Shown one piece after another: positions 1 to 64,000 of a stretch of DNA of 64,000 nucleotides. The notes under the pieces were generated by a model. The model ran no database searches and was not told the origin of the DNA. It saw only the letters and a list, made by a program, of their open reading frames with translations. Positions within the stretch are counted from its first letter, which is position 1, and every line of letters begins with the position of its first letter. Source of the stretch: Callorhinchus milii (lineage: Eukaryota); contig NW_024704742.1 of the NCBI RefSeq assembly GCF_018977255.1, forward strand, positions 104,348,001-104,412,000, written 5' to 3'. The translations under genes and the position numbers were made by a program.

Positions 1-143
1 GTGTACAGGATGCGTCCCTCAAGGGAGAGAATGCACATTCCATTCCAAACATGGGAATTTCCATATGTAGGTGGGGTGCATGGAACTTTCAGTCTGGTTG
101 GATACCCCCAAGCATTTGATGGGTTTCTGCATGTGTCAGATAC
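1..143. repeat. Unclassified interspersed repeat (family X), cut by window edge and abutting an L2 tail
   Basis: Clear similarity to 62965-63118 (caggatgcgtccct, catgggaatttccatatgtaggtgggg, tgtcaga); its end matches the right arm of the palindrome at 8269-8397. Confidence 0.75.
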
Positions 144-274
144 AACAACAACAACAACAACAAGATTCCATTTATAAAGCGCCTTTCACGTCAGGAGGAG
201 GTCCCAAGGCGCTGCACAGTTGGGTCATGACCCGAGCAGGGGGGAAATGGTCAGGGTGAGGGGAGGGGGGGGGG

Positions 275-320
<46 letters not shown>

Positions 321-425
321 GAGGCACGGTCAAGGAAGGTTTGAGGGCTTGAGGGGAGGAGGAAGCGGTGAGGCACTGGGATGGAGTCGACTCGGGTGAG
401 GCTGAAGCCGACTGATGGGCGGTTG
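143..425 (-). mobile_element. L2 LINE 3' end fragment with (TTG)n tail
   Basis: (CAA)n at 143-163 followed by the reverse complement of the L2 terminal stem-loop; same subfamily as 27826-28355; interrupted by poly-G. Confidence 0.85.
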
Positions 426-456
426 GGGGGGGGGGGAGGGGGAGGAAGGGGGGGGA

Positions 457-495
<39 letters not shown>

Positions 496-565
496 GGAGG
501 GGGGGGGGGGGGGGGGGGGGGGAGGGGGGGGGGGGGGGGGAGGGGGGGGGGGGGGGGGGGGGGGG
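262..565. repeat. Poly-G / G-rich low-complexity tracts
   Basis: Long G runs with sparse A at about 262-319 and 425-565. Confidence 0.9.
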
Positions 566-1624
566 GAGAGAAGTCAGCTTGAGTGACAAAAAAAGGAAAA
601 AAAAAAATCACTTTGGTGACATTGGCAAACTCTTATGGCTTTATTTCCGTTTTCCGATTTGAAATCTTTTAGCAAGAATGCAAGCAATACCATCTCTAGC
701 ACTGATCTCTGAGGCACTTCATTCCATGCTGATGCTGCTCCATAACTATATCACCAACTCTTTCTCTCTCCCTCCTCCCCCGCTCCCCCCAAATTTTGTA
801 CCTTCTGACCTTGTGGACCAATGTGCGTTGTGGCATAGTGTGAAAAGCTCAGCTAAAATCAAAGATACAATGGCTGTTAACTTTTGCTTGTTCATTAGAC
901 CAATGTGTCTTTGAAACATTCTGGGATTCGCTAGGTAAAAGCTATTTCCCTTAATATGGTGGGAAAGGTGTTTTACCTAGCAAATGTCACATTTACTGGA
1001 AACGTTCAATCATCACATCCCAAACCTTTCCCTTTTTTCTTTGTCAATGTGCACACATTACAACAACAAATTACATTTGTATAGTGCCTTTTACATTGGG
1101 AGGACGTCCTAAGACGCTGGACGTCACAATGCACTGAACATTACTGTTTTCGGTTTCAGTCTTTATTTTGTGCTCATCTACATTAAAATCTGTCTGCTAT
1201 CCTTTAACTCAGTATTGGCCAGTCTGTTTAGTTGGTCAACCAAATCAATTTTAACTTTATTGAATCTTTCGTCATTCATAGCTGTGAACAATCACACCAG
1301 TCCAGGCAACTCCACAATAAATCATTACCTTGTGTCCCCACCAGCTATTGACCAAGTTAATCATGGCACTGCCATAAATTAAGAAAAATTCAATAAATAA
1401 CAATGTAGTTGGTTGGTCAACCCATCAGCAGTTCATAATTCTAAATGTTTACCTTGCTTACAATTGTCATATATATTTGGCATTAGTATTTAATTCAGCT
1501 CACTCAATTCACTACAAATTCCTGTGAGCCTTTACCTTCTATAGTCTTACATATGAGAGTTTATCAAATGACTTCTGAAATTAATGAATATTCATGCATG
1601 TGATTTAATGCCATTGATGTTAGG

Positions 1625-1958
1625 ACGAATGTGGCAGCCAATTTGCAAACAACAATGCCCACAAAGAGCAAAGAAGTGAATGACCAATTTTATCTGGGGA
1701 TTGTTGGCCTGAACACCAAGAGAAACTATCTTCTCTTTCTGAATAGAGCCATCAAATTGTTTAAATCTCCCTGAATAGGTAGACAGGACCTTAGTTTAAT
1801 GTCTCAAATGAAGGACAACACTTCTGACAATGCCGTGATTCCTGGCATTACATTGGAGTGTCAGCCAAAATGATGAGCTCAAAGTCCCAATGTGGGACTT
1901 GAACCCAAAACCTTTTGACTCAGAGGCGAGAGTGCTACCAACTAAATCAGGCTGACAC
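1625..1958 (-). mobile_element. Deu-domain tRNA-headed SINE (SacSINE1-like)
   Basis: Reverse strand gives a tRNA-like head (ttagttggtagcactctcgcctctgagtca...gggttcaagtcccaca) followed by a central domain shared with 35469, 35985, 47786 and 60961 copies. Confidence 0.75.
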
Positions 1959-2145
1959 GTGGCAGCCATCTAAGTTATATCTATTGAGTAGCCCTCACAT
2001 GATACCTTCTCAAATAATGCTGACTGATTAGTCTGACATAACTAAATCGATTTTGAGTATACCTTATGGACTTTGCCCTTTTTAGAAAGGCACTGATTAG
2101 CAACCTAAATGCTGTATGCTCTTATTTCGCCCAGTAGTAATGCAC

Positions 2146-3115
2146 CCATATGCTCCCTCTGGGCGATGTCATCCACAGACATGGGGTAAACTTCCACATA
2201 TATGCGGATGACACTCAAATTTACTTTGCCTCCTCCAGTACCAACTCCAAGTCCACTGATGTTCTATCAGTTTGTCTGGCAGACATCAGGGCCTGGATGA
2301 GTGCAAACTTCCTGCAGCTGAATGTGGACAAAACGGAGGCCATACTCCTTGGCTCCTGTCAATGTCTTTGCTCTTGTGGATCTGAAGTTCTCAACCTCCC
2401 TGGGCTCTCCCTCACACTCACCAAACCAGTAAACAATCTAGGTATCCAGTTCGATCCCCAGCTGTCCTCCCTCCCCCACATCAGTCCCTGACCACCTCCA
2501 CCACATTGCCTGCCTCCAACCGTACCTTACCCCATATGCAGCCAAAATCCTTGAGCATGTGTTTGTCACCTCCAGCCTGGATTATTCAAACACACTCCTT
2601 GCCAGTCTCCCCAGCTTCACTATTCAAAAGATCCAGTTCATTCAGAACTCTGCCGCCCTATACTGACCCGGACCAAACTCCGTAACCACATCTCACCAGT
2701 CTCCACTGGTTCCCTATCACCGAACGGATCGACTTCAAGTTCCTCACACCTGTGTTCAAATCGCTTGACTCCTTGGCACCTCCCTACCTCTACGACCTCC
2801 TCACTCCCCAATCCACCACCCGGAGCCTCTGCTCAACTGGCACTGGCCTCCTGCTCGTCCCTCGCACCCTCCGCCTCACCATTGGAGGTCGCGCTTTCAG
2901 CCACTATGCCCCAAAACTCTGGAACACTTTCCCTCAATCTCTCCGCCTTGACTCCTCTCTCCCCTTTTTCAACTCCTGCCTGAAAACCTTCCTCTTCAAC
3001 CATACTTACGGGTACCTCCCCTCCCCCAGCTCGGAGTCAAGCTCTGCCACTGTTAAGCACAGTGAGACACTACCCTGTGTGGAGGGCGCTATATAAGTGC
3101 AAGTTGTTGTTGTTG
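2146..3115 (+). mobile_element. L2 LINE, 5'-truncated, decayed RT C-terminal half
   Basis: ORF 2150-2491 has LPLGDVIHRHGVNFHIYADDTQIY; downstream TIGGRAFSHYAPKLWN..LKTFLF; ends in a gttgttgttgttg tail. Confidence 0.92.
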
Positions 3116-3312
3116 AAGTGATGTTAGGTTAATTGGTCGATAATTTTCAGCTTCATAAGTTGCTTACTTTTATTTTTGAAATATTGTACCATTTGCTACC
3201 ATTAGTCCTTAGGTAGAAGCCTTGTTTCTGAAACTCTTTCTCCCAAGCATAGATTGAGACATCAACAGGGATGAAATTTCCAAAAATGTGAATATGACGG
3301 CAGAGCTAAATC

Positions 3313-3386
3313 ATCAAATTTGACCACTCTTTTGCTCCATTATACAATGAAAAATATAATGGAGCAAAAGAGTGGTCAAATTTGAT
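3313..3386. repeat. Perfect inverted repeat, 32-bp arms with 10-nt spacer
   Basis: atcaaatttgaccactcttttgctccattata (3313-3344) is the exact reverse complement of 3355-3386. Confidence 0.97.
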
Positions 3387-3544
3387 TTAAAAAATCCACT
3401 TCCACTGTCCCGACAACGACATCTGCTCAACAAGTTGTGGCTCAGCTAAACACCAATGCTGTACAACAGGAAACCGTTTGAAATTTGTAATGCTTGGTCA
3501 AGGAAGTATCACAGGCCCATGAAGGAAGGAGGGGTACGGGAAGC

Positions 3545-3890
3545 ATAATAATAATAATCCTTGCATTTGATATAGTTCCTTATCACGTCATTGAGGTGTC
3601 TCAAAGTGCTTCACAGAATATACTGTAAAGTGAATTGATTGTGTAATTTGTGGGCAAACCGTGGCAGCGAATTGCACACAGCAGTATCCCACAAACAGTC
3701 GTGGATTGAGTAACATTTTTTTGAGGGATTATTACCCCTGGAAAGCGATCCGCCAATTGACTAACAACTTGGTTCCTCCTTATCGCTAGATAAACAGAAG
3801 TGTGAGGAGTAAGGAACTTGCCTAAGGTCTCACCTCGCACAGGATTCGAGCTCAGGTCCTCTCCCTTGTGAGGCAAGTGTGGGACTCCAC
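3545..3890 (-). mobile_element. tRNA-Ala-derived SINE, long subfamily
   Basis: (TAA)n tail at 3545; body homologous to the 31214, 37640 and 40353 copies; head partly deleted. Confidence 0.85.
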
Positions 3891-4390
3891 ACAGATAGCG
3901 TTGTATAAGTGTAAGAAAACATTTTGCAATTATATGTAGAATGAATGTCTTGAAACGCTTCACAGAGACGACAGGGAGACAGGGAGAGGGCAAGACAATT
4001 TAAAAGGTGTTGACTGAACCAGAGTATTTTTTAAAAAAAAATATTTCACTGAGAGGAATAAATTGAATGGATTTTGGAAGAGATTTTGAGAAGCCATTCC
4101 CAATAGAGCTTGTATAATCTAAATTAAGTAATGTAAGTGTGTGGTAGTAGTACAACAATGTGTAATTTGGTGCAAGATGCACCATGCTGATCCCAAATCT
4201 GTTGTTTTCTTAAAAAAAATGTTTATATGTAAAAACAGGCAAATAGAAAGCAGAAGGTAAATAGCAAATTGAAGGTAAAAGGTTGATGATGCTGAAGACG
4301 TGGATCCAACAACATGGAGAAAAGATGACAAGGACAACACATACCTCTTTGAAACTCCTTTAATCGATCGTTTGATGAAGAATATTAATG

Positions 4391-4722
4391 GTGGAGTCCT
4401 GTAGCTCAGTGGTTAGAGCACTCGCTTTGCAAGTGAGAGACCTGAGTTCAATTCCAGGCAGAGGGCGAAACCTTGGGCAAGTTTCCTTACTCCACACAGA
4501 GCCTAATAATAATCCCTCCATAAAAAAAACAATAATAAATTGGTCATTTTCAATCTACGACTGTTTGTGGGACATTGCTGTGCGCAATTGGCTGCCGCGT
4601 TCGCCCACAAATATACAGTCAATTCACTTTACAGTGTGTTCTGTGAAGCGCTTTGGGACGTCCTCCCGACGTGAAAAGCGCTGTATCAAATGCAAGGATT
4701 ATTATTATTATTATTATTATTA
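4391..4722 (+). mobile_element. tRNA-Ala-derived SINE, young short subfamily, full length
   Basis: A box tagctcagtgg, anticodon arm ctcgc-tt-TGC-aa-gtgag, B box gagttcaattcc, L2-like terminal stem-loop, (TTA)n tail; about 9 differences from the 57240 copy by eye. Confidence 0.95.
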
Positions 4723-5198
4723 GTGATCTGGTACCTCAACGCTAAATGGGTTCTGTGAGCAAACGCGAACCTTTAACACGTAACGGTCGCGGATGTGTGA
4801 AGGAGGACTGTGGCTGCAATATTTTTTTCTGACGTGCAGTGGTTTTGCAATGAATGTGCACCGGCGGTTTTGTCCAGACAGAGCCCTCCGTCACCGCTGT
4901 CTGTACACACAGTAATTGTACACGAAACTGCACCATTCGCTGCACCGCAGGACCTGAGCAAATCCGACGGAGATTCCCCATCAAAAATGGACATCGCAAA
5001 CCGTCGACTGAAACGGACGAGAACCGAACTGCGAGTCGCCCGGTCTCTGCCCTGAGGTTACGGTCGCGGCTGCAACAGGGAATAGGGATCCTTTGAGATG
5101 TAACCAAACGCCTCCCGCGGGGGTCGGGAAGGACTGTCAGACTGAACGCGCATTAAATAATGCAGCGAAGGACAACCCGAACTGACTATTTATTTATG

Positions 5199-6005
5199 TG
5201 GGGGGGGGGGGGGGGGGATGGTGGGGTGTGGGGTGGGGTAGGGGGGTGTGGGTAGGGTGGGGTGTGGGGGGGGGTGTGGGTAGGGTGGGGTGGGGTGTGG
5301 GTGGGGGCGTCCTTACACCCCACGATCTTCACCCCCACTGTCGCTCTTTATTCAAACGGGGGTCGGATTATTTGTGAAAGTAACTTTCCAGTGTCCCCTC
5401 CTCCCCCCCCCCCTCCCCCCCTCTCCTCCCTCCCCTCCCCCCTCCTCCTCCCCCACCTCCCCCCCCCCCCTCCCCCCCTCCTCCCTCCCCTCCCCCTCCT
5501 CCCCCCCCCTCCTCCTCCCCCACCTCCCCCCTCCTCCATCCCCCTCCCCCTTCCTCCCCCTCCCCCCTCCTCCTCCCTCCCCCTCCTCCATCCCCCTCCC
5601 CCCTCCTCCTCCCTCCCCCTCCCCCGTCCTCCCTTCCCCCCCTCCATCCCCCCTCCCCCCTCCTCCATCCCCCTCCCTCCCCCCTCCTCCTCCCCACTCC
5701 CCCCCCCCCCCTCCCCGGTGGGTAATGTCACAGTAGCTTCCCGTGGCTGTGAAGGGTGACTGAGTGCCTCTGGACGCCCCGATGATGATCTGTTCTGCAC
5801 AGTCTCTCCAAGGTCAGTTGTCCGTCGGAGACGGTGGGGAACAGAGACCCAGCGACACACACACACACACACACAGGGCGAGGGCACAGCTGGGGGGGGG
5901 GGGGGGGGTGTGGGGGCGGGGAGTGTGGGGGGGGGCGGGGAGGGAGTGGGGGGGCGGGGAGTGGGGGGGGGGGAGGGAGTGGGGGGTGGGGGGGTGGGGG
6001 GGGGG
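5199..6005. repeat. G-rich and C-rich low-complexity tracts (potential G-quadruplex / triplex DNA) plus a (CA)n repeat
   Basis: (GGGGT)-type repeats 5199-5308, C/T-only tract about 5395-5715, (CA)n about 5855-5874, G-rich tract 5891-6005. Confidence 0.85.
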
Positions 6006-6552
6006 TGCACTGGGTTCAAATGACACTGGAGCGGCGCAGTCCGCAATCCCCACCAGTTTATTGTGGGAGTCTTTATGGCTGTGTATTTATTGCGTGTGAA
6101 CGGATTCCGAAGGGTTTCAGTCTGTCTCGGATTTGCCAAACACACATTTACCACAAACGTCTGCAACTTCATCATTCATACCTCCAGCAAATCCCCCCTC
6201 ACCCCCCACACCGCCACCGATACTATTTCTGTCTTCCGGATGAATCAAGGCGGCTCCTCGGCCCGTTTATAGGCAAAACATATCCGAGAGCTAATAAGAT
6301 GGTAACCGAGGAAGGCAGTGCTTCCAATTCACGTTAATATTAAAATCACCACTGACTTTTTCCCCCTTTTCTCTCTCTGAACATTTCACTACAAACAAAA
6401 AAGGTTGGAACATTCAATGCACCAGAGCAAGGAGAGCGTTGCTGTGCTATGTGCTTATATATATTATATATATTATATATATAGTTGTGTGTGTGCTTCA
6501 CACTGGGGGAGTTTTGCTCCATTGCCTTATATAAGATGTCAGGCTGAGGCTC

Positions 6553-6868
6553 CAGCACTGAGTCAGTGCAGCACTGAGTCAACGCTGCACTTTCCAGGCA
6601 CAACCTACCTTGCTGGCGCCTGGCGCCGGGTGACGGCACAATCCAAAATAGTCCCCTCTGACGTCAGCGGGCCAATGGGAGGCCGGCAGTGGACAGCGGG
6701 GGGCGGGGCTCCAGAAGCAGGTTAGGTTGAGCGGCGGGTTCTGGGTTCCTTGTGGCCCTATTGGCCGCCTCCTCAGCCACACGGCCCGCCCAGCCCGGTC
6801 CGGCCCGCCCAGCCCAGTCCGGCCCGCCCAGCCCAGCCCGAGCAGGGGCACGGGGAGCGGGTTATTAA
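6553..6868 (+). promoter_or_regulatory. Pol II proximal promoter: AP-1 x2, CRE, CCAAT x2, GC boxes, TATA-like
   Basis: TGAGTCA at 6559 and 6575 inside a cagcactgagtca direct repeat; TGACGTCA 6659-6666; CCAAT 6672; GGGCGG 6701; ATTGG 6760; three CCGCCC in a tandem repeat at 6782-6840; TTATTAA 6862. Confidence 0.75.
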
Positions 6869-6889
6869 TGCAGAGTAAGCAGTCTGGCT

Positions 6890-7210
6890 TTGCTGCACAA
6901 GCATCGCCGCCACCACTGAGCAGCTGGACCTGTGCCAGCAGCCCAGAATTAGCTCATTGTTCAGTCCACTCCAACTACGGACAGTGGGGTAGACACCAAG
7001 ACAGCTTGTGGGTGTGTGTGTGTGTGGAGGGGGCAGAAGGCTGTCCACAGAGCTTTGGCTGCGCTTCATTTTTTTGTGGAGTGCAGTAGTTTTTTTTTTG
7101 CAAAACACACTGGTTATTTTTAAAAAAAAAAAAATTTGCTCCCCATTTTGGGAGCCGGTTGCAAAATCTGTATGTAGGTGGAAGGTGGAGCGGAGCAGAG
7201 GGCTTTGTCT
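6890..7210 (+). other. Putative first (non-coding) exon of an unidentified gene
   Basis: Lies downstream of the promoter motifs; ends at donor tct|GTAAGT (GT at 7211). Start inferred about 25 nt after the TATA-like motif. Confidence 0.55.
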
Positions 7211-7671
7211 GTAAGTACTGTGTTGTACCGCCGAGACGTTCATTCTGCAGCTCAGGCTTTTCGATTTGTGAATCAGAAGGTTTTATTTGCAGTCAGTGAG
7301 CAGTCGCTGGTGTGGTTGCCGGAGCTGACCGCCAGACAAGCACTCTTTTGTTCTTTCAGCGTTGCAGATTTCCTCGTAACCTTATACGACTTCGTTTTTT
7401 GCAGATTTTCCGAGCCTTTTTGCAGGTTTCGGGGTTTTTTTTTAAAAAAAAGTGCCTTTTAATATCCGAGGGTTTGTTCGGTTTGCAAAACCCGTCTGCA
7501 TTGCATTACACGTCTTAACATCGCGGCAAACGATTCTCGAATTGCCCGGTGATAGCGTTAAATTCAAGAAGTTAACACTGTGCCTGGAATGGTAATTGTC
7601 ACGTACGCTTCAGATGATTATAAATGAGAATGATGCATCCTCTTTGTCTCTTGTAGTTTGTTCCCCTTTAG

Positions 7672-7727
7672 GAACTGAGATGACCTGCCTGTAGTCCCAC
7701 CTCTGCTTGAGAACCATGCATATAAGG
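7672..7727 (+). other. Putative 5'-UTR exon 2 (alternative acceptor at 7657)
   Basis: Pyrimidine tract tcctctttgtctcttgtAG|tttgttcccctttAG|; donor agg|GTAAGA at 7728. Confidence 0.55.
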
Positions 7728-8268
7728 GTAAGAATTGATTGTGACTCAATGAATGTTAGTTATGATTCAGTGAGTTCGTGGTTAATAAATCACCGAATTT
7801 GCCAGGATGGTTTTTTTAAAAAAATGCACAATTTAGGGCAATGTCATAAATGTTTTGCTCATGTAAAAAAAACATGTATTTCCTTCCACCAAATGCTGTA
7901 TATATTTTAATAGATTGGTACAGCATTATCTGAAAAATGCAGACTGAATTTACATGAAACAGTTGTTGCTGTAAAATATCCAGTAAAAATGTATTTTTAT
8001 CCCGAGAAAGCAAAATAGCCACTCATTCTCTTCATTGCTAATGATATAATAATTCTTGCATTTTGAGAATCTACGAGGATGCAGTTTGAATAAATCAAAA
8101 TATGTCATCGTATCTTTTTAAACAAAAGAACATATTTAATTGATTCCCAGTAACTTGATGTTCCTGTACTTAGTAAAATATTATGCTTTTTGAAACTTTA
8201 GAACCCAAGTGTTCTGCGCTTTTCCTGTGCAGTATTCAGTAGAAGTTTTAGGAGCATCAAAATCATTT

Positions 8269-8397
8269 TTTTTTGGTGAGCCTGGTGTCTGATACATGAG
8301 GTACCCATCACTATACTTAGGAGTATCCAAATCAAAGGATACTCTTAGGTAAGTTGATGGGTTTCCACATGTGTCAGACACTCAGCTGACCAAAAAA
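8269..8397. mobile_element. Foldback / MITE-like palindrome made of two family X termini
   Basis: About 60-bp imperfect arms (ttttttggtgagcctggtgtctgatacatg...gagtatcc / ggatactc...catgtgtcagacactcagctgaccaaaaaa) around an 8-nt loop at 8329-8336. Confidence 0.75.
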
Positions 8398-9239
8398 GCA
8401 TTAGATTTTGAATTGTAATAATTCATGAAAATCAATAGAAAACAATATTATATGGAAAATGCTATAAATGTATATGGAAAAATATTGTTAATATATATGA
8501 AAAACTTGGGTGCTATAAGATAGAAAAGCTCGTACTATCTTTAGATCAATTATTATCTAAGAGTAGTAGTTTTCATTTAAACTTTCTAGTTAATTGTGAA
8601 TATAAATTCAATCTAGCATTATGATTAATTAAATAAAAGGAAATCCCTTACATATATATTCCATTACAATAAAGACTTTAACTTGTCTGACATCCTCACA
8701 CCAATTCTGCTGTTGACATATATGCTTTTGTTTGTTGTGCATTACTAACCAAGAAAAAAATATATTTATTACTTTATAATTAGAAAATTTAGTTGTTAAC
8801 ATGTGCAGTTTACATTTTGTGGGTCGAAACACTTTGTTGCCAGGAACGAATTATGCATTACTACTCCATGTGTGAACAGAAGATATGATCTTAAAGGTAC
8901 ATTACCACTTTGGAAATAATCCTTACTGATTGATAAATGAGTCTATGCAATAGACACTCTCATTTTGGCACTTGCTCTGGCCTGCATTTACTGTGCCAAA
9001 AACATGTGACTTCTTTGTAGGACTTGAGGTTGCTGTGGGAATTGATGCCAACTTTGCCTCTGGTAGTGATGAGTTGAATTCACTGCAGTCGACTGTATGT
9101 ACAGAATTTGCTAATGTGCAGCCTGGTGCTCAATATTAGTGACATTGACAAAGCAAGGGTAGTTTTTTTTGGAAAGGGGCACTGCAACTTTAAATACAGC
9201 TGAAGTTTGGAAATTATAATCTCATTTATAAAGGAATAG

Positions 9240-9520
9240 AGCAACAGCAGTGTGCACTTCTATAGTGTCTTTCATGCTGGATGAGAGGCTCAAAGCACTT
9301 CACAGTATCAATGGGGAGAACAGTGTAGGCAAGCAGGGGAGTTTGAGGGTGGTGATCAACATCACAATTAAAAGACGCATCGTTAAGATAAGTTTGAAGG
9401 CAGGCAGGAAAGGTGCAAGGTGAACGGCTTTTGTGAGAGAATTCCGGAGAACAGGACATAATGGCTGAATACTCGACCACTGCTGTTGGGACAGAGGGAG
9501 TGAGATATGAGCAGTAGATC
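9240..9520 (-). mobile_element. Old L2 3' fragment
   Basis: Degenerate terminal stem-loop; minus-strand translation remnants GRVFSHYV and LQTYL. Confidence 0.65.
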
Positions 9521-10190
9521 AAGAAACCTTTGAGCAGTTATGTGAAAAAAAAAGCCATTAAAAAAGATTGTTTTAAAATAAATTGTGCAACAAGATATTG
9601 GTCTCCCAAACAGGTTCACCATCCCAACCATGAGTCCAACGCTTGGCATTGAAACATGATGAGTTTGCACCAATTGCCCAGACTGTACATTGGGTGCTGT
9701 GGTATTGGGAATCAGGCTATTAGAGTACATGTCATGTTTCAGCAGCTAAACTCTAGACATGCAGCAAAGTTAGTCACACAGATTGGAAACTGTCTGACTC
9801 CTAGTATCTTTTTCTCTTCAAAATATTTTAACTTGTGAAATGTTTATTTAAGTTCAGATGAATACTTAAAATACTACCATTGTTGGTCCTTATCCTATAG
9901 TATTTTAAAAAAACGACCTTAACACTGAACCTTCAGAATTTTGCATACGTAAATGTTGCAAAAAGACTGCATCCGGAATAGCTGACACATATTGATTTTT
10001 TAAGTGGTCTTTCTTCCACAGCTAAAAGTATCTCCTCTCACAGGTTATTGAGAAAATGAATGTTGCTATCTGGTTTCTCCAGCAATTTCTGAGAACCTCA
10101 GGTTCTGGGTACAAGCCAATATATGGAAGTATGTAGTGTATGCTTTGTCAGAGCATTGCAGAATTTTTGCATCATTCTGATTTGACCTAT

Positions 10191-10790
10191 TAACAACAAC
10201 ATAAAAATTACATTTGTTTAGTATCTTTCACATCGGGAGGACGTCCCAAGGCACTGGAGAGTCAGTGTTTCGGACCCGAGCTGGGGGTCGGGATTGGGGA
10301 GGGTGGAAGGCATGGGGGGGAAGCAGGGTGATCGAAAGTACGGTCGAAGAGGAGGGTCTTGAGATAGGTCTTGAAGGAGACAAGGGAGGGGGCGAAGCGG
10401 AGGGACTGCGGGATGGAGTTCCAGGGGGTGGGGGCAGAGTGGCAGAAAGCCCGCCGCCAAAGGTGGGGCGGGCGAGGCAGGGTATGTAAACCAGGCCGGG
10501 CGGAGCCCGTTGAACGAGCAGGATGGTAGGGGGTGGTGAGTTCGCAGTGGTAGGGGGGAGCAAGGCCATGGAGGGCTTTGAAAATGAGGATCAGGATCTT
10601 GAACTGTACCCTCTTTGTGATGGGAAGCCAGTGGAGTCGGGCGAGGATGGGGCTGATAGGGTCACGGAGCCTGGTGTGGGAGCGGGCACGGGCTGCAGAG
10701 TTCTGGATGATCTACAGCCTATGGAGGGAGGTGTTGAGGAGGCTGACAAGCAAGGAGTTTGCATAGTGAAGCTTCGATGTTATGAATGCA
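10191..10790 (-). mobile_element. L2 LINE 3' fragment
   Basis: (CAA)n tail, stem-loop tttcacatcgggaggacgtcccaagg; homologous to 51203-52190 and 31690-32164. Confidence 0.92.
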
Positions 10791-12549
10791 TATAGTAATT
10801 TAATATTAATAAGGCAATGTCTTATTCATTTAATATTAATATTTAATATTAAATAACAGTGTAACAGTCCAGTTAGCAGCCTGTAAGTAGAGAAATACAG
10901 TAACTTCTATTGCTGCCACTATGTATCATTTATCTAGCCAGTCAATCAAAGAAGAATTAAGAATGCTTGTTTTTGTTTGCTGATCACTTGTGGGTAAAGG
11001 CACCAAGGTAGGTTTTACAGTGTCTGTTATCCAGAACAGTTAGTGAATGTTATAACCAACTGGAGCAAGTAACCAAAGCTTATCAGGTGGTATGCATTAG
11101 TCTCAGTTACTTACTGTTTGAAGAAGACAAGATCCAAAGGAAACATTGACATCTCCCTTTAATCTCATAAGATTGAAGGAAACAGAACTTCAAAGGACTT
11201 GGTGAGGTCTGTTTCAACAACTATCTCCTAAGCATCTGACCTGAACTCAGTCCCTGATGACATTGGGAACTTGGTCTGTGAAGAACTGTGAACCAGTCCA
11301 AACCACTCTTTGTCACTGCATTTGTGCTCTAATGACATCAGCCATTGTTGTCCACAGGGCTATTCCACCTTTCTGGGCTTTCGTGTATTCAGTGTCATTT
11401 GGTAAAAAGCAGAGACAAAGTCAATACTACAGCATGAACAAAATTGGAAAAAAGATAAAAGTTTATTCTGGGAGTTCTCTGGCTAGTTTGGCTTATGTTG
11501 GCTCTTTGCTATTTCTGGTCATAAACCTTTCATAAGAAAATTGCTGTGATAGAGAATCAATACAATAACAACTATCATTTTATAGCCCCCTTCACATTGT
11601 ATAGAGACTTGGAGCAGTTAAGGCAATGCCTTATTATTTCTGGAGCTGAACTCTGTCATCTGTATATTTCATGCTGATCACTGCCTTGCCATTCAAGTTT
11701 TCAATACCTGTATTTGAGTGGTGCTCTTCATGCATGGATAATTACATCAGTCTGCTGTATGCTATGTACATTTAATGGTGCATTCAATATTTATTGCATC
11801 AATGTGCAGGAGGTGGATCCTCCTCCTGTGCTGGCAAAATCAGTGAAGCTGGGCTTGGCATTGGACTTTTGAGTTATGCACCAGTGCTTTCAACCACTGG
11901 TTAGTGGGATACCGGCTTTTATAGAAAAATTCTCAAATGTTGCTGGTAACCTGTTCTCCAGCAGGCGAATCGCATGATCTGCGACTTCAGTGCCTCGCCT
12001 CATGGACATCACTACTGAGATTGGTACTATATAGATAAGGTAGGGGAGGGGGTTGGTGTTCACTTCTAGCACATCCAGGGTATTTTATGTGTTAAGTGTC
12101 AATTGTGGAGACTTCAGACATTTCCACTGAATTGGAAGTGAGAGAACTTAAGAAGTGTTTGCCAGTTGTGCAGCTTTGTTTATATTTCATACCAATTCAA
12201 GACTTAAGAATCATAAATCATTTTAGCAGAAATTTCAGTACCTAATAACTCAGATATTTGGATGTTGAGACATAAATATTCTGATTTAAAATGGCCTTGA
12301 AAAGTTACATTTCCACCACTAAATACTAATCTTGCTGGGTGGAACATAATGTTCTATCAACTATGTACATTTCCAGTGGGCTTGTAACTTGGCACAGTTG
12401 CAAGATGTATTATTTTTGAAGTTGCCTCGCAAAGACCCGAACTGAAAGTATAGAAAACCCATGATGACTTAGATGTCGATATCTGCTTTTTTTCCCTGCA
12501 CGCTGCTCAGTGTTATCTTCCAGGTTAGGCAACCTGGTGGATAACACAA

Positions 12550-15498
12550 TGAGTGCCCTACCTCCTCTCTCCCCTCTGCGCCACCTTCAGCCCCCGCAGT
12601 CTTCATGCCTGTGGGGCTGACTATGCCCCACTAACTGCCTGCCTCAAGTCTCGGCATTCGTATCTTGGCTGCCGCTCTCGACCCGAGCTGCTTTTCCCCA
12701 GAAATGCTCCCTACCCTGTAACTCTCCCACTCTGTCCTCCTCTCTCTCCATCCTCCTTGCCTCCGATGCCCATTTGAGCATCCTGCAGCCTCCCTCTGCT
12801 CCAGCCTGGGAATCCTCCCCTGGGCTCACCGTGGCACTCGGCGTTGGCGGTCCAGCAGCAGCCACACTGACTGCCCCTGACCCCCACTATCATCACAAGC
12901 CGCACCCGGGGCTTAACTTCTTCCTTATCCACATTCCCACCCTCCCTGCCAATCCTCCCAACACCCCCTCCCGTTTCACACATTCCTCTGCCAACTGCCC
13001 CCTCCTCATCGGCCTACAAAATGTCCTCTCCCTTTATAACAAGGCTCTCGCCATCAACAACATCATCGTTGATGAAAACATTGATATCCTGGCCCTCACG
13101 GAAACCTGGATCACCCAGGTGACACCTTCCCCCTGACTCAGGCCACACCACCTGGTTATACCTTCCACCCTACCCCACGTCCTAACTAGCGCCGTGGTGG
13201 TGTGGCCCTCACCTCCGTGTCATCACTTGCTCTATCCCTCTACTTCTCCGTCTCATTCCCCTCCTTTGAACACCTTATACTCTACCATCCCTCCAATCTT
13301 TCCCCAAAATTCTCCTGTTTTATCGCCCTACCCTCCCCCACCTTCATCTCTGACATCTCCGCCCTTCTAGCTTGCCTCTGTCTCTGTTCTCAACTCCTCC
13401 TCATCGTCAGTGACTTCAACCTGCATTTCACCGCTCTTGCTCTATCTCCACCAACTTATCATCTCTCCTTTCCTCTCACAGTCTTTCCCTCCACATCCAC
13501 TCTGCCACCTATGTTCATGGCCACCCACTTGACCTGATGATTACCTGGGGCCTCAGTATTTCAGGCCTCACAATCACCGATAAAGCCATCTCAGATCATC
13601 ACTTCATTTCCCTTAACTCCTCAATCCCTCTCCCCACCGCCACCCAACCCAACTCCATCTCAACAACGACAACAACAACTTGGACGGACGGCGTCTCAGA
13701 GCACTTCACAGTAACGAATCCCAGGGCCGAGCCAGGGGGAGGAAGGTGACCAAAGGCGCGGTCGAAAAGAAAGGTCTTTTCTCCACTACCAACTGGCTTC
13801 TCCATCCACCCTCTCACGCCTCATCCATCAACTCCTCCAACTCCAACTGTGAGGAGATGCTGCATTTCCTCGAGACCAAAATCGATTGGATCCATTCAGC
13901 CGCCTCCGCCCTCCCAACCGCCACTCCCTCCGCATCGCTCTCTCACACTCTGGCCCCTACCCATCCCTCCCTCCACACCTTCAAGCCGCCTCTCTCACCA
14001 CCACTATAACCCGCATGAAGCCCACCATCTGCTCCCTTGACCCCATCCCTACCCCTCTCCTTACCTCCAAGTTTCACCTCCTCGCCCCTTTACTTTCAGA
14101 CCTTGTCAACCTCTCACTGTCAACTGCCACCGTTCCCATCCCCTTAAAACAGCTGTCATCACCCCATCCTTTTAAAAAAAAAAAAACTGCTACAGCATGG
14201 AAATAGCCCCGGTCAAGATAACAAATGACATTCTGTCCATCTGTGACCAGGGCTCCCTCTGTCTCCTCGTCCTCCCCGACTTCTCTGATGCCTTTGATAC
14301 TGTGGACTACTCTATCCTCCACCGCCTCTTCTCTCACCTTAACCTTCAAGGTTCTGTCCTTGAATGGTTCAGATCCTATCTCACATCGGCTCCACTTTGT
14401 CTCCACAAATGGCGTTTCTTCCAACCTCTGCACCGTCTCGTGTAGTGTTTCTCCAGGCTTTGTCCTTGGTCCTCTCCTCTTTAAACTGTATATGCTCCCT
14501 CTTGGTGACATCATCCGCAGACATGAGGTCAATTTCCACATGTACGCGAATGATTCTGTCTCTCCACCCACAATTCCAGGACCACTGATGTCCTGTCAGA
14601 CTGCCTGTCAGACATCAAGTTCTGGATGAGAGCCAACTTTCTACAGTTCAACATTAGCAAGGCCAAGGATTTCCTGACTGGCTCATGCCAGCGCTTCCGC
14701 ACCTCAGGCACTGGCAGCATCAGCATGTAAGGATGCACACTCCACCTCACCAAGCCAGTCAGAAACCTAGGCATCTTGTTTGACCCTCAACTATCCTTTC
14801 TCCATATCCGTGCCATGACCCACTCTGCTTTCCCCCACCTTCTTAACATTGCTTGAATCCCCCACTGCCTCACCCATCAGGCCGCTGAAACACTCATACA
14901 TGCCTCCATTACATCCAGGCTTGACTCTGCCAATGCCCTGCTTGTTGGCCTTTCCAACATTTCCCTCCACAAGCTGCAAATCATCCAGAACTCTGAAGCT
15001 CGTGTCCTCTCCCGCACCAGGCTCTGTGACCCCATCACCCCCACCCTCGCCCGGCTCCACTGGCTCCCCATCCCTCAGAAGATCGAGTTCAAAATTCTTG
15101 TCCTCACCTTCAAGGCCCTCCATGGCCTTGCCCCCCCCCCACCACCTCTCCGACCTGCTAACCCTTTATCAACTGTCTGCTCCCTCGGCTCAGCAGGCTT
15201 CGGCCTGCTCCAAGTCCCCTGCCCGGCCCGCCCCAATATTGGCGGTTGAACCTTCAGCCTCTCTAGCCCCACCCTCTGGAACTCCATCCCACATTCCCTT
15301 TACCTTGTTCCCTCCCTTGCCTCTTTCACGGCACGCCTCAAGATCCTCCTCTTCTACCATACCTTCGGCAAATCTCACCTTCCACCCTCCCTGATTTCCC
15401 CCCCCACCGCCCACCTGGGTCCTGATCCCTGACCGTTCCACACCTTGGGACGTCCTCCCGTTGTGGAAGGCGCTATACAAATGTCATTTTGTATTGTA
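12550..15498 (+). mobile_element. Near-full-length defective L2 LINE (APE + RT), frameshifted, with internal deletions
   Basis: IGLQNV..ILALTETW and VSDFNLH (APE); PTICSLDPIP; DAFDTVD; VLGPLLF; YAND; LHWLP; terminal stem-loop at about 15440-15475; 5' region homologous to 56050-56335. Confidence 0.93.
13661..13779 (-). mobile_element. Short antisense L2 3' tail nested inside the long L2
   Basis: caacaacgacaacaacaac tail followed by the reverse complement of an L2 3' UTR (gtcgaaaagaaaggtc = TFLFD). Confidence 0.8.
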
Positions 15499-16737
15499 TC
15501 TGCTGATCTGGAAGTAGGCTGTCTTTAAGGTATCCATCATGTGTTTAGATAACTAAGCCATACTTGTCCATTTTGTTTGCTTAATAGCTGTTTTCAAATC
15601 ATAGAGAAAACTGTGGCTGCTTTTGTGACTTCAAAAGCCATCAGCATATCATTTTGGACCTGATGTTCAAAAAGATTCAAACAGCCAGAACGATGTTGAC
15701 CCCACGTTTCTAATGCCAATTCCCATTGCTCCCCAACGTATACCGCTCTCCACCAAAATAATCTGCTACAAGGGGAAGCTAGTAAAACATGTAAATCATT
15801 CAGGCAGCATTTAGAAGGAACTGATTAGGTTCTACGGATAAAAGAGATGCAATACTTAAATACAGCTGTTATGGAGAACCACAGAAGTTGTCTCCAGCTC
15901 TGGACCCAAGAACAAGATGCTGCTGATTCGACAGCATGAGCCAAGATATCAGCATGCCTGCTCTTGAGAGGAATGCTTATCTACCTGTATCTTAAGAATG
16001 GCTGCTAAGAACATACTCGCAGAAAGAAAGATAAACTGTATGTAGTAATATAGTGACTAATTGTATTCTTTGTTTAACACAAAGTTACAAAATATTTCAG
16101 AACCCATAAAGGCAGTAAATTCTTCAGGTGGTTATTAAAGATTTCACAAAAGTGGTTGAATAGAGTTTCTCCCAGATTAATTGATCATTTATCCCTGGCT
16201 GCTTGTTTAAATTTGAAGAATACCTAAAAAATAAGATGTCTAATACTTTATTAGTTTAAACTGTCAATTTTCTAAACGAGAAAACAGCAGTGTGCTCCTG
16301 AATGCCTGCCAAGGTTACCATCATCTTGGAACTAAGCCAGATTGAAGCGTTGTAGCTGAGCGTTTCCTTGTACCTGAAGTTTGAATTCATTACCTGAGGT
16401 ACATAGACACACATGATAGTAATAATCCCTTCTTGTACTTGTCCTTCTTGTCCTTAAAAGACTTCATATGCTTACACAATAGCCTTTGGAAAGGGTGCAT
16501 TGCAAGGGAAAATTACATCTTAAACAAGAAAACATTGGCCCATCCACTGATTCATTCCCCAAACATTTTAATGGAAAAAATACCAGAAAAAGTTTAGACA
16601 GGAACTGCTTTTGAACCACAGTGTTTTAAAAAGGATTTAATTTGCAAAAAAGAGTAGCTTATTCACTTTACTACTACTGGACAACTAGTATTTAGTGCTG
16701 TCTTAATTGCACATGAGCAATAAATGTTCTGATAGCT

Positions 16738-17150
16738 ACAACAACAATGCAGGGCAGCATCCCAGAGTTCTTGACAGTGGCAGAGCTCGATGCCGAGCTG
16801 GGAATAGGGGAAAGTGACCGTAGGCACAGTCGAATAGCGAGGTCTTCAGGCACGGCCTAAAGATGGGGGAAGGAAGGGGCAAGGTGGAGGGTTAGAGGAA
16901 GAGTGTTCCAGAGTTTCAGGCCATAGCGGCTGAAAGTGCAGCCACCAAATGAAATGGAGGGCACGAGGGACATGCAGAAGAACGGAGCCAATGGAGCGGC
17001 GGCAATGTATTTGGGTTGGGAGGTGCCAGGGCATGAAGGGATTTGAAAACGAGTGTGAGGATCTTGAAATCATCTGTTCGGAGATGAGGAGCCAGTGGAG
17101 CCTAGCCTGGTGTGATAGCTGATGGCAGAGTGAGCACATGGGCAGATTTT
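16738..17150 (-). mobile_element. L2 3' fragment
   Basis: (CAA)n tail; minus translation ARLHWLLISEQM. Confidence 0.85.
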
Positions 17151-17499
17151 TGTAGTGCTGCTTTTAAATGGAGCATCTACAACCTTTGTCTTCTGGGTGT
17201 GATGGCAACTCTGCAACTTGAATTTAATTCTGTGTGTGGGCGGCAGCTACTGAGAGCGCTTCCCAGTAACGGATCCAAATCATCAGCAGCAAATGAATCA
17301 CCGAAGCTCAAAATGTAACCCAAATCTCTTGAGCAGTCACTCATTCAAGTGATGTGACCCTCCCAAAAAAAATAATAGGAACAAGCAACAATGAAAAGTT
17401 TCAGATATAACCTAGTAGTTTTTTTCATTTACAATTGCCATACTACAGTACTCGCTAGCAGTCTCAAGAGATGAACTACTAAGTTCAGTGCAGGCTTTA

Positions 17500-17815
17500 T
17501 TTTAGTCGGGGCTCCACATCCTAGAAACAATATACCAGCCCTGGAGGGCTTCCAGTGATGGTTAACGAGATTAATACATGAGCTGAAGGGATTTAGCTTT
17601 GTTTAGAGGCTGGGTAGACTGGGTTAATATTCCTGAGGGCAGAAGAGACAAAGGAATGATTCGATTGAGGTATTTAAGATAATGAAAGCAGTTGCCAGGA
17701 TAGATAATGCACACTCATTCCCTCTGGTAGAAAGGTTTGCCAAGATCTAATAAACTGGTGGAACAGGATCAGTGGGTTGAATGTTTTTCTCCTGTTCCTG
17801 TATTTTTATGTTTCT
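17500..17815 (+). mobile_element. Old CR1 LINE 3' fragment
   Basis: gattgaggtatttaagataatgaaag (IEVFKIMK) and a CR1-type end tctcctgttcctgtatttttatgtttct. Confidence 0.7.
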
Positions 17816-17899
17816 AATTGTACACTTGGAGTAGTGGTTATACCAGTAAATAAACCATTTTCTGATAGATGACAGCATGGGCAGATGAAACATCTAGAA

Positions 17900-19380
17900 C
17901 ATCTTGCATTTATGCAGTTTCATTCACATTGGATAACATTTTGGAGTGCTTCACAATGGCGAGGTCGGATGGACAACGGGGCATGGGGGGCCTTAGCATG
18001 GTTGAAGAGGTGCTAGGGTGTGAAGGGATTTATCCATGAGGGTGAGAACCTTGAAGTCAATCCATTTGAAGACAGGCAGCCAGTGAGCCCCGGTGAACCC
18101 CCTCCATTTTATCTCCACAAACGTCTTCTGCTCTAGCCCCTAGATCGTCTCATGCGACATTCCTCAGGGTTCTGTCCTTGGTCCCCTCCTCTCCAATATA
18201 TATATGCTCCCTCTTGGTGATATCATCTGCAGACAGGGGGTCAACTTCCACATGTATGCGGATGACACCCAACTCTATCTCTCTGCCTCCACCCTTGACT
18301 CCAGGACCACTGCTGTCCTGACAGATTGTCTGTCAGACATCAAGTCCTGGATTAGAGCTAATTTTCTTCAGTTGAAATTCAACAAGACCGAGGATTCCTG
18401 ATTGGCTCCCGTCAGCGTCTCCACACCTCAGGCACTGAAAGCATCACCATCCATGGTTGCACAATCCATCTTACTAAGCCAGTCCGGAACCATGGTGTCT
18501 TGTTTGACCCTCAACTATCCTTTCTACTCCACATCTGCGCCATGATCTGCTCTGCCTTCCCCCACCTTCACAACATTGTCTGGCTATGCCACTGTCTCAC
18601 ACCACAGGCCGCCAAAACCCTCATACACCCATTTATAACATCGAGGCTTGACTATGCAAACTCCCTGCTTGTCGGCCTCCCCAACCCCTCCCTCCATAGG
18701 CTGCAGATCATCCAGAACTCTTCAGCCTGTGTCCTCTCCTGCATCAGGCTCTGTGATCCTATTACCCCCATCCTCGCCCGACTCCACTGGCTTCCCATCA
18801 CACAGAGGATACAATTCAAGATCCTGGTCCTTAACTTCGAAGCCCTCCATGGTATTGCTCCCCCCTATCTCTGCCACCTCCTAACACTCTACCATCCTCC
18901 CGCTCACTCCGCTAAACGGGCTCCAGCCTGGTTCGTGTCCCCCCACCTCACCCGCCTCACCACTGGTGCGCAGGCCTTCTGCCACTCTGCTCTCCACCCT
19001 CCCCAATCCCGACACCCAGCTCGGGTCTGAAACACTGACTGTCTAGCACCTTGGGACGTCCTCCAAGTTACAAATGTAATTTTGTTGTTGTTGAAGATTC
19101 GAGTAATGGCTGTGCTGAGTTTGGTGCGAGTAAGGATACAAATGGTGGCATTTGGGATTAGCTGCATCTTGTGGATGGATGGTGGACCTTTGGAGACCAG
19201 CAAGAAGGGCATTACGGAAGTCAAGGCGGGAGGTGACGAAAGAGTGGATAAGAGTATGACGGCATGTGGTGTGAGGTAGGGGTGGAGACATGCAATGGTA
19301 AAGGAAGTCAGTCTTGGTCATGACCGGATGTGAGGAAGGAAGGAGAGCTGAGAATCGAACCAGTTGGTTTAGTGAGAGAA
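17900..19380 (-). mobile_element. Old L2 3' fragment split in two (17900-18097 and 19092-19380) by a younger L2
   Basis: Joining the pieces restores the minus-strand reading TAITRIF-TGAHWLPVFKWIDFK; tgaa is duplicated at both junctions. Confidence 0.8.
18098..19091 (+). mobile_element. L2 LINE, 5'-truncated RT fragment
   Basis: [39 protein letters not shown]; ttgttgttg tail. Confidence 0.93.
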
Positions 19381-20339
19381 GCCAGGGAGGTTGTGGCGGT
19401 CCTTGGCACAGTATAAATCTGTTCCATGCCAAGGCCTTATCTGGATCAAGCATTCAAGGCACTTTAGTAAATTGGGTGTATTTATACATTTTTCTCAAGC
19501 GCCTGAGCTACATTCAGAGAAGGAAACTGGCTTCTTTTCACTTGCTGGTATTCACATGTTGAGGGTTGTCAGCGTATCAAGAACAAACTTGCATTATTTT
19601 ATAAACTTGATTTCTCTGCACCCGACCGAACAATCCCACAGAAAAGGGTTGAATTCCTCGAATGTAAGGCATTTATGCAACCACTGGACAATTATTCTTC
19701 ACATCAATGTTTAATACCCAGGATCCAACCAAGATTCTTTCATTTGTCACTTGTTCCTGATGTAATAATAATTCTTACACTTGATACAGGACTTGGCATG
19801 TCTGAAGGACATCTTAAGATACTTCACCGGATTTACTGTAAAGTGTGGTGACTGTGTAGGTGGATGCAGCACCTAATTTGCACACAGTGATGTCTCACAA
19901 ATGGTCATGAAGTGAAATGACCAATTTTATCTAAGTCACTGTTGGCCAGCACACTGGGGTCAATTCCCTTCTTCTTAGGAATATTCCAAAGACACATTTA
20001 AGCCTACAAAATTACTTAAAATATATTCATAAAACTAGTATTTGTGCTTAATGGGAATAATTGATTAAAAGTGCATGTAATTATCAGAGTCCTACAGTTC
20101 TACTGTTGTAACATGCTTCTCAATATGACTAGTTATAGTGCAAATAAGACTTTTCTCATACATTTGCTGTAGTACATTGAGCCAAATTCCAAAATTCTAC
20201 ACATTGTTGTATTCCTTACTGTTAATCAGGCAGGCTTGACCGAAGTTTACAGTTGAGTCAGTAATGCTTATATCAGATGACTGGGCTGCGGTAGTTATGG
20301 GAATGAATCCTTGGTGTTTCAGTCATGTACTTTCTCAAG

Positions 20340-20660
20340 GATAACAAATGTACTGAATTTTAAATGGGATCAGGAAAATAAACCCAGAAAATATTTTCAG
20401 ATATAGCAAGCCAGCACAACAAGGGCACTGGGTCACAGTTGCAAAAGGCAGTTTCAGGATAAACACCAGGAATTCTTTTACCGAGAGGGCAATTAACAAT
20501 TAGAACCAGTTACCAGAAAGGAGATTAGGACACTGGGCTCATTGAAGAAACAGCTTGTTGATGCTATGATGGGAGGACTGTAGGTTGGGTGTTCTGGATT
20601 GATGAGGTCAAATGGGGCAAAGTGGCTTCATCATCTGAGCCTCTCTGGTGACCTTGTGAA
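20340..20660 (+). mobile_element. Old CR1 3' fragment
   Basis: Homologous to 41835-42172 and 27470-27780 (ttaccgagagggcaattaac...gaagaaacagctt). Confidence 0.65.
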
Positions 20661-22285
20661 ATGCGTGCTAAAGAGTTCTTTACTCATGTTTACTACAGCA
20701 ACCAATTACATTTGTATAGCGCATTTTCATCGGGGGGACATAACTATATCCCAATTAATTTGATGTTCAGAAAACAAATCAAATAAATTGCGTTGATGCT
20801 TTATTAAAAGAGTAGTTGGGGTGTAAATGCTTTACTGTCTTTGCTTTGGGTTGGTTTGGTACCAGACCAACTGTGCAGGTGGATGTCCTTACCATAGAGT
20901 ACACAGAGTGCATTTCTAGCTAAATCTTTGTGTAAGTTCTCAGAACCAACCTATTTGGCTCCCACTGTTCTTAGATCACTGAGTATGATGTGGTCATTGA
21001 GTGCTTTGAATACCATAATGGAACTTAGTAGAATAATATTGCAATATATTAGATCACCTCTATATATTTGTGTCGATTAAGTTTGCCTGTTTGATGCATA
21101 CCATATGTTCTGTCTGCAACAGTGGAAAAGGTTGTCCTTTTATATTCTCTTGGGTGGTGCAATGACAGGATGGAGCCAGACATTATGTGGATAGATGTTT
21201 CATAACCCTGACTTTTGTTGCTAAGAGTGGAAAAGGTCTTCAAGTTGCACTGGGCGCTAGAGATCATCCAAGAGACTTACATAGCCCAATGTAGTAGTAG
21301 CAATAATAATAATAAAATAATAATTCTTACATTTGATGTAATGCCTTATCACGTCATTAAAATGTCTCAAAGTCCTTACAGGATTTTCTGTGTATTTAAG
21401 GTGAATGTATGCCACAACTACACAGTGTGAGTCATATTTCTTTGGCTTTTCTTTTGTTGATTCGCTCCATGCTGGTAACTCATTAAGTTCAATATTGGCT
21501 ACAAGAGCACATTGTGACAATATGCCCAAACCAAGATCACAAGGTGAAGTGGGAAAATACTGATACACCTCCTGGTATTCTTGCCTTCAAATAGCAACGT
21601 GGTATTTTTCCTGTTAACAGGACCATAATTGGGTTAGAGACAGTGCTGTAAGAACGATTCCTCTTCTGTGAAATAGATATAATGATCTTAATTGGTTTGT
21701 AACTCATCTTAGCTCTGGGTCGCCTAATCCTAATGGTGCTTTTGCATTCCACCACTTCAGTCCTTTTTCTCTGAATGCTTCAATGTCAAACATGTTTAAA
21801 GCAAAATAAATGTTACATCTCTATTTGTGTCCTTTAAGAACTAATAAAGTTACCAAATATAAACTTGTTTCACTTTTCTGGTAAAGAAAGGTGGTACTGG
21901 ATAGCTCATACATCAAGTAGCTCCATAGATAGAAGTTATAATTTCACAGGTCTTAAACTAAATATGGTAGCTTGTGTTATGCATTTGGGGGTAGAGGAGA
22001 GACTAAGAATAGTTAAGTTTAAGTAATTTAAAAGGCATTCATTTGGGTGGACAGATTTGGAGTTAATAAGAATTAGCTGCAATGAAGACAAAAAAAGAGG
22101 GATACTGCAGTGTTATTGTAAAGATTAAGATATTTGCATTCATTTGCAACAAATGTGTTTTCTGTAAATTTGTAGTACTTTCCTATTGTTTATAAATATC
22201 AGTAGCATTGCAAACCTTTTATCATTAAGTTGATATCTGATTCAGAAAACACACTTTGATCAATACATTTTCTTCTTTCTTCAAG

Positions 22286-22369
22286 GCCTGGCAAAGCTTT
22301 GACACGGTGTCATCTCGTGTCATTTAAGGACTGCTGAAGACCAGCTGCAATGATGGAAGTGTTCCTTTG
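22286..22369 (+). other. Putative 84-nt internal exon, probably 5' UTR
   Basis: Acceptor ttttcttctttcttcaAG|, donor ttg|GTAAGA; non-repetitive; stops in all three frames; tandem ATG ATG near its 3' end. Confidence 0.55.
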
Positions 22370-22539
22370 GTAAGAAATGCTTGTGGGAGGTTAATAAACC
22401 ACTAAACAAACACACAAGGAAATACATGATCCTTGCATTTGATATCGTTCACATCAGGGGGCGTCTCAAAGAATTTCACAGAATTTACTGTGACTGTATT
22501 TTTGTTCGCACTTTGGAGGCGTAGTTGATTGGCTCAAAG

Positions 22540-23482
22540 TATTTTATAAGCATATCAAAAGTAAAAGGTAGGGTGGGTCCAATTAGGGTCCCTAGTGGAA
22601 ATCTTCTTGTTGAGGCAGAGGGCATGGCTGATGTACTAAATAAGTACTTTGCAACTGTCTTCACAAAAGAAGACGATGCAACCAATGCCATAATATCGCA
22701 GGCGTGTGAACAGAAATTTAATATGATAAAAATCAACGGATGGAGGTACTAAAAGGTGCTCAACATAGAAAGAGGATTGTGTCCAAAGAGGATTGAAAGA
22801 TTGTGGCCAGAGCCTCCGCTATTTCCAACCTTGCTTCCTTCAGTAACCTAGGATGCAGCCCGTCCGGACCAGGTTGACCATAGAATTCAAAAGTCAGGAG
22901 GTTATGTTGAATATTTATAAAATGCTGGTTAGGCCTCAGTTGGAGTACTGCGTTCAGTTCTAGGCACTGCACTTTAGGAAAGATGTTAAGGCACTGGAAA
23001 GGGTGCAAAGGAGGTTTACCAGAATGGTACCAGGAATGAAGGACCTTAGTTATGAAGAGAGGTTAGCGAAACTAAGAATATTCTCCCCAGAGCAGAGAAG
23101 ATTAAAAGGGGATTTAATGGAGGTTTTTAAGATCATGAGAGGATTTGATAGGTTGAACCAGGAAAAACTGTTTCCATTGGCATGTGGGTCAGTAACCCAA
23201 GGACACCGATTTAAGTTAGTTGTTAAAAGAAACAGAAGGGAGGTTAGGAAAACATTTTTCACCCAGCGAGTTGTTTGGATCTGGAATGCATTACCTGAAA
23301 GGGTAGTGGAAGCTGATTCAATAACAACTTTTAAGAGAGAAGTAGATGGGTATTTGGGAAGGACAAGATTACAGGGCTATGGAGAGAAAGTGGGCCAGTG
23401 GGATTGAGTTGGATTGCTCTTTTCAGAGCCGGTGCAGACACGATGGGCCGAATGGCCTCTTTCTGTGCTGTATGAGTCTATG
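22540..23482 (+). mobile_element. Rearranged CR1 LINE with internal inversion and RT-core deletion
   Basis: ADVLNKYFATVFTKED (22525 ORF); inverted PGPDGLHPRLLKE..IFQSSLDT (22778-22878); QRRFTRMVPG..FFTQRVVWIWNALP; CR1 3' UTR ending gatgggccgaatggcctctttctgtgctgta. Confidence 0.92.
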
Positions 23483-23964
23483 AAGTATTTCACTCAGATG
23501 TTGCCAAGCATAATGAAACAGCACGATTCAAGGGCAACAATGCCTAGACTGGAATTCCATCCAGCGAGATGCAGTGTTCAAACAAAGGAATCCAAAGCAT
23601 ACATTTGAGGACTTGAATTATATTTATTTATCTCCTATTAACTGTGAATTTGTAGAATTGACATTTAATCTATATCTGTAAATCACACAGGTTATGCATT
23701 TCAGTTCCGTTGCCTTTAATTACCCAATCAAACTAAAAATTCAGTATTAGTGGAATGCATAAAAAGCAAACTTTTTTCTCATTTGTTCATATGTATGTTT
23801 CCTACATGACTGAAATGCAACAATTCTTTTCATTCACTAACCATGTAATCTTTGAATATTTTTTCTGCGATCTATCCAAACAGTAGTAGTCTCTGTTTCT
23901 AAAATACCATATTCTCTGTTTCTCACTGTGCATAAGACTCTCTTAAGTAATTAAGAATCCCTTT

Positions 23965-24435
23965 ACAACAACAACAAGATTACATTTGTATAGCACCTTT
24001 CACATCAGGAGGACATCCCAAAGCGCTGGACACGGAACAGCATTTCAGACCCGAGCTGGGATCGGGGGAGTAGGGAGGGGAAGGGGGGTGGTCGATGGCA
24101 TGGTTGAAGAGGAGGGTCTTGAGGCAGGACTTGAAGAAGGCTAAGGAGGGTCGAGGCGGAGTGACCGGGGGTTGGTAATCCAGAGGTTGGGGGCAGAGTG
24201 GCTGAAGGCTCTCCCACCAGTGGTGGGGCGGGTGGGTCGGGGAATGTGGAGCAGGCCAGAACCGGCTGAGCGGAGGGAACAGGCGGGTTGGTAGGTGGTT
24301 AGGAGGTCACAGAGATAGAGTGGAGTGAGGCCATGGAGAGCTTTGTATGTGAGGACCAAGATCTTGGACTGGATCCTCTGAAGGATAGGGAGCCAATGGA
24401 GTTGGGCGAGAGTGGGAGAGATGGGGTCACGGAGA
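23965..24435 (-). mobile_element. L2 3' fragment
   Basis: (CAA)n tail; minus ORF LRDPISPTLAQLHWLPI..GGRAFSHSAPNLW. Confidence 0.92.
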
Positions 24436-24489
24436 AGCCATTGAGAAGCTTTCTGTAGCATGTCCAGCTCGGACAACCCTATCTGTTAG

Positions 24490-24745
24490 GTTTTAGCTTG
24501 CAAGATAACTAGAGGCTAGTAGGAAGAATCCTTGCTCCCAGTGACTGGTTTGTCATTCTAAACCCTTCTGATAAACCAGACTGACTGTAATCAGCAGTGC
24601 CCTGTACTACGGAGTCTCCTGATTCAGGAACTGGTCTACCGAGTGTTGACTCGATTCCAACATTTGGTTGCCAAGCATGTTACCTTGGAAGCAGCTCAGC
24701 TCCAAGGAGATCCCACTTACCTTCTCCCAAAGAGGAGAATCACTA
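24490..24745. repeat. Unclassified interspersed repeat (family Y)
   Basis: Homologous to 46641-46780 (same orientation) and 46990-47230 (inverted), e.g. gttgactcgattccaacatt, atcagcagtgccctg. Confidence 0.7.
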
Positions 24746-25952
24746 GTTGGTCATTTGACATCCAACAAGCGCAGGTTTGAACCCTCACTAGGTTGATAGC
24801 AGGTTCCAGGAACTCTCAGTGAGCTTCTTAATGATCAGTACAGCTTAGTGAGAAATATGTGAGAGCATTGCCACCATTCTCCCGTCAGGTCAAATTCTTT
24901 GGAGGGAAGTTGGGAAAGTTTTCTGTTGCATCTCATCTGTGCTGTACCTGGCACGCTTGGTGTTTACAGTAACACAAAACCCACTGACCTCCCTTGATTT
25001 TGTGAGTGAAATATGAACCAAATTAAAACCAAAATTATAAAAATTCCACTGTGGAGACTGATATCTAGCACCTGATGTCTTTAGTCTGTTAATTACACTC
25101 TTGAAGGATATTTCATGCTGTGGCACAATGAACCATCACAACTTTTTAGTTAAATGCCACAGTTCAGTTAATAACTCTTCCTTACGTGGAGTGTGTACTG
25201 TGGGAGACGAGGTTCTTCCAGATTCATCTTACCCCAGACAAGCTGATCTTTGTCCTCCCAGTACTGAAAAGTAGCAGTGTACCAACCGCGGTAACAAGCT
25301 GTAATGCTCTCCCAATAAAGGCATCAGTAATCTCTGACCATATGGAATTTCAGACTCTTCTTAAATGGAAAATGTGCAAGGAAAAAAATGTTATTGCAGC
25401 TGGATTTCAGCTGCAAAGCAGTGCCTTTTGGATGGTAGCCTGGATTTCGGCAATCTTCTCACAGTATTACACAGGGTCATAAATTAACATCAAACCCGAG
25501 ACCTTTTACTTTCGAGCGAGATCCCTCTAAAATTAGAAGGATTTAAACTATGCTCTTTGTTTCTTTCCATGAAACCATTGTCATGGGACAGACGGTCTTT
25601 GAGAGCAGATGTCATAAGCACATGGAACAGTTGAGAGGGTTTGAGGGGTTTTCAAGTTCATTTTTAAATATGCATAAATATTTGAAAACAAATTCCCATC
25701 GTCTCCCTTTTAAAAGGCAGCTCATTCATTTCCCCTCCACCTATTCTTATATTTTGAGCGAAATTCTCTCATCCTTGGCAAATTTAATGATCGTAGTGGA
25801 CAGAGGCATCTTCTGCTCTATTGGCTGATGAATTTATTCACCAGCGAAAGAAATGGACTTGTCAAGGTTGGTTCATTTGCTGAAGATCTGCTGAAGCACA
25901 ACATTCCTCAAAGTTTTAGCCTGTAAGATCAGAATTGTGGAACGTAAGTCTT

Positions 25953-26059
25953 ATTGTGGAAATCATTTCAATTCAGTCTTAATTTGGACACAAGTTCATT
26001 TTAAGAGCCACAGAAAATCAGGTTCCAAATTAAGACAGAAATTAAAACATTTCTATAAT
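25953..26059. repeat. Degenerate palindrome (about 38-bp arms)
   Basis: gtcttaatttgga / tccaaattaagac exact 13-bp core with extended imperfect pairing. Confidence 0.65.
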
Positions 26060-26197
26060 TCTGAACAATCTTCAGACACCTTATCGCTTCGAAGCAATTA
26101 TTCGGACATTGAAACTGTTCCATACACTTCCACACTTCCTCAGTGTGCAGGTTTTCAGTAGTAACTGAGCGCACATTACATAAACTGACTAAGACTG

Positions 26198-26530
26198 AAT
26201 AATAATCCTAGCATTTGATATAGAAGCTTATTGAAACATCTCAAAAGCACTTTACAGGAATTTATTGTAAAGTGACAATATTTGTAGTCAAATCTGGCAG
26301 CCAGTTTTCACACATTAATGTCCCACAAATTGCTACAACATGAATGACCAATTTTACCGCTTTAGCTTTTTAAATAGAGCCATGAGATGCTTAACATCGA
26401 TCTGAACAGGCAGGCGGACCTTGGTGTAATGACTCATCTGAAGAATGGCAGTTATGACAGTGTGATGCTCCCCTAGCACCGTATTCAGCCTGAATTGTGA
26501 ACTTAAAGCTCTGATGTGATTGTAAAACCC
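26198..26530 (-). mobile_element. Deu-domain SINE, decayed
   Basis: aataatcc tail; catgagatgcttaacatcgatctgaacaggcagg matches other copies. Confidence 0.7.
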
Positions 26531-26544
26531 ATGTCAGTGTGTCT

Positions 26545-26925
26545 CAAAGTGGGAAGCACATTGGACTAGGAGCTTATTAGTTCAATTCCCAGTCTCTCCT
26601 AATTTTATTGATCTCAGCAGAGGCTTTGTGGAGAGGCTGAAATGGTCCAAGCCTTCCCAGTATCTGGAGAAAGCCATCTGGACTCCTGGTCCTGGTTACT
26701 CTTCAACATCCTTCGTAAGTGTGTACGTTTTGTGTGTGTGTGTGTGTGTGTGTTTGCGCGCGCCCATCCGGTTGGGAGAGATCAGGTTTCAATGCCGTGC
26801 CTCCGTTAATGAGTGGTCTGCCAACACTGACCACCAAGGCTCAAACATGAGTTTGACCACTTGGGTAGGGTATCCGATGGCAACCTGTGACCCTGGGATT
26901 GCCCCCCAGTGTGATGAGGCTGAGA
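26545..26925 (+). mobile_element. Ancient SINE-like repeat with internal (TG)n
   Basis: B-box-like agttcaattccc followed by ttgatctcagc and a body resembling a chondrichthyan SINE I recall; single copy here. Confidence 0.4.
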
Positions 26926-27469
26926 ATTAGGAACAAAAGCAATATACCAAAGGGAAGAAAAATCAGCTAAATAATTGGATACACTTTTTTATTTTAAAAA
27001 TTCTGAAAATTTGTCACAAGTAGTTACGGTTAATATTTTTAGGTAACTACAGCAGGTTTTGTTAGACACACCGTAGTGTACCTACGTAGTGTACTGTATT
27101 TGTTGGCCTCTACAGGATTGTGCTGGAGCCTAAACTAGCAAATCGTACAGAGTTTACAGTCATGCCCTACAGGCGAAGAAAACATTCCAACGTTAAGGTT
27201 TCAAATCTAACAACTGGCTATTTTATGTGAACCCAGGCAGCAGAAAATTTTGCCTGCAGACTCGGAGCTCGTATCTGCTGCTATCATTGGATCAAAGGGC
27301 TCGCACTGGTCATGAAAAATTCATGATCGAGCCAGAGCAGCTGAAAATCCATAGAGGACATTGCTACTTTCAAAGAGGTTGTATTTGAATAAAACTGTTC
27401 ACAGGGTATCCAAGGCTTGCCAGGAAGCTTAACAGAATCGAATGAACTTATTACAAGATGGGTTTGGGT

Positions 27470-27780
27470 GAAAATAGTCCCTTGGTCCATTTGATCTCTT
27501 GTTGTTGATTTCATCCTTTTGGAATAATCACCCTACTGTCTTCCTATTGAAGCATCAAGCAATTTTTTAAATGAGTCCTGCCCCCTGCCCTCAGCCACAC
27601 ATCCTGGCAATCTGTGACAGTTCTTAATTACCCCTGGGTAAAGAAACACTTCCTGATGTCTGACCTGAAATTACCCTTGCAAATCTGAACCTTTGCTCTC
27701 TTGTTCTACTATGCATCTAACAGGCTTGTTATCGGATTACTTTTTCAATACAATTTCAAATTTTATATAACTATAAGGTT
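27470..27780 (-). mobile_element. Old CR1 3' fragment
   Basis: Homologous to 41835-42172 (gcatcaagcaattttttaaatgagtcc, gtaaagaaacacttcctg). Confidence 0.7.
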
Positions 27781-27825
27781 GGACATTGCTGTGTAGAAAT
27801 AAAGTTTAAGTGATATGTTCACTAT

Positions 27826-28355
27826 ACAACAACAACGACAAGACTTCATTTATAGAGCGCCTTTCACGTCGGGAGGACGTCCCAAGGCGCTGGACAGTTG
27901 GGTCAGGACCCGAGCAGGGGGGAAATGGTCAGGGTGAGGGGAGGGAAGGGAGGGAGCGAGGAGGGGGGAAATGGTCAGGGTGAGGGGAGGGAGCGAGGAG
28001 TGGATAGAGAGTTGAGAGGGGAGCTGAAGGCACGGTCAAAGAGAAAGGTCTTGAGACCGGCCTTGAAGGAGGAAAGGGAGGAGGCAAGGCGAAGGCACTG
28101 GGGGATGGAGTTCCAGAGCCTAGGGGCTGAGAGGCTGAAGGCCCGGCCACCGATGGTAGGGCGGTTGGGGCGGGGGATGTGGAACAGACCGGAGCCAGAG
28201 GAACGGAGGGTACGGGCAGGTAGGTAGGGGGATAGTAGGTAGGAGGGAGCAAGGCCGTGAATGGCCTTGTAGGTGAGGATGAGGATCTTGAATTCGATCT
28301 TCTGGGGGGTGGGAAGCCAGTGGAGGCGAGCGAGGGTGGGAGTGATGTGGTCGCA
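27826..28355 (-). mobile_element. Young L2 3' fragment
   Basis: Uninterrupted ORF DHITPTLARLHWLP..TIGGRAFSLSAPRLWNSIP..LKTFLFDRAF; perfect terminal stem-loop; CpGs retained; about 28-bp duplication in the 3' UTR. Confidence 0.95.
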
Positions 28356-31213
28356 AAGCAAAAATTATGCAGTATAATTAAGATCTCGTGAAGCACTTTG
28401 AGACATTTCAACGATGTGATAAAGCGCTGTGACAAATGCAAGGATTATTATTAAGTCATTCTTCTTAGAGCAGCTTGGGCATTGTTGTGTCTGATGACTA
28501 TGAAAGTAAGAATTAATTTTCACATAATTTGGATTTGCAGTACTTTCTGATGCTGTACAATATTTTGATGGAGAGTTTCAAGTTGTTTCAAATGTTCAAT
28601 TTGCAGGAGCATTGCTGGTTGAAATTCTCTTGTTTAATTGAATTAATTTAATTCCCCATTGCATTTTCATTAAAGGGAATACTTTAGATCGACCACCCGA
28701 AAAAAAGCTGGCTTCAAGAAGGGGAACAACAAGATGCAAGTCCGGGGCCTGACTCCAGCTGATGCAGGTTCACATCTTGCTGCAAGAAGATGGATTCCCT
28801 CTGTCTTCTATCATTACACTTCCATATGTATTAACTTGGTGTTTGGGTGTTGATGAGGTGGCACAGTTTCAGAGTTTGTTTGTGTAGTCGTTTTTGTTTT
28901 TTTTAGTTTTAGATAAAAGAACTTGAGGGGACTCTGAACTTTGCGGATTATACCATGGGAAAACGTCACCAGAAAACTACAGTTTACATCTTGACAGGAA
29001 TCACAAAAACTTACACTGTGAACACACAATGTTTACAACCACCACAGGTGGGCCTTCAGGCCTAATAATACCATAGCAAAGTGTTGTCTTCCACTAGTCC
29101 ATTGCAAGTATACAACCAAAGAATTGCTTCTTTTACAGGGCACTGTCTTGTTTTAAATGGTAGGATAATGCAAAGGCTGAGAGTCCCTTTCATTTTATTT
29201 TTAATATAATAAGCTTTCTAGTTCATAACTTTGTATGTTGGAAACCTCCAAATGACCTGTGTAACCCCATATTTTAAGTCATGTAAATTTTATGTATAGA
29301 ACTACTGTAATGCATTGTTTCCTTGTGGTAAGTGATTGAGATTGCCACGGGATATGAGACACTGATGAATGGTGCTATTTTGGATTTTAAATATGCTCCT
29401 TGGCAAGGTAGCTCTGATGGATTTTTATGTTTTAATTTCCCTGTTCTGTGAGAGGGGGGTTAATGCTTTCCTGATTGCTATTTTTTTTGGACTGAAGTGA
29501 CGTTGTTTCTGAGTCTTTGGTGGCTTTCCTATTGGAGCTAGTAAGATAGGAGCAGTACTTGCTGACTGAAGAGTTGACTTGCAGCAATTAAACACGTGAC
29601 AATATCCGATAGAGACAAAAAAAGGGACTAGTGCAACATTGCAACCTTACCTTTTAACAATTACTTTTCCCCCTTTTTAAATACAGTACTTTCATAATTT
29701 TAATAATGTCTAAAAAAAATTCAGGAGCAGGTTGAGAAAGGTGTTTTGTTATGGTGAATGATGTTCTTCATGGGCAAAATGCACCATAAAAATAAAAAAA
29801 AGTAATTTGCATGTACCAGTAAAGTCAAGGCATTGCCCACATTGGTACCATTAAATTGCCTAATTTGAAAAATAGATTATTAGAAGCCAGATGATAATGA
29901 GCAAAAACTACAGCCGTACCCACAATGTGAAGCGGTACAAAAACATTTGAAAGCAGTTTTTAAAAAAACTATTTGGAAGTACTTTCTCTGACAGAAGATA
30001 GATGGCAAAAAAGTTGCCAAAAATGTGAAGTCATAAACCTAGTGGTATCTCTTCTTGCTGGACGGGAGGATCTGTTCCTACTCGAGTTGGGTGAACTGGA
30101 GCTAACGTTTATCAAGTGAAATTTGAATTGGCTCCAAAATGCCAAACAGATGAATGCTGAATTCACACCGAGTCAATAAAGTGGAACTTACAGTGCCAAA
30201 GGCCTGTGCCAATCTCTGAGAGCTCCATATCGCTCTCCCTTTCTCTCTCAGACAGTTCAGCAAGTAGTTACAGCTGTTGTGAATGATCACATCAATAAAT
30301 AAATAAATAGCTGATACCATCAAATTCTTAGCACCAATTATGACAGTGCAAGGTTTGGCCACTTACATGAAAATATTTGGGAGCCGAGGAGCAAATGCAA
30401 CTGGCTTGTACATCATTGTGCAGTCAAATCAGGTACAAATCAGTGCCTGCATTGCCCCAAGTTTGATTCTGTTTGCTCAAATAAAGCGGCTTTTTTTTTT
30501 GCTAAAGGACAAAAACTTCAAAATTCTTAGCACAAACTGAAAGGAAAAAGTGGGGAGAAAAAGGATGTTTGCTATTTTGTGTTTGCTCCCTTTAAACAAG
30601 AACCATATAGTAACACCAGTTATGGTATGCTGCTGTGTCCAATATGGCCTGAAAGCCCACCTTAATAAACATTTTAATGTCTTCTTAGCTCTTCCTTCAA
30701 ATGCAGGCCTCCTGCTTGTTCTGAACTATTCCAGCTTCTGACTGTTAAAGCTGATGCATGTATTCTTCATTATTTACTGTGTTTAAATCTTATGTTAGAT
30801 TAGGATGCCAATTGTGTAGCTAGCGAAGTACAATAGTACTTTAGTGGCAATTTTGTAGATGTAAAAAGAATATGCTTTAAGACAAAATGATGTGCTTTAT
30901 TGAAAATGTGATCTTCAACTGTTTTACTGTTGTACTACATATACCCAGTGTAACACTACTTTGTGCTTATTTTAGTAGAATTACCTTAATAAATATTCAA
31001 AGTACAAATTGATTATATTTTGGTAAAAATGCATATATTCATTTTTAATTGCAAACCATGTAATTAACGAGACTAACTCTGAGAAGGGGTGGACTTTTAA
31101 TTTGAAGTCTCTCCCAAAAACCTGGTACCATCATTTACCATCAGTGTTAGTTTTCATTCCAAGTCATTCTGCTCATATGTTACGAGCCCATCACTGAGAT
31201 CAAGGGACTGAGA

Positions 31214-31570
31214 TGGAGACTTGTGGTTAAGAGTGCTCGTCTCGCAAATAAGAGGATCTGGGTTTGATTCCCAGGCGGGGCGAAACCTTAGTTTCCTTAC
31301 TCCACACAACTCGGTTTACCTAGGAGTCAGTACGAACTCCAGTTGTTAGTCGATTAATGGATCACTTTCCTGGGGTAATAACCCCTCCAAAAAATAGTAA
31401 TTTGATCACTCAATCCATAACTGTTTGTGGGACACTGCTGTGCGCAATTGCCTGCTGTGTTTCGCCCACAAAATATAGTCAATCCACTTTTCAATAAATT
31501 CTGTGAAGCGCTTTGAGACGTCTCAATGATGTGACAAGGCGTTATATCAAATGCAAAGATCATTAATATC
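31214..31570 (+). mobile_element. tRNA-Ala-derived SINE, long subfamily
   Basis: Head gtggttaagagtgctcgtctCGCaa, body and tail as in 40353. Confidence 0.88.
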
Positions 31571-31572
31571 AT

Positions 31573-31644
31573 TTACAAGCCCCATCACTGAGATCAGTTA
31601 CAAGCCTGAGCCCTGAGATCAGTTACACGCTCCATCGTTGAGAG
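31573..31644 (+). repeat. 25-bp minisatellite, with a further unit at about 31179-31202
   Basis: ttacaagccccatcactgagatcag / ttacaagcctgagccctgagatcag / ttacacgctccatcgttgagag. Confidence 0.8.
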
Positions 31645-31689
31645 AGATTCTCTGTAGGGACTAATTAATGCTGCTAAGCACCATTCTGT

Positions 31690-32164
31690 TACGTAATGAC
31701 CGTATCACCCCCATCCTCAACAGACTCCACTGGCTTCCCATCACACAGAGAATACAGTTCAAAATCTTGGTCCTCACCTTCAAAGCCTTCCATGGCTTGC
31801 TCCCCCCTACTCTGCGACCTCCTAACCCCCTACCGTCCTGCTCGCTCCTGCTCAGCGGGCTCCAGCCTGTTTCGCGTCCCCCACCTCGCTCACCCCACTA
31901 TTGGCGGGCGGGCCTTCTGCCACTCTGCCCCCACCCTCTGGAACTCCATCACGCAGTCCCTCCGCCTTGCTCCCTCCCTTGCCTCCTTCAAGATCCATCT
32001 CAAGACCTTCCTCTTTGACCGGGCTTTCGATCATCCTGCTTCCCCCCTGCCTGCCACCCTCCCCGATCCCGACCCCCAGCTCGGGTCCGAAACTCTGACG
32101 GTCCAGTGCCTTGGGATGTCTTCCCGACGTGAAAGATGCTAGATAAATGTCATTTTTTTGTTGT
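31690..32164 (+). mobile_element. L2 3' fragment
   Basis: DRITPILNRLHWLPITQRIQFKILVLTFKA; TIGGRAFCHSAPTLWNSI; terminal stem-loop. Confidence 0.93.
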
Positions 32165-33117
32165 AATGCCAATTAATAGGCATCAGGTGTGGGAATTTTC
32201 AGTACTGGCTGGGTTTACAGTAGATCTGATCACTCCGCACAATATTGGTATCTTCCATGATTTACAAGAAAATTGTCCAACAAATTGGCATTCCCATTTA
32301 TGTGTTAAATATATGGTATTTTACTGTTAAAACGAGAGGATTAAAATGATCAATAATTTGGACAGTATCACAACTATTTTCCTACTTTATCTCTTGAACA
32401 TTTTGGATGAAAAGGCAACAATGAGGCTTCTACTGTTGGTAATTGAAACAAAACATTGTAAATATGAAGAGGGTGTGTAAATTGATTTAGTGTGGTAGCA
32501 TAGAACAATTCCACAGATGCATAATGTGCTACGTTTGCTTCTTAAATCTTATTCCAATCGATCCTAAGTACACTCCATTGTTCATTTGAAGCTAAAGCAA
32601 GTGAAGCTTGAAACCTGGATATTTTGTCATTCATTTGCTAAAACCTTGAAAGGCTCCAGTTTTTGCTTGAGAATATTTTCATAATAACACACAGTCGTGA
32701 ATATTGCCATCATTCTAATATAACGTTGGGCAGGGGTCACACATCTGTTTTTTATAATACGTATACTTTTTTTTGTATTGGGAATTTTGCCATCAAAGTT
32801 CATATCTTTCCTTGATTGTCACTACCAGTTTTTCTCATATGGTTGCCTGTCTTCTGATTACATCATGTGATTTTACTTTGACAGATTTTGGAACATAAAG
32901 TCTCAGTGAGTGATAGAGTTGCAGTGCGATTGGGTTGTAAAAAGAAATATACATTAAGAAAGAACTTGCAGCTTATACAATACAAATTTACATTTATATA
33001 GTGTCTTTCACATTGGAAGAACATCCCAAGGCGATGGAAAGTGTAGGATTTGCATCTGAGGCGGGAGTGAGGGCCTGAAAAACATGGTCAACATGGTGGA
33101 CCTTGAAGGAACGAGGG

Positions 33118-33447
33118 AACAACAACAACAAAATTGCATTTGTAAAGTACCTTTCATGTTGGGAGGACGTTCCAAGGCGCTGGACAGACAGAGTTATGGA
33201 CCCAAGCTGGGGATCGGGGTGGGGGAGGGCGGAGGGCAGGGGGGGAAGCAGGGAGATTGAAAGCACGGTCGAATAGGAGGGTCTTGAGATGGGTCTTGAA
33301 GGTGGCGAGGGAGGGGGTGAGACGGAGGGACTGCGGGATGGAGTTCCAGAGGGTGGGTGCAGAGTGGCGGAAGGCCTGCCCGTCAATAGTGGGGTGAGCG
33401 AGGTGGGGAACGTGAAGCAGGCCAGGCCAGAGCAGGCCAGGGGGAAG
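33118..33447 (-). mobile_element. L2 3' fragment (flanked by other L2 tails at about 32975-33115 - and 33490-33590 +)
   Basis: (CAA)n tail; SAPTLWNSIPQSLR..LKTLLFDRAF. Confidence 0.9.
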
Positions 33448-33683
33448 GAATGAATCAAAGGGAGAAGGTGGAGGAAAACCTCCAATTACCTCCAATCACC
33501 TACCTCCCGCCCCCCAGCTTGGCTTCGTGTTCCGCCACTGTTAAGCGCTCTGGGACGCTACCCTGCATGAGGGGCGCAAGTTCTTGTTACCAAACCAACC
33601 TCCAGGAAGCAGTTGTAGGCAAATCATTAATCGCTAGCAAACTCGCACAATCAGCCTGATGTGAATGATTGATTGATCTAGAG

Positions 33684-33904
33684 CAGTGGTGGCTAAACTT
33701 TAGAATTGGCCAACACAATACATTGTCTTAATTTAATATTTCTTGTTGTATGCCATAAGTCAAGAAATATTCAATGAAGAATAAACTGAAAACACTTCAC
33801 TGATCAAACACAGACTTACCTAGATTCATGTAAATTTTTGAGGGGCACTTCTTGACGGACCAACAAGCTCCTTCCAGCCTGCGGTCCACAGATTGCCACC
33901 ACTG
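33684..33904. mobile_element. hAT (Charlie-type) MITE, 221 bp
   Basis: TIRs cagtggtggc / gccaccactg; exact 8-bp TSD atctagag at 33676-33683 and 33905-33912, matching the NTCTAGAN target preference. Confidence 0.92.
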
Positions 33905-35468
33905 ATCTAGAGGATATTTTGCCCAGGCCAAACTCTTCTTTACAAGATGACAACAGCAACTTGCATTTATATAGTGCCCTTCATGCAGGATAGTATCTCA
34001 GAGCTCTGATTAGTTTGGATGAAGAATATGCCTCAGCAGAAAGTGTTACCGACTAAGCTAACACTGCTATTACAGGAGTGAAAACGATGACAATTTTCTT
34101 TTGGTCAGCTGGCAACAGTTGTCGTGTTGAGTTGAAATTTGTAATTTCACATATATTATACATAAATGATATTATTTCACGTTTTATTTCACTGATGCAT
34201 TACTGGAATCCAGCTTCACTCAGAGCCAAGGCTAATCCTTGACATCGCTTAATATAATTCTACACATTATAACTGCTGAAAATAACTTTCGAATGAGGAG
34301 TACTTTGTTATGTTTTGCTTTTTTCCTGCTTGTCAGGGAAAGCTAATCCATGCCATTGTTGATCTAGTGTCATAGCCAGCCCTTGATAGCGGTAGCATTT
34401 GTCTGGTTGTTCAAGGTTCAAAGGATTACTCTCTTTATTATTAGAAAGTCTAGCCTAAAAAGGCATTTTGTCTAGAGAATGGCATTGAGGAATGTGATGC
34501 TAGCCACCTCAGGATGTCTGATTCTACAGAGAAAGGTGAGCATCTTGATGATATCATCCTAGAAATCCCGAACTTTAAGACAGGAAAGAGAGGTGTGACA
34601 TCTTCGCAGTCACACCTCCATCATTTCTACAGAACATGTAACTTCACTGAGGTGAATCTGTATGCAGAAAAGATAATTCTTTAAAGATTCTGTACAAGGG
34701 GAGTCAGAGGTACACATTAGCAGCTAAGTTAGTGTGGTCTGGAAATACATGGTATCAAATTGCAGAGATGGTAAGATTATTGATGATTCTCTTCTAAAGG
34801 CTATGGTGTCTTGCTGTGTTGAGTGCTGTTCAGAGAAAGTTTATTTCAAAACTTCATTGACTTAAATAGAGAGAGGCTACAGGTGAGCACTGAATCCTTA
34901 AGTAAAGAGGAGATCTATCATTAATATGGAAATGATTTTAACCCACAGGATTGTTGTATTTGAAGAACTGCAGCACATAGAGATCACAATCTTCCTGAAA
35001 CTTTTTCTATTGCTGTGAGGCGGTTAGAGATCTGGAATGAAATGAAGCAATCTGCAACAAGTCCAAGCTTGCAGTCAAAATCCTCCATGAATCTGGCACC
35101 TAATACTGCAACTTCAGTGCCTCGGATAATCAGTTGTACCAATGCCAATGCTGGTACACAATGAGAAACTCCTGTGAACTTACTGAGCAAGACTGGGGCA
35201 ACCTGACATTGCGATGACTCAGTGCTCAATTTTTAGTAAATGAAGACCTTCCATTCACCTACATTATTCGTCACTTGAATTAACACAAGAAAATAGTACT
35301 GGCTGAAGTGGTACTGTGCTATTAATTTTAATGGATATGCTTTCTGTTCTTTGTTTTATACAGATAAGCTTGATTTGTAGCTCTTAAGAATGGCATAATT
35401 ATGTTTAAATTATCAGTGATGAGAAAAAATCAAAAATCACTTTATCACTTGAGTGAATGCAGGCACCT

Positions 35469-35720
35469 TGTCAGTCTACCTCAGTTGGTAGCACTCTCTC
35501 CTCTAAGTCAGGAGGTTGTGGGTTTGAGTTCCACGTTGGGACTTTGAACTCACAGTCTAGGCTGACATCCCAAGTGGTGCTGGTGGAGTTCATAAGTACT
35601 ACAAATCAAGCATATGTAAGTAAACTAAGCTGAGGTTCTGTCTATCTGTTCAGGTGATGTTAAAGATCTTATGCCACTCTTTAAAAAGAGAAGGGAGCTT
35701 CTCCCAGTATTTTGCCAGCG
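35469..35720 (+). mobile_element. Deu-domain SINE 5' part
   Basis: ctcagttggtagcactctctcctctaagtcaggaggttgtgggtttgagt head; gttcaggtgatgttaaagatc core. Confidence 0.75.
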
Positions 35721-35984
35721 TTCCATTTATGTATGATTTCTATTTGTCTGGTATGGAGTGCGCACTCTCTCCCCAGTGGGATGAAACTCGTGTGTCTAAT
35801 CCTGGAAAGTTTAGATGCTGGTTGGCAAGGTTGGGGACTCTAGAGTATGCATTGGAGTGCTATTGGATTCTGACCAGCTGAAATTGTGCAGTTTACCATT
35901 TGGAACACTGGGAAACTTTACGTTGTATGAGACTTCAAGTATATAAAAGAGGTGGACTATAGATTAATTTCAGTCAATAAGAAA

Positions 35985-36368
35985 GAATTTGCTTTGCTTA
36001 TAGTATCTTATCATTTTGAAATGTCTCAACATTTTTTACAGTGTGTATGTACTTTCAGAAAGCAAATGCAAAGCTATCTTGTGTACAGAGGTCCCACAAA
36101 CAATTATAAGGTGAATTACCAATTTTATCTGGAGAATTATCAGCCAGGACATCGGGAAAAACTCTTTCCATTTTTTAAATAGTGTCATGGGATCTTTAAC
36201 ATCATCTGAAAAATAGATAGATAGGACTTGGGTTTTTTGTACCCGAGGATGATTCTTCAGGCAATCAGTTTTTCCCCATCACTACATTGGTTTGAGTCTC
36301 AACATGTGGTGTGAACCCACAACCTTCTGACTCAGAGGAAAGAGTGCTACCAACTAAACCAAGCTGAC
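35985..36368 (-). mobile_element. Deu-domain SINE
   Basis: tgtcatgggatctttaacatc core; aacccacaaccttctgactcagagg head (reverse). Confidence 0.78.
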
Positions 36369-37639
36369 AATTTTGCCAGATGTGAGTAAGTAAAAGATAT
36401 TTAGCACTTCAGTCTTGGATTCAATACTCATGCACTGATGCAATGATCTGAGTCTTCACTGGCTTTTTCCCTCATACTTCAGCTGGAAAGCAAGCAAGCC
36501 TTAAACAAATCATCTGCCACAAAGAAAGAAAACTGGCCAAAGATCTTTTCTCACACTTTTTAATTGGATTTCCTGGTAGGCCAACTAACAAGCAGATAGG
36601 CCTAAGGGCTTTGAATCGCTTCGTGTTTTTTTTAATATTATGTACTGATTTTGTTTATTGTCTTTTTTGTTTTAATTCCTCTTTTGCAATAAATGTCAAC
36701 TCCATCCATGGAAGGAATGTATGATCACGTTCACCCTGGGAATTTGAAAGCTGAGGATAATCTGCACTTGATTGTGGCCAGTTTTTAGTTAAATTAAAAC
36801 AAGTTTGAGAAAGAGCTTGGAAATATTCAATTCTGTTAGTCATCAGTTGAAATGTTTGAACCATGATTCATAATTGAGCTTCACTGGGGCCATTCCCTTG
36901 GTTAAACCTTCTAACATGCACAGTTGACTCAGAAAATCTGGACCCTGTAGTTTATTTTAAGCAGTTTGATATAAAATCTAAATGGATCCAGCTGTACTGT
37001 AATGAGAGTGAGTTGAAATCACCCCTTAAAGTCACGTAAAGAGGAGAGGTTGTACAAGGTACGAAGAGTTTTAAATGTGGACATTAGATTAAAGTTCATA
37101 AACCTGGAATGGGAGGTCAGAATTCTACCATCCATTTACAGTTGAGGTTTTACCATTGTACTGTCCATCCTATCCGATATCACCTGCTTTGAGCTTCATT
37201 TACTTACAGGGAGTACTGTATTTTCCTTGTGAACTGGGTGCTTAGGTGCAAAGCAGTTTAGCCTTCAAAGCAGAACTAAGATAGTACTTAGGTTCAGAAG
37301 CATTTCTTGACATAGAGGATTATGCAAGATGTGGAATGCTCTGCCCAAGAAAGCTGTAGAGGAAGTGCCAACAGGGATGCTTAAAAGAGATAAATAGATA
37401 CTTGAGGTATTAAGGGGTATGATTTAAGAAAGGACATGAGGAATAAAAGACCATGCCATCCTCATCCACCACCTCTCCTCCCTCATCCACCTCAGTGGGA
37501 CCACACTATCTTGATCAAGCCCTACATAACAAACCGCCTTCACTTTATCTCCTCAAACGGTTTCTCCTCTCGCCCCCGCCCAGTCAAATGTGATATACCC
37601 CTGGGCTCCATCCTTGGCCTCTTCCTCATCTTCTCCCTC

Positions 37640-37976
37640 TTGGTTAGAGCTCTCATCTCGCAAGTGAGAGACCCGGGTTTGATTCCCGGCAGGGCGAAAC
37701 GTTGAACAAGTTTCCTTACTCCATACGCCTCTGTTTACCTAGCAGTAAATAGGAACCCTGTTAGTAGTTGATTGGTGGATCACTTTTCTGGGGGTAATAA
37801 TTCCTTTTAAAAAAATTGGATATTCAATCCACGACTGTTTGTGGGATACTGCTGTGTTCAATTGCCTGCCCGTTTCGGGCACAAAATATACTGTCAATTC
37901 ACTTTACAGTATATTCTGTGAAGCACTTTAAGACATGTCAAAGACGTGATAAGGTGCTATATCAGATGCAAGGATT
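37640..37976 (+). mobile_element. tRNA-Ala-derived SINE, long subfamily (abuts an L2 RT fragment at about 37500-37640)
   Basis: tggttagagctctcatctCGCaagtgag head; complete body and tail. Confidence 0.88.
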
Positions 37977-39379
37977 GCTCTTTTGGTGTATTTTGTGTTC
38001 GTCAACAATAAGGAATGATAGTGCTGGAAAATTGATGATTTTCCATTTTTGTTTCTTGCATCAAACAAGATCAACCACATAATGGGTTAGATTTAGCATA
38101 AAGTTTATTCTGCATTGGCACAAACAATGTGGCTAAGACCGAATCTTGTAAGAGCATCCGCACAGCAGCCACCTCTCAATTTTGAGAAATCCACTCTGAT
38201 GCCATGTGCTTCCGCAGTGGAATTCCCACAGGTCAGTGTGACATGCTTCCAGTTGCAGGAGGGTGTTCCTGTTTCAAGGAATCCTATTAAGAAATACTGA
38301 CCTCAAAAACCTCAACTCAAAGTTCAACTCAAAGGCCATTTTACATTCAGTGTTACTGATGAACATCTTTAAAATTGACTGGCTCTTGGCCCAATATCAA
38401 ACTGTATTGACAAATGAGGAGCAGGTCAGTTATGCTTAACAGCCTAGAATTAAGCACAGTACAGTTAGCACAATCCAAGCAAGTTAAATGAAAATATAAA
38501 TCAACTTGTGAGTGAGAGTGCCAGGGAGTTCAGATGCCGTGCTCCCACCAGTCCATGAGAAAGTGTGGATTGAGATTGAACATAGATTAGTCACTGGACT
38601 GACTAGTTTTCAAACACCAAAGAGTAGCCTTATATCCAACATTGGAGGAACATATATCCACAATTAGCTCTTCAGGAAAAAAAATTGTTTTTGGAAGTAC
38701 CTATCCGATTTGCTTACTACCCACTCCACTACCTGTTGACTCCACTCAGAGGGTAAAGGTACCATCCTTCCGATATGTCAATAAATCAAGGTTCCATCTG
38801 CTTGGACAATAAAGATCCCATGCCATTATTCAAAAAGAGAAGAGAGTTTCTCTCGCTGTCTTGGCCAACAACCCAACCCCCACTCCACACCCACCCCCAC
38901 CACACACACACATAATTGGTCACTCCATGTGGGAGATTGCTGTGCGCATATTGGTCTGTCATATACTTTCTAATCTACACAAACACAGAGACTGCCTCAT
39001 TAGCAATACCAAATACATCAGTGCCAAACCATCCATCTGGTCTAAGGAAGATTCAATGCTTTATCTTACCCTCTTACGTCCTCCATTGCTGCTTCACACT
39101 AAGGTATTTCCTGCTTAAGAAAGGAACATATGGCTTGTGGACTGAGCAGCTGCTATCAATGCAGCTCCATCACTAATTGGCAGCACATAGGGTACGTTTC
39201 CGAGTGCATACCTGTACATACTGTATAAAATCAGCTTAATAATTTTGCCTCTTTTTTGAATTGGTTAGCTGCTATACAGAGTTCTGTCCAGCAGCTAGCT
39301 AAGAAGTTCACCACAATGATGACGTTTTTTTTAATCTGTGCTTTAGTTTTTGTTTGTTAAACTAAGGTTAGTATAATGT

Positions 39380-39760
39380 GTAGGGCCTTACCGCAAAGCT
39401 GAGCCAGTTGGGAGGACATCTCAAAGCACTTCACACCATCCAAACTGGGAGCCTGAGATGGGGTGGGAGGGGGGATAGATGGCCAAACGAGTGGTTGAAA
39501 AATAGAGCAAAGCAGGTTTTGAAGTTGGGGACAGAGGGTGTAAGGTGGAGGGACTCTGGGATGGAGTTTCTGAGAGCCAGGACGGATGGTGGACAAGCAC
39601 ATGAGCAGGTTACTGCTAGCTGAGTGTAGGGAGTGCCCAGGAGGGTCACAGGAGGTCACAGAGGTTTGATGGCTGTGGTCATTGAAGAAAGTGAAGACAA
39701 AAAACAAAATCAATCTTCTGTCAGAAGAGGAGCCAGTGCAGCTGAGCAAGATGGGGTTGA
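39380..39760 (-). mobile_element. Old L2 3' fragment
   Basis: Minus translation RNSIPESLHLTPSVPNFKTCF; degenerate terminal stem-loop. Confidence 0.75.
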
Positions 39761-40352
39761 AAAACCTGTAACAAAGGGAGTTGGATAAATACTGGAGGAA
39801 AGATAATGTGAAAAATTCTGTGGAAAAAGCAACGAATGGGAATACAATAGACAGCTCCAGATGGGGAGACATAATGGGCTAAAATGGCTTTGGGTTCTGT
39901 AAATGTACCAGTGTGAAAAACAACAGGATGCAGAAGCTTGAAATAACTGTAAGAAGAGCAGGAGCTTGATGACTTTGATGTAGATGGTTGCTGAGAGAAT
40001 TGGGGAATTGTAGAGGGAATATTCTTCAAGGGCAATGACGGGCAAGCCACAATTTGCCAACTCCCAATTCATGTTCCAGCAACCCTAGAGCAGCAAGCTG
40101 AGGTTGCTTTTAAGCTGTGTGTGGGAAAGAGCTCCAGGCAATGATGGTAACCAGAAATTTCATAGGAAGTAATGGATGGAACTTAGTGCTGATATTCTGT
40201 GAGAAACTTTTGGCATAGAATAGATAGGTACAGCTGAAGCAACTCTTGTGTTGCTGAAATATGAATGGGGAGAGGCTTAAACAAATAATAATAATTCTTG
40301 CATTTGTTATAGTGCTTCTCACATTGGGAGGACAACATAAAGCACTTCACTT

Positions 40353-40727
40353 GGACCTGAATCCTGTAGCAAATTGGTTAGAGCACTCATCTCGCAAGCA
40401 AGAGGACCTGGGTTCAATTTCCGGCAGGGTAAAACCTTAAGCAAGTTTCCTTACTCCACATACCTCTGTTTACCTAACAGTGAGTAGGAACCTGGTTATT
40501 AGTCGATTGGCGGATCGCTTTTCCGGGGGTACTAACCCTTTTAAAAAAATGATTTGGTCACTCAGTCCATGATTGTTTGTGGGACACTGCTGTGTGCAAT
40601 TGGCTGCCAGTTTTCACCCACAAAATATACAGTCAATTCACTTTACAGTTTATTCTGTGAAGTGCTTTGAGAGGTGTTGAAGACTTGAAATGGTGCTATA
40701 TCAAATGCAAGGATTATTATTATTATT
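40353..40727 (+). mobile_element. tRNA-Ala-derived SINE, long subfamily
   Basis: tggttagagcactcatctCGCaag, gggttcaattt, (TTA)n tail. Confidence 0.9.
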
Positions 40728-41039
40728 CACAGGATTTCCGAGAAAGTGTATTATCCATGTTGTAGGCTAATGAAGCAGCCAAGTTGTAGTACTTCTAAAT
40801 ACAAGTTGCATTTATACAGTGCCCTTCATGTAGAATAGCATCTTGGAGTGATACAACTACTTCCTGTGATACAACTCTTGCCAAAGACATTCGCTTCACG
40901 TTTTCAAGAGTGGATTCTGGGTGGAGCAAATTATTCTCAGAAATTAATTAGGTTTGTGCTGTATTGAATCCATCTAGTCTGCCATTTAACAAGAGAGCAT
41001 TGAAGTGCTGGTTCATAGGATCCAAGCTTTTAACACAAC

Positions 41040-41792
41040 AAATATCCATACTCCTTGGCTCCCTTCAACTTCTTTGTTCCTGTGGTTCTGATCTCCTCAA
41101 CACCCCCGGCCTATTCCTCAGATTCATCGAACCAACAGCTATCCTTCCTACCCCACATCCAGTCCCTGACCAGGACCGCCTTCCTCTACCTCGCCAAAGC
41201 CCACTTCTGACCGTACCTTAACTCAGACACAATCGAAAAGCTTGTCAATGGGTTCATCACCTCCCAACTCGACTTTCCGAATGCCCTCTTTGCCAGTCTC
41301 CCCAGCTCCACTGTGCACAAGATCCAAGTGATCCAACACTCCGCTGCCCGCATACTCATCTGCACTAAACTCCATACCCCCATTGCACTAGTTCTAGCCA
41401 GGCTCCACTGGCTCCCTATCGCTGAATGGATCGATTTCAAGATCCTCACACTCATTTCAAATCCCTTCGTGCTCTGGTACATCCCTACCTCTCCAACCTG
41501 CTTACCCCTCCAACCCACTACCCGCTGACTCCACCTGGTTCTGTCCTCTTGCCTTCCATTTTGCCATCGATGGCCGTGCTTTCAGCCACTACACCCCGAA
41601 ACACTGGAACACTCTTCCTTTATCCCTCCAACTTCCCCCTTCCTTCCCCATCTGCCGATTGCACCTGAAGACCTTCTTCTTCAATCCCGCCTGCGGTCAT
41701 CTATCCCCTCCCCCGACTCAACATCGTGCTCCACTGAAAAGTGCTCTGGGATGTTACCCTGCATGAGAGGTGCTATATAAATGCAAGTTGTT
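41040..41792 (+). mobile_element. L2 3' fragment, decayed
   Basis: KIQVIQHSAARIL..LARLHWLPIAEWIDFKIL; same subfamily as 2146 and 43676. Confidence 0.88.
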
Positions 41793-41834
41793 CTAGTTAT
41801 TGTTATCATTACTGTGATAATTATCATCTTCGAT

Positions 41835-42172
41835 AACAAGATTGGTTTGGATGGAGAAGGCTCTTTGACCCATCTGATCTTCTCCTTCCAGGATACCCAT
41901 CCTACCATTCCCTCTTCAGCATCAAACTGCTTTTCAAATGAACCCAGTGTCCTGGCCTCCACCACTCTTCCTGGAAACTGTTCCAGTCGTTACCCTCTGA
42001 GTAAAGAAAAACATCCTGGTGTCTGTCCTGAATTTGCCCTTTAAAACTCTAAACCTATGTCCTATTGTATTGTTTCGTCCTAAAGTATTGATCTGTTTTT
42101 ATGTTTTCAATCCAATTTAAAATGTTCTACACCTCTACGAGGTCCCCTCTGAGTCGTCTTCACTCAAGACTA
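41835..42172 (-). mobile_element. Old CR1 3' fragment
   Basis: Minus translation VVEARTLGSFEKQFD; RRLRGDLVEV remnant. Confidence 0.78.
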
Positions 42173-42285
42173 GTTGGTCTAATTATTCTCATAGTCTGGG
42201 TCAATAGAAAGGTACAGCTGCACTTACTCCACAAAATCCACTATAAACGCCCTTAGATGATTATTTGGGGAGGACAAGTCAGCAG

Positions 42286-42402
42286 CCCTATGGGGAGAGA
42301 GCAGGGGAGTGGGATTGATTTGGATAGCTCTTTTCAAAGAGCCGGCACAGACATGGCTGAATGGTCTCCTTCTGTACTGTATAAATCCATGATTCCACGA
42401 TT
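42286..42402 (+). mobile_element. CR1 3' UTR fragment
   Basis: Matches 23378-23482; ends in 8-nt-type repeats atccatga ttccacga. Confidence 0.8.
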
Positions 42403-42556
42403 CTCTGCTACAAATCCGCTGAGCAATGTAGTTTCTGGCTCATGGGCCTCTCGCTGTTAAATCGCCGCAACTGTGGGTGGAGCAGTTCCAGACACGAATG
42501 CGCTGTGCGGCACAAGTGGGAAATGCACTCCGCTCGGAGGCCCCGCTGTTGGGATT

Positions 42557-43390
42557 GTCTGTGCGTGTCTCTATGTGAGTGTGTTTGTGCGAGTGTGTCT
42601 CTCTCCTCTCTATGTGTGTGTGAGTGTCTGTGCGTGTCTCTCTCTATGTGTGTGTGTCTGTGAGTCTCTCTATGTGTGTGTCTATAAATGCAATCTTGTT
42701 GTTGTTGTTGAGTGTCTGTGTGTTTCTTTTTCTATGTGTGTGTGTGTGTGAGTGTCTGTGTGTCTCTTTCCTCTCTATGTGTGTGTGTGTCTGTGTGTCT
42801 CTCCTCTCTATGTGTATGTGGAAGTGTCTGTGTGTCTCTCTATGTGTGTGTGTGTCTCTGTGTGTGTGTGAGTGTATGTGTGTCTCTCTCCTCTGTGTGT
42901 GTGTCTGTGTGTCTCTCTCTATGTATGTGTGTGTGTCTCTCTCTGTGTGTGTGAGTGTCTGTGTGACTGTGTCTCTCTCCTCTCTGTGTGTGTGTGAATG
43001 TCTGTGTGTCTCTCAATGTGTTTGTGAGTGTATGAGTGTCTGTGTGAGTGTGTCTCTCTCCTCTGTGTGTGGTGTGTGCTTCTCTCCCTCTGTGTGTTTG
43101 TGAGTGTGTGAGTGTGTGTGTCTCTCTCCATGTGTTTGTGAGTGTATGAGTGTCTGTATGAATGTGTCTCTCTCCTCTGTATGTGTGTCTGTTTGTGAAT
43201 GTCTGTGTGTCCCTCTGTATGCATGTTTGTGAGTGTGTCTCTTCTATATGTTTGTGTTTATGAGTGTCTCTGTGTGAAGGTGTCGCTCTCCTCTGTCTGT
43301 GTATGTCTCTTTGTGTCTATGAGTGTGTGTCTCTCTCTCTGAGAATGTGTGTCTCTCTGCGTGTGTGAGTGTGTGTGGTCTCTGTGTGTC
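42557..43390. repeat. Compound (TG)/(TC) microsatellite-minisatellite, about 830 bp
   Basis: Recurrent units like gtgtgagtgtctgtgtgtctctctcctctctatgt. Confidence 0.95.
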
Positions 43391-43675
43391 TTGTGGGGAG
43401 GCTGTGGTAAGCTCCTGTAGTCTCGCTGGTGTCCCACTCCCCAAAAAATGGGCCACCCAGCTTTTGTTAAAGAGGCAATTAATAGATTTTTTTGCAACGA
43501 TTTAATATGTGTTATTTCCTCATGTTTAGTTTTTATCAATCATATGAAAAAATGTAGGTTGGCAGTAAAATCTAGCACAAAAGCACCAATCAACTCCCCC
43601 CAATTTTCTGCAAAATTTATCAAAATCCCCCCCCCGCAATTTCCCCCAAATATTCACACACTTTTCTATTGTCCC

Positions 43676-44215
43676 AGCCACATTGCCTGCCTCCGACTGT
43701 ACCTTACCTCAAATGCAGCCGAAACCCTTGTGCATGCGCTTGTCACCTCCCGCCTGGATTACTCCAACACACTCCTCGCCGGTCTCCCCAGCTCCACTAT
43801 TCAAAAGATACAACTCATTCAGAACTCTGCCGCACCATACTGACCCGGACCAAACTCTACCCACATCTCACCAGTTCTGGCCAGGCTCCACTGGCTCCCC
43901 ATCACCGAACGGATCTATACAAGATCCTCATTCTCGTGTTCAAATCCAAATCCCTGTCACATCCCTACTTCTCCGACTTCCTTATTCCCCAATTCACCAC
44001 CTGGCACCTCTGCTCAACTGGTACCGGCCTCCTGCTCATCCCTCGCACCTTCCGGCCCACCATCGGAGGTCTCACTTTCAGCCACTACCCCCTGAAACTC
44101 TGGAACACTCTCCTTCAATCTGTCCACCCTGCCCCCTCTCTCCCCTTTTTCAAGTCTCACCTGAAAACCTTCCTCTTTGACCATGCTTATGGCCACCTCA
44201 CCCTCCCCACCCCTC
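43676..44215 (+). mobile_element. L2 RT C-terminal fragment
   Basis: AAETLVHALVTSRLDYSNTLLAGLP; TIGGLTFSHYPLKLWN; HLKTFLFDHAY. Confidence 0.92.
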
Positions 44216-45084
44216 TGCTCTGCTCCCTGTGGAATTTAACATTATATTTAGAATTTAACTGAAGTAGATACAATATGTAATAACCTATTTCCTTTTTGGT
44301 GTTTTTTTGTGCTCACGGAAGTCAGGATTTCAGTGCTGGGAAATGGAATACCTTTCCACCTTCCACTTGACAATTCTAAAGCAAATCAAAGGTGATCTAC
44401 TAAAATGAGCACTGTGCCAGTCAGCGGTTTTCCATTTCTTATATCCTTCTGTCTTTGAGAGATTGTCAATTTACATCCCCCTCTCCTGCTTCACACCAGG
44501 GATATCTCTTCCCTTCAGGCTGGAGGTGTGGGTTTGTTTTCAACTGCTACCAATATTGCTCCATCATTTCATACACTTCTATGTGTATGTTTGAGTCAAT
44601 GTATATAAACTCAGTCACGTATTTTTATTAATAATAATTCTTGCATTTTATACAGCGTCTATAATGCTGAGAATGCCTTTAAAGTGCTTCACAAAATTTC
44701 TGTAAAGTGTAGATACTGTGTATGTATAGGTGAATGTGGCAGCCAATTTGCACCAGGCAATGTCTCACAAACCGTCATATGGTGAGTCATTGTTTGTGCT
44801 CACGTAAGTTATCTGGAGAATTGTTGGCCAGGACACCATTACTTCATTTCTGAGAGGCAAAACTAACTCATTTTGTGCCAATTTGTGCTGAATTGAAGGT
44901 AGTCTGATTCTGTGGGCACATTGATAATTATAAAGCACTTTGAAAAGATCTGATGTAATAAAGCACTGTAAAAATGCAAACTATTTCTTTACAAGATATT
45001 CATTGTATATTGAACTTCCCTAGAATAATTATAGTGTAACCTTTACCTCAGTAACTGTACTGGGTGAAATCTAACTGCCGTCTA

Positions 45085-45348
45085 GTCAGTGACTAGAGGG
45101 CATCCATTTAAGTTAGTAAACAAGCAATGGAGAGGTTTGGAGAATTGTTTTTCAGGCACAGAGTAGTTTGGATATGAATGCCCTGCCAGGAACGACGGTT
45201 GAGACAGAATCCATATTAGCCTTCAATGCAATAAAAGAGTTGGGGTGTGGTGAAAGGTCAGGTAAATGGACCTGAAATAATTGCTCTTGAGGAAGCTGGT
45301 ACAAACAGATGGGCCGATTGGCCTTCTTCTGTGCCGTAAATTTTTAAG
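45085..45348 (+). mobile_element. Old CR1 3' fragment
   Basis: actagagggcatccatttaag; ends gatgggccgattggccttcttctgtgccgta. Confidence 0.75.
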
Positions 45349-45472
45349 ACTGCTAGAGACTTATCTGAGAATCTCCAAATTTGAGGGTCCCTGGATCCAA
45401 TAGAGAACAAATGTCTTATTAATCCAGGTGAGATTACAAATGGGTAGGGTCTAGATTTACCATATTAATCTA

Positions 45473-45610
45473 GCAATTTACAGTGTCCAGAATTTGGCAA
45501 GTTCTTAAACATAATCCTGATTTTGAGGCCAGTTTTGAGAATTACAGAAAACTGACCAGAAACTTAAGATTGATTTCAACAATTTGCCAAATCCTGCGTG
45601 CTCTAAAATG
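45473..45610. repeat. Degenerate palindrome (about 65-bp arms)
   Basis: cagaatttggcaag..ggccagtttt versus aaaactgacc..tttgccaaatcctg. Confidence 0.65.
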
Positions 45611-45923
45611 CTGCATAAATGAAGTCAATCTACACCCAGATAGAATGTCTTCTCACAAGTCCCCAGAGGGATTGACTAAATGCACCTCTCAGTCTGAGAA
45701 TGTTTGATTTGTGCAATAACGTAGGTATAATCTTACAACAGCTCTGAAGAATAATTTTAACACCTAAGAACTTTTCCAATGTCTCCACCATCTTAAGTGT
45801 TATTGGTAAGATGAATTATTTTCTGTGTGATTTTGGGTGCCACATTTGAAAGTGTATATCTCATCCCTTCATTGTCACCCGCCTTAAATCAACAGATTGC
45901 TGAGGGTGATCTCCAAGGCTTCT

Positions 45924-46242
45924 GTGGAGTCCTGTAGTTCAGTGGTGGAAGAGCACTCGCTTTGCAAACAAGAGACTGGGTTCGATTCCCAGCTGGGAGA
46001 AACCTTGGGCAAGTTTCCTTACTCCACAAGCCTGATAATAATCCCTCAAAAAAAAACAATAATAAATTGGTCATTTCAATCCACGACTGTTTGTAGGACA
46101 CTGGTGTGCGCAATTGGCTGCTGCATTTCACCTACAAGTATACAGTCAATTTAGTTTACAGTCTATTCTTTGAAGCCCTTTGAGACATCTATAAGACATT
46201 AAAAGCGCTATATCAAATGCAAGGATTATTATTATTATTATT
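45924..46242 (+). mobile_element. tRNA-Ala-derived SINE, short subfamily, older copy
   Basis: gtggagtcctgtag head, TGC anticodon, same internal deletion as 4391, (TTA)n tail. Confidence 0.9.
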
Positions 46243-46640
46243 ACATGAAAATAATACATTTATTTTTGACAGCCTATTATTCTTCAATCAGTACTTTTTT
46301 TTGCAATCAAGGCTACCGTCTGTACTAGGAAAATCCAATATGCAATCGAATATCTTGTCAAGAAAGAATAGTTTCCTTATTATTGTATTATTGTTTTTTA
46401 TATATTATTATTTTCTTGTGTCAAAATGTTTCAAAATGCTTTCCTGCAATAGTAGTGAGTCCTTTTGTAGGCAAATATAGACTTATTCCAGAGAAAAGTT
46501 AAAGAATTTGGCTCATGTAAGTGAAATTTTTATTTTTGCAATGTTTAACTGTACTGTGTAATAATGGCTGGATCGTGCTAGTTTGCTACAAAATGGATTG
46601 GGAATTCTGAGCTGTCATCATGGGCGGTTGGAGTAATGTA

Positions 46641-47230
46641 GACCCGCCTGGTTCAAGAACTGGACTACCGAGACTGCCACGGAAAGTTGACTTGATTCCC
46701 ACATTCTATTGCAAGCCATGTCACCTTGGAACCAATCCAATGAGACCCCACTTACCTCACCCAAAGGAGGATGGCTAGATTTTTGCACCATCAGTGAGTG
46801 CTTTCCTAAGCAGGAATGTTTAGGCAGTTTAGACAGATTTGTGAGTTTAAGGGTGGGTTTCACTGCAACAATTGAAGGAATCGGTTCGGATTAATGTTTT
46901 CCCCCCTTTTCAGCTGATGATTTCATGTTAAAAGTTTATCTGAGCCTCTCATTGTTGGTCCCTCATAAAACTCAAAATCTGACTCTGAAGTGAGCAGGGT
47001 CTCATTGGAGCTGAATTGGCTCCAAAGTGATATGTTTGGGAAGGCAATGTTGGAATCAAGTCAACTCTCCGAGGTGGTCTCGGAAGTCCTGTTCTTGAAC
47101 CAGGCAGGTCCAAGGTATTCCAGGGTACTGCTGATGACAACACAACCAGCCTGACTCATCCGGATGACTTCAAGACCAATCATTGGAGGCAGGGATTCTT
47201 TCCACTCAACTCCTGTTAACCCGTTAGCCA
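46641..47230. repeat. Inverted pair of family Y repeats
   Basis: 46641-46755 is an imperfect reverse complement of 46990-47110; the right copy extends to about 47230 by homology with 24490-24620. Confidence 0.8.
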
Positions 47231-47785
47231 AAGCCCCATTGGGAAGCTTGTCATGCAGTTGACTAAGCAGGAATGGAGGCAGTAGTGTGCTTCAATGCTG
47301 CACAGGGCCACAAAAGGTGTGAAGAAATGGTGGGGAAGAGCATTCTTTGACCTGATATGTACTGTCTCAGTCACATTACAATGAATTTCTCCTGATCTTA
47401 GTCTTATTCCAATTGTCTTAAAATGCAAAATTGGGCATAATTTTATGTTTGAGAGAGTTCTTAAAAAACCCGGGGGAAGAAAACATCATAAAGATATAAT
47501 GAAAAATCCCTCTCAGTTCAAAGCTTTGCNTTTTTTTAATGAGTTAATTGTATCTTGCTTCCACAAATCATATGAAAAGGCAAATAAATAGTAAGTGTAG
47601 CAACATTTTCAATCAATTGCTGCACAGAAATAAATGCTGGATTAAATCCATGTAGCAGATGGTAAATCTGTTAATGTCCGTTATATTGACTCAACAGAAC
47701 GCGTGCAGTTTGTGCATTTCTCAGAGAGATTGGTACAATTCCAGCTACATTTACTACCACAACACACAATAAATGATCACTCTGG

Positions 47786-48181
47786 AATAATAATTCTTGC
47801 ATTTAGTACAGGGCCTTTCATTTTTGGAGGACTCCCCAAAGCACTTTACATGATATATTGTAAAGTGGGCTGAATATGTGTTTTGTGGGCATACATCAAA
47901 GCCAATTTGCACACACCATTGTCCCACAAACAGCCATGAAGTGAATGATCAAACTTTTTGGGTGGATTGCTGTCCAGGACACCGGGAGAAACTCCCTTCT
48001 CTTTTTGAACAGTGTCATGGGATCTTCGACACCCACAATATCTCATCCAAAGGACAGCACCTCCAACAACGTGGCACACCCTCAGCTTAGACCGTATGAG
48101 AACCAAGTCCCAACATGAGGCTAGAACCCACAACCTTTTGATTCAGAGGAGAGAGTGCTACTAAATAAACTAGCCTGTCAC
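47786..48181 (-). mobile_element. Deu-domain SINE, near full length
   Basis: (TAA)n tail, stem-loop, tgtcatgggatcttcgacaccc core, tRNA-like head. Confidence 0.8.
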
Positions 48182-49044
48182 AGTATGTTAATCCAAAAGA
48201 TTTTGTCAGTTCTTGCATTCCCGTTCTAAGAACTTGCAAGCAGAATGCTGTAGATATCAAGTGGAGTGGCTTCTCTTACCTTTTTTCTTCTCCATAGTGA
48301 CATAGTTACTCAGCTACTAACTTCATCTCTCCTGTATTTCAAACAGCACTGTGGTACTGTGCATAGATATCCTGATCCTGACAAAGTTGAACACTAGTGA
48401 AGGAAAACAGACCAAGCAGAATTGTTTCTAATTTTCCAATGACGGAAGCACATTTCGCTCTCTCTCTTTCTGATAAACATGTATGTGTTTTTTCAGGAGT
48501 CGCCTCCACGGCACACTGTTTTCACAATTCCAAGATGTGAATTTCAGAAAATGATGGGAGAGAGGTAGCAATCTGCAATAGAAGAGAAGGGAGAAATGTA
48601 GGGAGGGGGAAATCAAGTTAAAATCTGTAACATAAATGACATAAGGCTAACGTTTATTGAAGTAGGAGGAGCAAATACATTGATTCCAACTGTAGTTGGA
48701 GAATTGCTTTGCTTTACAGCTTGACTGAATGGCACAGACGCTTTCTGAAGTGCACATTGCAGTCACAATCGATATAAGGGATGTGATAGTGCAGTTATAT
48801 TACAGCGTTAATGGAAACAAAGAAAAAATAATGCATTTTATAGCACCGTATTACCTCAAAACATCTCAAAGCTCTTTGCAGGTAAATTACTGTCAAGTGA
48901 AGTGACTGTTTTTTCTATTGGGAAGTATTTAATGAGTAGATAGCAACCATTGACCTATGTAAATGAATATAACTCGGAGCACACAGGCAGTAAAGACGTG
49001 GGCTGTGTTAACGAAAAAGAAGTTAGACAACAGACCACATTTTA

Positions 49045-49155
49045 CAAAACACAAAATACTTCAGATGCTGGGAAAACTCAGCAGGTCAGGCAGCATCTAT
49101 GGAGAAAGGAAAGTGAGTCAACGTTTCAGGTCCATGATTCTTCGTCAGAACTCAA
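49045..49155 (-). mobile_element. About 110-bp Penelope-type terminal-repeat insertion carrying a hammerhead motif
   Basis: Homologous to 59091-59229; flanked by direct repeat accacatttta (49034-49044 and 49156-49166). Confidence 0.8.
49114..49154 (-). ncRNA. Minimal type I hammerhead ribozyme motif (stem II damaged)
   Basis: Minus strand: tGAGTT CTGACGA agaatcatggacct GAA ACGT T GACTCa; core boxes intact, stem I pairs, palindromic ACGT stem III. Confidence 0.7.
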
Positions 49156-51202
49156 ACCACATTTTATGTTGTTCTATCAATAAAATTACGTTTCACCCAC
49201 AAAATACACAATCAGCCGACTTGATAATATATTCTGGAAGCGCTTTGAGACGTCTTAACAGTGATGTGAAAAGACACTGTATTAAATGCAAGGATTATTA
49301 TTATTATAACCATACAAGTGATCAACTTTAAAGAATTTCTTAATGACTTTCTGAATTAAGAAATGGCATAAGAAAGTTGATTTATCCCATCATGTTTGAT
49401 TGGCGGGTGGGCTCCCCAATCCACCCCACCCCGAGCTATTTGCTCCAACTAATCCCATTCCTATGCTCCTTTCCCATAACCTTTAATATTATTTTTCCTC
49501 AAGGAATTATCTGATTCTCTTTTTAAATACACTTGTGGACTCAGCTTCAATAACCATTAAATAATCCTTAAGTCATTATTTTCTTTTAAAGTTGTGTGGA
49601 TAAGAAGAGAATATTAACTGTCCAGACAGTAAAGCCAAACAGCTCTCAAATTTTTATTGTTATAACAGCAATTTAATAATAATCCTTGTATTTGATACAG
49701 CGCTTTATCACGTCATTGAGACAGCTCATAGCCCTTCACGGGATATACTGTAAAATGAATTGATCTCAATCCCTCTGCCTTGCCCACCTGCTTATGGTCA
49801 TCTCTTCCATCCCTCCGGCTCTGGTCAGGCTCTGCCACTGTTAAGCGCTGATGCTGTCCGCATAAAGGATGCTTTGTAAATGCAAATTGTTGTTATTGTT
49901 GTTGTCGCTGTTGTTGGGTGTCCAAAACACTCCTGAAAGTTCTTGAGTGGTCCAATGGATGACAGAATAAAATTCAAGGTACCCCCTTTAATGTTATTAT
50001 ACAAACATATGTAATTGCCATGTTAATAATATTGGAATTAGAAAATAATTTTGATTTAGGTGTACATAGATAAAGATCCAAAATTGGGTTAGAATTTTAC
50101 AGGATTTGGATCAATAAAAATGTAGATTGTGTAAATTGGGCTTTTCTTTTTAATTGAAATATGACTCTATTCCTAGAAACCAAGCCAATATGAACTAGAC
50201 ATTAATAATATAATAATTCTTGCAGTTGATATAGAGCTTCATCATGTCAAAATGCTTCACCAAGATTTATTGTATAGTGTAGTGATTGTGCACTTATTGG
50301 ATGAACATAGCAGCCAACTACATTTCACAGCAAAGTCCCATAAACAGTTGTTTGTCTACAAATACACAGTCACTCCATTTCACAGTAAGACCTGTGAAGC
50401 ACTTTGAGACATCCTTCTGAGGTGATAAGGTACTATACCAAATGCAAGGATTATTATTATTGTGAAGTGAATGACCAATTTTATTTAGTGGATTGTTGGT
50501 CCGCACACTGAGAGAAACTCCCTATTCTTTTTGAATAGTAGCACTGGATTGTTAATATCCACCTGAATAATCGTTTAAAAATAAAATAATAAACAATAAT
50601 CCTTGCATTTGATATAGCGCCTTATCATGTCTTCGAGACCGTTCAAAGCACTGTAAAGTGAATGGACTGTATATTTTGGGGGTGAAATGTGGCAGCCAAT
50701 TGTGCATTGCAATCGTAGATTGAGTGACCAAACCAGTTACGGTAATTTACAGGCCAAGAACTATCTATTTGGCAAAGGCAAAGCAAAACTGTCAGCGCAA
50801 TTTTCATTTCAGCAAAAACATGTTCACGGATGTATGTCAAGTGTTAAATGTTAACTTGGAATCACCCTGTCTGATGAGCTGTGAAACTAATGCCAACTAT
50901 GAATCCCTATAGCAAATAGTCCTTCCAAGCATCAGGGAGTAATAATATCAATATAACCCAGTCAATTATGTCTAAATGTGTCAAGATCACAAATTCACTA
51001 ATAATTACAGATTGTACATTATGAAGATTAAAAGTAGCCACAAAAGTAATGATTTTGTTCAAAGAAGTATTTTCACATACCACAGCCTCTCTCCACTCTG
51101 CCGTTTTTCCACCTCTTTCAGATCACTCCTCAAGCAGTACTGAATCACTGAACTATTATCTCCTCCATACATGTCAATGCAGCTACACTGATGCTCACAT
51201 CT

Positions 51203-52190
51203 CAAACAAACACAAACAAAATTACATTTGTATAGCACATTTCACATCCTGGGGACGTTCTAAGGCCCTGGACAATCAGTGTTTTGGACCTGAGCTGGCG
51301 GTCTGGATCGGGGAGGGTGGAGGGCGGGGGGAGAAGGAGGATGATTGAAGGCACAGTCAAAGAGGAGGGTCTTGAGATGGGTATTGAAGGAGGTAAGGGA
51401 GGGGGCGAGGTGGAGAGATTGCGGGATGGAGTTCCAGAGGGTGGGGGCAGAGTGGTTGAAGGCCCGCTTGTTAATGGTGGGGCAAACAAGGTCGGGGACG
51501 TGAAGCAAGCTGGAGCCCACTGAGTGGAGGGAGCGGGCAGGTTGGTAGGGGATTAGAAGGTTGCAGAGGTGGGGGGGAGCAAGGCCATGGAAAGCTTTGA
51601 AGGTGAGGACCAGGATCTTGAACTATATCCTCTGTGTGATGGGAAGCCAGTGGAGTCGGGCGTGGATGGGACTGATAAAGTCACGGAGCCTGGTGCGGGA
51701 GAGGACATGGGCTGCAGAGTTTTTGATGATCTGCAGCCTATAGAGGGAACGGTTGGGGAGGCCAACAAGCAGGGAGTTTGAATAGTCAAGCCTGGATGTT
51801 CTGAATGCATGTATGAAGATTTCAGCAGCCTGCGGTGTGAGACCGTGACAGAACTGGGTGATGTTACCAAGGTGGGGGAAGGCAGAATGGGTCATGGTAC
51901 GGATGTGGGGTACAAAGGATAGTTGAGGATCAAACAAGACTCCAAGGTTCTGGACTGGCTTAGTAAGGTGGAGTGTGAAACCATGGATGGTGATGCTGTC
52001 ACCTGAGGTGTGGAGGCGCTGACGGGAGCCAATCAGGAGAGCCTCGATCTTGTTGACGTTGAACTGAAGAAAGTTAGCTCTCATCCAGGACTTGATATCT
52101 GACAGATATTCTGTCAGGACAGCAGTGTTCCTGGAGTCAAGGGTTGAGGCAGAAACATACAGTTGGGTGTCATCCGCATGCATGTGGATC
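51203..52190 (-). mobile_element. L2 LINE, 5'-truncated RT fragment
   Basis: HMHADDTQLY..SRLDYSNSLLVGLP..ARLHWLPITQRI; SAPTLWNSIP; terminal stem-loop. Confidence 0.93.
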
Positions 52191-53039
52191 TCATCTCCTC
52201 CATTTCTAAAGCAATTGATAAACATACAGTTTTGTCTATTGTTCCAAATATTTATTTTCTCCTCAAAAATTCACAGTACTCTATAAAGCCCCATCTTACC
52301 TAGGACTTCAATATTGCTCCAACATTTGAGGAGCTTTTGGTAACAACAATCTCTCACTCTTGGACAATGTAAGAAAAATTTGCCATCTGACAAGTGATCA
52401 AACTCCTGCTTCTGACCTCCACCCTAACTCATTGTGCCATAGTCTTTCCTGTCTCTCCCTATTTCATCAGTGTTACAATGGTGGTGCTCCTCTTAAGTTC
52501 CCTCTATTGTCCTCCCAAGATTTATTATGTCATCCCGCACGCACTTTCTCTGCCTTTCATCTTCACTGTGTTAAAATCAAAACACTGAGCACTGTCGCCA
52601 ACTCTGGCTCATTCTTTCCCAGGTCCTGACCATGGGCCAAAGCCAGTCACTCTGGCACTCAATGAACGAGACACTTGTTGTAAACCCATCCAACTGATAT
52701 TTGATTTTGTACCTGCTTTTTAGGTCACCATAGCTATGGCCTACTATTCTGGTTCATGACCTACTTCTTAATTTTTGAACTCCAAAAAAGACTGAATGAC
52801 ATTAATTTATCCTTGGCTTTCTGAATCTCTTTGGTAAAGCTACCAATTTGTCTGATGAATTGGCAATTACATGTAGAGATGCTTATTGGTGTCAGACTGG
52901 CTCAGTTGCTAGTGAGACGTTACACCACATGAAGGGAGTTATATTTATAAATTACAACACATATATATTGTAAATTGTTATTGTTTTTGTTGGTAACACT
53001 CTTGCCTCTAGTCATCCCACACAAACTTCCTCTTCCTCA

Positions 53040-53295
53040 TCAATCTTCTGTGCAGGATCTTACCAGATGCCTTTTGGTAATCCAGATATGCTACATCCAC
53101 AGCACTGATCTACGTTTCAGTTATTACCTCAAGTAATGCTCTTAAATTGGTCAAACAGGATCTGGCCTTCACAAATCCATGTTGACTGTCCCTGATTAAC
53201 TTTCCAAGTCCTCACTAATCTGGTTCCTTATTATTGCTTCCAGAAGTTTACCCACAACTGACATAAGACTAACTGACCTTTAATTCTCTGGCTTC
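53040..53295 (-). mobile_element. Old CR1 RT fragment
   Basis: Minus translation remnants SVSLMSVVGKLLE, QHGFVKARSCLTNL, VDVAYLDYQKA. Confidence 0.8.
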
Positions 53296-53691
53296 TCTGG
53301 AGAAATCAATCGCTACACAATTTGCCGAAGGCTTTGAATAAAGATAGTTGGTTGCTGTCACTTTACTGAAAACTGGCTCCTCAGTAGCAATTTCATTGTA
53401 AGTGAACTGTAATTTCCAACCCATTATATTCCAGAACTCTGCTGAATTTCCAATCACAAATTCAGATGAAAGATCAGGTATTATAAAGTGGCCATAGAAG
53501 TCTGCTCCACTCAAGATGATTCATGTAGCAGGAGCTGCATTTCAGTGAGAAATGACAATCACAATCCCAGGAAGAGGAAATAGCAGAGCTCAAGAGGCCA
53601 TGACTTTCCAAAGCTCGTACTGAAAGACAATGACCGAGGCCTTTTAAGTTGAGCAGGCAGTTGAGGAACACAATTGATTAGAAATTACAGG

Positions 53692-54822
53692 TCACTCATG
53701 TTGTAATTGCAGTTTTTCATAAAGTGAAAATAACCAACGAGCCTTTATGCTCCATCTTCTGCACTTTAAGGGGATGGCAAGCCAGTGGAGGCGAGCGAGG
53801 TTGGGAGTGATGTGGTCCCGAAGCCTGGTGCGGGACAATACATGAGCTGCAGAGTTCTGAATGACCTGCAGCTTGTGGAGGGAAGTGCCGGGAAGGCCGG
53901 CGAGGAGAGAGTTCCCATAGTCCAGCCTTGAGGTGATAAAGGCGTGGACCAGACTTTCAGCAGCGTGAGGGGTGAGGTAGTGCCGTAGTCTGGCGATGTT
54001 CCAGAGGTGATGGAAGGCGGTGCCAGTTGTGGCCCGGATGTGGGGAAGAAAGGACAGCTCAGGGTCGAACAGAACCCCGAGGTTCCTGACCGGCTTTGAG
54101 AGATGGAGAGTGCAGCCTTGGATGCTGATGGTGTCGGCGCCTGAGGTGTGGAGGCGCTGACATGAGCCAATCAGGAGGGCCTCAGTTTTACGCACGTTGA
54201 GCTGAAGAAAGTTGTCTCTCGTCCAGGACTCGATGTCAGACAGGAAGGCTGTCAGGACATCGGTGGTCGTGGAGTTGAGGGTAGAGGAGGAAAGGTAGAG
54301 TTGGGTGTCATCCGCATACATGTGGAAGTTAACCCCATGTCTGCGGATGATGTTACCAACGGGGAGCATATAGAGGGTGAAGAGGAGGGGACCGAGGACA
54401 GAGCCCTGAGGGACACCGCACGAGACAAAGCCGTTTGTGGAAACAAAATGAAGACGGTGGGAGAGGTATGACCTAAACAACTCAAGGACAGGGCCTTGAA
54501 GGTTGAGGTGGGAGGACAAGCGGTGGAGGAGGATAGCGTGGTCGACCGTATCGAATGTTGCCGATAGGTCGAGGAGGACGAGGAGGCAGAGGGAGCCCTG
54601 GTCGCAGATGGTCAAGATGTCATTGGTGACCTTGACCAGGGCAGTTTCTGTGCTATGAGCAGCACGGAAACCCGACTGAAGGGTTTTGAATAATGCATGG
54701 GTGGAGAGGAAAGAGCGCAGCTGGGAGGCGACAACTCTTTCAAAGACCTTGGACAGGAAGGGGAGGTTGGAGATGGGCCGGTAGCTTGATAGCTGCGACG
54801 CATCAAGGGAGGGTTTTTTCAA
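53692..54822 (-). pseudogene. L2 ORF2 reverse transcriptase domain (376-aa open frame; last residues run into flank)
   Basis: [48 protein letters not shown] motifs. Confidence 0.93.
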
Positions 54823-56335
54823 AGTGGGAGTGATGATGGCAGTTTTTAGGGAATGGGAACAGAGCCAGAGGAGAGGGACAGGTTGATGATGTCTGTGATA
54901 TGTGGGGCAAGGAGGTGGAGCTGAGAGATAAGGAGTGGAATGGGGATGGGGTCAAGGGAGCAGGTGGTGGGTTTCAGGGACAGGGTGAGGTTGGTGACAG
55001 AGGGTGGGGAAACGGGTACGAAGGTGTGCAGGGGAGGATGGGTAGGAGTCGGAGTGTGGGAGGGAGGGGTGGGGGGTGGGTGGAAGTTGGAGGGGAGTGA
55101 CCGCAGAGCGGATTCCCTTGATTTTGGATTCAAGGAAATCCAGCATCTCCTCGCAGTGAAGGTTGGAGGAGATGACCTGCACGGGGTGGTGGGGGGATGG
55201 AGGAGTCGGGATGTGGTTAACTTCTTCCAGGGGCGGTAGAAGATGGTGGTGGGTCTGGTGGAGGTGGGGAGGGGGGTGGAGGTGGTGAAGGAGATGAAGT
55301 GGTGATTGGAGATGGCCTTGTCGGTAATGGTGACATCCGAGACACTGAGGCCCCGAGTGATCACCAAATCGAGTGGGTGACCGTGACTGTGAGTGGCGGA
55401 GTTGATGTGGAGGGAGAGGTTGAGCGAGGAGAGCAGGGAAGAGAAGTCCGAGGAGATGGAGCAGGAGGGGTGAAGTGCAGGTTGAAGTCACCCAGGATGA
55501 TGAGGCGATCAGAGCAGAGGCAGAGAGATGTAAGTAGTGTAGAAATATCGGAGACGAAGGTGGGAGAGGTTTTAGGGGGCCGGTAGAGGAGGAGGATTTT
55601 AAGTGAGAGGAAGGAGGGGTAGGAGAGGGTGAGGTGCTCGAAAGAGGGGAAAGAGCCAGAGGAGTAGGGGGATAGGGCAAGTGGTGTCCTTGAGATAAAG
55701 GCAACACCACATCCACGGCGGTTGGGGCGAGGGATGTGGTGGGAAGTGTAGCCGGGTGGCGTGGCCTCTGTGAAGGGGAAGGTGTCACCTGGGGTGAGCC
55801 AGGTTTCCGTTAAGGCTATGATGTCAACGCTCTCATCAAGGATGAGATCGTTGATGACCAGGACCTTGTTACAGAGGAAGCGGACGTTTTGTAGTCCGAT
55901 GTGGAGGGAGCGGTTGATAGAAGGGTGTGTGGTGAGGGAGGGGAGTCCAGGTTGTGAGGCAGGGGTGGGGGGAATGGGGATAAGGGAGGAGAGGTTGACT
56001 CCCCGGGTCTGTGCCCGGGGTGGCTGGGGAGTGTAGTGGGGAATGGGGCAGTCGGTGTGGCTGCTGCTGGACAGCCAACGCCGAGTGCCACGGTGAGTCC
56101 GGCGGAGGATTCCCAGGCTGGAACAGAGGGAGGTTGTGGGAGGGTCAAGTGGGGATAAAAGGCGAGAGGGACGGAGAGATAAGACAGAGAGGGAGAAATG
56201 CAGAGGGGGGAGGGTTTGGGGGGAGAGAGGAGGGGTTGAGGGGGCTCGGGTCAGAGAGGCAGCCATATTACGCACGCGGGGACCGGTAGCAGGCGGTCAG
56301 GTGGATGGCATTAACCCATAGGCTGGGACTGGAGC
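53767..56335 (-). mobile_element. Near-full-length L2 LINE lacking its 3' end; APE + RT in frameshifted ORFs
   Basis: ORFs 55361-56275, 54846-55367 and 53692-54822 tile ORF2; homology stops abruptly after LHWLAIP with no tail. Confidence 0.95.
55361..56275 (-). pseudogene. L2 ORF2 N-terminus and AP-endonuclease domain
   Basis: LGILRRTHRG, GLQNVR, IALTETWL, RGCGVA, LYRPP, ILGDFNLH; ISNHH lies in the next frame. Confidence 0.92.
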
Positions 56336-57239
56336 AAACAAAATACACATACATAACCTCACACAAGACCGTGATGATTAGGGAGTCTGTTATGGTGCCA
56401 GATCTTTATGATGAAAGCCATGTCCAAACATCACCTAGCAGCTCCCTGTCAAACTGAAGACATTTTTTACTGTTAAGAACTGTTAAGAACGGGTCCAAAA
56501 AGAAAAGAAAAAAAAATTGTAATATGATCCGCATTGGCACTTTGCCATGTGTACACCTAGCATTTAATAGCCTAGCACTGCCTTGTGTGAAGCTGCAGGC
56601 AGTGTGCGTGAGGAATAAAGTTTGCTTTACATTAATGCATCACCATAGTGGCAATTGAGGTTACCTCCCTGTTCCCAGGAGCTAAACTGTCTCATGTTTC
56701 ATGTGAGCAACAACTGGCAACATCCCTGAGGTGCTTCTGTCGCCAAAGCCCTCAATGGAGTATTTTGTTTCCTTGTATTTTTTAAATTAGTTCTGTAGAA
56801 ACCTGTTCTGGATTCCTTGCTGTGTCCACCACTAAATAAACTAAATGGGTGTGTGTATTGTAATGCTATAAGATTTTCTGATGACACCAAATATCAGGAA
56901 ATGCTTGAACAGAATAAAAAAAAGAGAAACAAAAAATAATGAGCTTTGGGGAATTGTGTAATAATGGTTGATTTTAGGTTTTGTAATTTCTTGGATCCCG
57001 AGTCCCAGAACGAAGACCGGCCAAAGATTGATAATCTCCCTGGAGCTCTGAAGATTGCCTTTATCCAGTGATATTAATTCTGTCAGTGGACATCTCAATG
57101 TTGAGTCAGTATTGCAACACCTTCAAGATGTTTGCACATGTGTAAACCAACTTTGGAGGGANTTTTTTGTGGTGTCTTCTTCATGCCAATAAGTGGTAAC
57201 AGAATTGCCAAGAAAAAAGCCAGGAGCACTATATACTAT

Positions 57240-57557
57240 GTGGAGTCCTGTAGCTCAGTGGTTAGAGCACTCGCTTTGCAAGCGGGAGACCTGAGTTCAA
57301 TTCCAGGCAGAGGTCGAAACCTTGGGCAAGTTTCCTTACTCCACACAGAGCCTAATAATAATCCCTCCAAAACCAAAACAATAATAAATTGGTCATTTTC
57401 AATCTACGACTGTTTGTGGGACATTGCTGTGCGCAATTGGCTGCCGCGTTCACCCACAAATATACAGTCAATTCACTTTACAGTGCGTTCTGTGAAGCGC
57501 TTTGGGACGTCCTCCCGACGTGAAAAGCGCTATATCAAATGCAAGGATTATTATTAT
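57240..57557 (+). mobile_element. tRNA-Ala-derived SINE, young short subfamily
   Basis: Nearly identical to 4391-4722. Confidence 0.95.
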
Positions 57558-57900
57558 ACAATACAATCACAATGCAATTTACATTGTGTAACACCTTTCA
57601 TGTCGGGGCATCCCAAATCACATTTACAGTGCCCGATTGACACCCGAGCTGGGGTTGGGAGCCAAGTAGGGTGGGAGGGGAAAGATGACCAAAAGCGTGA
57701 TCAAAGAGGTATGTTTTGAAAGAGGGGAGAGAAGGAGCAAGTCGGAAAGATGTAGTTTCAGAGAGAAGTGGTAGAATGGCTGAACATTCGCTCCCTGATA
57801 GTGGGACGGTTAGGGCGGGGGGCATGAAGCAGGTTGCTGCTCACTGAGTGAAGGGAGTGGCCGGGTTGGTCGAGTTGAAGTAAGTCGCAGAGTATTTCAT
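57558..57900 (-). mobile_element. Old L2 3' fragment, tail-to-tail with the SINE
   Basis: Minus translation SFRLAPSLPSFKTYLFDHAF; degenerate stem-loop. Confidence 0.8.
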
Positions 57901-58054
57901 AACCAGATTTAGGTCTGTGACACTTCCAATGCCCTGTGCGAAAAGGCTTCTAATACAAGCCAAGATTACAAATCTAGTCCATTGCTTGTAAATAAACAAG
58001 ATAGATGTGAATGTGAAAGAAGGTACCAATGGGGAAAATATTTTATACATTGAA

Positions 58055-58143
58055 AATACCTGTGCTAGCAAGATCATATCATGTATAACTTACCACAGTT
58101 AGTGGTAAGTTATACATAATATGACCTTGTTAGCACAGGTATT
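58055..58143. repeat. Near-perfect inverted repeat, 42-bp arms with 5-nt loop
   Basis: 58055-58096 versus 58102-58143: 39 of 42 positions Watson-Crick complementary; the three differences are transitions. Confidence 0.95.
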
Positions 58144-58799
58144 CCTAGTAGTTAGTATTAATATTTGTGTTCTGACTTGAAAGCTGGTTCTTAAAGATGT
58201 AATGAAGAGCGCAATATGCCCCAAATTAACCTGCAATCTAATCTCTGGAAAAATGGAATAACAGCTGGTTTTGCATAAACAGGGTCTTTCTGAATCTTCT
58301 TGATTGGCAAGAATAACGTGGGAGTATGTGAAAGGAAAAGTAGTACAGCTTAACCATTTGCATTCTTTTCTAACAGTTTATAAAAACTTATTTCTGAGCA
58401 GCAATCCATTACGCTTGTTAATACAAAATGTAAATTGTCTTTCAAACACTCTGAACATAAGATATTAATACGTGGGGGAAGATCATCCCTGTGATCTAAA
58501 TTAGGAGGATATTGTAAGTTATTGATAAAAATTGAGATTACAATGAACCCTGAAGCACATTTAAGAAGCTCGGACTGGAATAGCACGCGATCAGTCTCAC
58601 ATAGTTGGTAATGACCAAACAAGTGGGTGTTTAGAAACAGCGGAACATTATCAGCCAAACAAAATAACTGGTGTTTATTCAGCGCCAGTTCATGAACTTC
58701 AATTAAGAACCACATGTCTTTTATCCAAAATGATAATTTTTACTATCCTCTTCCACAACTCTATTCAGCTGTAACGATAAAAATAATAGTAATCCTTGC

Positions 58800-59229
58800 A
58801 CAAAAACAGAAGTCGCTGGGAACACTCAGCAGGTCAGGCAGCATCTATGGAAAAAGGAAAGTGAGTGTTAATAATCTAAAAATTTGCTTCCACTTTCCAC
58901 CCCTCCATGACATTCACATGGTGCACATCTCTATTTCCTGTTTTGTTGTAATCCCCCCTTTTGTTTTGCATCATTAACGCCACTTTAACCCATCATCCGC
59001 TGTTCTCTACCTCACTTTCTCCTTTGTCTTCCTTGTCCTGCCTTCCCCCTCTCTGTTAGCCCTTAAAAGCCTCTCCCTCCCAACATTCCCCAGTTCTGAC
59101 GAAGGGTCAGGACCTGAAATGTTGACTGACTTTCCTTTCTCTATGGAGGCTGCCTGACCTGCTGATGGTTCCCAGCGACTTCTGTTTTTGTTTCAGATTT
59201 CCAGCATCTGCAATATTTTGCGTTTTGTA
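58800..59229 (+). mobile_element. Non-coding Penelope-type element with inverted 5' segment and hammerhead motif
   Basis: 58800-58866 is an inverted copy of 59125-59191; inserted in a SINE tail with duplication ta(g/a)taatccttgc (58787-58799 and 59230-59242). Confidence 0.8.
59091..59128 (+). ncRNA. Minimal type I hammerhead ribozyme motif
   Basis: CAGTT CTGACGA a-gggt-cagg-acct GAA ATGT T GACTG; stem I CAGTT/GACTG, stem II gggt/acct, stem III ATGT (CpG-decayed ACGT), GUU triplet. Confidence 0.75.
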
Positions 59230-59590
59230 TAATAATCCTTGCTTTTGATATAGCACCTTATCACGTCTTCAAGACGTCTCAAAGTGCTTCACAGAATATA
59301 CTGTGAAGTGAATTGACTGTATATTTTTTGGGCGAAACGCGGCAGCCAATTGTGCACAGCAGTATCCCACAACAGTCGTGGATTGAAGTGAGCAATTTTT
59401 TAAAAAATGAATTATTACCCCCTGAAAAGTGATCTGCCAATCGACTAACAACCAGGTTCCTATTTACTGCTTGGTAAACGGAGGAATGTGGATTGAGGAA
59501 ACTCACCCAACATTTCGCCTGCTGGGAATCGAACCTAAGTCTCTTGCTTGCGAGGTGAGTCCTCCAACCACTGAGCTACAGGACTCCACA
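59230..59590 (-). mobile_element. tRNA-derived SINE, long subfamily
   Basis: Reverse strand starts gtggagtcctgtagctcagtggttgg, B box ggttcgattcc; full body and tail. Confidence 0.92.
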
Positions 59591-60960
59591 TGCAATATCA
59601 GACATGAAGCCAGATTTGTTTTATTACTATACAACCATTCTACTTGGTAATCATAGAACTGCCTGTGACTTGCAGTTAAGGTGGGAAGAAGGGCAGATGG
59701 AGAATATAATGTATTATATTCTAAAGTGATAACTATTACCTCTCACTATGATCTACAGTAACTTTTAAAAGACTCAAAGACAATATTGCAATGTCAGGGG
59801 CTGCCCAAGCCTGAATGTAGAACAGAGTTGGGGATAATCATACCATCACCCTCACAGAGTGAAAAATACATCTGCAAAGAAATGAATAACATGAGACCAA
59901 ATGGAAGATTTCATCTCATAAAGTGAACCTTTGCTTCCAAAATCTTTTGGCTATTAACACTAGCCAAGAGTTTTCTCAAATAACTTGTATTTGCCTCAGG
60001 ATTGATATCATAACTATTTTAAAGTGTATTAAAGATGACATTTTCCAATGGTTGGTAGATTTATAGGTTGTGGCTGAATGCGCTTATAATGGGGAAAATC
60101 ATTGATTTACATGGATCAAGTCCAGGCCAGACTCATGGAATAAAGGTCTCCTTTATAAGAGGGCTCTCTTTGCTGGCTGAATGGGTCTGTTGACTATTTT
60201 ATACTGTACTTTTCACTGCAATGCAAATGCAGACAGTATAAATCTATCTGACATTTTCTCAAACATGGTTTCTAAAAACTTGGGAAAACCCACAGACTTT
60301 TAACGGATTATCGTTAATGTTATTAAACAACTATTTGCCTGTAAATTCTTTAATTATATTAGAAACTAAAACAAATTAGCGGAACCCTAAACTTAGTTGT
60401 TCTTGTACAGAGCTCTGCTGAGCATTGTCTCCAAAGGTATATATTGTATTCATCATCTCTACAGCTTCAGCCCCGTTACTGGATAGTCCAAGTCCACACT
60501 ACAGAACTGCCCTGTAATTCAGTACTGCTGGCATTAAATTCAAACTAAGATGCCACAAGAATACAGTATCCTTGCGGTGGTAGTAGTGTGGGAAACAGAA
60601 AGGCTCCAGTAGGTTAACATTTCATCCAAAGGATGGCATTCCAACAGTGCAGCACATATCCGGCACTGAATTGGTGTGTCAGCCTAGACACTACGAGTTC
60701 AAAGTTCCAACGTGGAGTTTGCACCCATAACCTTCTGACTTGGAGGCAAGAGTGCTACCCCTACACAGCTGAAGATAAATGTATCAATTCGGCTCAGTTG
60801 GCAGCTCAGTTTGACTACAAATACATTTGCACACTCGTAGTGACTGTAATTGCAGTCAAACTCAGCAGCCAATTTTCTCATAGCAAAGTCTCACAAACAA
60901 CCATGAAGTGAATGACATTTTTTTAAAATCTAGGGGTTGGCTAGGACACTGGAAGAAACT

Positions 60961-61332
60961 AATAATCATTTTACTGTAAAGTTTGTAGCGACTGTCTATT
61001 TGTAGGTGAATGCGGCAGCTAATTTGCACACAGTGACATCCCACAAACAGCCAGGAATTGAATGAACAATTTTATCTAGGAGATTGTTGGCCAGGACATT
61101 ACGATAAACTCCTGTCTCTTTACAGACATTGCCATGGGATCTTTAATGTCCACCTGAACAAGCAGACAGAACCTCTCATGTCTCAGCCTGCAAAAATGCA
61201 GCTCTGCCCCAACACTGCTCTGAAGTGTCCGTCTAGACTGTGTCCTCCAAGTCCCGGCAGGAGGCTTGAAACCACAACCTGCTGACTGATAGGCGAGAGC
61301 ACTACCAGTTAAGCCAACTAAGCCGGGCTGAC
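60961..61332 (-). mobile_element. Deu-domain SINE (further fragments at about 60600-60960)
   Basis: gccatgggatctttaatgtccacctgaac core and tRNA-like head. Confidence 0.8.
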
Positions 61333-62497
61333 AGACAACTGATGCTGGCAATGGAACATGTTGGGTGTCATGCATTTTGACAAGTAAAAATACACTAAAA
61401 AAGGCATTCAGAAATCCTGCCACAACTCGCCTTGCGCTGCACGGCAATAGTGTCCTGACAACCAACCACACATTCACATGCTCCCTGTGGCTTTCATTTT
61501 AATAATATATTTCTGTACAACCGTCCTTTTTATGTACCTCCTTCTATCCGTTAATCTTATGCTGAAACAAATTGAAAACTAGTTTTGTTTCACATAATAC
61601 AATCAAGGGTTGCTTATCTCTGCAACGTAATTTCTTTGTGGAAACAATAACAGTGCTGGCCCTCTGCAAGGCAAGATTAAAACCTCATTGACTTCTAAAA
61701 CAGTTTATACAAACTGCTTGATGCTGAGCTATGAAACTGCTTGAAAGAGCTAGAGTTAGTTATCCTTTCATGTGCATTGCTTAAGTTGAATTCAACAAGT
61801 TATAGCTAAAGAGAGTTGCATAGTATTACCCTCACTTCCCCATGCCAGAGCCCTTATTTAAATAAGCGACTGATTGGCAGAAGCCTGATGTTGGCAACTA
61901 CTCAAGAGAAAGCTTGTCCTCAGTTGACTTCTTAGGTTTCATAAACCATATTTCTGCCAAATCTCCTGCTGTCTGTTAAACTGAAATTCCTCCAACGCCT
62001 TCACACAAGTCTGAGTCAAACAAGGATAGAGTACAAGGTGCAATCCGTAATGAACAGATTTTAACTGTTCTACCAATGCACGGACACTACTTGGGAAAAC
62101 TGATGACTACTTTGTGCTGCATTCAAAATGTGGAAACATTGATCTGTAAAAGTGAGTCAGATGTGCTTAATGAATACTTTGAAGATGAGCTGGAAGCTCT
62201 CAAAACACTCAAATGAGCTATCTGCTTGTGGCTTGATCTTACTTTCCAAGACTCAATCACACTGACCCACCTTGGTAAATTGCCAAATAGTTATATTATT
62301 GTCATTGCGATCAATTACTTTAATTTCTAGAGGGCTTTTTAATAAACTGGAAGCACACTAGGCCACTCTGAGGGATCTCAGTTTCGAAGCAATTTGCTAT
62401 CAGAGAGGGGTTCGCACAGGTTGCCCACGATGAAAGTGTCTCCTTAATAAGGAATCCCATTCAAAATTGTTGCTCATGAGATCTCAATACCATCCAA

Positions 62498-62865
62498 TGG
62501 GCAACTTTCCTTAATCCATCCGCCTCTATTTACATAGCAGTACGTAGGAATCCAGTTGTTAGTCGATTGGCAAACGCTTTTCCGGGGGCAATAATCCATT
62601 CAAAAAAAATACTAATGTGGTCATTTAATCTACTCCTGTTTATGGGATGCTGCTGTGCACAATTGGCTGCTGCATTTCGCCCACAAAATATACAGTCTAT
62701 TCACTTTACAGTTTATTCTGTGAAGTGCTTTGAGACGTCTAGAAGACGTGAAAAGCGCTATATCAAATGCAAGGATTATTATATTGTTATTCTGTGAAGC
62801 ACTTCGAGATGTCACAAAGCTGTGATAAGACTCTATGTTAAATGCAAGGATTATTATATTATTAT
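62498..62865 (+). mobile_element. Headless long-subfamily SINE followed by a second tail
   Basis: Body from gggcaactttcc to the tail at about 62790, then a repeated ttctgtgaagc...aaatgcaaggattatta. Confidence 0.85.
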
Positions 62866-62964
62866 TTTAATTGGTTAACCTCTGACAGTACCTAAATGCA
62901 CACTCTGGGGTCCCCAAGCTGCGGATCTTGCCAACCTAGGTCTAATACTTTCCGGATTTAAGTT

Positions 62965-63118
62965 AGCAGGATGCGTCCCTTCAGGGAGAGTGTGCATGCC
63001 ATTCCAGTACATGGGAATTTCCATATGTAGGTGGGGTACATGGAACGTTCAGTTTGGTTCGGATACTTGAAAGCATGCAAACAAGTTTCCGCATCTGTCA
63101 GACACCCGGCTGACCAAA
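62965..63118. repeat. Unclassified interspersed repeat (family X)
   Basis: Homologous to 1-143; ends tgtcagacacccggctgaccaaa like the palindrome arm at 8372-8397. Confidence 0.75.
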
Positions 63119-64000
63119 CAGATAAGACAGCCAGGACATCACCAAGTCCCAAAGTGATGTCTGAACTTATAATTTTCTGACTCAGAGACAAGAATGCTAC
63201 CAACAGAACCAGGCTGACAAGAGCAAATTCCACATAGCTTTCAGTATGTAACTATCAACCAATGAATCTGTGATTTTATTCTAACCTGCAAACTAGACCC
63301 CAATGTTGCAGCTTGGAAAATTAGAGAAGGTCATTTCAGCTGCTGAGGTCATTTGAAACTCCCCCAAAACGTTGCAATGTTCCTTTAAAAAAAATGATCA
63401 CTTTCATTTGAAAGTCAAAGCAATGATTTCTTCACTAAACAGCAACAGATGGTTAACCATACTATAGTTGGCAGATGACTCTAAGAGCAATCAGCTTTAT
63501 TTTTTATGCATTTCTAAAAAGTAGTGTCAATCCCTTTTGAAATAACTTCTTTTCTTTCCTATCTGGGGAGCCATCTAAAAGAATCTGCTCTGTTCATCTG
63601 TGGGAATTGTAGCTGTCTGGAGACTTATCCTTAGTGGGACTGAACTCCAGTCATGCATGGCAAAAATGTTTTTCAAAGTAATGGCATATCTACTGCCGCT
63701 GCTTTCTGGCGTTGTCTGGCTTCAGCTGCAGAATGTAATTCTCAGTTAAAGCAGAAACTAATTGTCAGACATGAAAATATTTTTATAAATCTGCTAACTA
63801 CGTCTCAATCCTCGAGAGAAAATAGTACTTCTCTCACTACATCACGCCATGTACAGTATAGGGGACCAGGAAATAACTTGTTACTCACTATTAGCAAGAC
63901 AGGTAACTGTGTTTCTAGATAGATCTGCTAAATGTTAATCAGTAGGAGAGATGATCACTTTGAATAGTCAGAACTATAGAAATTTGGAGTACAGAAGGAG

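Follow-up and report, generated by a model that had tools for sequence, protein, structure and literature searches.

The 429-bp insert at 58800-59228 of the 64-kb stretch of DNA analysed (hereafter the window) is probably a Penelope-like element of the endonuclease-bearing kind (EN+ PLE), dead and truncated at its 5' end, made by priming from two target strands and with an ordinary truncation at the inner end of its inverted arm. The structural marks of PLEs are present: an inverted 5'-truncated copy, a one-sided tail, variable truncation, and a target site duplication (TSD) at an AT-rich site. By these four marks the insert looks like an EN+ PLE insertion. No RT or GIY-YIG open reading frame (ORF) was found linked to it, so the assignment to PLEs draws on structure and motif instead of protein. 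The arrangement of truncated PLE end, hammerhead and inverted copy is already described, and the insert as it stands is one of very many decayed PLE ends, leaving the described pattern unchanged.

The insert and its target

The features of the insert, its target and a second family copy are as follows.

58786-58799 (+): left TSD copy, 14 nt, made up of the SINE end plus part of the ATT-repeat tail; 13/14 identical to 59229-59242
58800-58866 (-): inverted arm, 67 nt, corresponding to 59125-59191 and without the tail (pairwise alignment)
58867-59090 (+): pyrimidine-rich, 5'-truncated body, repeated in three organisms (contig depth)
59091-59128 (+): minimal type I hammerhead motif (descriptor search; minimal hammerhead consensus in the available part of PMC4209133, Fig. 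S3)
59125-59191 (+): direct arm, common to the inverted copy (pairwise alignment)
59192-59228 (+): one-sided 37-nt extension beyond the match of the inverted arm, corresponding to the optional PLE tail
59229-59242 (+): right TSD copy (repeat-family comparison)
59229-59591 (-): tRNA-derived host SINE that received the insertion in its tail; the window has about 20 related loci, with four sister copies matching Rfam tRNA
49045-49155 (-): second, solo family copy, 111 bp, with hammerhead, arm, tail end and an internal deletion, without inverted arm

The insert fills the interval between the two copies of the duplication. A preliminary description, made from the letters of the window, had given a 430-bp element without an ORF, bounded by a 13-bp duplication of a SINE tail. 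The size is 429 bp, and there is a 27-codon open frame at 59147-59227; the duplication is real but 14 nt long with one mismatch. The 67-nt inverted copy (58800-58866 against 59125-59191) was confirmed by the arm alignment at 90% complementarity, the two arms differing at 7 of 67 positions. The 37-nt extension, which sits on the direct end alone, is an addition to that description. The body at 58867-59090 is likely the 3' untranslated or pseudo-LTR region of the element and has no second copy within the 64-kb window.

Insertion after the host SINE, as had been proposed, is upheld by the duplicated word, which includes the non-microsatellite end of the SINE and is single in nine other aligned SINE copies. 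As this unique end is single in the sister copies, the element is younger than the SINE. One end of the duplicated word falls in the ATT-repeat tail. The window holds about 20 copies of this tRNA-derived SINE with an (ATT)n tail (for example at 4399-4461, 40360-40432, 45931-45996 and 57248-57310), and four SINE heads in it exceed the Rfam tRNA threshold.

Hammerhead motif, second copy and family

Hammerhead positions follow the numbering in general use. All parts of the motif were located where they had first been reported, between 59091 and 59128: stem I (59091-95/59124-28), CTGACGA (59096-102), a bulged A (59103), stem II (59104-07/59112-15) and GAAA (59116-19), followed by TG-T-T, with the predicted cut at 59123/59124 (GUU). 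A search with a minimal-hammerhead descriptor gave one match in the window, this one, and none in 100 simulated 64-kb windows, so the motif is beyond chance. A search against Rfam gave no hammerhead match at the gathering score or at E up to 10, a silence that would be expected for a minimal hammerhead.

Assignment to the minimal type I hammerheads of PLEs holds, with CUGANGA-H, stem II, GAAA, a palindromic 15.2/16.2, NUH and a short stem I all present. As in the metazoan PLE motifs of PMC4209133 (this and the other papers cited are drawn on for the parts available to us), there is an unpaired base before stem II, loop III is lacking and NUH is GUU; unlike them, this copy has G-U in place of the G10.1-C11.1 pair, and AUGU as its palindrome. 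The conserved G10.1-C11.1 pair is absent from both window copies, which have G-U. One contig of organism C has C at 11.1, and the G-U pair is therefore probably the result of CpG decay; 11.1 (T) and 15.2 (T), the decayed positions of the motif, are two probable CpG positions. The stem III palindrome is decayed in the insert (ATGT, wobble) and perfect in the second copy (ACGT). The lowest-energy fold of the monomer is other than the hammerhead (-12.0 versus -6.5 kcal/mol; z -0.47). As the motif is decayed and would have to pair with another copy, cutting of host RNA by this one is unlikely. Published work on minimal hammerheads describes dispersed single motifs from truncated PLEs as well as opposite-strand pairs, and no cartilaginous fish is among the 56 motifs of Fig. 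S3 in the available part of that paper, from which this exact family is absent (PMC4209133).

The second copy is flanked by a perfect 11-nt duplication (49034-49044/49156-49166; about 0.001 expected by chance), and its 5' end lies 36 nt upstream of the predicted cut. Stem I carries a compensatory change, G-C in the second copy versus C-G in the insert, and stem II of the second copy is damaged. Over the 52 positions shared with the second copy (49067-49118), the inverted arm differs from it at 2 and from its own direct arm at 7, the covarying stem I base included; the private changes number 6 versus 1, which is not significant (p = 0.125). The change at 59148 is private to this copy according to contig letter counts. 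The closeness of the inverted arm to the second copy is a hint, though not a significant one, that two template RNAs may have been used.

Family abundance was examined by aligning contigs of 4 of 24 sequencing runs to the insert and its surroundings, the SINE included, at 80% likeness. The family is very abundant in the contigs of organisms A, B and C. Summed contig depth over the arm core reaches about 88,000 times (run X1) and 108,000 times (run X6) that of single-copy flank, figures that give an order of magnitude and not a copy number. In X1, depth falls 5'-ward from about 1.0 million over the core (both arms) to 63,425 just upstream of it, and then to 51,345, 31,987, 20,336, 9,400 (at 58944-58975) and 278-584, the single-copy flank having 11.4; the gradient is confounded by sequence divergence at the 80% threshold. 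Tail depth is 0.27-0.38 of the core in four runs, and 759 contigs of X6 show a loose end where the insert begins, at 58800. Among the 32 contig pieces displayed, of about 260,000 (minus-strand records being read with the first letter at the right end), 20 start at 58936-58962, and 11 of these have more unmatched upstream letters (94-895) than remain in the window copy; the extra letters may be family sequence or flanks. The stepwise depth and the copy lengths are as expected if a longer element left copies cut short at the 5' end, and do not suggest a fixed 430-bp unit.

At position 59060, C is the majority in organism A (T at 14% of depth) and T accounts for 97-98% in B and C, a split that suggests lineage-specific subfamily activity. 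Family copies were found in none of three scans of viral contigs, and plasmids gave no match. Twelve metagenome and seven genome loci proved to be chance 21-nt matches without extension, and all 19 were dropped. The family may already be named in repeat databases. In character, the repeats may be of the kind seen in cartilaginous fishes.

Mode of insertion and the inverted arm

The insert resembles EN+ PLEs (Penelope/Poseidon, Neptune, Nematis) in its 5' truncation, head-to-head inverted 3' end and target duplication, and also in its one-sided tail (30-40 bp in those elements, 37 nt here), its AT-rich/ATT target and a hammerhead about 100 nt from the end. An inverted pseudo-LTR, an optional 31-bp tail at one end and TSDs of 8-10 bp are reported for PLEs (PMC3846280), as are an inverted 5'-truncated copy and a 30-40 bp tail at one end (PMC8557442; we found no cartilaginous-fish entry in the available part of its supplement). 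The insert is unlike rotifer PLEs, with TSDs of 8-10 bp, in that its TSD has 14 nt and that of the second copy 11 nt, and unlike a typical EN+ PLE in that no RT/GIY-YIG ORF is left in this copy; assignment to a clade needs a protein. Six-frame ORFs searched with Pfam revealed no RT/GIY-YIG ORF linked to the repeat in the window. Mobilisation by a Penelope RT/GIY-YIG enzyme, as first proposed, is the likely route, as judged from structure.

The likely mechanism is modelled on the PAc protein of the anole, which in vitro cuts and extends both strands, prefers ATT and uses two RT start sites flanking the tail (PMC11167929). An RT/GIY-YIG protein would place a nick in each strand of the AT-rich SINE tail, with about 14 nt between the nicks. 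From one strand, reverse transcription would be primed at the outer start (59228) on uncut RNA and continue for 362 nt through tail, arm and hammerhead; from the other, it would be primed at the inner start (59191) and stop after 67 nt. A head-to-head join of the two cDNAs and the filling of gaps would follow. The short cDNA would probably owe its inner end to an ordinary truncation, caused perhaps by a stall in stem I or by a microhomology join, and not to cutting by the ribozyme.

In twin priming of L1 elements, the second target strand primes an inverted piece, with a TSD, and this piece is copied from a more upstream part of one and the same RNA. The inverted piece here differs in duplicating the 3' end, and two RNAs or re-use of the template are therefore needed. 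In place of priming from both target strands, one cDNA (or an antisense template) could have primed itself by fold-back at microhomology, the tail becoming one-sided through endonuclease resolution. This live variant concerns how the insert was made and leaves its PLE origin as it is; we consider it possible but rather unlikely. Palindromes at inverted PLE junctions have been read in print as a sign of self-priming (PMC3846280), and the tail has been attributed to endonuclease resolution (PMC8557442). Base-by-base alignment, however, reveals no palindrome at this junction, the seven differences between the arms, among them the covarying stem I base, would require later mutation of copies of a single template, and PAc extends both strands from two start sites (PMC11167929).

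Priming from two target strands is the preferred reading. The preliminary description took the inversion to record an RNA end made by the ribozyme, the arm starting 1-2 nt past the predicted cut. The distance is 1 nt and not 2: the match stops at 58866, which corresponds to 59125, and G59124, with which the predicted 3' cleavage product begins, is the sole product base missing from the inverted arm. An alignment with a 2-nt slip that would lengthen the inverted arm by 3-4 nt across the cut was dropped, as the variant it required was not seen, and 58866 was kept.

In its general form the proposal, which is compatible with PLE parentage, would make a sizeable share of inverted arms run-off copies of hammerhead 3' cleavage products, with the second target strand as primer and a further RNA molecule as template, so that inversion breakpoints record the cut. 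We regard this as improbable, both in general and for this arm, and the 1-nt proximity, although real, as probably due to chance. Apart from that proximity to the predicted new 5' end, the proposal can draw on a joint from 58864 to 59169 (X6, X14) that is near the site but censored by the arm end of the reference, and on a 16-18-fold drop in depth (32-fold in a possible RNA run) from the arm core to the bin upstream of the hammerhead, more than half of which lies downstream of the cut and is confounded by divergence at the 80% threshold. The unequal distances of the inverted arm to its own direct arm and to the second copy would also be as expected of two RNAs.

The case is a single one, however, and an end within 1-3 nt of the cut has a 1.5-5% chance per element under simple nulls of our own choosing. 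Two X10 junctions end elsewhere, one about 26 nt upstream of the cut and the other 14 nt downstream, whichever strand is taken for the joint. By eye, the four displayed junction rows on the inner end of the inverted arm comprise two away from the site, one ambiguous and one near but censored; 15 of 957 joint rows and 12 of 503 'between' rows were displayed. The direct arm and the second copy both run through the site and were hence copied from uncut RNA. In the anole element, mutation of the hammerhead leaves insertion normal and RNA-seq shows no read with either end at the site (PMC11167929), and published PLE inverted repeats vary in size from copy to copy (PMC2377424). The case for an inversion made at a ribozyme-cut end is thus weak. 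Joints of the 'opposite strand' type that link one arm with the other were discarded as artefacts, the reference containing both arms.

The role of the PLE hammerhead is described as unclear (PMC8557442), and it is dispensable in vitro (PMC11167929). Apart from the negative RNA-seq remark in the latter, we found no report, in the parts of the literature available to us, that maps PLE inversion breakpoints to the hammerhead site. The insert would matter only if a breakpoint peak were real; the family has tens of thousands of fold-back copies. If the proposal were true, the genome would be a fossil record of minimal hammerheads cutting in vivo and shaping insertions, and priming on two RNAs by a protein dimer would be evident from arm pairs that belong to different subfamilies.

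The retrozyme-like, non-autonomous family first suggested, taken as a discrete one with a unit of about 430 bp, a circular RNA intermediate and PLE mobilisation in trans, is very improbable, given the absence of a tandem array at 57500-60500, the 5'-ward loss of depth and the 111-bp second copy. The insert does resemble the non-LTR retrozymes of animals in being non-coding, with a type I hammerhead, a relation to PLE pseudo-LTRs and larger TSDs; unlike the insert, those are defined by circular RNA and by units in head-to-tail tandem that carry two or more hammerheads (PMC7229834). Their relation to PLE pseudo-LTRs and their occurrence as monomers are also given, with one cartilaginous fish among the retrozyme-positive genomes, in the available part of a recent preprint (bioRxiv 10.64898/2026.07.22.740005). 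The very high copy number and the lack of an ORF in the insert (the 27-codon frame aside) or of a linked autonomous ORF would agree with such a family. Against it, each copy has a single motif and no head-to-tail array is found at 57500-60500, the inverted arm is without a hammerhead, copy length is variable (429 versus 111 bp), depth is not flat along the unit, 11 of the 20 displayed pieces extend upstream beyond the window copy (as family sequence or flanks), and the tail and inverted arm are PLE marks. The hammerhead, which has no Rfam match, is minimal and not canonical with loop I-II contacts. The tandem and canonical-hammerhead marks of non-LTR retrozymes are absent at this locus.

Reading frame, candidate intron and surrounding sequence

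A branch-point-like word, a pyrimidine tract and AG-ATG are predicted at 58844-58865 (-) and 49099-49117 (-). They are intact in the inverted arm and the second copy and mutated in the direct arm (59125-59191), and the branch-point-like word overlaps the 3' strand of hammerhead stem I. In the direct arm the frame after AG-ATG is open for its 27 codons (59147-59227) through to the end of the tail. The hammerhead may thus lie within a 5' intron of the parent element, just upstream of branch point and AG-ATG. PLE pseudo-LTRs are known to contain an intron (PMC2377424), and the first ORF codons fall inside them (PMC3846280). In PAc the start codon is at stem II, unlike the predicted start codon here, 23 nt downstream of the cut. 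The short frame had no match among 1.84 billion protein representatives and no candidate among longer proteins, each a weak test with a query of 32-40 aa.

The first six codons after the inverted junction (58867-58884) read VNNLKI and could represent what is left of the end of the parent ORF, fish Penelope-type ORFs having similar ends. In that case a microhomology join may account for the junction.

None of the 140 six-frame ORFs of at least 88 aa in the window has a credible host-gene Pfam match that would place the insert, as had been proposed, in sense to a host pre-mRNA. The orthologous flank contig of organism B ends at about 58785. The interval 4900-7500 is CpG-rich, with CCAAT words and long C/G runs, and may represent a promoter or first exon; a coding exon was not identified. 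A broken LINE ORF2 at 53695-56296 (-) has Pfam matches to AP endonuclease and RT, and Pfam identifies more RT fragments at 2141-2488, 14222-14626 and 51626-52270. A near-perfect 89-bp hairpin at 58055-58143 (42-nt arms, 93%, 5-nt loop), single in the window, is possibly a small non-autonomous DNA transposon.
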